Below, in pieces: positions 1-64,000 of a DNA stretch of 64,000 nucleotides; positions within the stretch are counted from its first letter, which is position 1; each line of letters opens with the position of its first letter. A program made the position numbers and the translations under genes. The notes under the pieces were generated by a model. It saw only the letters and a program-made list of their open reading frames with translations, did no database searches and was not told the DNA's origin. Source of the stretch: a virus; the IMG/VR virus record IMGVR_UViG_3300025151_008277, positions 1 to 64,000 of that record, one strand, 5' to 3'.

Positions 1-1
1 G

Positions 2-175
2 CAGCATACCATAGAGATTATGAGCGGTGAGCTGCATCGTTATAAATTTCCAGAAGGTCATGAAAAGCGCTGGAATCATAAAATTGATCAGCATCGTCCT
101 GATGATAACAGCACGTTCGAATTCAAGTATGAACGTTATGAAGATAGAGTAAAAGCGCGTGAAGCACGCGCTTAA
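2..175 (+). CDS. 3' end of hypothetical protein (partial, runs in from left edge)
   Basis: Open frame from base 2 (QHTIEIMSGELHRYKF...KAREARA) to TAA at 173-175. Confidence 0.6.
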   Translation, partial: QHTIEIMSGELHRYKFPEGHEKRWNHKIDQHRPDDNSTFEFKYERYEDRVKAREARA

Positions 176-264
176 CGCTCGGTTATAGTTTATATCGCGA
201 AAATTAACTGAAAAAAATCAGCTGCGGATCGCTAAACCATTGTAGCTACAAGGCAACAAAGTTG

Positions 265-293
265 TTGCCGAAACCCGCAAAAGCCGCCATAAT
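265..293 (+). promoter_or_regulatory. sigma70-type early promoter, copy 1
   Basis: TTGCCG-17 nt-CATAAT followed by ATT; same architecture at 574 and 826. Confidence 0.8.
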
Positions 294-324
294 ATTGGTG
301 TTGTTGATAGAACGATAGAGAAAC

Positions 325-549
325 ATGATAACGATAGATACTAAGACGATAGAGATGACGATTGATAATCATAAAGAAGCGCATGATGATAACAATATGG
401 ATGTCATCGCAGAGCTTGATTCTAATCTGCATGAGATTAGAGAATTATTGAATAAGATTCAATACATGAGTGATTATAAAGCTAGCGCTGCAAGTGAATT
501 GATTATTGAAGCGGTAGAAGATGTTTACGATTACATCCGCGAGCGGTAA
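325..549 (+). CDS. small acidic hypothetical early protein
   Basis: 74-aa ORF directly after promoter copy 1. Confidence 0.7.
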   Translation: MITIDTKTIEMTIDNHKEAHDDNNMDVIAELDSNLHEIRELLNKIQYMSDYKASAASELIIEAVEDVYDYIRER

Positions 550-573
550 AGTAAAAGTAAAGTAAAAAAACAG

Positions 574-602
574 TTGCCGAAATCCGAGCTAGAGCCGATA
601 AT
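574..602 (+). promoter_or_regulatory. sigma70-type early promoter, copy 2, with A-rich UP-like tract
   Basis: TTGCCG-17 nt-GATAAT, preceded by GTAAA repeats and an A tract (546-570). Confidence 0.8.
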
Positions 603-615
603 ATTCGAAGTTGAT

Positions 616-822
616 ATGACAAAGCAAACCGAAACGATAGAGAATGTGCTGTGCGAGATGGAAGATATTGGTCTCGTTGATAATGATAATAGCAAATACA
701 ATCTTGCAAATGAATTGCGCTGCTATATGGGAGAAGATGATTTTTATAAATTTCTAGAGTGGTCGTGCCAAGTGTGGGGCTTTGATAATCTGAGCCAGCA
801 CTTCGCATCAGCCGAAAAATAA
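616..822 (+). CDS. small hypothetical early protein
   Basis: ATG at 616 just after promoter; the TTG start at 574 in the ORF track is the -35 box. Confidence 0.7.
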   Translation: MTKQTETIENVLCEMEDIGLVDNDNSKYNLANELRCYMGEDDFYKFLEWSCQVWGFDNLSQHFASAEK

Positions 823-825
823 CAG

Positions 826-854
826 TTGCCTAAAACCGCAGAATATCCGATAAT
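826..854 (+). promoter_or_regulatory. sigma70-type early promoter, copy 3
   Basis: TTGCCT-17 nt-GATAAT preceded by AAAAATAACAG. Confidence 0.8.
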
Positions 855-861
855 ATTTGAG

Positions 862-1023
862 ATGATGAAAGAGATCAAACTAACAGAAAAAGAACGAGAT
901 AACTTGAACAACTGGTACCGTTGGGGCCAGAGAATGAGCTTCCTGAAAGCTATCCATCGTGAACTTGAACCTAAGAAAGCTGCTATGGAAGAAGCTCGCA
1001 AGTTCATCGGCATTACTAACTAA
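862..1023 (+). CDS. small hypothetical early protein
   Basis: ATG at 862, 7 nt after the -10 box; MMKEIKLTEKERDNL... Confidence 0.7.
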   Translation: MMKEIKLTEKERDNLNNWYRWGQRMSFLKAIHRELEPKKAAMEEARKFIGITN

Positions 1024-1063
1024 TCTAACTTAACCTTTAAATCTAAACTTACTTAATAATAAT

Positions 1064-1531
1064 ATGAAAGCACCTAAACTTACATGTGTCATTACCGGTC
1101 AGAGTCGCGTTACTTCTGAGAACTACCTGAAGCAAAAAGCTGATCGTCTTGGTAAGAGCGTTAGCTGGCTTCTTGAGAACTATATTAGCAAGCACGTATG
1201 CAGCCGTCTTCGTAAGGGAGTTAAGCTCAGCGAGATTACTGATAACGTTATTGCTGATCATCGCCTTACTGACCTCGTCAAGAATAACAGTAAGTGCCGT
1301 GAAGAGTTCTCTTTCGTAGATGGTGTCTATACTCCATCTAAAACCAAAGCCCCTAAGGTAGCTAAAGCCCCTAAGGCTGATACTGCTACTGAAAGCAAAG
1401 TAACCACGTTAGAAGAGGTCGTTGCTAAAGCTACTGATTCTTATATTCAAAAGAAAGTAGAAGAGCCTGTTAACCATAAAAGCACTGACGAAGTGATGAA
1501 CGATATGGTTAATAACAGCAACCCGTTCTAA
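1064..1531 (+). CDS. hypothetical basic protein with Ala/Lys/Pro-rich linker
   Basis: 155-aa ORF, KAPKVAKAPKA repeat, codon choice typical of highly expressed genes. Confidence 0.8.
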   Translation: MKAPKLTCVITGQSRVTSENYLKQKADRLGKSVSWLLENYISKHVCSRLRKGVKLSEITDNVIADHRLTDLVKNNSKCREEFSFVDGVYTPSKTKAPKVAKAPKADTATESKVTTLEEVVAKATDSYIQKKVEEPVNHKSTDEVMNDMVNNSNPF

Positions 1532-1540
1532 TAACACTCG

Positions 1541-1580
1541 GAGAGCGCTACACTAGAGAGATCTAGACTGTAGCGCTCTC
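1541..1580. repeat. inverted repeat/hairpin
   Basis: GAGAGCGCTACA (1541-1552) pairs with TGTAGCGCTCTC (1569-1580); inner CTAGA/TCTAG stem; no U tract. Confidence 0.85.
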
Positions 1581-1712
1581 TAGAGACTCTTAAGTACGAG
1601 AATCTGCTATATATAGAAACCCAAAAAAAGGGTATAGAAATCCCATGGGAAAAATTTTTTTGCAAAATTTAGGTGGTTTTTGGTATTAGGATTTGATATA
1701 ATAAATAATGTT

Positions 1713-1814
1713 ATGAGTAAAAGACAAACTGTAAGAGAGACAACTAAGAATGGAATCAGAACACGTAAGACGGTAACTGTTACTAAGAAGCGTGTTGGTA
1801 AGAGGAAGAAGTGA
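1713..1814 (+). CDS. 33-aa highly basic peptide (not in ORF track)
   Basis: MSKRQTVRETTKNGIRTRKTVTVTKKRVGKRKK*, preceded by ATAAATA box; TGATG overlap with next gene. Confidence 0.6.
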   Translation: MSKRQTVRETTKNGIRTRKTVTVTKKRVGKRKK

Positions 1815-2104
1815 TGGAAGTACAAGAAATTATTAAACAAGCATCTGGAGTACTGTTATCTGTATGTTTCGCTATTGCATACTTTCCACAGATTATCAGA
1901 ATGATTAGGAATAAGAGCTCACGAGATGTATCATTAGGTATGCTGATTCTCAACCTTGTGGGTTATTCTTCAGGATTAATCTATGTTACATCCAATGAGA
2001 TTGCTAGATTCTGGGTAGTGGTTAACTATACGTCTGGTATTGTGATGACTATACTGACTGTATTTTTCTGGAAGTACTATATTAGAAAGGAAATTGACCG
2101 ATAG
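1814..2104 (+). CDS. SemiSWEET / PQ-loop family small transporter
   Basis: Three hydrophobic segments, motif YFPQIIRMIRNKSSRDVS (PQ-loop). Confidence 0.85.
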   Translation: MEVQEIIKQASGVLLSVCFAIAYFPQIIRMIRNKSSRDVSLGMLILNLVGYSSGLIYVTSNEIARFWVVVNYTSGIVMTILTVFFWKYYIRKEIDR

Positions 2105-2178
2105 GATGGCGAAGATGGTGATTAGAATTAGGAGCCGCCGGGTAAATATAATTTGCGTGCCGGAGAGGAAGAAGAGAT

Positions 2179-2310
2179 ATGAACGAGAAAGTGAGGAAGA
2201 TACGGGTTGTTATACCGTGGAATACAGGGACAAGGCGACATAAGCCAAAGAAGGGTAAGGGATCTTATAATCGAAAGAAAAAAGGTGGTTTCGGCCGCCT
2301 TTTTTTATAA
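2179..2310 (+). CDS. arfA: ArfA-like alternative ribosome-rescue peptide, 43 aa (not in ORF track)
   Basis: MNEKVRKIRVVIPWNTGTRRHKPKKGKGSYNRKKKGGFGRLFL*; KKGKGSYxRK is the ArfA signature; purine-rich leader GGAGAGGAAGAAGAG. Confidence 0.7.
   Translation: MNEKVRKIRVVIPWNTGTRRHKPKKGKGSYNRKKKGGFGRLFL
2281..2306 (+). terminator. intrinsic terminator inside the arfA-like CDS
   Basis: AAAGGTGGT-TTCG-GCCGCCTTTTTTT: GC stem with UUCG loop and U tract ending before the TAA at 2308-2310. Confidence 0.8.
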
Positions 2311-2313
2311 ATA
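2306..2313 (+). promoter_or_regulatory. T4-type late promoter
   Basis: TATAAATA 5 nt upstream of ATG 2319; gp55-like sigma encoded in window. Confidence 0.7.
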
Positions 2314-2318
2314 TTTTT

Positions 2319-2747
2319 ATGCAAAACCCTCGAAGGCGACGACCTGTCGCAAGAAGATCCCCGGTAAGGACATTAATTACTAATTTACAGAAGTCCTTAA
2401 GAGAAATTGAAGAACGTCTACAAGCAGTAGAAGAAGAATTATACGACAGAGATGAGTATGATATTGAGTTTGAACTAGAGGAAGAGGATGCAGGGATAGG
2501 GATTGGTTCAAGTGCTCAAGTAGAAGAGCTTGGTCAACAGCTTATTAATATATTAGCTGCACAACAGTGTCAATGTACTGGTAATATAGGTATAGGTAGT
2601 TCAGTACCAGCATGTTCTGTAGTAGAAGACTTTTCTGCATGTTGTAGCCAACCAACCGGTATTGGAAGTAGTTCGGTTGGAGTCGGTAGTAGTTCCGCGG
2701 ATACTTGTAGTTTCTGTGGATCTTATTGTGATTGTTGCGGTTGTTAA
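2319..2747 (+). CDS. hypothetical protein with Cys-rich GIGSS/GVGSS repeats
   Basis: Basic N-terminus, coiled coil, acidic stretch, repeated G(I/V)GSS and C-terminal CSFCGSYCDCCGC. Confidence 0.75.
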   Translation: MQNPRRRRPVARRSPVRTLITNLQKSLREIEERLQAVEEELYDRDEYDIEFELEEEDAGIGIGSSAQVEELGQQLINILAAQQCQCTGNIGIGSSVPACSVVEDFSACCSQPTGIGSSSVGVGSSSADTCSFCGSYCDCCGC

Positions 2748-2793
2748 ATAAATAGCTTGCAAAATACAAAACATATACTATAAATATTAAGGT

Positions 2794-3513
2794 ATGAAGA
2801 AAACATTACTATTGATTGGTGCAATGGTCGTTAGTCTTAACGTCTTTGCGCAGACAAATGAGCTAAAGATTGCTAAGCCTAGCATCTCATTGGAAGCAGG
2901 CTATGTGGATCGTTTATTTAGCAAAGGTGTATCCTACACTAGTACTGCATCACAGTATCTCGGTTTAAACTTAGCTTCTCCAGCGGAGAACAACTTTATC
3001 CCAGTAGATATCTATGGTGGAGGATTGCTTCTCACTGAGAACACAGATTCCTTTTGGACTGTAGGTCTTGGTAAGGATATCAAGCTAGGAGGGTCTGATA
3101 AGTATAAACTACGTATTGACACAGCATATGCTACTCGTAAGACTGATTTAGACGAGCCAGCTAACAACGAAGTATCAGGAACCATTGCTCTTGTTAATCC
3201 ATTTGTGACACCATATATTGGTTATACTAGGGATTGGAAGATTGAGCAGAACGGTTTCACGCTAGGTGTTAAACGTGATTTTACTGTTAGTGATTGGCTA
3301 ACAATCTCACCTAATGCTGCATATCATACGTTTGACGACTATGAGTCTATTGAGTTATCTACTCGTCTTTCTGTAACTAAGTGGAGACAATTGACTCCGT
3401 TTATTGAAGGTCGTTATGTTGATAACAATTTCGACAAAGCATCGTTTAACTGGGCTTCTTATGAGGCTTCAGGAGACACAACTTGGTTAGCAGGTTTATC
3501 TTTAAACTTCTAA
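2794..3513 (+). CDS. outer-membrane beta-barrel (porin-like) protein
   Basis: Signal peptide MKKTLLLIGAMVVSLNVFA, amphipathic beta strands, C-terminal WLAGLSLNF beta-signal. Confidence 0.85.
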   Translation: MKKTLLLIGAMVVSLNVFAQTNELKIAKPSISLEAGYVDRLFSKGVSYTSTASQYLGLNLASPAENNFIPVDIYGGGLLLTENTDSFWTVGLGKDIKLGGSDKYKLRIDTAYATRKTDLDEPANNEVSGTIALVNPFVTPYIGYTRDWKIEQNGFTLGVKRDFTVSDWLTISPNAAYHTFDDYESIELSTRLSVTKWRQLTPFIEGRYVDNNFDKASFNWASYEASGDTTWLAGLSLNF

Positions 3514-3533
3514 TCTATTATAAATGAAATCGG

Positions 3534-3561
3534 AAAGAGCGGCTTCGGTCGCTCTTTTTTT
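3534..3561 (+). terminator. intrinsic terminator
   Basis: AAAGAGCGGC-TTCG-GTCGCTCTTTTTTT. Confidence 0.9.
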
Positions 3562-3562
3562 G

Positions 3563-3590
3563 TGGACTGTATTCGGAAACGCTATATAAT
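3563..3590 (+). promoter_or_regulatory. sigma70-type promoter, near-leaderless
   Basis: TGGACT-16 nt-TATAAT, ATG 8 nt downstream. Confidence 0.65.
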
Positions 3591-3598
3591 ATTGTTAT

Positions 3599-3841
3599 AT
3601 GAAATGTTCTTGTGGTAATGAAGTAGAGGCTGCTAGGGTTGAATTTGGCTTTAAGAATTGTAAGTCATGTGCTTTTTCTAACCCTGTATCTAAATATAAA
3701 GGAACTATGAACTGGTCGCATAAGACTGCTCCTACTATTCAGGTGATGACTGCTGAGTGCTTTGCTGAGCAGAAGAAATACTATATGCCTAATGGAGCAC
3801 GTAGCGCAGTTAAGAACTTCAGCAAGCATGTATGTGCGTAA
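3599..3841 (+). CDS. C4 zinc-finger protein, DksA/TraR-like finger
   Basis: CSCGNEVEAARVEFGFKNCKSC resembles the CxxCGxxIxxxR...CxxC finger. Confidence 0.6.
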   Translation: MKCSCGNEVEAARVEFGFKNCKSCAFSNPVSKYKGTMNWSHKTAPTIQVMTAECFAEQKKYYMPNGARSAVKNFSKHVCA

Positions 3842-3847
3842 ATAATT

Positions 3848-4066
3848 ATGAGTATGAATATCAGTGAATTCGAACGAGCTAAACCAACGTTAACTTATCA
3901 AGCGATAGAGAGTGCTATCAATAAGTATCAAACCTTATTAGAAAAATATCAGTATGGTAATCAGCAATTGATTATGGAGAATGCTGATGCTGTGACTATA
4001 CAATGTTATAGGGAGTTTATTGCTGACCTAAACAATATTAAAAGTCATTTTCTATCTGGACGTTAA
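3848..4066 (+). CDS. hypothetical protein
   Basis: 72-aa ORF converging on the structural block. Confidence 0.7.
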   Translation: MSMNISEFERAKPTLTYQAIESAINKYQTLLEKYQYGNQQLIMENADAVTIQCYREFIADLNNIKSHFLSGR

Positions 4067-7000
4067 TTACAAGTACAGCAGGTCTGTGCGCTAGTTGTAC
4101 CTGCACCCACAACAACAGGAGCTGGTAATACTTCTTCAGGTTCTACCTTTCCTAAGTTGACTGTTTTTAGCGTATCATAATAAGGGGTTACTTTCGGTAG
4201 CTCCTTTTTAATTTCATCTCTCAATTTTTGTTTTAACGTCTCATCTGTTATACCGAGATTTTTAATATCAACATCATACGTGTTGGTATTTTTTTCTGGT
4301 AATCCAAATTTGTAGACCTGATCTATCGTGTCAATGTAGGTTCTCTGACCAATTGGCAGTGACCACACCGTGTCTCTGTCAAAACTATGGTAATTATAGT
4401 GAGACCTGATTTCATAGTAGTCTAGCACGCGCCCATACATTTTAAACCCTTTGAGCTTTAGGTCTCTCAATAGATACTTACCTAATTGCTGTAATCTACT
4501 TGAAAAGTTCAGATAGTAGGGAGTGCTTAAGGCTCCTATGAAGACTCCAGTCCCCAGTGGATTGTCGAGTAAAAAGGTACCAGGACTGAAGGTTTCACGT
4601 TGATACTTGTGTCCGTTCACATAAAGGTCCATCCAACCCTGTTTCATGCTAACATTTATCGCGAAATGATTGTATCCGCCATTGAGTTGAGTTATGTCAT
4701 ACTCTATATGAGCTTCAGTTTTCTTAAATCCACCTGTCTTAGTAAATTTAGGTTTCGCCTTTAATACAATCTTGAAAGTATTTTTACATGCGTTATATTT
4801 TTTGAGGAAATAATAACTTGTTATCGTCTTAGTAAGATTGAGATTATTTATAACTCTTGATCCTAAGCTTCTTGTTTTTGATAAATTGAAGTCTTTATCG
4901 ACTTTATGTAATACTGTCTTATTAGAAAACGTTTCTACGATCAAATAATACTTAACATAATTTTTACCTTCAAAGTCTAAAATGACATCAATATACTTTT
5001 TAGAGTCTCTATCTAAGAAAGTTAAGTCTTTAAATGTTACTAACTCTCTAGAATTTTTAAATTTAGAAATTCTAATACCATCATGTATTGTTATAATAAA
5101 ATCCTCATCATCTACAATTACATTACTAATAAAAGACTCCGTACTACCGCCAGATACTTTCACAGTATTTTTAGTATTGTTAGCGTATTTGTTTTTATAT
5201 AATAAATTATATCTTATATTTCTTTCAGTAGGGGATTGCTGTCTAATAGTAAATGTATTTTTATTACTATCTATAGCGATTTCATTTCCTGTATCAAGTT
5301 GCGAATCTGCTTTGAAGAAATTAACATTATTAGTTTCTTTATTATCACCATCTGGCCCGACATACAGCTTATGTTTGTCTCCCAGGCTATCAGCGCTTAC
5401 AGTGCGTTTGAGATGAGTACTATTATTTGTAGAATCATAAAAGAAGTATCCTTTACTTCCTGATGGATTAAATGCCGCATAGAATCTATCTTTAGTAACG
5501 TCAATGTCGTCAATTACTAAACTACTGTAACCTGATAAGTCTACGACTTTACTAACTAAGTTGGGATTACTATTATAAATGTATATTACGTTGTTTTCAC
5601 CTAAAACATAAAACTCGCTGAAGTTATCTTTTCTCGCTATGCCTTTAATTTTTACTGGTTCATTATTTTCTAAAACCTCTATTTCATCGTAGATTTCTAA
5701 GTCGTTATTTAATAGAAGTATTTTATTACCTTGCGGTAAGAATATATTAGGTGTAACGAAATCTGTATTAAATATACCAAAGCCTTCTTCAAAGTAATTA
5801 CCTAACAGCTTATAACCTAAAGGTAAGGAAAAGTCTTGAGCGCTTAACCAGAAAGATAATGACATATCACCGTTGTGATCTGTTTTAAACTTACTAAATC
5901 TATTACCATCAAAATCTATTTCAATATCATTCTTAACATTATTAAATGTAGCAACAGAGCCTTTCTTAGTTAGTATCTCCATATCTCTTGACAGCTCAAA
6001 GCTACTTAAAGAGTTTATATGGTTAGCATAATCCAACTCTCCTATATGATAATAAGCATAGTCATTATTTTTTTCAAATGTCAAACTAGAGCTTAAATCA
6101 AATACATAAGTAGATTGAGCTCCTGCTGCAGTTACTGTATTTGTAAATGATGTACCTGATATTGTAGATAATGCTGTGTTAAAATCTTTCGCATCTGGAT
6201 TATAGTATCTATCCATCCAAAGTTTATCACCGCTAGTATTACCTGATAACCAACTACAAAGATATGTAGCGTTTATATCATCTGTAAAATTATTATTTTT
6301 AAAATCAATTCTGCGTTTAAAAACTTTATCTGATATTAAAGGGTGGTTACCTGCTACTGCTCCTAAGTGATCAATTTTTGAATCATTGATATTCAATTTT
6401 GTATAAGGAGATAGACTAGACGGTGTTGTAAAGTAAGTTAATTTAGATGGTGGAAAATGGACATCTTTCGTACCTATATTATATGATAGATATACTTTGT
6501 CATATCCTTGATTCTGTACATTACCAGTAAATAACTTTTCGTATTGTCTGTTTAAATTAGTGGGTTGAGAGTTATAATGATTATTGTTCGAGTAAAACTC
6601 TTCTACCGTAGCTTGGTTTTTCAACGGTAAAACATCTAAACCAACTTCCCAGTTATCATTATACTTTAATGTATAATTATTAGAAAAACCTAGGTAGTTA
6701 TTACTTACACTATTTGTAGTTGTATTTAAATTTAAACCAATATTGTCTTTGTTATAACTTGATAAGTAAAAACTAAAAGTATTATTAAGAGCTCCTTTGA
6801 GTCTAGTAAGAGTATTTCTTTTTATTTCAAACACAGAACTTACAGCATTACCAGCTGATGTTCCGGTTAACTCTACACTACCAGAGTTGAAAATTAATTG
6901 ATATTTTTCTAAAGGTTTGTCTAGGTCTTTTACAGGAAAAAGTTTTACCTTTTCATCTTCAATAACGTATTCAAATAGATGAGAACTTAATGTAGGTACT

Positions 7001-7497
7001 TCTCCTGATAACTTTATTGTTTCGGCAGAACAGTAACCGTAATAAGTTTTATCATTTATCTCTTTTGTAATATATAAGTATCTATTAGTACTAATATTAA
7101 GAGTAAAAAAGTATTGAGAACTTAAAGTACTAAAACTACTATCAGCAGACAGCTTTGACGATGTAATAGCGGTAACAGCTGTAGATGTTGTAGACTTAGC
7201 GTAAAATGTTCCTGCGTTAGAAATATTTTTTATGTAGGTAGTAAACTTAGAATCACTCTGCAACGTATACGGAGTTTTTAAGCTCATAACAGAGCTCAAG
7301 CTATATAAGTCAGACAAGTAGTAAGATGTATTATAGTTAGTAGTTCTATCGCTAATATTTTCAAACAAGTTATATGTTTGTAAACGTAAACCGAAGTTGT
7401 AGTTTTCTACGTTACCTTTGAACAGTAAATTTTTATCCGATGTGTGTTTCATCGTTACCGGTTTTACTGACTCTGTATCAAAGGTAAATATTTTCAT
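4063..7497 (-). CDS. large virion structural protein (tail/baseplate), LamG/ConA-like and propeller-like segments
   Basis: 1144 aa, Ser/Thr/Asn-rich, SLSFWL and HFAINV..MDLYVNG LamG-like motifs; within baseplate cluster. Confidence 0.7.
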   Translation of the reverse strand: MKIFTFDTESVKPVTMKHTSDKNLLFKGNVENYNFGLRLQTYNLFENISDRTTNYNTSYYLSDLYSLSSVMSLKTPYTLQSDSKFTTYIKNISNAGTFYAKSTTSTAVTAITSSKLSADSSFSTLSSQYFFTLNISTNRYLYITKEINDKTYYGYCSAETIKLSGEVPTLSSHLFEYVIEDEKVKLFPVKDLDKPLEKYQLIFNSGSVELTGTSAGNAVSSVFEIKRNTLTRLKGALNNTFSFYLSSYNKDNIGLNLNTTTNSVSNNYLGFSNNYTLKYNDNWEVGLDVLPLKNQATVEEFYSNNNHYNSQPTNLNRQYEKLFTGNVQNQGYDKVYLSYNIGTKDVHFPPSKLTYFTTPSSLSPYTKLNINDSKIDHLGAVAGNHPLISDKVFKRRIDFKNNNFTDDINATYLCSWLSGNTSGDKLWMDRYYNPDAKDFNTALSTISGTSFTNTVTAAGAQSTYVFDLSSSLTFEKNNDYAYYHIGELDYANHINSLSSFELSRDMEILTKKGSVATFNNVKNDIEIDFDGNRFSKFKTDHNGDMSLSFWLSAQDFSLPLGYKLLGNYFEEGFGIFNTDFVTPNIFLPQGNKILLLNNDLEIYDEIEVLENNEPVKIKGIARKDNFSEFYVLGENNVIYIYNSNPNLVSKVVDLSGYSSLVIDDIDVTKDRFYAAFNPSGSKGYFFYDSTNNSTHLKRTVSADSLGDKHKLYVGPDGDNKETNNVNFFKADSQLDTGNEIAIDSNKNTFTIRQQSPTERNIRYNLLYKNKYANNTKNTVKVSGGSTESFISNVIVDDEDFIITIHDGIRISKFKNSRELVTFKDLTFLDRDSKKYIDVILDFEGKNYVKYYLIVETFSNKTVLHKVDKDFNLSKTRSLGSRVINNLNLTKTITSYYFLKKYNACKNTFKIVLKAKPKFTKTGGFKKTEAHIEYDITQLNGGYNHFAINVSMKQGWMDLYVNGHKYQRETFSPGTFLLDNPLGTGVFIGALSTPYYLNFSSRLQQLGKYLLRDLKLKGFKMYGRVLDYYEIRSHYNYHSFDRDTVWSLPIGQRTYIDTIDQVYKFGLPEKNTNTYDVDIKNLGITDETLKQKLRDEIKKELPKVTPYYDTLKTVNLGKVEPEEVLPAPVVVGAGTTSAQTCCTCN

Positions 7498-8336
7498 TAC
7501 ATTATTCTGATGCCTGAGAATGTGGAAGCTTCAATACCGCTAAATTTTGTAAGATGTAGTGTTACTTTATCTCCTTTTTTCAAATTCATATATACAGAGA
7601 AGTTATATGTACCATGACTAAAAGTATTTGACGGAAAGCTATTAGTGGGTGCATTTGCAAACATTTGTAAAGGTTGTCGCGCGTAAAATACTGCGTTTTT
7701 ATGTATAGTCAAAAACCGCTTGTCATTGCCTATAGATCTAGGTACTCGAACCCCTATCATACCGTTGAATAACATTCCGTAATCGTCTTTTGCTTTATAG
7801 AAAAAACTGTTATTATCGATATCAGTAGTGCCGTCACCGAGTTGAACATCTGTACCTTCGACAAGACCTGTTCCTTTGAAATCGAACCTCTCAAAAAGTA
7901 GAGAACCGTTTGTATTATTTAAAGCCTTATCTACTGTGTTAGATACTGTAAAACCTACTTTTGAATTAGTGTTAGATGATATATCAGACGCGTCAATAGT
8001 AGATGTAGAAATACTATCTACAAATGTAGCTAAAGAACTAAACGCATCATTAATTCGCGACGCATTATTATTTATATCAGCTGTCACTGAGCTTAGAGTT
8101 GTTAAGATAGCATGATTAGTCTCGGCTTTAGCACTTACAGCTGAAATATCAGATGTCTTTAGATACGTACCCGAAATTCTATCAAAGAAGGTAATATTAT
8201 CGACCCCGATAATAAAATCTTTAAAATCTAATAACCGTGTACCATCAGTCGTTTCTAACAATACATAGTCCCCTATCTTGACTTCGGTGGCAATCTCTAA
8301 GTCTTCTATGTTTACTATTTCATCTTCTAAAGCCAT
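7497..8336 (-). CDS. putative tail fibre/spike protein with C-terminal C1q/TNF-like domain
   Basis: N-terminal IEDLEIATEV..DYVLLET anchor, coiled coil, C-terminal YMNLKKGDKV...STFSGIRI. Confidence 0.6.
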   Translation of the reverse strand: MALEDEIVNIEDLEIATEVKIGDYVLLETTDGTRLLDFKDFIIGVDNITFFDRISGTYLKTSDISAVSAKAETNHAILTTLSSVTADINNNASRINDAFSSLATFVDSISTSTIDASDISSNTNSKVGFTVSNTVDKALNNTNGSLLFERFDFKGTGLVEGTDVQLGDGTTDIDNNSFFYKAKDDYGMLFNGMIGVRVPRSIGNDKRFLTIHKNAVFYARQPLQMFANAPTNSFPSNTFSHGTYNFSVYMNLKKGDKVTLHLTKFSGIEASTFSGIRIM

Positions 8337-8367
8337 ATGATTATTTATTCCTTTTTTTAATTATAAG

Positions 8368-9363
8368 TTAGTATGTTATATACGCTGTTAAAGTACTTGT
8401 TCCTAAAGTTACAGTTTCACATCCATCTACATCAAATAAATCTACAAAGAAATAACCTCTATTTAACGCAGAATAGGATGTACCTATACCTGTTGTTACA
8501 TTCTCTAGTTGATATGTAAGACCTGGTTTGAGATTAGCGCCATGAATATCTATTAATGGTACGTTAATATCTTTTACTCTCGTGCCTTCATGAGGATGGA
8601 AATTTAAAAAGCCAGTAACATGTATAAATTGAGAATTAGGTATAGCGGGATCAAAGTTACCTACACCCGGATAGTTTGCAGTTCCAATACCTGTTCTAGT
8701 TCTAAATTTTAATTTAAAACCTCCATCAGCACATCCTTCAGCATTCACATTAAATGTAGCATGGCTTAAAGCGGCCGCAACAAAGTCATATTCATCTTCA
8801 AATCCAACCTCTGTAGAGCAAGAACTTGTTGCAGTAGTACCTGAGTCATAAAAGAAATAATCATCAGTATTAGTACTTAGCAAACTTGTTCCAACTAACC
8901 CTGGGTTATCAGCTTCAAACGTTAGTAGTACGTTATCCTGAGTAGTATCTGTATCTATGAAATCTCCTTTAACGAGATTTACGTCTAAATAGTCATCTAA
9001 TCTACTTGCGTACATTCTAAACGAAATAGTATACAAATCAGTTATACCATCATCTCTATGTAGCAGTATTTCTACTTCATTAGGTCTACCAAGATCAATA
9101 ACATCATTATCTAGTACTTCTGTAAACGTAGTAGCACTTAAAGATTTTGTATCTGTTGTTGAACTCAAATCTCTGTTAAAAACTACCTCTTTGTCGTTCT
9201 CAGTAAACGTGACAATTACTTTGTCTACAGGTGATTGAGCTTGATCAATATCATTAAGATTGAAAGTAACTTCTGTAGTACCGGTTAAGTTTTGAGTTAA
9301 CGTACTTACAGTAGCAGTCGAAGTCTGCTGAGTTGTACTTAATGTATAAGTAAATGTCTTCAT
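8368..9363 (-). CDS. virion structural protein (beta-sandwich)
   Basis: Thr-rich 331 aa in structural operon. Confidence 0.6.
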   Translation of the reverse strand: MKTFTYTLSTTQQTSTATVSTLTQNLTGTTEVTFNLNDIDQAQSPVDKVIVTFTENDKEVVFNRDLSSTTDTKSLSATTFTEVLDNDVIDLGRPNEVEILLHRDDGITDLYTISFRMYASRLDDYLDVNLVKGDFIDTDTTQDNVLLTFEADNPGLVGTSLLSTNTDDYFFYDSGTTATSSCSTEVGFEDEYDFVAAALSHATFNVNAEGCADGGFKLKFRTRTGIGTANYPGVGNFDPAIPNSQFIHVTGFLNFHPHEGTRVKDINVPLIDIHGANLKPGLTYQLENVTTGIGTSYSALNRGYFFVDLFDVDGCETVTLGTSTLTAYITY

Positions 9364-10844
9364 TTGTCTGCTACTCCTTGTACTCTAAAACTCTTAAGCT
9401 CAAAATTAAAAACGCTAGTGGATGTCGTACTTGTTAAACCTGCTTTGAGTACCCTCGGAGTAGTAAAATTAAAATTAGGTTTATTTAAATTTATTCTATA
9501 AAGTTCTGTATAAGTAGAATCAGTAGAAAGTTTTCCTGATACAATAACTGTTTTACTTTTCTTGGTCAGCTCGACTCTAAAGTCTTTATATACTGCAGCT
9601 GAAGCTGCTGATACTGTTTCATGTAAGGGTATAGATGTAATTGCGCTAGATTGGCCTAATGTTTTGTAATCATTATCAGCTCCTGCTCTAACGCCTATAC
9701 TACATGGTACTTGTGTGAATGTTGTACCATCATATGACCCAGGTTTATCTTCATAAGTAGTAGTAAAGTTACCTGCAAGATCAAATGCTATTCCTACGTA
9801 ACCGCTTAAATTTATACCTTTAGTAGAAAATGCAGGATAACCGTTAACCTCAAACGCGTTCATCCCAGCTGGGCAATATCCCAAAGAGCTATTAACACCA
9901 TCAAGTTCTACTTCGTCGGTGTCGCTCGGTGTATAGAAAAACACACAAAAACCTTCTGCTGGACCAGCACTCAGAGTGTATTGTTTAATTGATCTAGTAG
10001 CAGACGGAGGTGTAGATGTTAGGTTATCAGATCTCGTACTTATGAGACCTAATTGTGAAGTACTAGATAATGAATACGATTTGCAAGTGAAATCCACTCT
10101 AATATAATCATCAGTCTTATAACTAGGTGTTTCTTTTTTCTTTGCTATAAAACCACCGCTATGGCCAAAAGGTAGAGATGAAGTAGCAGTAAGATCGGTT
10201 GACGTGAGAGTAAATAGAGCTGTATTAAAGAGGATATCATTCCCTTTATGCATTGGTCTCAATTTGTAGTTTGGCGGTCTTTCATCAACATTTAAACCGT
10301 AAAAAGAATCTACACCTTCTGTAGAGTTGCCTTGTATAAAATAGTCTTTATGTAAGTTACTACCTGTATAATTAAATACTGAACTTGTATGCTTACTTTC
10401 TGGTACAATAGCTCTACTGTACACCGGATACATAAATTCATCTACATATTGAAAAGTATATGTAAAGATTGTGAAACCGTCCGTAGAATCTGTATATCTA
10501 CCTAAGTATGTAATATTATAAAAGTCGGTCTTTTCGTTGTAAGTGATTACTGGCTTACTTATCTCGCTTAAATTTATATCTGCACTAACTTCAGGTACAA
10601 AGGAATAAACATAGCCTGGTGCATCCTCATCGGTAAGTTGAGCTCCTGAAATACTATCTACATCATTAGGAAATACTAATCTTTTAACATTAGTCTTTTT
10701 ATCTATACTATATATAGCAGGGTAATGAGCGATTAATGGGCCTTTACAAGTAGGACCGTCTGCAGACACTGAAGTAATAGCACATACAAGAAACTCTCTT
10801 GTATCTTCTTTAAACCAATAATCTGACTGCTTACTTAGGAACAT
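9360..10844 (-). CDS. structural protein with legume (L-type) lectin-like domain
   Basis: AEGFCVFF, SSLGY, YVGIAFD, KAGLTSTT motifs typical of L-type lectin fold. Confidence 0.65.
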   Translation of the reverse strand: MFLSKQSDYWFKEDTREFLVCAITSVSADGPTCKGPLIAHYPAIYSIDKKTNVKRLVFPNDVDSISGAQLTDEDAPGYVYSFVPEVSADINLSEISKPVITYNEKTDFYNITYLGRYTDSTDGFTIFTYTFQYVDEFMYPVYSRAIVPESKHTSSVFNYTGSNLHKDYFIQGNSTEGVDSFYGLNVDERPPNYKLRPMHKGNDILFNTALFTLTSTDLTATSSLPFGHSGGFIAKKKETPSYKTDDYIRVDFTCKSYSLSSTSQLGLISTRSDNLTSTPPSATRSIKQYTLSAGPAEGFCVFFYTPSDTDEVELDGVNSSLGYCPAGMNAFEVNGYPAFSTKGINLSGYVGIAFDLAGNFTTTYEDKPGSYDGTTFTQVPCSIGVRAGADNDYKTLGQSSAITSIPLHETVSAASAAVYKDFRVELTKKSKTVIVSGKLSTDSTYTELYRINLNKPNFNFTTPRVLKAGLTSTTSTSVFNFELKSFRVQGVADK

Positions 10845-10862
10845 TTATTTAAATATTTACTA

Positions 10863-13031
10863 CTAAATCAAAGAATTCGACGGTAAGGATAAAGTGAAAT
10901 CAGTACCATCGTAGGTATAGCTTTCTGTGAAAGTATCCGCAGATGTTTGTATAAAGATTGTATTACCTATAACATCAAAACTTATAATTTCATTAGAACT
11001 TATAGAACTCTTTAATGATGTTGATTGTTTACCTAAAACACTGCTTAATTTTTCATAAAATGTAGATACTTTCTGAGAGCTTATATCTCTCACAAAAACT
11101 GTACCATGATTTATATATTTTTGTTTGTATAAAGATATAGTACTTACTGATGGCACGTTCAATCCAGTAGCTTCATATGTTGTTGTGAAACCAGCTGGAA
11201 CAGCTAAGCTATTAAAAGAAGTAGCTTCATATTTATTAAGATAAATTTGCGCAAAATGAGCGCCAGCGCACGGATGACCTTCGAATAGATACGCGTCTAC
11301 AAGATCATTACCACTAACAGCACTACAAGCTACCGTGCTTAATGGCGCAAAAAAACCTCCTTGGCCTTCGCATGTACTTACATCGTTAGTTAATACGGTG
11401 TCATACATACCAGTGAGACTAGTGTAATTCGAATGTGTATCTCCTGCGGTTATAGCACTAAGTACACTATTAAAATATAATCCGTCATACAACTCGCAAC
11501 TAGTAATATCTTGAGTAGAGGAAGATGTATCCTCATTATATAATGTATAGGACGTACCTGCGAATCGTTTAGGTGATACATTTTTATACACTATAAATTC
11601 ATTACCGTATATATCATTTTTTAATACAACTGCAGTTTCATTTTTTATTAATAAGTCCTCTAGTCGTTCATTCTCAGGCCATTGATTGAGAGATTCTCTT
11701 TTATATGCATCGGGATTTTTCCAAATATTTTGATTCTCTCCTGACCAGAAACTTATTTCATCTTCCTTATGATTTATACCTGTATGAGAATATTTTAATG
11801 AATTTTCTTTAGATTGGTATCCATATGACTTTAAGGATTCTGTATCATATACTTTTATACTATCAGAGTCATTATTCTTAATCCATCTATTATCACATGA
11901 AAAATTAACAGGTGTAACTACCTTAGAATCTTTATTCTTTAAACCTATACCACTTTGTACTCGTTTAGGGTCAGGTAAAAAGAATTCACCATTTACAGCG
12001 GACACGTCAATATTGAATGTTAAATTTTTTGATAAAGCTTGAGCTAGTCCAGCATTCTCAAAACTTAATTGAAAAGGTATAGTGTTGTTTCTTATAATAG
12101 TACCATAACTGTTTGATACTATCGGATTGTATCTATTCAAATAAGAATTACTATTTTCCGCAGTAAGTACTTTTTTAAGTTCGTAGCTTTTCGAATCTCC
12201 AGATAAGTAAAAAACATCACAACTTAAATATTTTTCTAAAACTTTATTCTTTAAATTTACATTTAGATTTTCTTCACTTTTAACTTCATTAGCAAAAAAA
12301 CGATCAGTAAGCTTATTATAGTCAGTATATAATTTGTTTATAGATATTCGTTTTTTTGTATTAGAGGTAAGTATATATTTTTTACCTTTTGATTTTATTC
12401 TGAGAGATTGTATTAACTTTTTTGATTCATTTTTAACTTTAGTATGTAAATCTTCTTTTACCGAACTTGGTAATGTTTTTGAATCGTCTGTGATACCTAC
12501 TTCAGTTGTACAATAGCGTACAAATTGAATAGATATTTTATTCATGATTTCACTTACATTAACTGACGTAACATCTGTATTATTTTTTACAAAACTATCT
12601 TGAGTTAATAGTCTCGCAATTAAGTTCTTTAGATATATTTCTATACCTTTTTTAGAGGATTTAAGATTGTTTTTTGTTTTTACAAACTTAAGTTCGTCCC
12701 TATAATCTTTTAGTCTAGAAAATTCTCTTTTAAGATTGTCTGATACGTAATGAGCAGCAATATCTAATTCGTAAGGGTTATTATAATTAAGTTGCTTTAA
12801 ATAATCCTTTACTTCTTCATTGAGATCTGAATGATCTATATTCTTTAATAACTCCTTATAACTATCAGAGATATAATTGTTATCAGTTACTGTATTTGCA
12901 TCCTTGTTAACTTTATAATCTGTTAAGTATGTACTATACAGGTCTTTTAATTCGTTGAAATTATTATAGTTGTTATAGTAACTTCTAAACTCTTCAAATG
13001 TTAATGGTGATACAGTATCAAGACTTATCAT
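10863..13031 (-). CDS. virion structural protein (baseplate-associated)
   Basis: 722 aa, contiguous with baseplate genes. Confidence 0.65.
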   Translation of the reverse strand: MISLDTVSPLTFEEFRSYYNNYNNFNELKDLYSTYLTDYKVNKDANTVTDNNYISDSYKELLKNIDHSDLNEEVKDYLKQLNYNNPYELDIAAHYVSDNLKREFSRLKDYRDELKFVKTKNNLKSSKKGIEIYLKNLIARLLTQDSFVKNNTDVTSVNVSEIMNKISIQFVRYCTTEVGITDDSKTLPSSVKEDLHTKVKNESKKLIQSLRIKSKGKKYILTSNTKKRISINKLYTDYNKLTDRFFANEVKSEENLNVNLKNKVLEKYLSCDVFYLSGDSKSYELKKVLTAENSNSYLNRYNPIVSNSYGTIIRNNTIPFQLSFENAGLAQALSKNLTFNIDVSAVNGEFFLPDPKRVQSGIGLKNKDSKVVTPVNFSCDNRWIKNNDSDSIKVYDTESLKSYGYQSKENSLKYSHTGINHKEDEISFWSGENQNIWKNPDAYKRESLNQWPENERLEDLLIKNETAVVLKNDIYGNEFIVYKNVSPKRFAGTSYTLYNEDTSSSTQDITSCELYDGLYFNSVLSAITAGDTHSNYTSLTGMYDTVLTNDVSTCEGQGGFFAPLSTVACSAVSGNDLVDAYLFEGHPCAGAHFAQIYLNKYEATSFNSLAVPAGFTTTYEATGLNVPSVSTISLYKQKYINHGTVFVRDISSQKVSTFYEKLSSVLGKQSTSLKSSISSNEIISFDVIGNTIFIQTSADTFTESYTYDGTDFTLSLPSNSLI

Positions 13032-15175
13032 AAACTTAATCCCTTTCTAACTTGGAAGTCTATATTTTTATATACTTCAGTATTCCATGCTGATACACTA
13101 GTCAATGTGGCAGTTAAGCTATTATGACTATAAGTTGTGTAATCCAAAATATTATTTTTTCTTTTATTATTATAATTTTCAACGTATGGATAAAAATCGT
13201 AAAAATGTTTTAAACCACTTGCTCCTGATACCGTACTATCTAAATTCCATCCCCAAGTAGCTCCTGCTTTTTTATTATAAGCAGATAAAGGATATGAAGT
13301 TAATTCCGAAGTACCTGATGTTATAGTACCTGAAGAGACTTTTTGAGGTTTGATACGTATAAATTCATTATTAAATTTTTGTACTGCAACAAAATCTGTA
13401 TAAGCAGTAACAGTATATGTGGTAGCATCAATAGGATTATTATAATCTATATTTTTACCATATGCAGAATTTGATGAATAAAAGGTCTCAAAACTTTCAT
13501 CAAACTTTTCATCCATACCCATTAGACGTCTAAATCTTATAGTATATAAATTGAATAACCTTTTTAAATCAGGAGGTGATTGAGTTATATTAAAATTAGC
13601 TTCTTCGTTGAATAAATCATAAAGCTTACGTAATACATCAATATTACAAGTGTCTACATCTGAAGTATTCAACACAAAGTTACTAATCTTTTCAAAAACA
13701 GATTTACCGAATGTATTAGGATTACTTGATAACGTACCAACGATTGAACCTAGCACACCATCAAATAAACTATCATATTCATGTAAGAAATTTTGAAATC
13801 TATAACTCTTTAAAGTTTCTTTATAATCAAAATCTAACTCGTTTACTTTATAATATTCTTCTCCAGCTGATGGAAGTACTGTAAACGTATAAGAACCTGA
13901 TAGTTCAGCTTGACCTGATTTTGGTATACCTCTTACATATAAAGTATGTGTACCAGTAACGCTAGGAGTATAGTTAAAGTAAAAGAACGAACTCAAATCA
14001 CTACTACTCAAAGAGGTGTTATATGAAAAGTCCGCAGAACTTACACTTGATATAGCAGTACTAGTTACACTCCCCGATAATGTACTACCTACTGTAACTT
14101 TAAATCTACCCGCTGTACTGCTATTATACCCTGCGTTATCATAATTAAACTTACCGAAAATTTTAGCAGGATTATTATTTTTATCTGCAGCACACACAAA
14201 TACTTGAAAAGGGTCACCTTGTCTTTTATATACTGGTAAGGTCATGTTTTTATTACCAGTACTTGTAAGGGATAGTTTAGTTCTAGGATTATAAACAACA
14301 TCAATAATCATAGAATCTACTGCACTTTCTAAGTGATTTAAACCTGATAGATTCAAATTAGTATCTACATTGTTTATGAAGTAATCAGCTATAGTGTGCT
14401 TATGAGTATCAATTGCAGCAAATACTTTTACAGTCTCTTGTTGATCATCAAAGTAAAATATTTCACCGAGTCCAGATGCACCTAATATATGTGAAGACGC
14501 TGTCGGTGTAGTTACCTTTACAGGTGTGTTACCACTTAATTCATAGTATATAGGAGTTAAGTTTATTTTTTGTTTATTATTTTTTATACGGGTAAACTTT
14601 TTATTTTGTCTAGTATAAAAAGCTCTATAAGGTAACAAAAAAGCATACTTATAAGAATCGTCATACAAATCTGACCTACTTCCTGAAGCTGCGAAAAATA
14701 TAGTATTACCATTAGGGTCGTAATCTTGCCATGTTACGTTGACGTTATATCTTATATTTTTCTTAATGTTAAGCTCACCTGCACGGATAGTTGTATCAAC
14801 ACCTGTATCAGCAAGACTAAATCTATTTGTTAAAAAATTATCTACTGAAACTGTTTGGGTTAAAGTATTGAGTAACGCTTTGCCTTCATTATCATAAAAG
14901 TAACACGTCACAGTATACTGACCAGGGTATTCGTATTTATGAGAAGCTTGATATGTATCAGCAGCACTTAAAGTATAACCATCACCGAAATCCCATGATA
15001 CTTTAACTTGACTAATATCTGTATGATATGCATCAGCGAAAGCTCCTGTAAGACCAGGTGTAAATGTAAACTCAGTAATTCTAGTGTACCCTGTAAGCGC
15101 TGGAGTAATCGTCAAAGGTACAGCTATAATGCTCGGGCATTGCGGTGTATATGATATAGGTGTACAATCAGCCAT
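13028..15175 (-). CDS. PKD-domain structural protein
   Basis: SWDFGDG...SHKYEYPGQYTVT PKD signature; follows gp6. Confidence 0.8.
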   Translation of the reverse strand: MADCTPISYTPQCPSIIAVPLTITPALTGYTRITEFTFTPGLTGAFADAYHTDISQVKVSWDFGDGYTLSAADTYQASHKYEYPGQYTVTCYFYDNEGKALLNTLTQTVSVDNFLTNRFSLADTGVDTTIRAGELNIKKNIRYNVNVTWQDYDPNGNTIFFAASGSRSDLYDDSYKYAFLLPYRAFYTRQNKKFTRIKNNKQKINLTPIYYELSGNTPVKVTTPTASSHILGASGLGEIFYFDDQQETVKVFAAIDTHKHTIADYFINNVDTNLNLSGLNHLESAVDSMIIDVVYNPRTKLSLTSTGNKNMTLPVYKRQGDPFQVFVCAADKNNNPAKIFGKFNYDNAGYNSSTAGRFKVTVGSTLSGSVTSTAISSVSSADFSYNTSLSSSDLSSFFYFNYTPSVTGTHTLYVRGIPKSGQAELSGSYTFTVLPSAGEEYYKVNELDFDYKETLKSYRFQNFLHEYDSLFDGVLGSIVGTLSSNPNTFGKSVFEKISNFVLNTSDVDTCNIDVLRKLYDLFNEEANFNITQSPPDLKRLFNLYTIRFRRLMGMDEKFDESFETFYSSNSAYGKNIDYNNPIDATTYTVTAYTDFVAVQKFNNEFIRIKPQKVSSGTITSGTSELTSYPLSAYNKKAGATWGWNLDSTVSGASGLKHFYDFYPYVENYNNKRKNNILDYTTYSHNSLTATLTSVSAWNTEVYKNIDFQVRKGLSL

Positions 15176-15177
15176 TA

Positions 15178-17010
15178 TTAGTATTCTATAACTGTTTTAG
15201 ATTTTGTTACTGTTTCAACGATAATTTTGCTTTTCAAGTCTTCTAGATTCTCAATATAAGGTATTTGGAAATATTTTAATTTTAAATTTGTATCAATAAT
15301 ATTTAAATCAGTACCAGAATGAATCGGGTTGTAAATACCTAAACTCAAGCCGTTAGATTTTAAATCAATATCTGTTCTGTATGTATAAAAGCTGTCAACT
15401 CCTTCTATACTCGTTATATCAGTATTAAGTTGTTTTACATCAATAATTTGACCTAATTTAGCTTTATCGAAATAATCTTTTAATATTGTAAAGACTTTAT
15501 TTTTCAAAGTGTCATCGTTAGCAATAGTGGAAGAATTTCTTACGATCCTTAATTGAGTATAATCTTTATAACTCACCTTTTTACCTTCGTTAGCTTGTTT
15601 TAGCAGTAAGTCTACTGTTAAGTAAACCGGGTCGATAAAACTAACTTCACCATTTAAGAGTTTGTAATCTCTTATAGTATATAAAATTTCATTTTTAAGA
15701 TTAGTAGAAATATAATTAGATCTTTTAACTACAGAATTACTCTTTTTAAATTTAGGTACTATAGTAACAAAAATATTATTAACATCAAAACTATCACTAA
15801 AATTATACTGGTTGTATAATGCGTTGTTATAATCAGTATAGGAATCTAATTTTAAATCGTCTTTCAAATATTTTTTAAAGATGTTGAGATAATCAGAATT
15901 GTTACTTACTTTAATATCGTATACAAAGTTTTTAAAATTACGATCAATAAAGTTTTCATAATCTTGTTTAGTAATTAATTTGTATTCTGAATTAAAGAAC
16001 TTAGGTGCATTCGATCGAATATTTTCTACTGTTTCAGGCTCGCTGTACAGCGTACTATCTTCAGTATTTGATGCATTTACATCTAAACTATTACCTACTG
16101 TAATATAAGATAGAGTATTATCTTTTGTATCTGTATATATTGCGTTATATCTTGTAGTATTGTAGATATTAACCGATGTTTCTGAAAATGCGTTTTTAGT
16201 AATCTGTCCTTCTTTACCTGTAGAAGCAATATAATAAATTCCAATAGTTTCATTTGCTTCTAATTGTCTACCATTAACATTATTACCAAAAGTAATTTCG
16301 TAGTTCTTATTTTGATTTAATCTGCATTCGAAAGACCTATCTCCAGGTTTAGCGAGATATAATGAAGGTGTTCTTTTATACTCTTTCCATTTACCGGAAG
16401 CATTTTCTTTTACATAAACATATATACTAAAATGATCTACTTCATTATTATCACCGGGTAACAAAGTAATTGATTCGAACTTTTCTCCAATAGCAATAAC
16501 ATCTGGATACTCATTTACGCTTCCTTCGTAAAACAAAGAATTTTGTACTGCTGATAAAGTTTCAGCTACTGAGCTATTAACCTTTTGGAATGTTAAGTCT
16601 TTTGTAGTAGAATAAGTTTTACCATTACTACTTACATATGAAAATTTAGGTAATGTATGATAACCAGTTGATAGATTAGCTGAACCTTTCATTGTCATCG
16701 GCACAATAGATGTTTGAGAACCTAGAGGCTTATAATCAATAAGCTTAACTATACGATTCATATTTTCATATAGTTGCGCATCGGTAAATACTGCTTCTGA
16801 GCTGGTCTGGTTCAAATAGAATAATAATGTATGAAACGAGTATGAAACTATGTCGATTACAGCATTTAAGTTACTACCCTCAAAATTCTGATCAGTAAAA
16901 GAGATAGACGAGTCGTTATTGAGTCTCTCAATAATAAGGTCGCGCATACTTTGCGCATCAAACGATGCGTAACTATTCAACGGTAAATCAAATTCTGTTA
17001 TGTTATCCAT
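15178..17010 (-). CDS. gp6: baseplate wedge subunit (T4 gp6-like)
   Basis: FTDQNFEGSNL, YEITFGNNVNG, ETVENIRSNAP, ITKQDYE motifs. Confidence 0.92.
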   Translation of the reverse strand: MDNITEFDLPLNSYASFDAQSMRDLIIERLNNDSSISFTDQNFEGSNLNAVIDIVSYSFHTLLFYLNQTSSEAVFTDAQLYENMNRIVKLIDYKPLGSQTSIVPMTMKGSANLSTGYHTLPKFSYVSSNGKTYSTTKDLTFQKVNSSVAETLSAVQNSLFYEGSVNEYPDVIAIGEKFESITLLPGDNNEVDHFSIYVYVKENASGKWKEYKRTPSLYLAKPGDRSFECRLNQNKNYEITFGNNVNGRQLEANETIGIYYIASTGKEGQITKNAFSETSVNIYNTTRYNAIYTDTKDNTLSYITVGNSLDVNASNTEDSTLYSEPETVENIRSNAPKFFNSEYKLITKQDYENFIDRNFKNFVYDIKVSNNSDYLNIFKKYLKDDLKLDSYTDYNNALYNQYNFSDSFDVNNIFVTIVPKFKKSNSVVKRSNYISTNLKNEILYTIRDYKLLNGEVSFIDPVYLTVDLLLKQANEGKKVSYKDYTQLRIVRNSSTIANDDTLKNKVFTILKDYFDKAKLGQIIDVKQLNTDITSIEGVDSFYTYRTDIDLKSNGLSLGIYNPIHSGTDLNIIDTNLKLKYFQIPYIENLEDLKSKIIVETVTKSKTVIEY

Positions 17011-17012
17011 AA

Positions 17013-17492
17013 TTATTCGTATCTAAATCCTTGCGTATCTAAAACACCTTTCACTATCTGGTCTTTATTATTTAATGTAGGAATGGTGATGCTTAGTTCT
17101 ATAAAGTACTCATTCTGACTGGGTCTACCTACTATATTAACCTCGTTTACTATAACTCTAGGTTCATATAATGGTAGTCTTTGTATAGCTTCACCGATTA
17201 ATGTACCAGTGTTTTCACTAACTGATTCAAATAAGTACTGTCTCAGATCTAAACCAAATTCTGGATTTAAAATTTTCTGACCAGGTATTGTGTTAAAAAC
17301 ATTCTTAACACTTTGATAAATAGCGTCCTCATCATATAACAATTTAACATCTTTTTTACTGTCAGTTCTATTGACAGGAGTATTGTTAATATCTGAGCTT
17401 AGCTCAAAATCTAAAGACAAATCACTATAAGAAAAGGTTGTTGTTTTATCCTTTACTTTGTTTTCATCTAAGAAATCTAAGTTAATAGCCAT
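17013..17492 (-). CDS. gp25: baseplate wedge subunit (T4 gp25-like)
   Basis: SVKNVFNTIPGQKILNPEFG...YEPRV. Confidence 0.92.
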   Translation of the reverse strand: MAINLDFLDENKVKDKTTTFSYSDLSLDFELSSDINNTPVNRTDSKKDVKLLYDEDAIYQSVKNVFNTIPGQKILNPEFGLDLRQYLFESVSENTGTLIGEAIQRLPLYEPRVIVNEVNIVGRPSQNEYFIELSITIPTLNNKDQIVKGVLDTQGFRYE

Positions 17493-17534
17493 TTTAATTA
17501 TTTAATAATAAAACAAAAAGCATAAATAATTAAA

Positions 17535-18041
17535 ATGGGAAAATTTAACGAAATATACGAAGAGGTATACCAGCGTTATGAGAAAACATGCGCGATCCCA
17601 GGAGATTACGTCAAAATACGTTCTAACGTAAAAGGCTCTGACTGGTATAAAAACTTAGATGAAACCAGGAAGACTTACGTTGATGGTATTATTCAACTCC
17701 AAGAATCTGGTAAGTACATTCTTTTTAGTGCTATTAAATCTACACAATATGAGACTAACGCGCTTGGATCTAAAGAATATATTGCTGATATTACTGTTGA
17801 AGAAGCTCCAGGTTTCTATACTAATCCATTATCAATTCCTATGGAGTTAGTAGAATTCGATATGTCTAGTTCAGATCATAGAGGTACTCGAACTGATAAG
17901 ACCAACGAAAAGGAAGAAAAAATTAACCACAAGCCTGAGCCTGTCGCTGATCAAGATGTTTTAGTTGGTAATAAAACTAAACATGATAACGGTAGTTACA
18001 AGCTTGCAGGTGAGAGTTACACTTCAAAGTATTTGTCTTGA
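17535..18041 (+). CDS. hypothetical late protein
   Basis: CATAAATA box 6 nt upstream; N-terminus MGKFNEIYEE. Confidence 0.8.
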   Translation: MGKFNEIYEEVYQRYEKTCAIPGDYVKIRSNVKGSDWYKNLDETRKTYVDGIIQLQESGKYILFSAIKSTQYETNALGSKEYIADITVEEAPGFYTNPLSIPMELVEFDMSSSDHRGTRTDKTNEKEEKINHKPEPVADQDVLVGNKTKHDNGSYKLAGESYTSKYLS

Positions 18042-18947
18042 TAGCTCGATCAGACAAGTATAGAAGTTAATTTCTTTGTCAATAACTATATTATTACGAT
18101 AATAATACTCAGAGACTGTAATCATGCAGTCTCTGTTTTTTTGTTCTGATACCTCTAATTCGTTGCTATATAGCTTATCAAATAATACTTTGAATAGAGT
18201 ATCATAGTCATTACTAAAAGCACTTTCATTCTCTATAATGAACTTCCTTACTTTATAGAGTTCCTTTTTCTTCAATAGCTCGAGACTTTTAGTAATAACG
18301 TTATCTGCTCCATTTACTACATTGGAGTTCTTTCCTGAAATTACATACTTTTGAATACTATTAATACATCTGCGTAAGTCAGGGTAAGATCTATTGATTA
18401 ATTCAGAAAGATTCGATTGCTCAATAGATACCTTTTCTTCATTTATTACATGTAGAACTCTCTTAACATATTCCTCTTTCGGTGGAGTGAGTACGAATGT
18501 GTGACATCTTGATTGTAGAGCTGGAATAATTTTATGCTGATAATTTGCGGTGAGAACGAAACGAGCAATATCATGATATTCTTCAATACTATTACGTAAA
18601 GCTTTTTGTGCGTCTAAGCTTAGCCCGTCACACTCATCTAATACGATAACTTTAATAGTACCAAACAAGCTCTGCGTTTGAGCAAAGTTTAATACTTTAG
18701 TTCTAATAGTATCAATACCATTCTCGTCTGATGCGTTGATATAGAGATATTGAGTCTTTAGTAGATCATTAATAATAATCTTCGCTAAAGTAGTTTTACC
18801 AACACCTGGACTACCTACTAAAAGTAGATTAGGTAAGTGCCCAGATTGTTGAACTGTCTCAAAATATTCTCGAGCATCTTGAGTTAGTACGATATCGTCT
18901 AACGTACTCGGCCGATATTTCTCTACCCAAATATCAGATATTTCCAT
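18024..18947 (-). CDS. gp44: clamp loader AAA+ ATPase (gp44/RFC small subunit-like)
   Basis: WVEKYRP, GSPGVGKTT, INASDENG, LDECD, ALQSRC. Confidence 0.95.
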   Translation of the reverse strand: MEISDIWVEKYRPSTLDDIVLTQDAREYFETVQQSGHLPNLLLVGSPGVGKTTLAKIIINDLLKTQYLYINASDENGIDTIRTKVLNFAQTQSLFGTIKVIVLDECDGLSLDAQKALRNSIEEYHDIARFVLTANYQHKIIPALQSRCHTFVLTPPKEEYVKRVLHVINEEKVSIEQSNLSELINRSYPDLRRCINSIQKYVISGKNSNVVNGADNVITKSLELLKKKELYKVRKFIIENESAFSNDYDTLFKVLFDKLYSNELEVSEQKNRDCMITVSEYYYRNNIVIDKEINFYTCLIELSRQIL

Positions 18948-19435
18948 TACTTATCTTTCTTATCTGAAGAACCGAATCCTTGATCTCCGCGATTAGTATC
19001 AGTCACTTCTTCAGACCATTCACATGAAACCTGCACTAGCGGATATACTACAAATTGAGCTACAGCTTTACCTTTCTCAATCTTAACATCCACATTACTG
19101 AAGTTATATAGCTTTACTGCAAGGTCTCCTCTATATTGGTTATCAATAACACCAAGGTGAGGTTGAATGTTATGCTTAAATCCAAGACCAGACCGTGGTT
19201 CAATTTTAAACCAATAACCAGGTGAGATATCAGCAACTGTTACACCTACTGGGGCGATGCAAGATCCGCCACCAGGGACAGTAACATCTTCAACACAAAA
19301 AAGATCATACCCTGAATCACCAGTAGCCCAACCATCATTATTAACTTTAGGTAGAATGGCATCTTCATGAGTCTTTAAAAATTTTACTTTTATAGCAGGT
19401 TTATCTACAATATTCCAATTCACATTTTCGCTCAT
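18947..19435 (-). CDS. dut: trimeric dUTPase
   Basis: SGYDL, PRSG, GVIDNQYRG, RGDQGFGSS. Confidence 0.95.
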   Translation of the reverse strand: MSENVNWNIVDKPAIKVKFLKTHEDAILPKVNNDGWATGDSGYDLFCVEDVTVPGGGSCIAPVGVTVADISPGYWFKIEPRSGLGFKHNIQPHLGVIDNQYRGDLAVKLYNFSNVDVKIEKGKAVAQFVVYPLVQVSCEWSEEVTDTNRGDQGFGSSDKKDK

Positions 19436-19441
19436 ACCCGT

Positions 19442-19469
19442 ATGATATATCTATTCCGATTTTAATCAA
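19442..19469 (-). promoter_or_regulatory. sigma70-type promoter for dut-gp44, leaderless
   Basis: Minus strand TTGATT-16 nt-TATCAT, ATG 6 nt downstream. Confidence 0.6.
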
Positions 19470-19503
19470 GGTTTAATTATCGGAAACATTGATAAATAAT
19501 CCT

Positions 19504-19956
19504 ATGGAAGAAGCTAATGATATTATAGAGCAGCTTAAAAATATTCCAAAAGAAGCTAAGCAAGCTACAGCTAAGCCGCAAATGGAGCCGTTAGAGAAAG
19601 AAGAAGTCGAGCAATTTATTATTGACAAATCTTCTAAACTAATTAGCGATAGTATGGAAATGATCGAGAATATGAAAGAAGTTGTCTTTCATGTGCCTGA
19701 TGCAGATAATGTTTCTTCTTTAGCTGAATTAATAAAAGCATCAACAGGTGCTATTGAAACTCTAAACAAATTAGTTACTCAGGATAAAAAATCTCAAACT
19801 CAAATACAAGTTAAACAATTAGATATACAATCTAAAAAAATGCTTCAAGATAGTGAGCAAGATCATAAGCTTAAATTATCTAGAGAAGATATACTAAAAA
19901 ACTTAATTGATGGAAAAGATGTAATTGAAGTTCCTGGAGAGGAATTAACTGAGTAG
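19504..19956 (+). CDS. helical late protein, possible terminase small subunit (gp16-like)
   Basis: GATAAATA box then ATG 19504; SLAELIKASTGAIETLNKL and C-terminal SREDILKNL resemble gp16 layout (weak). Confidence 0.5.
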   Translation: MEEANDIIEQLKNIPKEAKQATAKPQMEPLEKEEVEQFIIDKSSKLISDSMEMIENMKEVVFHVPDADNVSSLAELIKASTGAIETLNKLVTQDKKSQTQIQVKQLDIQSKKMLQDSEQDHKLKLSREDILKNLIDGKDVIEVPGEELTE

Positions 19957-20775
19957 ATTTTTAGTAGAAGCCTTTTTAGATTTTTGAATCTTGTCTCCTT
20001 TAAGGTCAACTTTAATTGTTGTACCTTCTACATCTTTATCAAATTCTACCTTAATAACTTCTTGTAAATTGTTTAGTTTATAATTAGATAAGAACAAAAA
20101 CGACTCGAATGCTCCATCTAATTTATCAGCTACAATTTCATATAGGGTAGTTTTGTTTTCTGCTATTCTATTTATATGAGTAAAATCAGTTACTAAATCC
20201 CCGCCATGAGCAACTCCAGGAGAAGATGGTTGTACTATCTGTGATATATTTTGATTGAACAAGCTATTCACTTTAGTGCTCAGTTGAGATACATTAGCTT
20301 TATAATTTAAATTTAATTTAGCATCAAGTATATGATTGTAAGGTAGAGGTGTGTTACTCTCTAACTCAACATCAAACATTGGAGTATATCTACTATCTAC
20401 AACTAAGTCTTGATCTAAAATATTCGCTAAACTATCACTTAAAGTCTGTAATGATGTTTCTTCTATATTGACGCTACCTTTTAAATCTTCTAATACTTTA
20501 GGGTTTGCATTAGCTAACCTACGCATCCAAAATAAAACAAACTCAGGTTCTAAATCTTCAAACTTAGATATATTATTTTTCCAAAAGTTTACTTCACTTG
20601 TAATAGGATCATTTTTTGTTTTAGTGTTTTCATACTCTACATATAATTCAAAATGATCTTTATATACATTGAAAGGATTATTAGTCGCAACATTAGCTAA
20701 TTGAGCACTAGCAGTACTTTCTAGTTTTGTACTTACTAGTTCTTCTTTTAATGTTTTTGCTGGTGTTAAGCTCAT
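19945..20775 (-). CDS. hypothetical tail/baseplate-region protein
   Basis: 276-aa ORF overlapping hub gene stop. Confidence 0.7.
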   Translation of the reverse strand: MSLTPAKTLKEELVSTKLESTASAQLANVATNNPFNVYKDHFELYVEYENTKTKNDPITSEVNFWKNNISKFEDLEPEFVLFWMRRLANANPKVLEDLKGSVNIEETSLQTLSDSLANILDQDLVVDSRYTPMFDVELESNTPLPYNHILDAKLNLNYKANVSQLSTKVNSLFNQNISQIVQPSSPGVAHGGDLVTDFTHINRIAENKTTLYEIVADKLDGAFESFLFLSNYKLNNLQEVIKVEFDKDVEGTTIKVDLKGDKIQKSKKASTKNLLS

Positions 20776-22214
20776 ACTGTATATGGTTTAGTTGCGATTA
20801 CGTTACTGATATATTCTGTATTATTAATTATATGTTGAGTGTCAAGAATAAAATAACATCCTTGTAATTTTCTTTCAAATTTAGAATCTATATTAGTCTC
20901 TCTAATTACATTTATAAATTTACCAGATCTTAAATTTATATTACCGTTAGTTTCTAATTCTATATTACTAGAAAGATACAACATGTTCTTGATTAATTCA
21001 TTCCTACCTTCATAACGAGCTATACTCTCATCAGAAGTACTATACATTGTAGTAAATAAATTTCTGTTTAGTACATTTTCTCCAGGTTCAAAAGATATGT
21101 GAGCATTTTTAGCTGGTACATTAGTTAAAAAGTTTTTATTAAAATAATCTATACTGTTTTTTATATCTCCTTCTTTTTTATAGAAGTTGAATTTTTTATC
21201 TTTAAAACTGTAGTTAACTACATTAGTGGATCTCAAGCGCTCTAAACTACTTGTAGCAGAAAAGTTAAGATAATTAAATTTACGTACTGGGAAATTAGAA
21301 ATTAACGGAGATATATTTTTATTAGGTTTTCTATAATCATTACCAGCTTCGTTTTGTTCAGTAGGAAGTTCATAGCTACCTACTAACTCTGACCCAATAG
21401 CTTTGTTTCTTTGTATACCGTTAAAAATATCTTTTATACTTAAAAAGTTAAGCTTACCGAATTTATCTTCTCTCAATAAACACATATCACTATTTTTTTC
21501 AGATACGTGATTTTCAATAATATAATCTATGATATGCATTGGTGTGGTATCAATAGATGAAGAATAAAATAGTTTTGATAGGCCTCTATCCCATCGATCA
21601 GGATTAATTACGCTTTTACTTACGAATGTTTCTATAACGTTTTTTAAAGCATCGCCTGTGTAAACCGCTCTTTCGTCATCGCTTAACTGTGAAAAATCTC
21701 CTTTATCAGATAAAACTTGATTAGTACTCCATTGTTTTGTAGGGTATGATAATTCGCGGAATTTAACATCCATTAACTCAAATAGTTTATACTTAACACC
21801 ATCCTCTTCAAACTCTTCTTCGTCTTTTATAAAACAAGGAAGCTCTAAGAGATAAGGAAATTGATCTTTTTCGGACAACGGACCTGTTTGTAAATCAGGT
21901 TTGAACTTTATTAAAACAAATTCATCACTATTTCCCTTAAATTCAAACTGTAAATTATCAGGGTTTACATCGGTAGGTGTTGTAACTAAGTTACTTTCAA
22001 TTTGATTGTTATTATTTTTTAATACAAGAGTAATAGAGAGAAATGGGTTGTAGATGCTATCTCTAAACTCTAGTTGTTTGAAAACATTAGGCTGTACTTT
22101 AAAAAATCCATCAGAGTTTACAAAGAAGATATCCAGGACATACTTAGACCCGCCAACCTCTATTGTAACATCTCTGTTTTCAACACTTGGATTTTTTGAT
22201 ATATTAGGTTGCAT
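20772..22214 (-). CDS. putative baseplate hub protein (gp27-like)
   Basis: C-terminal GNINLRSGKFINV...LQGCYFILDTQHII pattern; synteny after gp53. Confidence 0.6.
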   Translation of the reverse strand: MQPNISKNPSVENRDVTIEVGGSKYVLDIFFVNSDGFFKVQPNVFKQLEFRDSIYNPFLSITLVLKNNNNQIESNLVTTPTDVNPDNLQFEFKGNSDEFVLIKFKPDLQTGPLSEKDQFPYLLELPCFIKDEEEFEEDGVKYKLFELMDVKFRELSYPTKQWSTNQVLSDKGDFSQLSDDERAVYTGDALKNVIETFVSKSVINPDRWDRGLSKLFYSSSIDTTPMHIIDYIIENHVSEKNSDMCLLREDKFGKLNFLSIKDIFNGIQRNKAIGSELVGSYELPTEQNEAGNDYRKPNKNISPLISNFPVRKFNYLNFSATSSLERLRSTNVVNYSFKDKKFNFYKKEGDIKNSIDYFNKNFLTNVPAKNAHISFEPGENVLNRNLFTTMYSTSDESIARYEGRNELIKNMLYLSSNIELETNGNINLRSGKFINVIRETNIDSKFERKLQGCYFILDTQHIINNTEYISNVIATKPYTV

Positions 22215-22585
22215 TATTGTTTAAGATTTTCTTCAATCGCAGCTAATACCTTATTCACAGCATCACTAGTTAAAATTTTTAATTTTGTACCAGGAGTAAT
22301 ATTGGTAATAGGGTTTTTAATTTCATTAACTAAACAAATCAACCACCATAAATCCTGAGTACCATAATACTGATTACTCAACGTAGTGTATGGTATGTTT
22401 ATAGAAACTATTACTTCATGAAATAGTCTACTATCAATATTTTCCGGAATGTTTATTTTCTTTAAAATATTATAAAAATAATAATTATTATTTTTTGCTA
22501 CCTGAAAAATATTTTCATAACGAGTATATTTTATATTAACTAACTCGTCAATTTCATTACGATATTTTTGTAAGTCTTCTATCAT
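22214..22585 (-). CDS. gp53: baseplate wedge protein (gp53-like, LysM-like)
   Basis: LSNQYYGTQDLWWLICLVNEIKNP...PGTKLKI. Confidence 0.85.
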   Translation of the reverse strand: MIEDLQKYRNEIDELVNIKYTRYENIFQVAKNNNYYFYNILKKINIPENIDSRLFHEVIVSINIPYTTLSNQYYGTQDLWWLICLVNEIKNPITNITPGTKLKILTSDAVNKVLAAIEENLKQ

Positions 22586-22591
22586 ATTATT

Positions 22592-23638
22592 TTAATCTGT
22601 TTCAAGAGTAAAACTTACTTTAGGATCATAACTCTCATAAAATAAGTTTTTTGACTCTGGTAGTAATGAAGTTATCTTTAAATTTAATTCAAATACTTCA
22701 GGTATTAAAGTTTTTACTGATTTAGTTTCACTGTTAAGTTGAAAGGTTACTATCTTTTCCTTTCTTACTCCGTGACATTTAACCTGTAGCTCTGGAATAT
22801 AGCAATACGGTAAGTAATGAAGACCTTCCATTCTCAATTCATACAAAGCTGATGGCTGAGCTAAAAACCTGTTAAATCTATTAGGTAGATTTTGATATAC
22901 TAATAAAAATATAAGCTGCCAGTTTTGCTGCCAGCTTGGTGCTTGACCGTCTTGATTTACATCTTTAGTATTATCAAGAAATATTGTAGTACTAATCGTC
23001 GGACCGACTTCTGGGTACTTATAGCTTTTTGCGGCCTCCATACTAAATCCTTCGACAATTGCTTTAGTGAAAGAGAAAAAATTCTTAGCTAAACCTTCAA
23101 GCATGCCTTCGCCCCATTGAGATTGTGTAGCCTTCCATTCATCTTGTAGGTAAGGTATACTATATATAAACCCTGAATCTTTAGTTCCGTATATATTATA
23201 ATAACTTTGCAGATGCTTCGGTGTTGGATTCTTTGCATCACTGTTACGTAAGTCTACAGCTTTCGCACCTTTGTCTAATGCATCTTGAAAGCTATCAGCA
23301 CCTCTTTTAATATAATCTCCTACGATAGGTATATTAGCACCAACATTACCTATAGCTTTTGTAGCTATTTCAGTAGTATCAACATAAACATTAGCAGCAT
23401 ACGCTAAATTGCTTATAAAAGAACTTCTGTTTACATATCGTTCTCTTAATCGCATTTTAGGTACATTTACTCTACCCTCTTTCAATGTTTTAGTCCATTT
23501 AAAATCATTAACTACATCTATAGTTTTTTCTTTACCATTAATAGGCTTAGCTAATGGAGCGTTATTAATCGCAGTTTTAAACGTCATACCATCAGGGTAT
23601 GAAAGAGGCTGTTCATCATCTAATTTAAAAATATTCAT
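22592..23638 (-). CDS. putative baseplate/tail-tube cap protein (gp48-like)
   Basis: Position in tail module; C-terminal YLPYCYIPELQV...IPEVFELNL pattern. Confidence 0.5.
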   Translation of the reverse strand: MNIFKLDDEQPLSYPDGMTFKTAINNAPLAKPINGKEKTIDVVNDFKWTKTLKEGRVNVPKMRLRERYVNRSSFISNLAYAANVYVDTTEIATKAIGNVGANIPIVGDYIKRGADSFQDALDKGAKAVDLRNSDAKNPTPKHLQSYYNIYGTKDSGFIYSIPYLQDEWKATQSQWGEGMLEGLAKNFFSFTKAIVEGFSMEAAKSYKYPEVGPTISTTIFLDNTKDVNQDGQAPSWQQNWQLIFLLVYQNLPNRFNRFLAQPSALYELRMEGLHYLPYCYIPELQVKCHGVRKEKIVTFQLNSETKSVKTLIPEVFELNLKITSLLPESKNLFYESYDPKVSFTLETD

Positions 23639-23641
23639 ATA

Positions 23642-25114
23642 TTACTTTCTTACTTTGCCTCCGTTGCTATAGCTTTGGGTCGGAGCTGGTTCAGTATTAT
23701 TGATAACAGTAGTACCGAGATCTTTCTTATCTATTGTATTAATAAGAAGCTCGAAGCTTTGATTTAGTTTTTGACTTTGTTGATTATTTTCCTCTAAAGA
23801 TTTATTATGGCGTTCCAACATTTCATCGCTTACTACGCCTTCAATTTTTACCGGTGGTAAATTATTATAAATTGTACCGCCTTGGAAATCATAAGGAGTG
23901 AGTTCTTTAATTTCAACAGGTAGAGGTTGTTCTTCCTCTCCACCAAAAAAACCTGTTACTCCATCCCAAATACTACCAGCTGTTTCTTTTACAGTATCAG
24001 CGACTCCTCCAGCGAAGTCCAAAACAGCAGTTATTTTTTCTTTTATAAAATCAATAACACCACCGAACATCTCGACGAGAGATTCTTTTATACCATCAGT
24101 AACAATTTTAAATCCTTCTTTAGTATCTTCCCACCACACAGACGGTGTGGGAGGATCACCCCAGTAGTTTGATACCTCTGTAGATAGATTAGCTATTTCG
24201 TCAGTATATTTTTTTAATCCCGGAAATAACTCTCCTATATAATTCGAACTCTCTGCTATTTTACCTGCAAAATCACTTGCTGATGTAGATATAATATACC
24301 ACCAGTCATCCGGTTGAGGCGGGTTATTCCAAAAATCTATTACAGCTTGTTTAGTATTATTAAATGCGGTTTTGAGCTCTCCGACTAATATGTTAAAACC
24401 TTCTTTGGTATCAGCCCACCATTGTTTTACAACACCTGTAAGGTCTTTAAACATTTCTATCATGGCGAACAGACGAACACCCAGAAATGCAATTGCTCCT
24501 GAGATTAAAAATCCTATAGCTCCTTGTAATAATTTAAATGCCTTGAGTAATATATTTGCTGCTATACCAATCGGTCCAAGAGCTCTCATTATTATTGGCA
24601 TGAATTTAGCAATCTTACCCACCAGACCTCCAAGGCCGCCAAGTGCTCTTCCCATACCACCGGTAGCTTTGGCACGTAACCCTGTTTGAGTAGCTGCCTT
24701 CGCTGCATATTGTTGAGATTTAGCTTGTAGATTAGCCATGACAGGAGCAAGACCAGCAGCTATACTTTTACCTGTTTCTCCTCTTTCGCGATCATCTTTT
24801 AAAAATTTACCTATGATAGGAATACTTTCTTGTCCTTTGGTAATCGCGTCAGCTTTTTGTTTCGCCTCTTGTGCCTTGGCATCTTCGGCTTTCTTTTGCT
24901 CAAGACCAGATTGTCTTTTTTTAGCTGCTTTTTCAGCATCTTCAGCTAGTTTAAGTTGAGCAGACTGAACATTAACTATACTCTTAAGAGAATCTGTGAG
25001 TTGTTGAGTCAGAGACTCCTGTCTCTTAGAGCTTTCGCTTACGTTATCACTAAGAGCAGTAAAATTCTTCCCAAGTATGTTTAAAACATTTACAATTGCA
25101 GCGTCGTCAGCCAT
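23642..25114 (-). CDS. putative tape-measure/hub protein (gp29-like)
   Basis: Coiled coil, Gly/Ala-rich hydrophobic middle, periodic Trp repeats (WWADTKEGF/WWEDTKEGF). Confidence 0.7.
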   Translation of the reverse strand: MADDAAIVNVLNILGKNFTALSDNVSESSKRQESLTQQLTDSLKSIVNVQSAQLKLAEDAEKAAKKRQSGLEQKKAEDAKAQEAKQKADAITKGQESIPIIGKFLKDDRERGETGKSIAAGLAPVMANLQAKSQQYAAKAATQTGLRAKATGGMGRALGGLGGLVGKIAKFMPIIMRALGPIGIAANILLKAFKLLQGAIGFLISGAIAFLGVRLFAMIEMFKDLTGVVKQWWADTKEGFNILVGELKTAFNNTKQAVIDFWNNPPQPDDWWYIISTSASDFAGKIAESSNYIGELFPGLKKYTDEIANLSTEVSNYWGDPPTPSVWWEDTKEGFKIVTDGIKESLVEMFGGVIDFIKEKITAVLDFAGGVADTVKETAGSIWDGVTGFFGGEEEQPLPVEIKELTPYDFQGGTIYNNLPPVKIEGVVSDEMLERHNKSLEENNQQSQKLNQSFELLINTIDKKDLGTTVINNTEPAPTQSYSNGGKVRK

Positions 25115-25126
25115 TGTAATTATTTA

Positions 25127-25816
25127 TCAAATACTCACAAATATAGTCGGGTCTTGCTCAATATCGTTATCTTTTTGTGTGTCCTTAATCTTAGAAGAAA
25201 TATTAGAGTTTATATAGTCTATTAATTTACTGCACGTAGACACTGGGAGAGAAGTGTAGACCTTATATATAGAGTTAATATCTGTATCAGATACATCTAT
25301 AGATAAACTTTCATCGTTATTAATAGTAATTGTCTTTACAAACCTAAAAATATCACAGAAAGCATACTCTACAATTTTGAGTTCTTTCTTATTATTAAAG
25401 AACTTAATAAATGAGTTTTCAGTTTTTACAGAAGGAGCATCTAGAGCAAATTTAAAATCAAAACCATCTTCACTATTCTCAAAAGCACTAGGGATGTCTA
25501 GCTTTGGTATATCATTTAAAATATCAGTATATTTGTCTTCGTTATTTAATTTATTAGCTACACTGTACAAATAAAAGTGTTTGTCTAAAATATTGATCTC
25601 ATTGCCGATGCTAGAAGTGATATAATTATTAATATATTTTCTATATGAAAGTATAGCTGCTTGTTCTGAGTCATACTTTTCGAATAACTGAATTATCTCT
25701 TCTTGAAATTTGAACTTTGGTTTGGATAATTTAACTTCTTTTTTACTAAAAGGAAGAGTAATTGTATCTTCTTGTTTTTTAGATAATTCGGTTAAAATTA
25801 AATTTACATTACTCAT
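25127..25816 (-). CDS. baseplate hub assembly protein (gp26-like)
   Basis: ITLPFSKKEVKL start, NILDK motif, synteny. Confidence 0.55.
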   Translation of the reverse strand: MSNVNLILTELSKKQEDTITLPFSKKEVKLSKPKFKFQEEIIQLFEKYDSEQAAILSYRKYINNYITSSIGNEINILDKHFYLYSVANKLNNEDKYTDILNDIPKLDIPSAFENSEDGFDFKFALDAPSVKTENSFIKFFNNKKELKIVEYAFCDIFRFVKTITINNDESLSIDVSDTDINSIYKVYTSLPVSTCSKLIDYINSNISSKIKDTQKDNDIEQDPTIFVSI

Positions 25817-26528
25817 TTTTATTATTTACTTCGTTTTCTTCATTTACAATCTTGTTACCAATTTTAATTAATTTTAATACATCGAAGAATTCTATATTTT
25901 TAAAATCAGTATATGTAAAGTGGAAATGTCTCATTAACGATAGAAGTATTTCATTTAAGTTCTCTGTATTATAATGAAAGTTATCTATAATAAATTTTAC
26001 TAAATTTTCAAAAGTAAGTTTTTCGTCTATTACATTAAACTTTATATACTGAAAAGAACATATCTTATTAATATACCTATCAAAAGCTATCTTGAGTTTG
26101 TTAAAGTCTTGTAAATCTATAACCTCAAGTATTTGTTCTACATCTCTTATATTATAAGAATTAACATCTATCCATTCCTCTTTAACTTGTATTTGTTTAA
26201 TAATACTAGCAACATTAACGTTATTATTCTTAATAGATAGAACATTAGGATAGTTTATTTTGTAACTATTATTACCATGTAGAACATCATCCTTTTCAGG
26301 TCGTACTACGAGAAAGTTTTCTGGTTCAAGATTTAAATTATAAGTTCTACCTTTTAGAGTTCGTGTGACTTTGTATACTGGATCAGAGAGAAATATTTCG
26401 TACTTAATTTTTTCTATTAAATCTATACAACAATAGGGTTTGTATTCATTATTAATAGTATAAAATACGTTATCAAAATCTTGTAATGTTATTTGTTTTG
26501 ATAAATTTAAAACACTAAGAAAATTCAT
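25809..26528 (-). CDS. hypothetical baseplate assembly protein (gp26/gp51-like)
   Basis: C-terminal LMRHFHFTYTDFKNI resembles gp51; synteny. Confidence 0.45.
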   Translation of the reverse strand: MNFLSVLNLSKQITLQDFDNVFYTINNEYKPYCCIDLIEKIKYEIFLSDPVYKVTRTLKGRTYNLNLEPENFLVVRPEKDDVLHGNNSYKINYPNVLSIKNNNVNVASIIKQIQVKEEWIDVNSYNIRDVEQILEVIDLQDFNKLKIAFDRYINKICSFQYIKFNVIDEKLTFENLVKFIIDNFHYNTENLNEILLSLMRHFHFTYTDFKNIEFFDVLKLIKIGNKIVNEENEVNNKNE

Positions 26529-27232
26529 TTCTTAGGTAATTTTATATCATACCTATCAAAAGTCCATCTAATTTCTTTATTAATTAAAGATGGTTCGTCT
26601 GCATATGTTTGTATACCCTCTGCGGCTACATCATATGGAAGGCAGTTATAAAAAGTATATACTTTGCGTATAGAAGGAGTACCTGTATTACTAAAGAAGT
26701 TAAAAAATCCTGACTTAGAGGATCTTTCAAGATATAATATTTCTAAGTTAGTATGTAGATTAGTATCTGAAAAACCACCATCTCGAGCTACCATTCTAAC
26801 CCATGGCTTAAAAATAAAATCAGCTACACTTACTACGTTCTCTATAAACTGAGTACTTAGATCTGTGGGATCAAAATTTCTATTTTTATTAAAAGAAATA
26901 GGTAGGTAACCGTTTACTTGATTACCTACCTTATCTACAGCTATTGTTTCTGTATTTACATTAATACCGTTACAAACTGCGAATCCAGTATTGGTACTTA
27001 TTTTTGCATCTTTAAATAAGTTCGCAGCTGCATTAATATTAGTTTTTCCATCACTGGGTGACTCGCCTAGAGTATCATGAACTTCATCTGAGATTGCCGA
27101 TGGAATATCAAACTTAACTATAAACAGGTTGGGTATGGGTATGGTAGTCTCCAGCTGGTTTAGCAGCTGAAAGAAGTTACCTGTCAACGACCCGCCATTC
27201 TGCAAATCAAGTTCTGATAGCTCTATAGGCAT
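26525..27232 (-). CDS. tail-tube-like protein (gp54-like initiator)
   Basis: IFKPWV...YTFYNCLPYDV tail-tube fold motifs next to gp19. Confidence 0.6.
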   Translation of the reverse strand: MPIELSELDLQNGGSLTGNFFQLLNQLETTIPIPNLFIVKFDIPSAISDEVHDTLGESPSDGKTNINAAANLFKDAKISTNTGFAVCNGINVNTETIAVDKVGNQVNGYLPISFNKNRNFDPTDLSTQFIENVVSVADFIFKPWVRMVARDGGFSDTNLHTNLEILYLERSSKSGFFNFFSNTGTPSIRKVYTFYNCLPYDVAAEGIQTYADEPSLINKEIRWTFDRYDIKLPKK

Positions 27233-27235
27233 ACA

Positions 27236-27814
27236 TTATGAGAAAAGCGCGCCGACTTTATTAACTACTTGACCAATCTCGTTATCTCTGCGGAAGAACT
27301 GATAAGCGAACCCAGCTTGGAAAGTAACAATCTCTCCTGCATTTGTCATATCATATTCTAAGTCACCAGCAGTAACAGGGAATACACCAAATAGTTTATA
27401 AGTACGTAACACTTCAAATTGAGTATCTAATTGAGCTAATGTAATTGTACTATTGTTATGTAATATACCATCACCAGTAGTAGTTGCATCACTGAATGTT
27501 TCTTCAATCCAGTTTTCCATTTTAATTCTTGTAGAGTTCTGAGCGTCTGCATAGAACTGAATATTAAATGCTTCTGAATTGTTGTAAGAAACAGTACTAG
27601 GTACTCTAAAGGTAAATCCGTTATATGGAACTTCTTGAGCTCCGATAGTTTTACCTGGTAGAGTTGCTGTTGTTGCGTACACTAACTCTGTCTCATCGAA
27701 TACTGATGCGCCTTTATTAGAAACATCAAGAATCCTAAACTGATACTTTCTTGCAAAATCTCTCGATTGAGCTACTTTGTAGAAGTCCTGTATTGTTTGT
27801 TTGATATCTGCCAT
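27236..27814 (-). CDS. gp19: tail tube protein (gp19-like)
   Basis: ATLPG, VPYNG, LRTYKLFGVFP, FAYQFF; TATAAATA box upstream of ATG 27814. Confidence 0.9.
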   Translation of the reverse strand: MADIKQTIQDFYKVAQSRDFARKYQFRILDVSNKGASVFDETELVYATTATLPGKTIGAQEVPYNGFTFRVPSTVSYNNSEAFNIQFYADAQNSTRIKMENWIEETFSDATTTGDGILHNNSTITLAQLDTQFEVLRTYKLFGVFPVTAGDLEYDMTNAGEIVTFQAGFAYQFFRRDNEIGQVVNKVGALFS

Positions 27815-27850
27815 ACTGTAAATATTTATATCTAAAACACGCAATTAAGT

Positions 27851-27880
27851 AAAAAAAAGAGCCCGAAATACATCGGGCTC
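27851..27880 (-). terminator. intrinsic terminator after tail sheath gene
   Basis: Minus strand GAGCCCGA-loop-TCGGGCTC-TTTTTTTT. Confidence 0.9.
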
Positions 27881-27901
27881 CGTGTTTATGAATACTATAA
27901 C

Positions 27902-30517
27902 TTACTGTCCTACAATCTCTTCAAAGTTAACATCATTGTTAACAGCGTAGAAATTAACCAAGATGAACTCAGCAGCACGTACTGGTTTCAAGTAGATATC
28001 TACTATCAACTCATTATTTTCAATAGTAGCTGATGTGTTATTACGTTCATCACATACAATCAAGTAATCGTAAACACCTTCTGTTTGCTTACAATTCTCA
28101 AAAATAGGTGTTAAAGTATTAACAACCTTAGTGCGAGTTAAGAATGTATTTGGCTCGAAAATGAAGAACTTAAGAGTTTCTCTTGTACGTTTCTCAAGAT
28201 CCAAGAACAATCTACGAACATTAACTCGATCAAATGCTGTTGGCTTACGTTGTAGCGTCTTCTGACCAAATACAATAATTCCTTCACTAGGGAATTGAGT
28301 TACAGGGTTAACTGCAATTCTGTATAATTGATCTCTCTGACGTTGAGTTGGACTAATAGCAATATCAGTTGCTCCTGTTACAACTCCTCTTGTATAACCA
28401 GCTGGTGCGTACCAAGGAGCGAAGTTAGCATCGTTTCTTGCATACAATCCAGCAGCGTTACCGGAGAAAGGAATCCAGACTTGAGTATCGGAATTACCAT
28501 CATAAGTTTTAATCCAGTTACCGTAAACTGTAGCATAGTTACTATTAGCTGTTCCAAACTGATGTCTAATCGGCCAATATACATGCTGGCTAAAGTTCTT
28601 ATCCTTATCGTCTAATACCTTAGCGTTTTCTCCTTGAACAACAATGTTACGCAAGATATCTGCAATAAAGATATGATCTTTACGAGTCTCTCTAGCAAAT
28701 TGCTCAAACTCATTGAATACTGTTCTATATGCATCTCTTATTTTAATTTCATTGCCGTTGGCTACCATGTTTTCATTAATAGTATAGAAGCCGGTATTGC
28801 TTGCAGGAGAGCCTAAATTGATACCAGCAGTATCGTCAAAGCTTTCAAGACCAACAAGAGCGCTATCTCTTGAGTATTGTTGGTTCACCCAAATTGTACC
28901 CAAACCAGCTTCAATAGTTACATCAATATTGAACCTGTCTACATTAGAAGCAATATCAAATATTCTATTCAACTTTGTTGGAATAGAACCTAACTTCTTA
29001 CCAGTAATTTTACTTTCTGCAAAAGCTCCTAATCCTACAAGAGATTGTACTCCGCTATAATTTGATTTAGCAGACAGTACTTCAGACTGAGCAACATGAG
29101 CTACTTCAGAAGAATTGTTATCTGAAGTTCTGTGAACTCTCACAAATTTTGTAGGGGCTTCTGTAATACCAGACGTCCAATCTCCTGCATACTTGCTAAT
29201 ATAAGGATTAACAAGAACTTTAATATTAGGAGAATTGTTTTCTACATCAGGTAAGAAAAACGACTTCTTATTACCACCGTTTTGATTTAATACCCTTCTA
29301 TAAGAGTTAAGAGAACCAGTATACCCTTCTGCGAGGAAGTAACTTAATTTGCGATCAGTATTGCTGAAAGGTGTGTTACGTACCTTAAACAACCCTAAAC
29401 TAATAGTATCAACAAAATCCGCTCCTTGAATATTAAATTCAGAGAGATTCTCTAAAGTCTTACTTACATTAGTCTTTTCTGAAGTACTTGTCGCGCTTAA
29501 AGAATACTCTAACCTAGATGCAGGCACTGCAGTAAACGCTGAAGGGATTTTATCACCTGATGTTGAAGGAGCTAACTGTGATCCAAGTACATCAAAATCT
29601 GTAGCAGGGTTAACGTTAACACCATCTGTCAAACCAACATAATAACCTTCATAATCAGAATTAATTGTTGTTTTTGCAGTATTAAGAACAACAAGGCCAG
29701 TTCCTGATGCGTTTGTAGTAATCGTAGATGCGCTAAATAGTTGAGTATCTCCTGCAGAGGCATTGTCACTCCAAGTGAATTCTCCGTTCAACGCAGCGTT
29801 ATACTGAGTAGGAGTTAATTCTACTAATGTTGGATTACCAATAACAAAGTAATCAGATCCTGATAAAGAAGCATTTAAACCAGAAAGACCATCTACACTC
29901 TTAGTACCATCACCGCCAGTGTGAGCTACTGCCTTTACGAATGTATGACCGGAAAGATCTCCAATAGATGATGCAATATTTGCGCCTGTTAGCACTTTCT
30001 GGTCACTACCACCAGATAGACCCAAACCTGTTAAGGACTTAGTGGTATAAACTGATTCACCATTAGCATCTTTGGAAATAATTTCAACGCTTAAATCAAT
30101 TTCATTACCTGCATTAGTACCGATATTTTCGGAAAACTCAATTCGGGTTCCACTAGTTGTAAGAGTGAATGTTTTAGTATTAAGACCCACAACTGGATAT
30201 ATTAAGGCTGTATATTTGTTTTCGGTCGAGTTGAGGCCGCCACCAGAACCGTAAGGTAACCTGGAGACATAAACATTGGCGTCGCTATTAAAGACTTGTT
30301 TAACGCTGTGATAAAAATATCGCTCGGCAGCATTTGTTGGCTTACCGTAGATTTCCTCGAAATCAGAAAAGGTACCAACATTCAACACTTCATCTGTAGG
30401 GCCTTGATTCGAAAAACCAGGTACAAATACACTGGTTCCTAGTGGCGCTGCAGGACGTTGCGTTAGATCAATTTCTCTAATTTCTACACCTGGAGATTGT
30501 ATAGTTCTTCTAGACAT
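27902..30517 (-). CDS. gp18: tail sheath protein (gp18-like)
   Basis: SPGVEIREIDLT, WYAPAGYTRG, FGQKTLQ, DRVNVRRLF, FEPN, YLKPVRAAEFI. Confidence 0.97.
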   Translation of the reverse strand: MSRRTIQSPGVEIREIDLTQRPAAPLGTSVFVPGFSNQGPTDEVLNVGTFSDFEEIYGKPTNAAERYFYHSVKQVFNSDANVYVSRLPYGSGGGLNSTENKYTALIYPVVGLNTKTFTLTTSGTRIEFSENIGTNAGNEIDLSVEIISKDANGESVYTTKSLTGLGLSGGSDQKVLTGANIASSIGDLSGHTFVKAVAHTGGDGTKSVDGLSGLNASLSGSDYFVIGNPTLVELTPTQYNAALNGEFTWSDNASAGDTQLFSASTITTNASGTGLVVLNTAKTTINSDYEGYYVGLTDGVNVNPATDFDVLGSQLAPSTSGDKIPSAFTAVPASRLEYSLSATSTSEKTNVSKTLENLSEFNIQGADFVDTISLGLFKVRNTPFSNTDRKLSYFLAEGYTGSLNSYRRVLNQNGGNKKSFFLPDVENNSPNIKVLVNPYISKYAGDWTSGITEAPTKFVRVHRTSDNNSSEVAHVAQSEVLSAKSNYSGVQSLVGLGAFAESKITGKKLGSIPTKLNRIFDIASNVDRFNIDVTIEAGLGTIWVNQQYSRDSALVGLESFDDTAGINLGSPASNTGFYTINENMVANGNEIKIRDAYRTVFNEFEQFARETRKDHIFIADILRNIVVQGENAKVLDDKDKNFSQHVYWPIRHQFGTANSNYATVYGNWIKTYDGNSDTQVWIPFSGNAAGLYARNDANFAPWYAPAGYTRGVVTGATDIAISPTQRQRDQLYRIAVNPVTQFPSEGIIVFGQKTLQRKPTAFDRVNVRRLFLDLEKRTRETLKFFIFEPNTFLTRTKVVNTLTPIFENCKQTEGVYDYLIVCDERNNTSATIENNELIVDIYLKPVRAAEFILVNFYAVNNDVNFEEIVGQ

Positions 30518-30579
30518 AGTTATAACTTTCTTTAATTATTTATTGTATTTCAGGTGAAAAATATAAAAATAAATATCCC

Positions 30580-30614
30580 TGGATTTTTTTAGAAAATTGA
30601 ATACAATATAAATA
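30580..30614 (+). promoter_or_regulatory. overlapping sigma70-type and late promoter for rmlA
   Basis: TGGATT-16 nt-TACAAT followed by ATAAATA; ATG at 30616. Confidence 0.5.
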
Positions 30615-30615
30615 T

Positions 30616-31470
30616 ATGAAAGGCATTATACTCGCAGGTGGTTCAGGTACAAGAGTTTACCCGAACACTAAGGTTTTATCTAAACAAATCTTACCAGTAT
30701 ATGATAAGCCTACTATTTATTACCCTCTGTCAACTCTCCTCAAATTAGGTATTAAAGACATACTTATTATATCTAATAAAGTACATTCTTTTCTAGATCT
30801 ACTCGGAGATGGACACGATTTAGGTATCAATATTTCATATAAAGAACAAAAACAACCTCGCGGTATAGCAGAAGCGTTAATTATTGGAGAAAAATTCATA
30901 GGAGACGATAATGTAGTGTTAGCTCTAGGTGATAATATATTCACAGGTATAGATTATGGATATGTTCCTGGAGCAGCTATTGTAGGTTATAAAGTAAGTA
31001 ATCCTAAAGATTACGGAGTTGTAGAGTTTGATACCAACGGATTAAACGAAAGAGTAGTTACTGGTATTGAAGAAAAGCCGGAGAGTCCTAAAAGTGATAT
31101 TGCTGTAACTGGGCTATATTTTTATGATGATACTGCTTCTGCTCGTGCAAAAACTCTAACTCCTTCAGATAGAAACGAGTTAGAAATTACAGACTTAAAT
31201 AAAAGTTATTTAAAAACAGGAGATTTGAGTTTAGCAATACTAGATCCTGAGCATGCTTGGTTTGATACTGGGGACCATGATCAAATGTTCGAAGCTTCTA
31301 TGTTTGTAAAGAGTATACAAAATAGAACTAATAGTATGATTGGTTGTATTGAATTAGAATCTTATAAAGCGGGTAATATTACAAAAGAGGAAGTATGTAA
31401 ATTAGTATATAAGATGCCAAGTTGTAAGTATAAAGATAATATTATTAGATCAGCTTCGCTTCCATCCTAG
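30616..31470 (+). CDS. rmlA: glucose-1-phosphate thymidylyltransferase
   Basis: MKGIILAGGSGTR, KQILPVYDKP, LGDNIF, EEKP, RNELEITD, WFDTG. Confidence 0.95.
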   Translation: MKGIILAGGSGTRVYPNTKVLSKQILPVYDKPTIYYPLSTLLKLGIKDILIISNKVHSFLDLLGDGHDLGINISYKEQKQPRGIAEALIIGEKFIGDDNVVLALGDNIFTGIDYGYVPGAAIVGYKVSNPKDYGVVEFDTNGLNERVVTGIEEKPESPKSDIAVTGLYFYDDTASARAKTLTPSDRNELEITDLNKSYLKTGDLSLAILDPEHAWFDTGDHDQMFEASMFVKSIQNRTNSMIGCIELESYKAGNITKEEVCKLVYKMPSCKYKDNIIRSASLPS

Positions 31471-32011
31471 TAAAACTAAACGTTGCCGCAGCAGTAATTT
31501 CTGAACTATCACCGTAACTCCATTTAATTTCAGTTAAACTAGTCGGGAAAGCTCCTACATAATCAAACTGAATCTTTCTATTTTCATATTCATCTAACCC
31601 GTAAACAGTAAATGTAGAGGAATAATTCTTTAGAGCTTCATGTCTTTGTATATTGATAAGATCATCGCTGTTAAATATACCAGACTTTACATCATTGAGA
31701 ATATCTAACCATTTATATATTACCCAATAGTTTTTATATTCGTTATCGATTTTAAAATCAAAAGTAATATCTTCGTATGCTTCTCTTGCATGAGATGAAA
31801 TCTTAATAGACTGGGTGCCGTATGGAACAGTAGTAGAGTTAATTTTTACAGACGGTGTTAGCGTGCCGTATACACTCATTTCAAGACTATCAGCGTTTAC
31901 TCTATTATTATTACGAGATACATTATCGTTAATTTCTTTAACAATATCAGGTAAGTTTAAAACTAATATAAACTTATCGTTTCTATTTTTATTCAGCGGT
32001 GCTTGATTCAT
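31445..32011 (-). CDS. tail completion / tube terminator (gp3-like)
   Basis: DFKIDNEYKNYWVIYKWL, AFPTSL, ATFSF motifs. Confidence 0.8.
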   Translation of the reverse strand: MNQAPLNKNRNDKFILVLNLPDIVKEINDNVSRNNNRVNADSLEMSVYGTLTPSVKINSTTVPYGTQSIKISSHAREAYEDITFDFKIDNEYKNYWVIYKWLDILNDVKSGIFNSDDLINIQRHEALKNYSSTFTVYGLDEYENRKIQFDYVGAFPTSLTEIKWSYGDSSEITAAATFSFTRMEAKLI

Positions 32012-33705
32012 TGTAATATCTCCCAACCTTGTTCTACAAGATCATCTATTTCATCACGTCTCTCACCAATATTTATATCTTGAAACACTACGTTAGGTGG
32101 TTCCCATGTATCTGAAATATTTTGAGTCTTGTAGTCATTTAGAAAGCTTTTAAAATTTTGATGTACAAATTCCGATAAGATAATATTTTTTGGTTTACCG
32201 TTATCATCTGTCTCTACAACATCATAGTATCTTTGTACTAACGTATTATCAAGAATCATTAACGCCCAAATCATAGCCATAACTCTATCATCCTCGTAGC
32301 CTGGTTTTGCACTCCATGTACCGTTAGGTTTTCTTTGAAAATTACGTAACTCTTGTACTAATTGTTCACTTCTAAAACTAATACATTTAAGTTCATGAAC
32401 CCAATATCTCATATTAATAACACCTTTATATTTGGTATTAGTATGAGCATATACTCCTAATCTATCAAACTTTTGTTTACCAGTTCGAGGACTATAACTT
32501 ACTATATTAGGGTATCTATATGTTTGGTATAATAGATCTACAACCTGAGCTCCACAGTTGTTACGTTCTATTAGAATAGGAGGAGCACCCCAATGATGAC
32601 ATATCTCATGAACTTTGGAAGTGAATTCAAACGGATTGATTGTGTTGCTTGCATACTCTGCTACTTGTTTAATTTCTGCTAAATCTGAAATATCGAATAC
32701 TTGTATAACTGAATAGTTTTTATTAACACCTTCTGCAACATCTACTCCAATTGTGTATATACAATCTACATCAGGCTCTTCCCATACTTTATACGCACCA
32801 TCATCAAATACATGTTTTGGTTCTATAATTAATGATTCAAGCTTAGCATAATATTCTTCATCAATAAAAGAGTCTCCTGTTTCTATAAACTCACAATCAA
32901 ATTCTTGTCTAAAAGCTTCTTCGCTTCCAATAGACTGAATTGTCTCTTGTTTCCATTTTTCGTCTCGACCTGGTATTTCATACCACATCATCTTCTCAGC
33001 ATACCAATTACTCTTTTTATTTTGACCATCAATGTATAGTTTATAAAATAAGTTATCAGTGCCATTAGGAGTAGAAGCGATAAAAATTTTAGATTTTTTA
33101 GAAGAAGAAATAATTGGATAAACTGATTTCCAAAATGCATCTACTAAGTTATTAGGAATAAAAGCTAACTCATCCAGGATAAGAACGTTACAAGAATCAC
33201 CACGACCAGCGTCTGAGCTTGTAGTACTAATACCAATACTACTTCCGTTAGCTAGTTTCATAGATGTTTTTCCGTATTCTACAACCCCTGGTTTTAGATA
33301 GTTAGGTAACATCTCGTATGCTGTTCTGATACGAGAGAAAATATTGATAGCTGTTTGTTCTTTGTTAGCTACAACAAGTATGCGTTGATCTTCTTGAAAG
33401 CATGCAATCCATAGCGCATAGATTGTCATCATAGTAGTCTTACCAGTCTGTCTAGATGCTAAGCACGCTACAAAACGATTATCTCTCAAAGATCTAAGAA
33501 CGCGCTTTTGACTAGAGTATAAAGGTATTTTCATTTTACCTTTATCTAGATTGACTATATAAAAGAAGTTTTCTGCGAAGTATAAAATATTTTGCTTAGC
33601 TTTTTTAAGCTCTCGAACCATCTTAGGAGTCCATTCAAACTCCATGTTCGCAGAAGGTAGATTACTATTACCTAAGTAAAATTTGTCATCAGTCTTTTTT
33701 GGCAT
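32008..33705 (-). CDS. gp17: terminase large subunit (gp17-like)
   Basis: SRQTGKTT, LDELAF, ASTPNG, QEFDCEF, GVDVAEG, DDRVMA. Confidence 0.97.
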   Translation of the reverse strand: MPKKTDDKFYLGNSNLPSANMEFEWTPKMVRELKKAKQNILYFAENFFYIVNLDKGKMKIPLYSSQKRVLRSLRDNRFVACLASRQTGKTTMMTIYALWIACFQEDQRILVVANKEQTAINIFSRIRTAYEMLPNYLKPGVVEYGKTSMKLANGSSIGISTTSSDAGRGDSCNVLILDELAFIPNNLVDAFWKSVYPIISSSKKSKIFIASTPNGTDNLFYKLYIDGQNKKSNWYAEKMMWYEIPGRDEKWKQETIQSIGSEEAFRQEFDCEFIETGDSFIDEEYYAKLESLIIEPKHVFDDGAYKVWEEPDVDCIYTIGVDVAEGVNKNYSVIQVFDISDLAEIKQVAEYASNTINPFEFTSKVHEICHHWGAPPILIERNNCGAQVVDLLYQTYRYPNIVSYSPRTGKQKFDRLGVYAHTNTKYKGVINMRYWVHELKCISFRSEQLVQELRNFQRKPNGTWSAKPGYEDDRVMAMIWALMILDNTLVQRYYDVVETDDNGKPKNIILSEFVHQNFKSFLNDYKTQNISDTWEPPNVVFQDINIGERRDEIDDLVEQGWEILQ

Positions 33706-33726
33706 AATGTAGCCGGTACAGGCCTT

Positions 33727-33942
33727 TTATTTTTCTTTGGGTGGGTTATACCTACGCTCAATCATGTCTCTGACTTGCTTGAATTGATTCATTAAATCTT
33801 CAGCAATATCTTTATGATTAAGATCCCAATTATATCCTATAATATTTTTATCAATATGATCGTATACTCCCGCGAGTACCCAATCTTCCATTTTGAAATT
33901 AGGTCTCCGACTTTCTTCGGAGTATTGTTTGAAGCTCTTCAT
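33727..33942 (-). CDS. small late protein, possible internal head protein
   Basis: TAAATA box upstream; N-terminus MKSFKQYSEE resembles T4 capsid-targeting sequence. Confidence 0.65.
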   Translation of the reverse strand: MKSFKQYSEESRRPNFKMEDWVLAGVYDHIDKNIIGYNWDLNHKDIAEDLMNQFKQVRDMIERRYNPPKEK

Positions 33943-33957
33943 TATAGTTATTTATTA

Positions 33958-34161
33958 TTACTTAAAGCTTTTCATAGTTTTCTTTATATTTTCTATTTGT
34001 AGTTTTGCTTCTTTATACTCTTGCAAGAGTTCATTGTTTACTGGGAATTTCATTACTGAACTACAATTAGGGCAAGCTGCAATAGGGTTTTCAATTATAA
34101 AGTCCATATTTACATTGAGTTTAACCCCACAGCAAGGGCAAGGGATACCAGAACCGATCAT
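33958..34161 (-). CDS. zinc-ribbon protein
   Basis: CPCCG...CPNC then coiled coil; overlaps upstream DUF2589-like gene. Confidence 0.75.
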   Translation of the reverse strand: MIGSGIPCPCCGVKLNVNMDFIIENPIAACPNCSSVMKFPVNNELLQEYKEAKLQIENIKKTMKSFK

Positions 34162-34628
34162 TTCGGATTAATGTTTTGAATAAGCTGATCTTCTATACGA
34201 CAAACTTCTTCTGGTTTATCTGTAACTTTGAATTTCAGTTTTACTTCTGCGAACCCTGCTGCATCTTCTTTTGTTTTTCTCATATCAACTTGTATGTCTT
34301 TATGTATAAAAGGATTGAGAGGATTCTTTTTTATTTGATGTACCAAACCATATTTTTCTTCTGTATTTTTATCTTCATCAGAATCATAAATTTTAGCCTT
34401 AAATGACATTTCAAGTTCATCCAAGGCTAATGTTTGGTGATTAACGAGAGTATATAACGGTACTTGAGTTTCTTTACCGTTAAAGTTTAGAGTCCTACAA
34501 ATAGGAGTTCCGTCATCGTTGAAGTACTCAGATATTTTTTGGATATGACTCTTTTCAAGTATATCTGTCGATTTAACAATAGAGAGCTTAATCGACTTTA
34601 TCAGGTTTTCCAACGAGACGGACTTCAT
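34158..34628 (-). CDS. DUF2589-like protein (short paralog)
   Basis: LENLIKSI, VPLYTLV..LALDELEMSF, KPEEVCRI pattern shared with neighbour. Confidence 0.7.
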   Translation of the reverse strand: MKSVSLENLIKSIKLSIVKSTDILEKSHIQKISEYFNDDGTPICRTLNFNGKETQVPLYTLVNHQTLALDELEMSFKAKIYDSDEDKNTEEKYGLVHQIKKNPLNPFIHKDIQVDMRKTKEDAAGFAEVKLKFKVTDKPEEVCRIEDQLIQNINPK

Positions 34629-34642
34629 GTATCAATAATAAC

Positions 34643-35227
34643 TTACTTCCCAGGATTTGCAACTACAGGCTCAATCATGGTGATGAGACTGTCACTGAGC
34701 TTTTTCATTCCTTCAGTTTCAGGAAGTTGCTCTGCGTGTACTTTAACATCGTACTTCGCTGTATTATCTGTCTTTCTCGTGTTTTCCGAGTGAGTAGATA
34801 CTTTACCGTGTAGTTTAGATTCTACACTTAATCCCCACCAAGACTTATACTTAACATCTACATCAACAGTAGTTTCAGTATCTTTGCTATCAGTATGAGA
34901 ATCATGCTGCTGTACTTCCATAGTGAATTCAATATCAGCTTGAGTAACTGCTAATGAAGGTAATGGAATTAAAGGCAACAATGGTACCTTACTTTGCAAA
35001 GTTTGAAGATCTGGTTTATCTGATCCTTCTACTTTTACATATCTATTGATCTCTACGTCAAGAGCTCTTGGTTTGAATTTTCCGTCTTTTTGTTCAAAAC
35101 CAACTTCTTGGATATACTTCCAAGTAACGTCGTTGAGTTTTGCTTGTCCTTTTGAAATACCTACCAAGGGAGAAACAATTAGTTCTTCAATTGGTAGCCC
35201 TCTGAATTGATCTGCAATGCTTGCCAT
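34643..35227 (-). CDS. DUF2589-like protein
   Basis: QFRGLPIEELIVSPL, VGF, KVPLLPLIPLPSL, FTMEV, TDNTAKYDVKVHA, PETEGMKKL. Confidence 0.8.
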   Translation of the reverse strand: MASIADQFRGLPIEELIVSPLVGISKGQAKLNDVTWKYIQEVGFEQKDGKFKPRALDVEINRYVKVEGSDKPDLQTLQSKVPLLPLIPLPSLAVTQADIEFTMEVQQHDSHTDSKDTETTVDVDVKYKSWWGLSVESKLHGKVSTHSENTRKTDNTAKYDVKVHAEQLPETEGMKKLSDSLITMIEPVVANPGK

Positions 35228-35293
35228 AATAAAACTTTCGAGAATATTTAGCTTGAAAGTATAAAAATACTACCTATAGTAATAAATAATTAC

Positions 35294-36178
35294 ATGAATC
35301 AGTCAGACATTAAAGACTTAAACAATCTTTATTCTACAAAAATTATCAATGAGAGTACCGAACAACAAGATATGCGTAAGGATATCGAGGACCTCAAAAA
35401 ACTATATGATAATCCAGATGAAGCTTTCGCTGTAAAAAATTACGGCAGTGTTGAAGCCTACAAGAAGATGCTAAGAAATAAAATCGAAGATATTGTATCT
35501 AAATTAGACGCCCCATATCCAGTATATCTTGAAGCAGAACAAAGACCAAAGGATGAAGTTAGCGCAGAAGAGATAGACGGAGATGGTGCCGATGTTGAAG
35601 GAGTAGAAGACGCCACTGAAGAGTCTGAAAAAAATACAGAGAAAAAGGTAAAAGAAAACATAAATAATTTAACGAAAGATAAAGTCATGACTGAAGATAA
35701 ATCTATTTTCGATAAATTATTCGAACAAGTAATGGGCGAAGCCGACGATGAGGAGTTGGAACTCGGTATTGATCTAGACGGTGCCGAAGACGAAACACCC
35801 GCTGGCGACGATGAAGGTAGTGTAACAATTACCTTAGACAAAGAACTAGCAGCTAAACTTCATGAAATTTTGATGGACGTTTTAGGTGATGAAGAAGGAG
35901 AAGAAGAGCCTTCTGATGAAACCGAAGAAGGTGAACATGGTTATGGAGAAGATGTTGAGCCATTTGAGGAAGAAAACCAGCACACTAATGACGGAGCTCA
36001 ACCTGGTGTTGATCCTTCTGATGGTGGCGGTAAAGCAACAGAGCCTGATGCAGATAGCTTAGGCGGAAAGTCTGCTGGTACAGGAGATGCTTCTGCGACA
36101 GACGAAGTCGGTAGTAAAGACACAGGTGAAGGTAAGAAGCCTGGTCATTCTTCTGCAAAGAATTCACCCACAGTTTAA
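35294..36178 (+). CDS. acidic late protein, possible prohead core/internal protein
   Basis: AATAAATA box, Asp/Glu-rich low complexity, LYSTKIINE N-terminus. Confidence 0.75.
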   Translation: MNQSDIKDLNNLYSTKIINESTEQQDMRKDIEDLKKLYDNPDEAFAVKNYGSVEAYKKMLRNKIEDIVSKLDAPYPVYLEAEQRPKDEVSAEEIDGDGADVEGVEDATEESEKNTEKKVKENINNLTKDKVMTEDKSIFDKLFEQVMGEADDEELELGIDLDGAEDETPAGDDEGSVTITLDKELAAKLHEILMDVLGDEEGEEEPSDETEEGEHGYGEDVEPFEEENQHTNDGAQPGVDPSDGGGKATEPDADSLGGKSAGTGDASATDEVGSKDTGEGKKPGHSSAKNSPTV

Positions 36179-36200
36179 TTAACAGTAAACAAATATTTGT

Positions 36201-36230
36201 AAGAGCCTCTGTAATAGAGGCTCTTTTTTT
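36201..36230 (+). terminator. intrinsic terminator
   Basis: AAGAGCCTCT-GTAAT-AGAGGCTCTTTTTTT; U tract merges into TATAAATA of next gene. Confidence 0.9.
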
Positions 36231-36242
36231 ATAAATAATTAT

Positions 36243-36545
36243 ATGTTATTTGAGAAGCTATTCTACGAAGCTTTAAAGCCTATGAAACTTCAAGGGTCAA
36301 CTGGTTCTTATAGAAAGAGACAAAACCTTGTAGCTGATTATGATAAAACTAATCCATCTTATCCTCAAGTTTTAGAAAGGCTTAAAAAACTAAATGCAGG
36401 TACATTTAAAATACCAGTAGAAACAGCTAAGAAAATAATTAGTATTTTTAAAATTACCGATCTTACTGAATCTAATCCTAGGAAGCTAGGTAATACTGGT
36501 ATATCTTTATCAGTTAACAACGGAAAATATGTTATAAGTAAATGA
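36243..36545 (+). CDS. hypothetical late protein
   Basis: TATAAATA at 36230-36237; MLFEKLFYE start. Confidence 0.75.
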   Translation: MLFEKLFYEALKPMKLQGSTGSYRKRQNLVADYDKTNPSYPQVLERLKKLNAGTFKIPVETAKKIISIFKITDLTESNPRKLGNTGISLSVNNGKYVISK

Positions 36546-37264
36546 GCTGTTACTCAACATCTAACATTACAGGAATTAATTACTATACTAGTACCGGTAG
36601 GTTTACTGATAAAAGTAATAATTCTAATGAAAGAGATAATCTTTTCAAAGTATGGTGGAAAGATCAAATAGCTCAGTATGGTACAAGTACTACGTACTTT
36701 GTGAGAGATTTTACTTTATCTGCTGCTGATAAATTCTACGGGGAGAATACAGTATCAGGGTTTAAATCTGGTACTACATTAGTAATGGTTATGAACCTTA
36801 GCGATAATTCCATTACGTTTTCTAAATTTGGATTAACATCAGACGATGAGGTTGAAGCATATATTGATATAAGCACGTACCAATCTACATTATCCTCTTC
36901 TTATGTATCAGGAGAAGTTATAGAACCTAAAGCAGGAGATGTATTTCAATTAACTGAGTTTGGTAATGACAGACCAGGAGGACGCGATGGTAAATACTTT
37001 GAAATTACTGAAAGAGTTGATGAAAGTATTAATACAATAAATCCTTTACAAGGTCATTATTTATATAAAATTAAAGCAAGACGCTTCGACTTCTCATACA
37101 CTGATAATGATGTTGAAGAAGGGGCTTCAGAACAAATCACTGATGATGCGTTGAGTGGTAAGACTACAGATACCATACAAGATTATATTAATGATTTAGA
37201 TACTGAACAAGCGACTTACTTTAATTACGGTGATAATGATGATGTCTATGGTGATTACTCTTGA
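36542..37264 (+). CDS. gp14: neck/head-completion protein (gp14-like)
   Basis: FYGE, FSKFGLTSDDE, EPKAGD, YFEITE, YLYKIKARRF. Confidence 0.8.
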   Translation: MSCYSTSNITGINYYTSTGRFTDKSNNSNERDNLFKVWWKDQIAQYGTSTTYFVRDFTLSAADKFYGENTVSGFKSGTTLVMVMNLSDNSITFSKFGLTSDDEVEAYIDISTYQSTLSSSYVSGEVIEPKAGDVFQLTEFGNDRPGGRDGKYFEITERVDESINTINPLQGHYLYKIKARRFDFSYTDNDVEEGASEQITDDALSGKTTDTIQDYINDLDTEQATYFNYGDNDDVYGDYS

Positions 37265-37452
37265 TGAGCTTTTTCGTATTCCAAGTCTTTGAATACCGCA
37301 GGATATCTCTCCTTTACATACTTCTCAATAGGTAGAGGCTTAAGAAACGTATCACTCTTAACTCCAATATCTTCTGCTTTTGCTGCAATGATGTTCACTG
37401 CTTCAAATAAGCATAACCATCTTGCTTCTTGTTCATTATTTAGTATACTCAT
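37255..37452 (-). CDS. hypothetical protein
   Basis: 65-aa ORF in overlapping minus-strand operon. Confidence 0.7.
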   Translation of the reverse strand: MSILNNEQEARWLCLFEAVNIIAAKAEDIGVKSDTFLKPLPIEKYVKERYPAVFKDLEYEKAHQE

Positions 37453-37823
37453 AAAATGTTAGTTTTTGTAATAGTTTTAAACTCGATGTTAAGTATATTA
37501 TCAGTCCCACAGTGAGTGCAAGTAAATTCATTACTACCTGATAAATCTACCCGTACACTATTTGTTTTTTTACAAGAACTACATTCTAATATAACATTAT
37601 TAGTATTGATGAGCTGAATTGTTTCGAGGTTTTCTCTCTCTAGTTTTAACCTTGTAAAATATGAGATAAGACTATTATAGAAATAAAAGAAAACAAGCTG
37701 TAAAACCGTAGCGAATAAAAATATCTCAATGAATGACTTTGAGGTATACTCCCAACCAATATAAGCTGCTAATCCGCTAACCGAGCATAGTAAAATTATA
37801 CTTTTAAGAATCTGAAGAATCAT
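37449..37823 (-). CDS. membrane protein with two TM helices and C-terminal zinc ribbon
   Basis: Two hydrophobic segments, CSSC...CTHC. Confidence 0.75.
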   Translation of the reverse strand: MILQILKSIILLCSVSGLAAYIGWEYTSKSFIEIFLFATVLQLVFFYFYNSLISYFTRLKLERENLETIQLINTNNVILECSSCKKTNSVRVDLSGSNEFTCTHCGTDNILNIEFKTITKTNIL

Positions 37824-38169
37824 TTTTATCTAAATCTTTCGATATAGATTGTATAGTCTCCATAACTTTTTGCAACTTCTTTTTTACTAAAGTTTTAGTT
37901 TCATCGCTATAATTTAATGTAGGATTATCAAACAATTGACCGATAAGATAAGATGCATCACTAGTTTTAGTATATACAGCTCCTAACGCTTCTACAACAG
38001 CATCACCAGGGTAAGGTACCATATTAGATGTTTGTTTATTATACTGATCTGGACTATTTTTAACAATATCAGCTAATGTTTTAGTTACTGGTCTTGCTGA
38101 CCGAGCAGCTACGTCCTTATAATATTTGTTGGTATATGTATATAAGTCCTCGAAAAGTATGTCATTCAT
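37804..38169 (-). CDS. hypothetical late protein
   Basis: 121 aa; divergent TAAATA boxes at about 38170-38182. Confidence 0.75.
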   Translation of the reverse strand: MNDILFEDLYTYTNKYYKDVAARSARPVTKTLADIVKNSPDQYNKQTSNMVPYPGDAVVEALGAVYTKTSDASYLIGQLFDNPTLNYSDETKTLVKKKLQKVMETIQSISKDLDKNDSSDS

Positions 38170-38182
38170 AATAAATATTTAT

Positions 38183-38578
38183 ATGAGTAAGTTCGAAAAA
38201 CAGTTTTTTTCTTTATTAAAAGAGCAAGAAGATGTCGATGCTTTAGCGGCTACACCAGAAGATGATGCTGATTCTTTTGACGGTTCCTTAGATGAACCAG
38301 GTACTAGCGGAGATTTTGAAGAGGTACAAGAGCCTAATGTTGACTATCAACAAGACCTCGAAACCTTAAAAGGTTGGATTAATACTATAGAATCGTTTAA
38401 AGATTATCTCAACGGAGAAGCTGGTAGTATTTTAGGCAAACTTAAAGCAGAAGCTAAAGTAGGTACATTATTTGATGACGTAAGTGATGCTACGAAGGCT
38501 AATGTACTTGATATCGCCGAGCGATTAGCATCTTTAAACGAGCAATTCAAGAATTTATATACCGAAAAGCATAAATAA
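38183..38578 (+). CDS. acidic hypothetical late protein
   Basis: ATAAATA box then ATG 38183; MSKFEKQFFSLLKE. Confidence 0.8.
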   Translation: MSKFEKQFFSLLKEQEDVDALAATPEDDADSFDGSLDEPGTSGDFEEVQEPNVDYQQDLETLKGWINTIESFKDYLNGEAGSILGKLKAEAKVGTLFDDVSDATKANVLDIAERLASLNEQFKNLYTEKHK

Positions 38579-38585
38579 TCTTATT

Positions 38586-38837
38586 ATGGGACTATTTGAT
38601 CAAATGACATGTGGTTGTTCAAACGAAAATACATCTTGTACAACCGATAACAAACCAGCAGAAGCTCCTAAAGCTCCAGAGCCAGCTCCAGCTCAATCTT
38701 GTAGTTGTAACGTGGGTGTTGGAAGTTCATCTTCCAATACATGTTGTAGTGTAGGTGTTGGAAGTAGCTCTCCTTCAGGAAGCTCTTGCGTAAATAAAAA
38801 AGCTGCAGCTAAACGCCGCAGAGTTTTAGGTAGATAA
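38586..38837 (+). CDS. Cys/Ser-rich small protein with VGVGSS repeats
   Basis: CSCNVGVGSSS and CCSVGVGSSS; ATAAATA box upstream. Confidence 0.7.
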   Translation: MGLFDQMTCGCSNENTSCTTDNKPAEAPKAPEPAPAQSCSCNVGVGSSSSNTCCSVGVGSSSPSGSSCVNKKAAAKRRRVLGR

Positions 38838-39848
38838 ATTTAATTTTACAATACCTTCTACTCCTTCAAACGTATTACTCAGAATAAAAGGCGAGGTGAT
38901 TTCATCTCGCCTTCCTTTTGTACATATGTCATTAAAGTCTTTAAACATTTTAAGCTCTTTAGGCCATATAAAACATTTGTGACCTTCTTTTAATAGAATT
39001 TTAGTTTTTAATTTTGCGGATTCATCTACAAACTGATTATCTAAAACCCATACTTTATCGTAAAACGGATACTTATTGATTTGAGTTTCTTGACTAGGGG
39101 TAAAAGTATTCTTAGATGTACTTTGAATTCCTCCTACAGCTACGCCATTTTGAACAAAAAAGGAATCTATAGGTCCTTCAAATATAAAAATATTATTAGT
39201 TACAGAAGATATATTATCGAAATTGAATATTGTTTTTTCTGTACTGACCTTAGAGAGATACTTAGGTTTTTTATCACTAGATAAAAGTTTCCTGCTTTGA
39301 TAGAAAACTATATTTTTATCCTCATAAAAAGGTATAATTATTCTATTCTTATGAATATAATCTTCTTTACAATACCATAAGGTCTTAGGCTTGTTTATCG
39401 CTGTATCTAAACGACGCTCTCTTATGTATTCTAATGCCTTTACTACATTTGTATCTTTAGAATAGAAAGCTGTCTGAGCTTTATCATAAAGGTTTATGCA
39501 GTCCCCGGGTAAAGAAGCTAAATTCTTTTCTTTTTCTATTTCTACATCTTGCGGGATAAATTCATGTTCGATATTTTTAGCTTCTTGTAAGATATCAAAC
39601 TGACTAACTCCTTCAACCTCGGAAACCCATCGAAGAGGTGAACCTGACCAGCCACAGTTATGGCAGAATATACTCGACTCTTTTACAATATAATAAAGTC
39701 GGCGCTTTCTACCCCAAGATTTACCTTCTCGACATAAAGGACAACCACCTTCGTAAACGTTAGTGGTTTTTTTATATCGCGGATAGCCCGCATGCTCATA
39801 GAATTTTTCTATGATGAAGCTTTCAGGTATTACTTTATCCAGCATCAA
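38826..39848 (-). CDS. gp61: DNA primase (gp61-like)
   Basis: CPLC..CHNC zinc finger, RIIIPF, FEGPIDS, VLDN, KDFND. Confidence 0.93.
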   Translation of the reverse strand: MMLDKVIPESFIIEKFYEHAGYPRYKKTTNVYEGGCPLCREGKSWGRKRRLYYIVKESSIFCHNCGWSGSPLRWVSEVEGVSQFDILQEAKNIEHEFIPQDVEIEKEKNLASLPGDCINLYDKAQTAFYSKDTNVVKALEYIRERRLDTAINKPKTLWYCKEDYIHKNRIIIPFYEDKNIVFYQSRKLLSSDKKPKYLSKVSTEKTIFNFDNISSVTNNIFIFEGPIDSFFVQNGVAVGGIQSTSKNTFTPSQETQINKYPFYDKVWVLDNQFVDESAKLKTKILLKEGHKCFIWPKELKMFKDFNDICTKGRRDEITSPFILSNTFEGVEGIVKLNLST

Positions 39849-40011
39849 CTTTTCTGGTTTCTACTACAACTTTAGTAATAAATCTACCAGTGTCTGGGCA
39901 TACGTAATGAGCTTCCGTACGGATTTCATTACCAATTCTTACTTCTCTTATTTGAGGTCTTACTGTAGCCCCTGTATGAGGTGATTGAATATTTCTAGGT
40001 TGATTTAACAT
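39835..40011 (-). CDS. 58-aa hypothetical protein (not in ORF track)
   Basis: MLNQPRNIQSPHTGATVRPQIREVRIGNEIRTEAHYVCPDTGRFITKVVVETRKVDAG* fills the rnh-primase gap, overlapping both. Confidence 0.7.
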   Translation of the reverse strand: MLNQPRNIQSPHTGATVRPQIREVRIGNEIRTEAHYVCPDTGRFITKVVVETRKVDAG

Positions 40012-40942
40012 TATTTGTTATCCTTTCTTTAATTATATTTATACTTTTATGTAATCCACTATCTTGGCTAGTTTGGAATGAATTTTGCCAGTCATGCGCG
40101 TTTCTTACAATTGAATGGAAATTTAAACTTTTGCAGTGCTCTATAAATACTTCCATAAATATATTTCTCTTCCAGTTTTGCATATATTGAGCTCTATAAG
40201 TTACAGTTTCTTCAGGGTAATAGTTATAACCGATATTAAGATCCATTAACTGCTGATTACGTTCAACAATTAATTTTTGATCCTTATTGAGATTGAGCTC
40301 TTCAATATTTTTTAAGTTCCAAGCTTGAGTTAGTTTTTGATAAGTCTTAAGACCGAAGCGTTTTATACCATCTATATTATCAGATTTATCCCCAGTAAAG
40401 CACCTATACCAAAAATAGTCTTTAGGGTTTCTAAGTCCTGTTATCTCTTGAAAATTATCTTCTTCAATTATCTTTTTAGATATGGGATTAAAAATCTTTA
40501 CATTAGAGTTTACTAACTGTAACATATCTTTATCGGTAGATATGATTATTTTTTCTCCTTCAATCGTATTTGCTAACCAAGAAATAGCATCATCAGCTTC
40601 CATGCGCCAAGGATAAAAATTATGAACCCCTAGGTGTTTCAGTATATCAATTATTTGATCGAGAGAGTCGAATACGTTTTTAAATTTTTCTTTATTACGA
40701 CCTCCTTTATATTCAGTCTCGCATACTTCTGAACGGAAGTTTTTTTGAGGATAGGCTAAGCGTTTATCCCAAACACAGTAAATATTTTGCCATGGAGCAA
40801 ATTTATCTGCATATGATTTTACTGCTTTGAGAAAAATATAAATACCGCGGTTAGGGTCTTCACCGTCAGTCTTATAATTTGCAGCCCAGAAGGTACGATA
40901 AAGTAAATTATTACCGTCTATTAGAATTGTTTTATCATCCAT
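39995..40942 (-). CDS. rnh: 5'-3' exonuclease / T4 RNase H-like flap nuclease
   Basis: LIDGNNLLYR, YKGGR, EADD, STDKDMLQ, GDKSDNIDG. Confidence 0.93.
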   Translation of the reverse strand: MDDKTILIDGNNLLYRTFWAANYKTDGEDPNRGIYIFLKAVKSYADKFAPWQNIYCVWDKRLAYPQKNFRSEVCETEYKGGRNKEKFKNVFDSLDQIIDILKHLGVHNFYPWRMEADDAISWLANTIEGEKIIISTDKDMLQLVNSNVKIFNPISKKIIEEDNFQEITGLRNPKDYFWYRCFTGDKSDNIDGIKRFGLKTYQKLTQAWNLKNIEELNLNKDQKLIVERNQQLMDLNIGYNYYPEETVTYRAQYMQNWKRNIFMEVFIEHCKSLNFHSIVRNAHDWQNSFQTSQDSGLHKSINIIKERITNNVKST

Positions 40943-41972
40943 TGTTCCACCAATCTTGGTTTTTTACATACCACATTATAGTATCATCCAAATCTCTTTC
41001 AAATGTTTTTTGCAGATGTGGTAGTTCGTATTGGTGGGGTCTAGATCGATCAGCTAGATGTCTTAGTTTTTTACCATCTAAGCGATATCTCAAATCATGG
41101 CCTTTTCGATCCGTAACATATTCAATATACTCATCATAGCTATCCGGGTTATATAAGCTTCCGATGATTTTATGAACTAAATTAATATTATTAATTTCGT
41201 TGGGAAGGATTTTATGCTGTAAGTCTCTATAGGATGGAGCTATGTTATATATTTCTCCTGCTTTTCCATAAAGCATAGCATCATAAACTTGTTTACAGTG
41301 ATCCTTTACATATATCCATTGACGCATATTAGTACCAGAACCGTAAACAGGAATTTTTTCATTTTTAAGTAACTTATTTACTGCTACAGGTATTAGTTTT
41401 TCTGGATATTGTCTAGGTCCGAAGTTATTACAGCATCTAGTTACTATAACATCTGTTTTATGCGTCTTATGAAAAGAAAGAGCAATTAGATCGGCTGATG
41501 CTTTAGTAGAAGAATAAACTGAAGAAGGTTCTAAATTATCTTTTTCTTTACTTGGTTGAGCATTAAAGCTTAAACTACCGTAAACTTCATCAGTACCAAT
41601 TTGTATAAATCGAGTTCCTTCATTTACCTGTTTTAAGAGACTGTACATCCCGTTGACGTTAGTCTTAAGAAATTCATCTCCTGAAGAAATACTCCTGTCA
41701 ACATGAGATTGAGCTGCGAAATTTACAACGTAGTCATATTTTTTTTCAAATATAAAATCATTAATATCTGCTTCAAATACTTCTAAGCTATTGGAAGTAT
41801 CTCTCTCTTTATCTAATAAAAAATCTTCAGTCTTATCTGATACACAATAGTCTAAAATATCTACAACATGAATATCACACTCGTTGCATCTTTTTAATAG
41901 TAGTTCTACAAAGTGACTACCAATAAAACCTAAACCACCAGTAACCAATATACTTTTATTTTTCATTATCAA
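40935..41972 (-). CDS. rmlB: dTDP-glucose 4,6-dehydratase
   Basis: VTGGLGFIGSH, AAQSHVDRSI, TDEVYG, YSSTKA, NNFGPRQYPEKLIP, DRKGHDLRY. Confidence 0.95.
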   Translation of the reverse strand: MIMKNKSILVTGGLGFIGSHFVELLLKRCNECDIHVVDILDYCVSDKTEDFLLDKERDTSNSLEVFEADINDFIFEKKYDYVVNFAAQSHVDRSISSGDEFLKTNVNGMYSLLKQVNEGTRFIQIGTDEVYGSLSFNAQPSKEKDNLEPSSVYSSTKASADLIALSFHKTHKTDVIVTRCCNNFGPRQYPEKLIPVAVNKLLKNEKIPVYGSGTNMRQWIYVKDHCKQVYDAMLYGKAGEIYNIAPSYRDLQHKILPNEINNINLVHKIIGSLYNPDSYDEYIEYVTDRKGHDLRYRLDGKKLRHLADRSRPHQYELPHLQKTFERDLDDTIMWYVKNQDWWNNG

Positions 41973-42837
41973 GAGCTTTTATAATAGATTCTTTCTCAGT
42001 TGGTAAGCTAATACCTGTTATTTCTGTTGTATATTCGTTATCTAATACACAATTTGATCTACCACATTTAGTTGATTCATATAACTTCTCTAAATCAATC
42101 CATTGCCAATTAGGATTCCAAAATTCATAACCATCAAGAATTTCTACAACTTCTTTAGTTGTTAATGGCTCCGGATTTACAACATTATAATTACCGCTAG
42201 GTAAAATATTTGTTTTGTTACGTACGATAAAATTATAAGTAAAGGATAATAAGTCGTTAATTACTGTTTTGGAGTTCTTATAATCTATAAGATTATTGTA
42301 TTTGAGAATCTTTGTAAGATAGTTTTTCTTTTCGTTTAAATTACCAGTGACAGGCATTCGTATACGAAAGTTAAATACATTTTCATAGTTAGCAAAACTC
42401 ATTTCGCAAGCGTGCTTTGATTTACTATACCAACTACTTTCAGGGGTCCATAAACCGAAGTTTGGTTTACATTTCTCGGTAAATGCTTTTTGATAACCTG
42501 TATAAATACAACCTGAGCTAATATTAATAAGATTAGATCCGTATCTATTACAAATATTTGCTAACATGGATGGAAAGGTTACATTTAGATACCATGTATC
42601 TTGTTTATTGTCCTCGCACCCGTCAACATTAGGACTACCGGTATATCCTACACAATTAATTACCCAATCAATTTTACTATTAACTATCTTATTCTCTATA
42701 GAATTTTGGATTTGCTTTGGATCAAAGTAGTTAAGACTGAATACATGATGAACATTAACGTCTTGTACTTCAGATAAATATTTTTTTAATTTACTTCCTA
42801 CAAATCCATTACCAATAATAAGTACATTACTCTTCAT
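41956..42837 (-). CDS. NDP-4-keto-6-deoxyglucose 3,5-epimerase/4-reductase (RmlD/NRS-ER-like)
   Basis: GNGFVG, NCVGYTGSPNVDGCE, SSGCIY, PNF..SWYSKSK, RIRMP, RSNCVLD. Confidence 0.8.
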   Translation of the reverse strand: MKSNVLIIGNGFVGSKLKKYLSEVQDVNVHHVFSLNYFDPKQIQNSIENKIVNSKIDWVINCVGYTGSPNVDGCEDNKQDTWYLNVTFPSMLANICNRYGSNLINISSGCIYTGYQKAFTEKCKPNFGLWTPESSWYSKSKHACEMSFANYENVFNFRIRMPVTGNLNEKKNYLTKILKYNNLIDYKNSKTVINDLLSFTYNFIVRNKTNILPSGNYNVVNPEPLTTKEVVEILDGYEFWNPNWQWIDLEKLYESTKCGRSNCVLDNEYTTEITGISLPTEKESIIKALDNEK

Positions 42838-43093
42838 TATTTTCGCTATCTTCTAATTTACTTAAATTTAATTTCATGTTTGTAAACCTATTAATTAGAC
42901 ATTCTAAAGAATCAAAATCTTGTTCTGTTTTTCCGTTAACCATAAGAACACTTCCTTCATCATTATCATACCCTACCAAAAAATAAGCTTTGAGGTATTC
43001 TCCTAGATAGTTTTGCAACATGTTTAAGTTGACATCATTGCTTTTATTCTCCATTGCATTTAGGAGATCGTTTAGTTCACTTTTTTTGACCAT
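42827..43093 (-). CDS. hypothetical protein
   Basis: 88-aa ORF in operon. Confidence 0.7.
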   Translation of the reverse strand: MVKKSELNDLLNAMENKSNDVNLNMLQNYLGEYLKAYFLVGYDNDEGSVLMVNGKTEQDFDSLECLINRFTNMKLNLSKLEDSENNEE

Positions 43094-43394
43094 GCTCAGT
43101 AGGTAATATTTTTCTTTCTATTAGATGGGTAATTATAACTTCCATGCTATCGGTTTTCAATTGAAAGTTTTTAGGAAAAAGGTTACCACCGTCATTAAAT
43201 TCAAACATTAAATCATTATTAAAATCTTTATTGAAAAAGCATGTTATTAATACCGATTGTACACCTGGATTGACGATAATAGTCCACCTTCTAGGGTCGG
43301 TCTGCCCGTAATCATTGAATAATCTAAAAGAATAAAAACCGTTATCTCTTATCCTTTTCAAAAAATAACCGCATGTAGTTACTTTGTTTTTCAT
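43077..43394 (-). CDS. hypothetical protein
   Basis: 105-aa ORF in operon. Confidence 0.75.
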   Translation of the reverse strand: MKNKVTTCGYFLKRIRDNGFYSFRLFNDYGQTDPRRWTIIVNPGVQSVLITCFFNKDFNNDLMFEFNDGGNLFPKNFQLKTDSMEVIITHLIERKILPTEHGQKK

Positions 43395-44167
43395 TAACCC
43401 TTGTGACTTGAAACAACGTAGTTAAGAGTAGCGCTTTCTACTTCACACTTAATATTAACTACTTTAAATTTACTATTAATATATACTTGCGCGGTTTCGA
43501 AATTCAAGGAATTAATCATTCTAAATAATTCAAGATTAAGAATAATAGTATCTTGTTCTACGGGATCTCCTTCAAAACTTTCACTAATAACAGAAGTAAA
43601 TACATCTGTATTTTGAAGCTTTTTATCACATAGATCCCCGTAAACAAAATTATGAGGTACGTTACTCTCTAAGTTACGAGGCTTAGGCGCAGTATAAAGA
43701 TATAGCTTACTAGACTCTGTAAGTAAAGGTAAAGTCTTTAAAACTCTGCGAAGATCATCTTTAGTAATCTCGAATTTAGTATTGTACGAATCTTCAAGTT
43801 GCTTTAGATGATCAAATATATGAGAATTATCTTTCTTAATTGAACGATCAAAAAGAAAATATTTAAACTTGAAACTTTTATTACGATACTTAATATAATT
43901 ATCTTCTATAAGAAGACCGATCTGATCACCATCAGAGCATTGTAGAGCTTTAATTAATTTATTTGCGTCAGGTAGAACAAAATTATCAATATCTCTATCT
44001 TCAATTTTGCAATCATATCTTGCAAATAAAAATACATCTGAGCCTCTGTCTACAAAACATGAAAGCTGGTTATCTTCAACTTTAATATCTGGAGTATTAT
44101 CAATTTTTGATAAAGGAGATAAAAACGTACGAATAAAGTTACTCTTGTTCGGTATTTGTATTTTCAT
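43394..44167 (-). CDS. gp45: putative sliding clamp (gp45-like)
   Basis: 257 aa alpha/beta pattern, FKFKYFL and terminal LNYVVS; replication context. Confidence 0.65.
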   Translation of the reverse strand: MKIQIPNKSNFIRTFLSPLSKIDNTPDIKVEDNQLSCFVDRGSDVFLFARYDCKIEDRDIDNFVLPDANKLIKALQCSDGDQIGLLIEDNYIKYRNKSFKFKYFLFDRSIKKDNSHIFDHLKQLEDSYNTKFEITKDDLRRVLKTLPLLTESSKLYLYTAPKPRNLESNVPHNFVYGDLCDKKLQNTDVFTSVISESFEGDPVEQDTIILNLELFRMINSLNFETAQVYINSKFKVVNIKCEVESATLNYVVSSHKG

Positions 44168-44531
44168 TCAACTTTATTCTTATGTTAATCTCTTTTGCGT
44201 TTTTTACAACTCTTCTCTCAATTAGATTAAAAAATCTATCAATCTTTTTTTCAACACTAGTTAGTCGCTCAATAAAATCTTTAGCTGTATTCTCATCAAT
44301 ATTATTTTGAGGTACATTAGGTGGAGGTATATTAGGTACTTGCGGTTGAGCAACAGCCTGAGGGTTCAATGGTTGTTGCGGTACAGGGACTTTTGACGCG
44401 GGGTTGCCTGAATAAATTTGTTTATTCAAAGGAACTTTTTTCATACCTGCGGTCTCATTTATTATATTTTTATTAAGTAAATGAGTCTGCTTATTAATAT
44501 CATGTATAAATTGAGCTGCTGGGTCTTGCAT
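44139..44531 (-). CDS. hypothetical protein with Pro/Gln-rich linker
   Basis: Likely start MQDPAAQF at 44531; upstream extension overlaps gp32. Confidence 0.7.
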   Translation of the reverse strand: MQDPAAQFIHDINKQTHLLNKNIINETAGMKKVPLNKQIYSGNPASKVPVPQQPLNPQAVAQPQVPNIPPPNVPQNNIDENTAKDFIERLTSVEKKIDRFFNLIERRVVKNAKEINIRIKLNENTNTEQE

Positions 44532-44586
44532 TTTTTTATTAAAGTTGAAGGCGCGACCTAAGCCGCGCCTTATTTGATTGTATGTG

Positions 44587-45477
44587 TTAGAGATCCATTG
44601 AGGCAAGAATCTCTTTGACTTTAGTTTCGTCATCTTCGCTCTCCGCTTTAGTAGTGCTAGATGATGGACCGTAGTCAATATCATCATCATCTTCTACTTT
44701 AGAAGCAGTAGGTGCGCTTGCAGTAGCGACTGACTCTGGTACAGCAGGTACAGCTGGTTCATCAGGATCAGAGCAGTAAAAATGCTCATTAAGCATTTCC
44801 TTAAGCTCATCGTAGCTCTTTACAGAGAATACAGATTCAAGATCATAATTCGATTTATATACCTCGTTAATAGCTTCGTCGTTAACTAATCCAGGAACAG
44901 CTTTCGGAGATTCAAACCGAGAACTAACGTAAGTCGGAAAACCTCCTTGCTCTTCGATCTTAATCTTCAAACTACATCCTTCGCTAGAAAGATCAAACAC
45001 TCGATGACCGAATTCTTCAGCATCTTCTCCTTCAATTGCACTCATAATGATCTTATGAAGTTGCTTGCCAAAGCGTAGAATTTTCACCTTACCATTATTT
45101 TCACCATTAGTAGGATCGCTTACTACATACACATTAATGAGCCAGTTTTCACGTCGAGTGAGCATCTTAGAATCTTCTTTTTCTTGTTCAGATCCATGCT
45201 TTGCAAGACGGAACTTAGCTTCATCGATTGGGTCTCTTTCACCCCAAGTACTAGGACTGATAGCACTTACATACTGACCAGTTGCGAGACTATTCCAACC
45301 ATGTGAATAGTAATGAAACAAGGTCTTATTCGGTGCTTTCACGTTAGGTAGCAAACGTACAGAGTACGTATTACCTGGCTTCAATCGAAGAATGTTACCA
45401 ATATTCGATTGCTGACTGTTGTTGCTTTTCATTGCTTCGCTAATTTTAGCGAACATCTCTTGATTATATGCTGCCAT
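44587..45477 (-). CDS. gp32: single-stranded DNA-binding protein (gp32-like)
   Basis: VRLLP, NVYVVSDPTNGENNGKVKILRFGKQL, FPTYVSSRF, KSYDELK, acidic tail. Confidence 0.92.
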   Translation of the reverse strand: MAAYNQEMFAKISEAMKSNNSQQSNIGNILRLKPGNTYSVRLLPNVKAPNKTLFHYYSHGWNSLATGQYVSAISPSTWGERDPIDEAKFRLAKHGSEQEKEDSKMLTRRENWLINVYVVSDPTNGENNGKVKILRFGKQLHKIIMSAIEGEDAEEFGHRVFDLSSEGCSLKIKIEEQGGFPTYVSSRFESPKAVPGLVNDEAINEVYKSNYDLESVFSVKSYDELKEMLNEHFYCSDPDEPAVPAVPESVATASAPTASKVEDDDDIDYGPSSSTTKAESEDDETKVKEILASMDL

Positions 45478-46120
45478 ATCTTTTTAGTATTTCGTTTAGT
45501 TTAGTTATTATTTTTTCGTTTAGTTTTTTCAGTTTAACTGATCTATAATATCTCGCTCTTAACGAGTCGACAGTATTATAGAATCCAGTCACGATAAAAT
45601 CAACATCTTCTTTCGGGAAAGTTTTGAGAATTTTATCATAATTATTTATCGCTAAAATATTATAATAATTAATATCACGCTCACTTAAAGCGATGAGAAA
45701 ATCTGGATAATATGTTTTAAGGGTGAAGTATTCTTCTACGGTTTTCAGTTTATTTTCTTTACATTTTTCAAAGATAAAAAGGAAACCATCCTTCACCATA
45801 TTAATAACAATTTCATTATCAGGTTCTTCAATAAATAGTTTTTCTATCCATAAATTATAAGCTTTGATTGCTTTAAATTTGGAAAAATAATCTAACGGAT
45901 AATATTTTTTGTCCTGCCATAGCTCATAAGGAGCTCGGAAATAATCATCCGGTTTTATATTTTTTGTGTTGAGTATTGAGTTAATCTTTTTAATTAACTC
46001 CTCCTCTACTAATGGAAGCTTTTCAAAATTCTCTCTTGGTCTCCAAGGTTTATTTTGATACGATCTAGAAGTTTTTAGATGCGCGTTGTAGATATATTTT
46101 TCAGTATATGAAAGACTCAT
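45464..46120 (-). CDS. hypothetical protein, possible helicase loader (gp59 position and size)
   Basis: 218 aa immediately upstream of gp32; synteny only. Confidence 0.5.
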   Translation of the reverse strand: MSLSYTEKYIYNAHLKTSRSYQNKPWRPRENFEKLPLVEEELIKKINSILNTKNIKPDDYFRAPYELWQDKKYYPLDYFSKFKAIKAYNLWIEKLFIEEPDNEIVINMVKDGFLFIFEKCKENKLKTVEEYFTLKTYYPDFLIALSERDINYYNILAINNYDKILKTFPKEDVDFIVTGFYNTVDSLRARYYRSVKLKKLNEKIITKLNEILKRYGSI

Positions 46121-46395
46121 TTTCTATATTTGTCGTAAGTTTTGAAAAACTTTGTTATATACTTACTTTTATATAAAAACGGGTCATATTGCAAGAACAT
46201 TTTTACCAGCTCAAATTCATTTTCTATTTCTAAAATATTTAAAAATAACCATTTGTATTGTTTCTCCTTAAGAGATAACAATAAAATGTTAGCTAGATTC
46301 ATTTTTTTGTTTTCGCAAATAGAAACGTAGGTACATAAACATAAAAATTTATGATCATTATCTTTTTTTTCTAAAATTGAAAACGGGTCGTTCAT
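46117..46395 (-). CDS. hypothetical protein
   Basis: 92-aa ORF in operon. Confidence 0.65.
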   Translation of the reverse strand: MNDPFSILEKKDNDHKFLCLCTYVSICENKKMNLANILLLSLKEKQYKWLFLNILEIENEFELVKMFLQYDPFLYKSKYITKFFKTYDKYRK

Positions 46396-47282
46396 AAAGG
46401 TTGAAATTCTTTGCTCAAAGTTTTTACAGCTTCGGTTAGTTTGCCGCCAGCAGCGTATTTATGACCACCACCATCACATATCTTTTCTGCAAATGTACCT
46501 AAATTAATATCAGAACTCTTTTGTCTTCTTAAATATACTCTTTTATTATTTGCGTTAATTAATAATACTACATCGCAATTATCTTTATTGTTCTGTAATA
46601 TATGATGAGCTACATCATTTACATACTTGTCAACAAAAGCGCTAATAAATTTATATTCTCTATTTTTCATAGGAATATTAGCGGAATACATCCTCAAATT
46701 TTTATAGTATTTCTGAAACTTACGATTGTACGAATTAATTAAATTAGCCTCTTCTTTAGTAAAACCATAAAAACCGTTATTAAACCTTTTTGCAAAATAC
46801 TCTAATCGATTCGAATTATAATACCAAAATAAAATATTAAGATTATAAGTGTCTTTATATTTTAAAGTATAGCTATCATAATCATCGATTAAAGAAAGTA
46901 ATCTTATTTTTTCGAGACTTAAACTATCTTTATTATCATTAAGATTATTGAGTATAAGTTTTGTACAAGAAGTCGTTATGACTATGTCAGCTTTTGCTTG
47001 CTTATATTCATATGTATTAGTCTCATGATGATCAAAAATATATACGTTAGGCTTATCAATTAAATCTCCAACCGCGGTAGTGTCGAGATCGAAAAAATAA
47101 ATTTTATCGTATTTTTCAAATGAATTATTTCCTAACCAACTAAGAAGCTTTTCTCTAAGATTACTCACCTTAAGCGGAATTACCTCCGTGTTATCATTAT
47201 TTGTTAACCACTTGTATGCGAGGTAACAACCAACACCATCGAGGTCGTAATCCGTAAAAACAATGCACCGATCCATGTCCAT
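46392..47282 (-). CDS. DHH/DHHA1 phosphoesterase
   Basis: DYDLDG, FFDL, FDHH, GGGHKYAAG. Confidence 0.92.
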   Translation of the reverse strand: MDMDRCIVFTDYDLDGVGCYLAYKWLTNNDNTEVIPLKVSNLREKLLSWLGNNSFEKYDKIYFFDLDTTAVGDLIDKPNVYIFDHHETNTYEYKQAKADIVITTSCTKLILNNLNDNKDSLSLEKIRLLSLIDDYDSYTLKYKDTYNLNILFWYYNSNRLEYFAKRFNNGFYGFTKEEANLINSYNRKFQKYYKNLRMYSANIPMKNREYKFISAFVDKYVNDVAHHILQNNKDNCDVVLLINANNKRVYLRRQKSSDINLGTFAEKICDGGGHKYAAGGKLTEAVKTLSKEFQPL

Positions 47283-47286
47283 TTAT

Positions 47287-48672
47287 TTATGCCCTTTCCC
47301 CGTATTCTCCAGCGGATAGCTCTATATCATCAATCTCATCATTCTCGTTCAAGGACTCATCCTCGTATACGGTCATTGTACGATAATCTACTCCAAGTCT
47401 GGTTACACCGTTGTTTCTACCAAAGCGGTTTTTCATAACGTTAAGATGAATAGCATTATCTTCTTTATCTTGATCAGTACGAAATATACCAAACACAGCA
47501 TCGGCTGTTGCTCCAGTACCATAACTCTCACTCACAGAAGACATCCCCGGGCCGTTTCTATCATAGATTTGAGTTTGACTGGTAGAACCTGCGCCACTAT
47601 AACCAGTACGATTTAATTGCGTAGCTGTTATGACAGGGCACTGAAACTCGTAAGAAAGCGCTCTCAACTGCTCACTTATATTCTTTATTTTTTCATATGA
47701 ATTATTACCATCTCCTGCAAGAAGATTAAGATAATCCACAACAATCATATCTGGATTAAATTTTTTAGTAGATACAATCTGCTTAATATAAGTTTTAAGT
47801 ACAGAAGGTGTTACGGTATTAGGTGGGTATTCTTTAACAATAAGACCAGTATCTGGTCTTAACATTCTAAAGTTATCAGCTCCTTTTTTAATCTCACTAA
47901 CTTTAGTTTTAAGCTCTCTGTTATCAATTTGGGATATAGTAGATGTAATTCGAATGTTATACATTTGCTCGGACATTTCGAGACTAAACAATATAACTTT
48001 TTTATTTTGCTTCATTGCATTGATAGCCATATTATGCAAAAATATAGACTTACCAACATTAGTTTCACCAGCAAAGATATACATTGATCTACCTTCTTGT
48101 AAGAAACCTCCTTGAAGTATCTCATCCATCCAATCTAAACCAGTTTTAATATGATTAGTTTCAGTAAGTAGATCATCAATATGCTTTTGTATATCGTCAA
48201 AATAATTATGACCTTCGCTGCTACGTAAACTATAACCAATAATTTTTTCTACTGAATTATAAAACGTAATTAGATCATCTTTATCAGAAACAGAATCCCA
48301 TTTTTCCGCAATTCGAAGTAAGGTGTTTTGAAAACTTTGTAGCTTAAGAAACTTCTCGGCGTGGTCTAAAAGAGTGTTATACTCTACTTCTTCATCAATT
48401 TCATCGGAAGATTTTTTTACTACAGAATAAGCTTCCTTGAGTTTATCACTACTAAGGAATGCAGATAATTCCGCGCTTGTAGGTCTTTTGTTAAATTTAG
48501 AAAAATACTTCTGTAGTAACTCAATAAGTTTTTTATTATGCTTATTGCTAAATAAATCGGAATTAAGATAAGGTATAACTACAGAAAGAAACTGCTCATT
48601 TTCTAAGCAGTTTTTCATAATTAACCTTTCTATGTATTCAAAATCTTCTTTAAGATTGCTATCTTTTGTCAT
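47287..48672 (-). CDS. gp41: replicative helicase (gp41/DnaB-like)
   Basis: GETNVGKS, SLEMSE, VKEYP, VVDYLNL, TATQLNR, MKNRFG. Confidence 0.96.
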   Translation of the reverse strand: MTKDSNLKEDFEYIERLIMKNCLENEQFLSVVIPYLNSDLFSNKHNKKLIELLQKYFSKFNKRPTSAELSAFLSSDKLKEAYSVVKKSSDEIDEEVEYNTLLDHAEKFLKLQSFQNTLLRIAEKWDSVSDKDDLITFYNSVEKIIGYSLRSSEGHNYFDDIQKHIDDLLTETNHIKTGLDWMDEILQGGFLQEGRSMYIFAGETNVGKSIFLHNMAINAMKQNKKVILFSLEMSEQMYNIRITSTISQIDNRELKTKVSEIKKGADNFRMLRPDTGLIVKEYPPNTVTPSVLKTYIKQIVSTKKFNPDMIVVDYLNLLAGDGNNSYEKIKNISEQLRALSYEFQCPVITATQLNRTGYSGAGSTSQTQIYDRNGPGMSSVSESYGTGATADAVFGIFRTDQDKEDNAIHLNVMKNRFGRNNGVTRLGVDYRTMTVYEDESLNENDEIDDIELSAGEYGERA

Positions 48673-49366
48673 ATATTGTTTTTAAGGATTCGTAAAAGTA
48701 TTGCTCTGATTCACGAAATTCATCAGTAAACTTAGTTAGTCCTGGTGAACCATGAACAACATGAACAGGTACAGTACCTAGTATAATGCCAGCTTGAAAA
48801 CAATCAACAGAAAATTTTAGATCATAATGATGAAAGCCTTTTATGTTTTCATCAAACGTAATATTTTTTTCAATAAGTTTTTTTGGTTGTATAGCGAGAA
48901 ATAAACCGTCAAGAAGAATCACCCTTTTACCTATCTCACCGAATATAGTAGGCATATAATTATCTCCGTGCTTGTGACTCACGACTCCTGACCACGAGGT
49001 TTTATCAGACATTAGATGCCACAATAACGGTTTTTTTATCTTAAGACGAGAACCACCAGCAAGCCCACAAACATCAAACTTTTTAAAACCATCAAAAACC
49101 TTTTCTACGAAACTACTGCTATCAATATATACATCATCGTGAGCAAAAATAACACAATCCCACTTATCATCTATATTTTCATTGTATAGCTCGCATAAAC
49201 CTTTTTTATTGTTATTGTAGAATCTTACGTAGCCATCATACTTTAAATCATCTAAGCTCTTGTATAAAAGAGTATCAGTATAATCTTCTTTTTGAGTAGC
49301 GCTAACTACTAAAACCTTATCATATGAAAAATCCCGTCGAGGCTTGAAACGTATCATATTGCTCAT
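48659..49366 (-). CDS. GT-A fold glycosyltransferase (GT2-like)
   Basis: GLCELYN, IFAHDDV, GLAG, LLDGLFLA, FDENIKGFHHYD. Confidence 0.85.
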   Translation of the reverse strand: MSNMIRFKPRRDFSYDKVLVVSATQKEDYTDTLLYKSLDDLKYDGYVRFYNNNKKGLCELYNENIDDKWDCVIFAHDDVYIDSSSFVEKVFDGFKKFDVCGLAGGSRLKIKKPLLWHLMSDKTSWSGVVSHKHGDNYMPTIFGEIGKRVILLDGLFLAIQPKKLIEKNITFDENIKGFHHYDLKFSVDCFQAGIILGTVPVHVVHGSPGLTKFTDEFRESEQYFYESLKTIYDKR

Positions 49367-49952
49367 ATTTTTGCTTAGTGAAATTAAATCTATAAATTAT
49401 ACCCTCATCTAATAATTTCCAATCATATACAGGTTTAGAGCTAATATTTCTCCCATCAGTATAGACTGTACTACCAGATCGAAAAACAAATAACTCAGAA
49501 GTTTTTGAATCATACAACCAACAACCAAACGTACCTTCTAGTTCTTGTAAAGTTTGTTTAAGACCTATTTTATCTATCATAGGTAGTATAATACTACTAT
49601 CGACTTCGTTAACAGTACCGTCAGGTAGATACTTATCATATTTTGATTTCAGTTTATCAAAATTACTAAGCACTCCATTATGAGCTAAATATTTTTCTTT
49701 ATATTCGAAAGGGTGAGTTGTAGCTTCTGAAAAGTCTCTCTTAGATGAAGTAGGGGATTGTAGATGACCGAGATAAAATACAGTATCGTCTTCGAAGTCT
49801 ATTTTTTTATCGAAGTCAGTATCTTTAATAACCTTAATAGTGTTACTTATATTAAATTTAATAACCCCATACGCGAAGTTACCTCTCTCTTTATTGAGGT
49901 GAAATAAATGATCGAAGCCGTGTCTATCAGGAGATCCTATTATACCGCACAT
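49320..49952 (-). CDS. class II (Ntn) glutamine amidotransferase
   Basis: N-terminal MCGIIG, HPF, AHNGVL, EVDS. Confidence 0.9.
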   Translation of the reverse strand: MCGIIGSPDRHGFDHLFHLNKERGNFAYGVIKFNISNTIKVIKDTDFDKKIDFEDDTVFYLGHLQSPTSSKRDFSEATTHPFEYKEKYLAHNGVLSNFDKLKSKYDKYLPDGTVNEVDSSIILPMIDKIGLKQTLQELEGTFGCWLYDSKTSELFVFRSGSTVYTDGRNISSKPVYDWKLLDEGIIYRFNFTKQKYEQYDTFQASTGFFI

Positions 49953-49954
49953 AA

Positions 49955-50644
49955 TTACTCATTCCATGGTATATCATTTCTTTCATATTGCAACGGATCT
50001 TTAATACCAGCATCTAAAAATCCCTTGATACGAGAACTACAAGCAGTACAGTGACCACACGCTTTATCTCTACCTTCATAACAAGTCCATGTATCAACAA
50101 AGGATACATCATGTTCTACCCCTTTGAGAATAATGTCTCTCTTAGTTAGAGTAATTAAAGGTGCTAATATATTAATCTTATTCTTCCTATTGAGAGCGAT
50201 AAGATTATTAATACTATCAAGAAATTCAGTACTACCATCCCAGTATCCTGCTTGACTATCAATTAAAGCTGCGCCGTGATAAACAGTATCTGCGCCTACG
50301 CTTTCTGCATATGCGCACGCAATAGATAATAACATTTGATTTCTAAAAGGCACATAATTAACAGTTTGCGCATCTCCAAGAACATCTTTTGTCTTAGCAA
50401 CATCAATACCGTTATTAGTTAAAGAAGAAGTTGAAGCAATATCTCTAAAAAAAGATAAATTTATCTCTTTATAAGCTTCTCCAGATTGCTTTTTTGCACA
50501 GTCAATTTCTTTTATATGTCTTTGACCGTAATTAAATGTAATAGGAAATACTTGCGTATGTTTACTTCTAGCATAACTTCTAGCATACGCAAGTATGACA
50601 CTACTGTCTATTCCCCCACTTACTGGAACTACTGCTTTACTCAT
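49955..50644 (-). CDS. queC: 7-cyano-7-deazaguanine synthase
   Basis: SGGIDS, YGQRH, YVPFRN, TWTCY..CGHCTACSSR. Confidence 0.95.
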   Translation of the reverse strand: MSKAVVPVSGGIDSSVILAYARSYARSKHTQVFPITFNYGQRHIKEIDCAKKQSGEAYKEINLSFFRDIASTSSLTNNGIDVAKTKDVLGDAQTVNYVPFRNQMLLSIACAYAESVGADTVYHGAALIDSQAGYWDGSTEFLDSINNLIALNRKNKINILAPLITLTKRDIILKGVEHDVSFVDTWTCYEGRDKACGHCTACSSRIKGFLDAGIKDPLQYERNDIPWNE

Positions 50645-51737
50645 CTTCGTCTATTATATCAGGTATTGCGTTTTCGTTCAACTCTTTACCGTAACGATAT
50701 TTTTCTTTAATAGACTCTTCTAGTTTAACTAGAATCTTATCCCAGAGTTCCTCGTCGTTTCTCCAGTTTTTATAATACCCTAATTTTTTATCATCCATAA
50801 CGAACGTTGAACCAGTTTGCTCAATTACTCCATGAGAAACAGCAACATCGCGTAGACCTGAAAATTTATCTAATCCAGTTTTAAAATTAAGATATGACTC
50901 GCATTGCAAAAATGCAGGTACGAACCTATTTTTGACGGTTAACATTCTTAATGTGACACCGCTGTAGTTTCGAGATTCTGAAATAGCAACATCATTGTCA
51001 TTACTCGAATCTGTTTTTTCTTTCTTGGCAGCCATTTGTACGAGAATTGACGCCATATAAATAGGTCCTGAACCACCTGCTTGTTGTTTTACTAAAGTAG
51101 GGTGCAATGCACCAGGATCAGCATATGTATGATTACTAGCAATAATGGTAGTACCAGTTACTGCTGCCTTGTATGTAATCATACGCATCATGGATTTGAG
51201 CTGCTTTGCACGTAGACCCATATCCATTGCACCCTTTCCAGCACCAGCGTCGTTAATTTCCTTTTCTGATGCTAAATTACCTAATGAATCAATAGAAATA
51301 ATAAACTTACCGTGTAACTCAGGCTCCTTTTCTACATTATCAAGAAATGTCATAATTTGATTACGACAAGTCTCTACAGTATCAACAGGTACATACTTTA
51401 CGTTTTTGCTATCAAGTCCGACACCCTCTGCGCTAGCTTTATCAACAGCCACCTCAGTATCAAAAATGACAGGAATCAGATTCATTTTTTGAGCATTAGC
51501 AAGAATTTTATTTAGAATAAAAGTCTTACCACAACCTGATTCACCTGCAAAGATAGTAATTCTACCTTTAGGTACGCCACCGTATAAAGAACCTGATAGA
51601 ATTGTATTCAAGGCCATGCAACCAGTATCAATCCAATCAGTTACGTTACTCAAAGTATTATCTTCAAGTACTGTAGCATTCGCGTTTAGTTTTTGTAAAC
51701 TAGCAAAAGCTTTATCGGCAAGTTTATTAATATCCAT
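50637..51737 (-). CDS. uvsX: RecA-like recombinase UvsX
   Basis: DTGCMALN, GESGCGKT, FDTE, IDSLGNL, DMGLRAK, GGSG, KNRF. Confidence 0.95.
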   Translation of the reverse strand: MDINKLADKAFASLQKLNANATVLEDNTLSNVTDWIDTGCMALNTILSGSLYGGVPKGRITIFAGESGCGKTFILNKILANAQKMNLIPVIFDTEVAVDKASAEGVGLDSKNVKYVPVDTVETCRNQIMTFLDNVEKEPELHGKFIISIDSLGNLASEKEINDAGAGKGAMDMGLRAKQLKSMMRMITYKAAVTGTTIIASNHTYADPGALHPTLVKQQAGGSGPIYMASILVQMAAKKEKTDSSNDNDVAISESRNYSGVTLRMLTVKNRFVPAFLQCESYLNFKTGLDKFSGLRDVAVSHGVIEQTGSTFVMDDKKLGYYKNWRNDEELWDKILVKLEESIKEKYRYGKELNENAIPDIIDEDE

Positions 51738-51739
51738 AA

Positions 51740-52105
51740 TTATTTCTCGAATAGTTCAACTACTGGCTCTTCTTCAGTAGCTTGAGGTACTTCTTCAGCT
51801 TTAAAATTAATCTTAGTAAAATAATGCTCTAAGATTTTATCAGTGAGAGTAACATCTACAGGTGTAATATTACTCTTGCTAAAGTGAAATAAGCTTACCC
51901 TATCTCCATTTTCAGCTGGAGTAATAAACTCATTAAAGAAAAGAGGAATAACATCTACTTTCATTTGATGAGCTTCATTCGGAGAAACCATAATCATAGC
52001 AGGATTCTTTAGTACATATGTACTATCAGTCTCTTCTGCTAGTTCACCGAAACACGTTCGGCCGATGCCATCATTAAAAACTACTAACTTATAATTTTCG
52101 TACAT
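51740..52105 (-). CDS. hypothetical protein (possible Sm-like beta barrel)
   Basis: 121 aa, GELAEET..YVLKNPA; own promoter upstream. Confidence 0.75.
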   Translation of the reverse strand: MYENYKLVVFNDGIGRTCFGELAEETDSTYVLKNPAMIMVSPNEAHQMKVDVIPLFFNEFITPAENGDRVSLFHFSKSNITPVDVTLTDKILEHYFTKINFKAEEVPQATEEEPVVELFEK

Positions 52106-52111
52106 ACAACA

Positions 52112-52139
52112 ATAATAACATATGGTTTTTATTAATCAA
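52112..52139 (-). promoter_or_regulatory. sigma70-type promoter, leaderless
   Basis: Minus strand TTGATT-16 nt-TATTAT, ATG 6 nt downstream. Confidence 0.6.
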
Positions 52140-54814
52140 CGGTCTATTTTAAAGAAATCAAATAAATCTGTTTGATATGCTTCACCAGGCTTATACGGTC
52201 GCCATTTGACTGAATCATAAAATCTTTCTATTACTTGAAACAGAATTTTTTCAAACATCTTTTCGTAGTCTACTAAGAATAAACTCTTAAATTCATCAGG
52301 AAAGTTATACTTAAACGCTAAGCTGTTGCACCCATATTTGTTAGGTTGTTGTACGTAGAAGTATCTTACCTTATCTCCAGAACCAATAGTTTCGTACTTA
52401 CCGCTAAGATTAAACTCTTCTAATAATTCATTGTAAAATATAGATGACTTAACGTGTATAGGTGTACCTTTACCAATGGTAAAATTATCAGCTTTAATAG
52501 CATACTTATCGTAATCTTTTATACCCATTACAAATGCTATATCTTCTACAGGTAAGCTAGAAAACAATTGGTATACCTTATCAAACATCTCATTAGTCTT
52601 AGCTTGATCCCGTGTCATGATCATATTTTCAATAATACCTCTCACATGAGGCTTGATAGGTTCTGGCATAGTAGTGCGCACTACTTCTACTCCAGTATAC
52701 TTGAAAGTATTACAAGGGTCTCCTTCATCATCTAGTTTATGAAGTACGTATCTTTTCTTCTGCAAAAACATACCCTTATCGCAAATAGATTCTCTCTTAA
52801 AGACGAACCTCGGGTCGATGGTATTAAGTGTATTTCTAGCCCAAGTCTCAATATGCTTATTGAGATAGTCTTCTATATTTTGAACTAAATCATACACCTC
52901 AGGTTTAACGACAATATTTTTCGTTGCAGGAGAATGCGCTTCGATAAAAAGAGGTATATTCATATGCTCAAGTAAAGGTGATATAGTAACATAACTTGAG
53001 TCAGTATCATTGTATATAACCGGGTCATTATTTTTAAGATCTTCATCAGAGAGATTAGTATGCTCTTTAATGTAGTTTCTTAGTATAACATTACTTTGTT
53101 TAATTACATCCTGTCCTGTAAGTGTAATAGACCTTGCAATATCACCATCACCCATTTGAGAGTGTTTATTACCAAAGTAGCCATATATTCGATTGATAAG
53201 AATTTTTAGAGTAAGCTGATAAATTTTAGCTTGGTTAATCTTAGTAGGTAATTCCCCAATACGTTTATTAATTTTCTCCTTTTCTTTTGTATCAGTAATA
53301 TCATCTACTTTATTTTTAAGATCAGTTAACTCTTTTTTAAGTTCGATCATTAAGTCTTTCTTCTCTCTTCTAATCTTATAGAAGTGTTCTGATATGGTAG
53401 GGAAAATACCTTTAGGTTCTTGAAAGAATAGTTTCTTTGCTCTTGTAACAGCTATTTTATTCTTTTTAATCCACTTAACAAAATTAGGTTTTGAGAACTT
53501 GAAGTCTTCGTTATTGATTGACTTTACATAAACAGTATCATCATCAGTAAAGGTAATTTCTCCAAACTTAGTTTCAGGACTAAGATTAAGAGTAATCATA
53601 GTAGAAGGGTATAGAGAGTTAGCATCAAATGATATAATATTGTCTTGAAATCCTCGCTGTGGTTCACTTACGTAAGCTCCTTCATACTTCTCTGTACGAG
53701 ATTTATCTTTAATGAATGTAGGGATAACTCGAGGGTCTTCACCTCTACGAGCTTGAATTATAGCTCTTCCATTTACAGTACTAATGGTGCCTAGAGCAGC
53801 ATTAAATGGAGTTAAACCAATATAAGATAACATTCTTACAAGATCTAAGAATTGTAATTTTTCATCAAGTTTGCAGAGAAGAGTAACGTCTTGAATATTG
53901 TAATCTACGAATGTCTTCCAGTCTTTTTTAGCAAGAGTAGCTAAGTTAGTATTATTAGTATCTATCTTTCTACCTACTCCTTCGTATTCACCAATTGAGT
54001 CAAGCTTATAACTATCTCTCATACCCATTGAGAATGTTTTGTAGATATCAAGATAGTCAAGCATACTAATACCTTCTACTACATACTTTGTTTGCTCTTT
54101 ACCAAACGTACCTCTGAATTGTCTAGCATAAACAGGTTGTTTAAGTTCTTCACTCATCGGAGAGATCATATTCCGAACATCTTCTCCAAAAACATTTTGT
54201 AAGCGATTTATGATATATGGAATATCAAATGTCTCACTATTCCATCCAGATAAGATATCAGGAGGGTCTTTACGATAGAAGTTGAGGAAGTTCCATAAGA
54301 GGTCTTTTTCTGTCTTACAGTTTACATAAACAACATTATCTAGCTCGGGTTTGTATTCTCCTAGTCCCCATGAATAGTATGTTTTATCTAAAGTATCATA
54401 TACCGTAATAATGTTGATAGGAAACTTAGCATCTTCAGGTTTAGGGAATTCATCAGGAGAATAAACCTCAATATCAAAAAACCAATTCTTTAACGGGAAT
54501 TGATCAAACGTATCACTCTCATTTTCATTCCAATATGAGTCTATAAGAAATTGTTGATAGGGAGTAATGTTCTCAAAAATACGATCAATACCTAGATCTT
54601 GAATTCGAGTTCTTCTATCCTTTTCAGACTTACAAACAATACGTCTGAGCTTCGTACCATACAGAGAGGTAGCAACTTGAAGTCTAGGATTAGAGGTTTC
54701 GTAATAGAAGTAAGGTCGATAATCAACATCAGTAGTTATTCTACCACCGTCTTCCGACCAAGTAAATAACCGCATTTTACGCTCATGCGGCATATATGAT
54801 AAACCTCTATACAT
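52136..54814 (-). CDS. gp43: family B DNA polymerase (gp43-like)
   Basis: FDIEV, GWNSETFDIPY, SFDANSLYPS, KILINRIYG, YNDTDS, KKRY. Confidence 0.98.
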   Translation of the reverse strand: MYRGLSYMPHERKMRLFTWSEDGGRITTDVDYRPYFYYETSNPRLQVATSLYGTKLRRIVCKSEKDRRTRIQDLGIDRIFENITPYQQFLIDSYWNENESDTFDQFPLKNWFFDIEVYSPDEFPKPEDAKFPINIITVYDTLDKTYYSWGLGEYKPELDNVVYVNCKTEKDLLWNFLNFYRKDPPDILSGWNSETFDIPYIINRLQNVFGEDVRNMISPMSEELKQPVYARQFRGTFGKEQTKYVVEGISMLDYLDIYKTFSMGMRDSYKLDSIGEYEGVGRKIDTNNTNLATLAKKDWKTFVDYNIQDVTLLCKLDEKLQFLDLVRMLSYIGLTPFNAALGTISTVNGRAIIQARRGEDPRVIPTFIKDKSRTEKYEGAYVSEPQRGFQDNIISFDANSLYPSTMITLNLSPETKFGEITFTDDDTVYVKSINNEDFKFSKPNFVKWIKKNKIAVTRAKKLFFQEPKGIFPTISEHFYKIRREKKDLMIELKKELTDLKNKVDDITDTKEKEKINKRIGELPTKINQAKIYQLTLKILINRIYGYFGNKHSQMGDGDIARSITLTGQDVIKQSNVILRNYIKEHTNLSDEDLKNNDPVIYNDTDSSYVTISPLLEHMNIPLFIEAHSPATKNIVVKPEVYDLVQNIEDYLNKHIETWARNTLNTIDPRFVFKRESICDKGMFLQKKRYVLHKLDDEGDPCNTFKYTGVEVVRTTMPEPIKPHVRGIIENMIMTRDQAKTNEMFDKVYQLFSSLPVEDIAFVMGIKDYDKYAIKADNFTIGKGTPIHVKSSIFYNELLEEFNLSGKYETIGSGDKVRYFYVQQPNKYGCNSLAFKYNFPDEFKSLFLVDYEKMFEKILFQVIERFYDSVKWRPYKPGEAYQTDLFDFFKIDR

Positions 54815-54821
54815 AAAAGAT

Positions 54822-54849
54822 AGTATAGAGGTTTTCCGTTAGTTTACAA
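54822..54849 (-). promoter_or_regulatory. sigma70-type promoter for gp43, leaderless
   Basis: Minus strand TTGTAA-16 nt-TATACT, ATG 7 nt downstream. Confidence 0.6.
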
Positions 54850-56068
54850 CTACTTTATTTAGCTTGTTTATATTTTTACGATCCGGATGTCCGTACGGAT
54901 ACTTATATAGCTCTTCGTAAAAACCTATGTTGTCTTCTAACCAACGATTGTTACTGAAAATTTTAGCCTTCTTACTAGCTGACATATAACGCTTACGATC
55001 TGAAACCAAAGCTTTAATTTGATCAATTAGTTCATCCCCAGTTTTAAATTTATAAGGAGCGTTTTTGTATGTAACTAAATCCTGACAAATAGTAGGAATA
55101 CCCATACAGCAACCTTCAATAAATTTGAGATCACTCTTAGCTTTATTAAAGGTATTATCAGCTAAAGGTGCATACATTAACTGACATTTAAGTTCATGAA
55201 TTTTGTATGGATATCTCATTAATCCTTCCCAACCGTGAAATTCGACTTTTCTTTCTCTTACCAAGTCTGCTAGTGGCCCTGGAAAACCTCCAAAAAATAC
55301 CCATTGAAAGTCTTTTACAGTCTTTCTGATCGCATCGTTAACTAAAAAGAAATCATCTTGATGCTTTACCCTTTGGTCAACATCAAAATGAGCTCCAGAA
55401 CCGCAATACAAGATCCTAGGCTTCTTTTTATTATTTTCATAATTTGTAGAGATTTCTGTTCTATCGTAAAAACGATCCATCCAAAACTTAGGTACAAAAT
55501 TAGGAATAACAGTAATTTGTTCATGACCAGTTTTCTCCTGAAAGTATTCTTTCATAAACTGATTGGTGACAGTCATTTCATCTGCCATTTGCATAATCTC
55601 CATTGATGTTTTTCTTATTTCTGGATCTGCAAATGCAGTTTTAAATTTATTATATTCTGGTATATCCTCATGAAAAATAATATCGTCAATCTCGTATATA
55701 AGATTCATATTATTTTGTTTTTGTATATCTTTTAAAAAGCTAAAGTATTCTTTTTGCTGTAATGTAGCTTGACGTTGCACGCGTATGGTTTTTACATTAT
55801 GGAAGAAATTACCCTCTCCTACCATTACAGTACTTCCTGCAATATTAAATTTTTGATTAGCTTTTAGAACTTGTTCAGGCCAAATCATACGCCAGTGACC
55901 ACAACCAGAATAGTCTGCATAAAAATTTAATACTCGATCAAGGTCGTCTTTTTTCTTTTTAGCTTCTTCTTCTTTTAGAGTAGCTTGCGCTAAAGCAGCT
56001 AAACTACCTACCGTTGGTTCTACTGTACTAAATGGTCTTCTTGTTACGTTATTGAAAGGGGATAACAT
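54839..56068 (-). CDS. GT-B fold glycosyltransferase
   Basis: ADYSGCGHWRMIWP, YEIDD, VIPNF, APLADNTFNKAKSDLKFIE. Confidence 0.85.
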   Translation of the reverse strand: MLSPFNNVTRRPFSTVEPTVGSLAALAQATLKEEEAKKKKDDLDRVLNFYADYSGCGHWRMIWPEQVLKANQKFNIAGSTVMVGEGNFFHNVKTIRVQRQATLQQKEYFSFLKDIQKQNNMNLIYEIDDIIFHEDIPEYNKFKTAFADPEIRKTSMEIMQMADEMTVTNQFMKEYFQEKTGHEQITVIPNFVPKFWMDRFYDRTEISTNYENNKKKPRILYCGSGAHFDVDQRVKHQDDFFLVNDAIRKTVKDFQWVFFGGFPGPLADLVRERKVEFHGWEGLMRYPYKIHELKCQLMYAPLADNTFNKAKSDLKFIEGCCMGIPTICQDLVTYKNAPYKFKTGDELIDQIKALVSDRKRYMSASKKAKIFSNNRWLEDNIGFYEELYKYPYGHPDRKNINKLNKVVVN

Positions 56069-56069
56069 A

Positions 56070-57881
56070 TTAATTGTTGTATTTTAATTTTCTAGTTATG
56101 CCGTTAGTTTTTTCTAAGTAAATAACTTCCCCAGAACTTTCCTTGGCTGATTCTTTTCTATGCGATATTATATATATCGACTCATTGTAAGTTTCAACTC
56201 TTTCTTTAAGAATATTGAGTACTAACTCAACTCCCTTTTCATCAAGAGAAGAGTCTAGAAGTTCGTCAAACATAACAAGGTTATAAGAAACATCACCTTG
56301 CATTCTTCTAATATCCATAAAAGTAAACAAGCAAGCTAAATCAATATTCTTTCTTTCTGCACCAGAGAAATTAAAGTAAGAACATTCTTGTCCTTTGTCA
56401 TTTTTAATCTCTTCTTCAAAAAATTCATTAAACTTACAAACACAATTTGCGTCCATCTTTTTAAGATAGTATAAAAGTCTACCGTTTAAAATATTAAGAA
56501 TTTTCTTTACAATAAACGACTTAACTCCTTCTTCAGATAGAATAAATTTTACAAACTCTAATACTTTGTTATTCTTAGAAAGAGATTCAACTTGTTCTTC
56601 AAGCATATCTACCTTAGTAGTATAATCTTTAATCTGATTTTCTAGATCCAAATCATTATCATTACTACTTTCAGCATCTTTAATCTCTTTTTCGATATCT
56701 AGAATTTCTTCTTTAATTTCGGTTATACTTGCTCTTACTCGCTTATTAGACTCTATCGCAGTTAAACAATCTTTAAGATAAGATTTACATTTATCAGATT
56801 CTAATCTATAATCGTTTTTATAATTCTTTAGTTTGTCAACTTGTAATAAAATCTCATCAATATCACTTTCTCTATCAGCAATATCATTACTAATTTTATT
56901 TTTTTCATCTTCTATATGAGCGAGATCCTCAGAAGAAATTTCATGCAAGCAAACTGGACACGAGCTTTTATCAGTACCGATTTGTTTAAATGTTCTCTCA
57001 AACATTTTAATCTCAGTCTCATACTGCATTTTTTTATAATGCTCTCTTTCGATAGCAGTATCTATGTCGGATATTTTATTATCAAAGTTACTTTTCTTTT
57101 CTTTAATATCGCTGACGAGTTTTAAATTAGGTTCAGTAATTTGATCTTCAAGTAAAATTAGTTTGTTTTTCTTTTTATTGATATCTGAATTATATCGACT
57201 AATTCTATTTTTAATATCAGACTTTTTATCTTCTAATTGCTTAGAAACTATATCTTTATAATTCTTTTGATGATTAAGTTCTTTATTTGTAGAATCATAA
57301 TCTCTTAACACATCATTATGCTCGTTCCGAGCTGCTTGTAGCATTTGAGAAAACACCTCAAGTTTAAGAATACCTTCAATAAACTTTCTCTTCTCTACTT
57401 TTTTCTGAGCCATAAAAGGTAGAGTGGTATTAATAGACATAATAACACAATTCTGAAATATCTCTTGAGACGCGTAAAGTATCTCTTTGATTCTGTTTGT
57501 TGTGTTAATTATGGTACTTTCAGTTTTATCTTCATCATTTATATAAAGGAAACATTTTGTAGGTTTAAGAGATCTAATTATTTTATACTCAGTTACCTTA
57601 TTACTTTCAGTGACAGAAAATGAGAGCTCTACGTATGTACCCTTTTTAGTAATATTATTAACAATATTACTCTTAGGTATTTCTCTTATTGTCTCCCCAA
57701 AGATAGCAAAGTGTATACTATCAGCAATAGTACTTTTACCTACTCCATTACGCCTATCAACCTTATCTTTATTATTACCTGTGATAACATTGATACCTTT
57801 CTTAAAGACAACTTCAACCTCTTCATCACCTATTGATAAAAAGTTTCTAGCTTTGATATAATTAAAGTTAACGAACTTCAT
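56070..57881 (-). CDS. gp46: recombination exonuclease ATPase subunit (gp46/Rad50-like)
   Basis: NFLSIG, NGVGKST, CPVC hook, FSGAE, FDELLDSSLD, ISH. Confidence 0.96.
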   Translation of the reverse strand: MKFVNFNYIKARNFLSIGDEEVEVVFKKGINVITGNNKDKVDRRNGVGKSTIADSIHFAIFGETIREIPKSNIVNNITKKGTYVELSFSVTESNKVTEYKIIRSLKPTKCFLYINDEDKTESTIINTTNRIKEILYASQEIFQNCVIMSINTTLPFMAQKKVEKRKFIEGILKLEVFSQMLQAARNEHNDVLRDYDSTNKELNHQKNYKDIVSKQLEDKKSDIKNRISRYNSDINKKKNKLILLEDQITEPNLKLVSDIKEKKSNFDNKISDIDTAIEREHYKKMQYETEIKMFERTFKQIGTDKSSCPVCLHEISSEDLAHIEDEKNKISNDIADRESDIDEILLQVDKLKNYKNDYRLESDKCKSYLKDCLTAIESNKRVRASITEIKEEILDIEKEIKDAESSNDNDLDLENQIKDYTTKVDMLEEQVESLSKNNKVLEFVKFILSEEGVKSFIVKKILNILNGRLLYYLKKMDANCVCKFNEFFEEEIKNDKGQECSYFNFSGAERKNIDLACLFTFMDIRRMQGDVSYNLVMFDELLDSSLDEKGVELVLNILKERVETYNESIYIISHRKESAKESSGEVIYLEKTNGITRKLKYNN

Positions 57882-58900
57882 ACAAACTGCTTATAGATTT
57901 CTATGGTTTTTTTAATGACATCAACTTTGTATTCGTCATCAATCGTATTATCAATATATTCTATAATGCATTCCCTAGTATTCAAGTCAGCTAATTCATT
58001 AGTAAACGGCGTATCTCCAGGATTAAATTTGTGAAGATAATCTACTGTAAGGTCAACTGGGTTATAAGAGTTAACTTTAGAAACAATATTATCTAGATCT
58101 TTAATCTTAATATCATTATCTACTAGAAGTTTTAGAATTATATTATGTAGTCTATCTTTATATTGAGGTAGTGTTGCAATATCGCTGGTTTTTATTTTAA
58201 CATGATTAGGTGAATAATTATTCTCAATAAACTCATACGATAAATCTTCCAGATCAATAATATAAAATCCCTTTTTATCTCCTAGATCACTAAAGTCCAT
58301 TTCAAAAGTGTTACCCGCATATACTACTACACCATTATCATAATTTCTTTCTTCTCTCTTATGAAAGTGGCCTGAGAATACTCTCGTAGTTTTATTTAAA
58401 AGTTCTCTAGAATTAAAACCATGTTCACAAACTTTAAAATTATTATACTTAAAGTTCTGAATCTCAAAATGACCAAATATGATATCAGCAGGCTCAATCT
58501 CACTCATATCAATACCCCAAGGACACATCATTAAGTCTCTGCCTTTTTTCCTAATTACTTTAGGAACATCAATGACGTCAATATTATTTTTAGTATTAAG
58601 AATTGATAAAGAATTTACTGTAGAATGATCCTTATAATAAGAATCATGATTACCAGTAATCATAGTAATATTGAAATCTTTAAATGTATCCAATATTAGA
58701 TTAGCTGCATGTAAGCATTTTACATTTACTTCATCTCTATAATGGAAAAAATCCCCTCCAAAAATTAGTTCATGTATATTACGATCCTTTAGCTCTTTTT
58801 GAAACCAATTAGACCATTCTAAAGCAATAGTTAACCAGCGTTCGCTATTTTGATGAACACCGAGATGAAGATCTGTAAAAAACGCAATCTTAGAATTCAT
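57878..58900 (-). CDS. gp47: recombination endonuclease subunit (gp47/Mre11-like)
   Basis: TDLHLG, GDFFH, GNHD, GHFE, SGHFH. Confidence 0.95.
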   Translation of the reverse strand: MNSKIAFFTDLHLGVHQNSERWLTIALEWSNWFQKELKDRNIHELIFGGDFFHYRDEVNVKCLHAANLILDTFKDFNITMITGNHDSYYKDHSTVNSLSILNTKNNIDVIDVPKVIRKKGRDLMMCPWGIDMSEIEPADIIFGHFEIQNFKYNNFKVCEHGFNSRELLNKTTRVFSGHFHKREERNYDNGVVVYAGNTFEMDFSDLGDKKGFYIIDLEDLSYEFIENNYSPNHVKIKTSDIATLPQYKDRLHNIILKLLVDNDIKIKDLDNIVSKVNSYNPVDLTVDYLHKFNPGDTPFTNELADLNTRECIIEYIDNTIDDEYKVDVIKKTIEIYKQFV

Positions 58901-59361
58901 TAGTCGTTGTAATTAATCATACCATCTTCATCGGAGTTTTTTACATACACTCTCCCGTTTCCTTCAGCGCACATAATTTCTTCGTAGATGGTTTCTTGAT
59001 ATTCATTAATAGTCTGTTTGTATCGCTTTTCTTTCTTAATTCGATTTATAAATGCATGATAAGCTATTGTTGTAAAATAAGAGAAAGGATTTGAATGTGA
59101 TTCAATATTAAATTTCTTATGTTTCAAAGCTGTAAACATTTTAACTACTGCATCCCCGACCATTTCATCTTTATAGGTGTAATTGATAAAATTAGTTGCA
59201 TAGCTTAGTCCAATTGCAATCTTATGAACCGACTCGGCAAGAGTATCACATAAATCATCTGTCTCGTAATAAGTTTTAATCTGATTATAAAACTCTTTAG
59301 GATTTACGTAATATTCAGTCTTCTTACCCTTTTTATTTTTCGAAGTAGTTTTTTTGTTCAT
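58900..59361 (-). CDS. gp55: late-transcription sigma factor (gp55-like)
   Basis: YVNPKEF, NFINYTYKDEMVGDA, SNPFSYFTTIAYHAFINRIKKEK. Confidence 0.95.
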   Translation of the reverse strand: MNKKTTSKNKKGKKTEYYVNPKEFYNQIKTYYETDDLCDTLAESVHKIAIGLSYATNFINYTYKDEMVGDAVVKMFTALKHKKFNIESHSNPFSYFTTIAYHAFINRIKKEKRYKQTINEYQETIYEEIMCAEGNGRVYVKNSDEDGMINYND

Positions 59362-60763
59362 ATTTTATATTTTCTGAATCATAAAGTTTTTTTCGCTCAT
59401 CTATATGTCTTTGACCATATATCAAGTTGTCAGCGATATCGAATATTATAAGCTGCTTCTTATCTTTATGCAAGCGTAAGCCTCTACCTATACTCTGAAT
59501 AATTCTAACCTTAGCTTTGCCGCCGTTAGCGAACATAATATAGTGAAGGTTTTTAATATTAATACCAGTTGAGAATATTTTCGAAATAGCAATAACAACA
59601 ATATTGGTTTCGGTTTCCATTAACTTTTGGATATTACGTCTTTCCTCAACTTCAACATCTCCCCTTATAAAGAAAACCTTTTTATCCTTACAAGCACGAG
59701 TTACATAATCTAATAAAATCTCTCCATGCTCAATATAATCAATTAGTATAAGTGTATTATTATCTAAAGCAGAAGAGATTTTACTTATTACATTGTTTCT
59801 GTAGTTGTTGTTTTTTATAAATTCTCCTTCTTGTAAATAAAAATTTACAGAAGATTTTTTATCATAGATATCAGATTCTTTAGCTTTATAATTAAGCTCT
59901 AAAATATGAACCTTTGCAGGGGTAACATAATTATCTTCTCTGAGTTGATATGCTTTTCTTTCATATAACTGAGGCCCGATCTTACCAAAAATATTCCATC
60001 TATCTAAAGGTTCATCAGGAAGAGTACCAGTGAATCCAAACTTATGTTTAGTATCAATAGTTTTAATAATATTGTTTATTTTATTGTCTTTTCGTAGCTT
60101 GTGAGTTTCGTCAACTATGAGTATATCGATATTTTTTATCCAACTAGTATCACTTTTTTCGCTTTGTAGTATTCCCATATTAGCAATAACTACATGTGTA
60201 TTCATATCTAATTGATTATTACCAGACCATATAGAATGAGAATAGTTAACTTCATACTCGATAAAATCATTATGTGTTTGATTAACCAGGCCTAGATCAG
60301 GTACAATAATTAAACCTTTAAAAAATTTATTGACGTTTTGATAATAATATTCTATCAAGCTAGCCATGGTGAGAGTTTTACCGCCAGCTGTTGCTAACAC
60401 TACTGTACCTCTGCCAGCTCGAATACATCTCTCAACTATATCTTTTTGATAATCTCTTAAATCAAATTTAAGATCATATTTTATTGTAGGAGGCGGTAAT
60501 GTGGGTACGAGTATATCTGTAACTCCTTTTTCAAATTTATATTCAATATCTTTAGATTGACAAAATTTAATTATTTCATGTACTAATCCAATATCACATC
60601 TACCTTTAGGTGTTATTGCATATATTCTATCTTTAGTAAATCTCCGGAGTCGTCGTTGAAAGTTAGCCGCTTTATTTTCTACACTAAAATGTTCTCTGAT
60701 TAAATTTAACTCAGTACCACATACGTAAACAAGCTTATCATTATGGAATTTAAATTCTATCAT
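59333..60763 (-). CDS. uvsW: DNA helicase UvsW
   Basis: LRDYQ, ATAGGKT, VDETH, GFTGT, FSTGINI, QSIGRGLR. Confidence 0.95.
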   Translation of the reverse strand: MIEFKFHNDKLVYVCGTELNLIREHFSVENKAANFQRRLRRFTKDRIYAITPKGRCDIGLVHEIIKFCQSKDIEYKFEKGVTDILVPTLPPPTIKYDLKFDLRDYQKDIVERCIRAGRGTVVLATAGGKTLTMASLIEYYYQNVNKFFKGLIIVPDLGLVNQTHNDFIEYEVNYSHSIWSGNNQLDMNTHVVIANMGILQSEKSDTSWIKNIDILIVDETHKLRKDNKINNIIKTIDTKHKFGFTGTLPDEPLDRWNIFGKIGPQLYERKAYQLREDNYVTPAKVHILELNYKAKESDIYDKKSSVNFYLQEGEFIKNNNYRNNVISKISSALDNNTLILIDYIEHGEILLDYVTRACKDKKVFFIRGDVEVEERRNIQKLMETETNIVVIAISKIFSTGINIKNLHYIMFANGGKAKVRIIQSIGRGLRLHKDKKQLIIFDIADNLIYGQRHIDERKKLYDSENIKYEQKNYFEK

Positions 60764-61164
60764 TGAAGCTCTAACTTTTCTAATTCAATTAAGTTTTTAA
60801 TATCCCATTGTATATTATTCACAATGTTTTGTATTTTTTCTAAATACTCTAAAATTAGTTCTTCTTCTTGAATTTTAATATCTATCTCTACTAATTCTTT
60901 TCTATTAGTTACAGATTTTTCAGCAATGGATATGTTAACTTTTACAGGAGATTGATCAATATATTCTGATACCAATTCTCTATATAATTCTTTTTTAGCT
61001 ACTTTTAATTTAATTAATCTTCTTTTATGATTAATATAACGACCAGCCCATTTATGCTTTAAAGAAGGTAATTTAGTTTGATGATTATCGAGGTTTAACT
61101 TATTAATATTGATCTCTGGTTTGAGCTCATTACTATAGTCCTCTAATATCTGATCAACATCCAT
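60760..61164 (-). CDS. uvsY: recombination mediator UvsY-like
   Basis: Helical 134 aa, KHKW and WDIKNLIE motifs, adjacent to uvsW; start at 61164 after TATAAT. Confidence 0.8.
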   Translation of the reverse strand: MDVDQILEDYSNELKPEININKLNLDNHQTKLPSLKHKWAGRYINHKRRLIKLKVAKKELYRELVSEYIDQSPVKVNISIAEKSVTNRKELVEIDIKIQEEELILEYLEKIQNIVNNIQWDIKNLIELEKLELQ

Positions 61165-61170
61165 AGATTT

Positions 61171-61197
61171 ATTATAACTATAAATCACAGAAGTCAA
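61171..61197 (-). promoter_or_regulatory. sigma70-type promoter heading the uvsY-uvsW-gp55 operon
   Basis: Minus strand TTGACT-15 nt-TATAAT, ATG 6 nt downstream. Confidence 0.6.
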
Positions 61198-61286
61198 CTA
61201 TAGAAATTTAGACTATAGTTTTTCGTTCCCTCCGTAATTCATTTATTTTGGCACTGTAAAATTGCAACTGTATGATAAATACTTAT

Positions 61287-61883
61287 ATGGATTTTGATAA
61301 TCTATACAAATCTTACTTAGCTGAATTTACTGTAGCTGATGCTGGACTCGCTGGTGATGCAGAGTTCGCGTATAATAGTGATGATACGTATGCTCCTGGG
61401 GACGTGAGAACTCCTAAAGCTTTAGGAGCTACTATTTCACGAAAAGGTAAAGTAAAGAAAAAGAAAAAGAAAAAAAAGCTTAACGAAGATACAATATACG
61501 ACTATTTACTTTTCCCTCCTGAAGGAGAAGATCAAGAAAAAATTACTACTTACATAGCTACTTTAAAATCTGATTCAGATGAAGTATACAGGGGTATGTC
61601 TTCTGCGGAATATAAAAACTTAATCAAAGATGGTAGTGTTGTATCTAGAGGCGCTGGTAATACTAGAAAGGGTATTAGCGGTAGTTATGTTTCTGACAGT
61701 ATACAACTCGCGGGTAGATTTGCTTTTGCAGAATATAAAGATAAAGGTAGAGCTTATTTGGTAGCTTTTGATAAAGATAAATTACCAGAATTAAATCCTG
61801 CTGATGAAGGTAATTATTGGACTTCAAATCTCTTTAAAGATGCTATCACCGCAGCTTATTATTTGCCAGATCTGGCTAAGTAG
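61287..61883 (+). CDS. late protein with poly-Lys linker and possible ADP-ribosyltransferase-like C-terminal domain
   Basis: GATAAATA box; VYRGMS...SYVSDSIQLAGRFA pattern. Confidence 0.55.
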   Translation: MDFDNLYKSYLAEFTVADAGLAGDAEFAYNSDDTYAPGDVRTPKALGATISRKGKVKKKKKKKKLNEDTIYDYLLFPPEGEDQEKITTYIATLKSDSDEVYRGMSSAEYKNLIKDGSVVSRGAGNTRKGISGSYVSDSIQLAGRFAFAEYKDKGRAYLVAFDKDKLPELNPADEGNYWTSNLFKDAITAAYYLPDLAK

Positions 61884-61896
61884 TATATATTAGTAC

Positions 61897-62427
61897 ATGC
61901 CTAGTAGAGCTAAAGCAAAAGGTAACGCATGGGAAAGAGACGTTGCTAAACATCTAAGTGAAGTTTTTAATGAGAACTTTATGCGTGTACCTAATTCTGG
62001 TGCATATACCGGAGGAGCTAATGTATTTCGTGTAGATAACTTAACCGAAACTCAAAAAAGAATGATGGACGGTGATATTATTGTACCAGAATCTATCAGT
62101 AATTGGAAAATTGAGTGTAAAAACTATAAAGATCTTGATTTTCATGGTTTTTTTACCAAATCCCGCCAGTTAGATGAGTGGATTAAACAAGCTGAGAGTG
62201 GCACAAAGTGGTTTTTAGTTGTAAAAATTTCTAGAAAATGTAGATTTGTTTGTTTCTCAGAATATTACCGTAGAATTTTTCATTATTTAAATTATACTTA
62301 CTATAAGAAATATATCTTAACTGATTATACTGATTTTTTCGAAAATAATTTTTGGAAAATGCGTGAGTTAAATGAAGAAACTATACAACACATTTGTATT
62401 ACCGAAAAGTCGGTACAAACTAGTTGA
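61897..62427 (+). CDS. PD-(D/E)XK nuclease, Holliday junction resolvase-like
   Basis: AKAKGNAWERDVA, RVPNSGA, GDII, IECK. Confidence 0.85.
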   Translation: MPSRAKAKGNAWERDVAKHLSEVFNENFMRVPNSGAYTGGANVFRVDNLTETQKRMMDGDIIVPESISNWKIECKNYKDLDFHGFFTKSRQLDEWIKQAESGTKWFLVVKISRKCRFVCFSEYYRRIFHYLNYTYYKKYILTDYTDFFENNFWKMRELNEETIQHICITEKSVQTS

Positions 62428-62890
62428 CTTGAATGATGTCTTTGTTAATTCTAACATAGAGCATGTAAAAAATATCTTTGAAAATCAGCTCACAAATAAA
62501 CCTATCATAAGAAAATACTTCTATCATACATATATTTTTAATATATGTAAATCTGTAATTGATAACAATAAAAAGCATGTTCCAGTATTAATTTTTAATA
62601 CAGAAGATGAGAGTTTATCTAATGATGAATCAAAAATTTTTGATAAGTTTTTAAGAATGTTCCCTGTTATTAATATTAAAACTAAAATTAGTTTTAATTA
62701 CTTTATAAAATCATTATCTGACGCTGGAATGAGAGAAGAGATATCTAACGTAATATATTGTAGTCAAGATAAAATATCGCGTAAGCGTTTTTACTTCTCA
62801 AAGATAGAAAACTTTTGTAAGAGATACGAATTAACGTTTTTAGACAAAAAATTCTTTGGGGACATAAAAAATAAAATGCTTATGATATAA
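62372..62890 (+). CDS. hypothetical protein
   Basis: 172-aa ORF overlapping resolvase end. Confidence 0.65.
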   Translation: MKKLYNTFVLPKSRYKLVDLNDVFVNSNIEHVKNIFENQLTNKPIIRKYFYHTYIFNICKSVIDNNKKHVPVLIFNTEDESLSNDESKIFDKFLRMFPVINIKTKISFNYFIKSLSDAGMREEISNVIYCSQDKISRKRFYFSKIENFCKRYELTFLDKKFFGDIKNKMLMI

Positions 62891-62899
62891 ATAATTATA

Positions 62900-63340
62900 A
62901 TGAGCAAGTTCCTATCTGTTATTGAAAATTTAGCGTCTAAGAAAAAGTTAGCTTTACCTCCTGAAGATGAAGCTCTCAAGGATATCGACCGTAAAAAGAA
63001 GAACAAGGAAATTCTTTCTCCTCAAGAAAAGGAATTAGATAGGCTTAATAGTTTAGTTTTAAAGAAAGCTAAAGACAGGCTCAAAAAACAATTAGCTACT
63101 GAGGAAGAAGATCAAGTAGCTCAAGAACCCTCTACCGAACCAGAAACAGCTACCCAGGTATTATCCCCTGAAGGAGAAGTGTTTTATGTTGATCAAATAA
63201 AGAAGGCCTTATTTGTAGACTTAGATAACGTTGAGTTAACTTCTTCAGAAAAAGAGGCTATAACTCACGACGTTACACCCGAAAACGCAAAAAAAGTCGC
63301 TGAAGTACTACAAAAGATCATCAGCGACTTTGGTTTGTGA
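62900..63340 (+). CDS. hypothetical late protein
   Basis: TATAAATA box upstream; MSKFLSVIE start. Confidence 0.75.
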   Translation: MSKFLSVIENLASKKKLALPPEDEALKDIDRKKKNKEILSPQEKELDRLNSLVLKKAKDRLKKQLATEEEDQVAQEPSTEPETATQVLSPEGEVFYVDQIKKALFVDLDNVELTSSEKEAITHDVTPENAKKVAEVLQKIISDFGL

Positions 63341-63349
63341 GCTTAAATT

Positions 63350-64000
63350 TTATCTCAATCCAGTAGATTCAAATACGTCTCTTGCTACCCCAGCGGTAAA
63401 GCCTCCTGGTACACCTTTAACTATAACTGACACTGCATTATGACTATGTAGGCTCTCGTTATGAGATGCTACAATCTTAAAGTCTGTAATGCGGGATTCA
63501 TTAGTTAGTTTATCATATAACAATCTTACTGCATCTTCTACGAATTTAAGATAAGCACCATTCTTTTCTGCGAATGCTTGCTCATCTTCTCTCTTTACCA
63601 TTACTTGAGTTTCAGTTTGTAGAGCCTCTAAACATAATTCTTGAAGATCTTCTACCCATAGCATTTCATCGAACTTAACACTAACACGGGCCACGCTTCG
63701 TTGACTATGAGGAACAGTTGCTCTATTTCTGTATTTCTCTGCATGTTCACTTAACTCAAAACTGCAAGGACATGCTGAGGAATAAACAAAATCAAAGTGA
63801 ATATATTTTTTGAACTCACCGTCTTTAGTTAAGTCACCTTCAAATACCACATCGTAGTATTGATAACCTTCTAAACCACTTCGTAAACTTTTTTGTTTAA
63901 TAGGATAAGATATTTTCAACATAATACGAGAGTCAAAACTCTTAAGATTATTTTTATATGTTTCTAAAACATCTTTAATTTTACTGATACTGAATACCTC
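63350..64000 (-). CDS. folE2: GTP cyclohydrolase I type B (FolE2/MptA), 5' end outside window
   Basis: [33 protein letters not shown]. Confidence 0.93.

Follow-up and report, generated by a model that had tools for sequence, protein, structure and literature searches.

A 43-codon gene in a 127-kb viral record encodes a small protein whose C-terminal two thirds, judged from sequence, are ArfA-like, and whose reading frame runs through a predicted intrinsic terminator before reaching its stop codon. We lean towards the view that it is a minimal ArfA-type ribosome-rescue factor of about 42 residues, which, by analogy with known systems, would be made from stop-less messages under tmRNA control. 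The gene lies in a stretch of 64,000 nucleotides, hereafter the window, corresponding to the first 64 kb of the record (GC 32.8%; about 61% complete by the record's own estimate). What is new here is a phage member of an ArfA-like subfamily with a swapped N-terminus, together with its in-frame terminator, the annotation of ArfA in phages having been published already. The features of the locus are collected in Table 1.

Table 1. Features of the arfA-like locus, in window coordinates
Feature	Positions	Strand	Description and basis
GC-rich leader block	2134-2163	+	GCCGCCGGG ... TGCG.GCCGG; invariant columns in the 4-locus DNA alignment
Shine-Dalgarno-like purine-rich stretch	2162-2171	+	GGAGAGGAAG, 7 nt 5' of ATG; sequence
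arfA-like CDS	2179-2310	+	43 codons and TAA; ORF list, third-position bias, 73 representative relatives (profile search)
N-terminal module	2179-2229	+	residues 1-17, K.R..V.WNTG type, standing in place of the ArfA N-terminus and helix; family consensus
ArfA-like core	2230-2283	+	residues 18-35 (TRRHKPKKGKGSYNRKKK); positions 25-42 of the 44 of Pfam ArfA
Intrinsic terminator (predicted) inside the CDS	2277-2306	+	A run, stem 2284-2289, loop 2290-2293, stem 2294-2299, T7 2300-2306
TATAAATA box containing the TAA stop	2306-2313	+	may be a T4-type late promoter for the gene that follows (ATG 2319)

The ORF is a real, conserved gene under purifying selection. It starts at ATG 2179-2181 and its 43 codons read MNEKVRKIRVVIPWNTGTRRHKPKKGKGSYNRKKKGGFGRLFL. 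The first-pass annotation had described the ORF and its peptide, together with the GGTGGT-TTCG-GCCGCC hairpin, the 7-T tract and the TAA at 2308-2310, and each of these details is as claimed. Conservation of the frame in relatives, on which that annotation had staked the gene, is borne out by a third-position bias against three related loci. Codons 13-32 were compared among four distinct loci from viral and metagenome contigs, namely the window, L002, L003 and L006 (L005 has the same sequence as the window, and L007 and L020 are duplicates of L002, as L021 is of L003). Across the six locus pairs, 5-9 synonymous versus 0-2 non-synonymous codon changes were counted in the ORF frame, and 0-2 synonymous versus 4-10 non-synonymous changes in the other two frames. 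Between the window and L006, the ORF frame shows 8 synonymous differences and no non-synonymous one. The two variants carried inside the ORF by an RNA-library contig (2229 G>A and 2259 G>A) also fall at third codon positions, and two close protein relatives were found. Since third-position substitutions occur in the 2179-2310 frame only, the overlapping ORF 2094-2243 is not the coding frame; this candidate was rejected, its frame being interrupted in L003 and showing changes of the non-synonymous type.

Upstream of the gene, the GGAGA.GAAG of the Shine-Dalgarno-like stretch is conserved in the aligned loci. The GC-rich leader block is invariant in the four loci, yet no frame is conserved there, the overlapping frame being broken in L003. 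Its consensus fold is weak (-5.6 kcal/mol, 7 pairs), and the block is a candidate promoter, operator or RNA element. An antiterminator pairing between the upstream GCCGCC and the hairpin, looked for by eye, was dropped because it is not conserved in L002.

A profile search against the ArfA family, which the first-pass annotation had suggested, did tie the protein to ArfA. The Pfam ArfA model (PF03889) matches residues 18-35 of the window protein with 21.5 bits (E 1.6e-4), below the gathering cut-off of 25.5 bits, and is the only Pfam match of the peptide at E <= 10. Four close homologues score 21.2-23.6 bits, the E values, window included, ranging from 3.5e-5 to 2e-4. When the model was run over the six frames of the 127-kb record, this site gave the single match (E 8.3e-5). 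Searches of NCBIfam and PHROGs returned no match for the peptide. A 4-row profile searched against 1.84 billion representatives at E <= 0.001 retrieved 73 proteins, 48 of them of 60 residues or fewer, and the subfamily thus counts at least 73 clusters at 50% identity. A KG.GSY-type core is found in 63 representatives, an N-T/K-G turn in 61 and both in 55, the subfamily consensus being K.R..V.WNTG.RVHKPKKGKGSY.RK. The window protein has the basic core K-K-G-K-G-S-Y-x-R-K at residues 24-33, as KKGKGSYNRK. Members were located on viral contigs and in Verrucomicrobiota genome assemblies, with more distant ArfA-like forms in Clostridium.

The second feature of the gene is the terminator within its frame. 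The stems GGTGGT and GCCGCC enclose the loop TTCG and are followed by the T tract. The RNAfold structure extends the hairpin to 13 pairs, the A run 2277-2283 being paired with the T tract as well; the 6-pair core followed by T7 was scored at -7.6 kcal/mol in our own terminator scan. A simple terminator scan did not list the hairpin 2284-2299, probably because the A run pairs with the T tract. The layout, with the terminator ahead of the stop, was expected to recur in relatives and is kept in all four loci of the clade (window, L002, L003 and L006): the hairpin begins 15-17 nt past the Tyr codon, a run of T6-T8 follows, and the first in-frame stop comes 8-45 nt beyond the start of the T run. 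Two unrelated hairpin sequences occupy this position, GGTGGT/GCCGCC in the window and GTCGGG/CCCGAC in L002, L003 and L006. Furthermore, a difference of one T between the tracts of L002 and L006 puts their shared downstream DNA into different frames, with unrelated tails as the outcome; the DNA past the T tract is free of coding constraint. The first stops of the clade lie within or just past the TATAAATA box of the next gene, or at the next start codon, and the clade loci have no dedicated stop codon for the arfA-like frame. The box also precedes the start of the downstream gene in L002, L003 and L006; it is not enriched in the window (17 found versus 18 expected), and its role as a T4-type late promoter is a possible one. 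The read-through tails of L002, L003 and L006 are hydrophobic, with no counterpart in the window; that of E. coli ArfA is likewise hydrophobic (PMC8012679). The site thus exceeds what chance would give, being the sole ArfA match in the record, under purifying selection, and the sole terminator-like site inside an ORF.

By this layout, the message would lose its stop codon. Transcription of what looks like an early-type operon would end in the T tract 2300-2306, ahead of the TAA, so that most messages for the factor would lack a stop codon. As long as trans-translation has capacity to spare, host tmRNA-SmpB would tag the product, which would then be degraded; once truncated mRNAs flood the cell in infection, the product would escape untagged. 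Messages without a stop codon are the source of both the arfA and the brfA product, and trans-translation represses the two genes (PMC8012679). By analogy with these two genes, the locus may act as the sensor of host tmRNA capacity proposed at first pass. In addition, ribosomes crossing the hairpin could, we infer, reduce termination.

The nonstop switch claimed at first pass stands as a conserved in-frame terminator layout, and is weakened by two observations made on the window itself. Unlike in the relatives, the TAA starts 1 nt after the T tract; late-ending or read-through messages would carry the stop and encode a nearly identical protein, so that the switch would be leaky. In addition, a 401-nt contig from RNA run X15 spans 2182-2582, across the terminator, and represents either read-through RNA or library DNA; the RNA runs are known as contigs only, which cannot show 3' ends and whose uncovered stretches (e.g. 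2068-2138 in X15) are uninformative. Both observations would suit an ArfA-like rescue factor made constitutively, with no tmRNA-dependent control, the terminator overlap being a by-product of compaction at the end of an early operon. So would the normal stops, in or before terminators, of most other family members, and those of the classical ArfA-like ORFs of phages Cr30, pf16 and Arash. We nevertheless find such a by-product unlikely, since in L002, L003 and L006 the T run starts 26-45 nt ahead of the first stop and the tails, mutually frame-shifted, show no conservation, since the hairpin has kept its position relative to the motif although its sequence has changed, and since seven of the eight terminator-like sites of the 127-kb record lie outside ORFs, this site being the one inside (ATG-started ORFs of at least 25 codons were counted).

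The stop-less layout is not general in the subfamily. In the four Verrucomicrobiota loci, a normal stop is followed by a strong separate terminator, with no stop-less layout, and in a further 11 viral loci (L022-L032) no T run precedes the stop codon, which in L022, L029 and L031 falls within the hairpin itself. At the protein level, 6 of the 63 core-bearing representatives have Phe-rich tails, which suggest an in-frame T tract.

The protein itself keeps the core of ArfA and exchanges its N-terminus. In E. coli ArfA, the RF2 sheet gains a strand from Q27-E30, and the basic loop that comes next fills the mRNA channel (PMC8012679). T18-H21 of the window protein align to this RF2-pairing strand, with the family consensus tRvh. 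According to the same source, a helix of residues 15-24 lies at the decoding centre in E. coli ArfA, the N-terminus becomes ordered along with the RF2 switch loop, and the N-terminal part is required to open RF2 (PMC8012679). The D-N-A and K-A-L columns are invariant in 29 ArfA rows, and the aligned positions of the window protein read V-R-K and R-V-V; in this alignment the D-N-A..K-A-L helix and an equivalent of A18 are absent from the window protein. With hhalign, the N-terminal module is set opposite the ArfA helix without shared hallmark residues, and a gap in the phage family faces the ArfA Phe (F25). The phage protein is about 9 residues shorter than ArfA before the core. On the C-terminal side, the KH motif, which contacts the mRNA channel in E. 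coli ArfA (PMC8012679), is absent in the window clade, the window protein having K-G 5-6 residues after the Tyr; KH at the ArfA spacing occurs in 8 of the 63 core-bearing family representatives. Because the N-terminal helix columns and the KH motif are missing, the protein is filed as a member of an ArfA-like subfamily. The first-pass annotation had guessed at a distinct subfamily from the N-terminal half, and the WNTG-type module of the family consensus, devoid of the ArfA helix residues, agrees with that guess.

The WNTG module occurs elsewhere too. Two proteins encoded at L004 3926-4144 (72 residues) and L008 1935-2135 (66 residues) have RV.IPWNTGT..H in common with the family, have normal stops and lack the KGKGSY core. 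Because it is present there without the core, the module seems to be a unit in its own right.

In the mechanism that we favour, the gene product would be a minimal ribosome-rescue factor belonging to a wide, mostly metagenomic and viral subfamily. On a ribosome that has run to the 3' end of a truncated message and stalled there, the basic core HKPKKGKGSYNRKKK would occupy the vacant mRNA channel. The T-R-R-H stretch before the core would replace the ArfA strand in pairing with a class-I release factor, which would then free the peptide. The short K.R..V.WNTG module would take the place of the ArfA helix and may set which release factor, or which host's, is used. Judged from homology and layout, the protein would bind ribosomes, recruit a release factor, be under tmRNA control and benefit the phage. 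A complex prediction made with the family alignment and RF2_ECOLI scored 0.00, was run without controls and speaks neither for nor against binding.

The loss of the activating end also raises a different possibility, that of an ArfA-derived plug which performs no rescue and occupies stalled or vacant ribosomes, blocking tmRNA-SmpB or trapping the release factor to the advantage of the phage. ArfA(A18T) binds RF2 without activating it (PMC8012679), the helix and the A18 equivalent are absent here, and the WNTG module, found also in proteins without the KGKGSY core, may have a partner of its own. We hold such a plug to be decidedly improbable: a blocker destroyed by the very pathway that it blocks would be an odd design, the family consensus retains the release-factor-pairing strand position (tRvh), and in two Verrucomicrobiota assemblies the subfamily is carried by large contigs, of 356 and 748 kb, in cells to which a plug would be harmful. 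A rescue factor remains the preferred reading of the protein.

The relation to ArfA becomes clearer with the depth of the profile. Compared as a single sequence, the window protein matches the ArfA chains of the PDB weakly (E 2.4-3.3), and with the 4-row profile a motif of the tobacco mosaic virus coat protein scored equal to ArfA. A family alignment of 52 rows was also used; it omits 24 of the 73 representatives, namely the long repetitive P0013, P0057 and P0067 and 21 others, mostly with long extensions. With this 52-row profile, the six best PDB matches are all E. coli ArfA chains (E 3.1e-5 to 5.2e-4), the alignment beginning at Q27, and the coat protein falls to E 0.046. Pfam ArfA, and no other Pfam family, is hit at E <= 0.01 by 51 of the 52 rows (best 1.2e-7). 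Comparison of the family with 29 Pfam-ArfA proteins, among them several that NCBI or UniRef calls ArfA, gave an hhalign probability of 95.7% (E 9.7e-9, 36 columns). The JGI pipeline names two cluster members ArfA, and 29 of the 30 nearest Atlas clusters fall in the ArfA set (score 0.90), which we take as a lead only. The DUF7230 model was unmatched: at E <= 0.01 the 52 rows, and at E <= 10 the window protein, hit ArfA and no other family. The same search at E <= 10 gave no Pfam match besides ArfA that would point to ArfT, whose KGG-type repeats are described as a separate family (PMC6514570). Megablast and tblastn of the region and peptide against GenBank phages returned no match, and the low-complexity filter may hide the Lys-rich core. 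Rfam, searched with window positions 1-8000 at E <= 1, gave only two chance-level matches, located elsewhere.

That the gene encodes a small basic phage protein of unrelated function, for instance in nucleic-acid binding, and resembles KKGKGSY by convergence or low complexity over some 20 Lys/Gly-rich residues, as the early coat-protein tie and the poor pairwise E values might suggest, is very improbable in view of the deeper profile, the hhalign result and the Neisseria ArfA, which shares HKPKKGKGSY.RK exactly along with an in-frame terminator layout. The ArfA identity asserted at first pass accordingly survives in part: profile searches uphold it for the core, and the score below the Pfam cut-off, the missing N-terminal helix and the missing KH speak against a full ArfA. 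We place the protein, on these alignments, as a putative member of an ArfA-like subfamily rather than as a tested ArfA.

The record encodes a tail sheath, a T4-type DNA polymerase, a large terminase, an SbcC-like nuclease and a DnaB-like helicase, the polymerase being about 30% identical to those of cyanophages and pelagiphages. From this T4-type gene set and the low polymerase identity, the phage can be classed as a distant T4-like myovirus. At least half of the sampled words of its DNA were present in each of 14 marine or aquatic DNA runs, which come from at least 10 studies. No tRNA or tmRNA gene was found in the record, and no RF-1 or SmpB domain in its 127 kb.

The arfA-like gene sits within a plus-strand block of small ORFs (1-4066) that precedes a long minus-strand structural block. 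Directly upstream, a 97-residue membrane protein (1811-2104, +) matches a PQ-loop repeat (E 2.4e-11) and, weakly, MtN3/SWEET; it is SemiSWEET-like in appearance and adjoins the arfA-like gene in L002, L003 and L006 as well. The next ORF in the window (2319-2747, +) encodes 142 residues with GIGSS-type repeats and a C-terminal Cys cluster (CSFCGSYCDCCGC), has no Pfam match and is missing from L002, L003 and L006, where a 239-residue signal-peptide protein with only unnamed relatives directly follows the arfA-like gene. Further away, two adjacent small ORFs (574-822 and 826-1023, +) have similar starts (MPKSELEPIIFEV and MPKTAEYPIIFEM) and the look of a tandem duplicate, each with a promoter-like TTGCC.-17-GATAAT over its start. 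On the minus strand, 4063-7497 encodes a 1144-residue protein that ends in CCTCN and has no Pfam match.

The host is hinted at by two clues, the GC content of 32.8% and a poverty in Shine-Dalgarno sites. A Shine-Dalgarno 4-mer lies upstream of 13 of 125 long ORFs of the record, compared with 10 of 125 at a control position, and the arfA-like gene is unusual in having the GGAGAGGAAG stretch upstream. Given this scarcity, the host probably uses few such sites, and we suspect Bacteroidota or another marine group poor in them. In a survey of more than 15,000 genomes, ArfA was found only in Gammaproteobacteria and some Betaproteobacteria and, as BrfA, in the B. subtilis group; it was absent from the Fibrobacterota-Chlorobiota-Bacteroidota group (0 of 1,956 genomes) and from the Planctomycetota-Verrucomicrobiota-Chlamydiota group (PMC11633108). 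The host is probably outside the reported range of ArfA.

Subfamily members and related ORFs also occur in cellular assemblies. In Verrucomicrobiota (L009-L012), copies lie on contigs of up to 748 kb; their ...KETTP tail is conserved, and they end at a normal stop with a strong terminator downstream. The gene is sporadic in this phylum, with matches in 1 of 201 genomes of a phylum sample and 2 of 121 of an order sample, query genomes counted. Small ORFs of the HKPKKGKGSY type with other N-termini were observed, outside the reported ArfA range, in Clostridium (L014 and L017), Peribacteria (L013) and a Woesearchaeota assembly (L016). In L017 the frame crosses a long hairpin and a T8 tract, as seen by eye.

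On a tentative footing, these data allow a wider proposal, that the K.R..V.WNTG-HKPKKGKGSY proteins may possibly form a distinct release-factor-dependent rescue class, carried mainly by marine and aquatic phages, with a module suited to hosts that lack an ArfA of their own and, in this clade, an imported pathway gated by tmRNA capacity. The import reading follows from the scarcity of Shine-Dalgarno sites in the genome, in keeping with a host from, for instance, the Bacteroidota, and from a survey without ArfA in that group; if it is true, the phage would bring a whole rescue pathway into hosts devoid of ArfA. More generally, the subfamily keeps the channel and strand core and exchanges the activating end. 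If active, it would offer a natural minimal scaffold for what switches on a release factor without a stop codon. Phages would, on the same condition, manage the flood of truncated mRNAs of infection, and the conserved in-frame terminator would be a ready-made reporter of the host trans-translation load.

Published mentions of ArfA in phages, as far as we found, are two and at the level of annotation, with no study of activity or of a stop-less design. Gp30 of pelagiphage HTVC027P is annotated as ArfA and expressed early and late (PMC12753301), and g10 of Citromicrobium phage RXM is annotated as ArfA (PMC8953757); neither, as far as we found, is ascribed a stop-less design. With Neisseria ArfA as the query, tblastn detected classical ArfA-like ORFs in phages Cr30, pf16, Arash and XM05, the last known from the tblastn match alone. 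Those of Cr30, pf16 and Arash keep the classical N-terminus and end at normal stops, and Cr30 and pf16 are large phages (about 156-158 kb) with ArfA-type genes. As to their annotation, the ORFs of Caulobacter phage Cr30 (L033) and Pseudomonas phage pf16 (L034) are unannotated or overlap a hypothetical CDS, and Salmonella phage Arash gp99c (L035 308-532) is annotated as 'ribosomal protein L2'.

Among the characterized systems, BrfA (YqkK) of Bacillus subtilis resembles the phage gene in having a Rho-independent terminator within the CDS before the stop, and is repressed by trans-translation and RF2-dependent (PMC8012679). It is longer than the phage protein, with about 62 residues, and no BrfA chain appeared among the PDB sequence matches at E <= 10 (single sequence) or E <= 1 (52-row profile). 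The phage core aligns to E. coli ArfA (YhdL; PF03889; PDB 5U4I, 5H5U, 5MDV, 5MDW, 5MGP and 7OJ0) from Q27 to about G49. Both proteins are small and basic, with a core that would combine an RF2-pairing strand and a channel-filling loop, and both messages lose their stop, that of the phage by layout and that of E. coli as reported in PMC8012679. Unlike E. coli ArfA, the phage protein has neither the KH motif nor the D-N-A..A-L helix that holds A18, it shows no evident counterpart of F25, and its gene is phage-borne. The phage message would be cut by a predicted intrinsic terminator, whereas that of E. coli arfA is cut mainly by RNase III. Neisseria ArfA, so named by NCBI (L015, L018 and L019), differs in having a full classical N-terminus (NKGKIKDNALKALVKSNLF) and a chromosomal gene. 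On the other hand, its HKPKKGKGSY.RK is identical, letter for letter, to that of the phage protein. In all three Neisseria loci the hairpin begins 18-21 nt past the Tyr codon, compared with 15-17 nt in the phage clade, and is followed by T6-7, with the stop 10-67 nt later. The frame continues through the T tract, giving the ...PDFF tail that is also found in L002, L003 and L006, and meets its stop further downstream.
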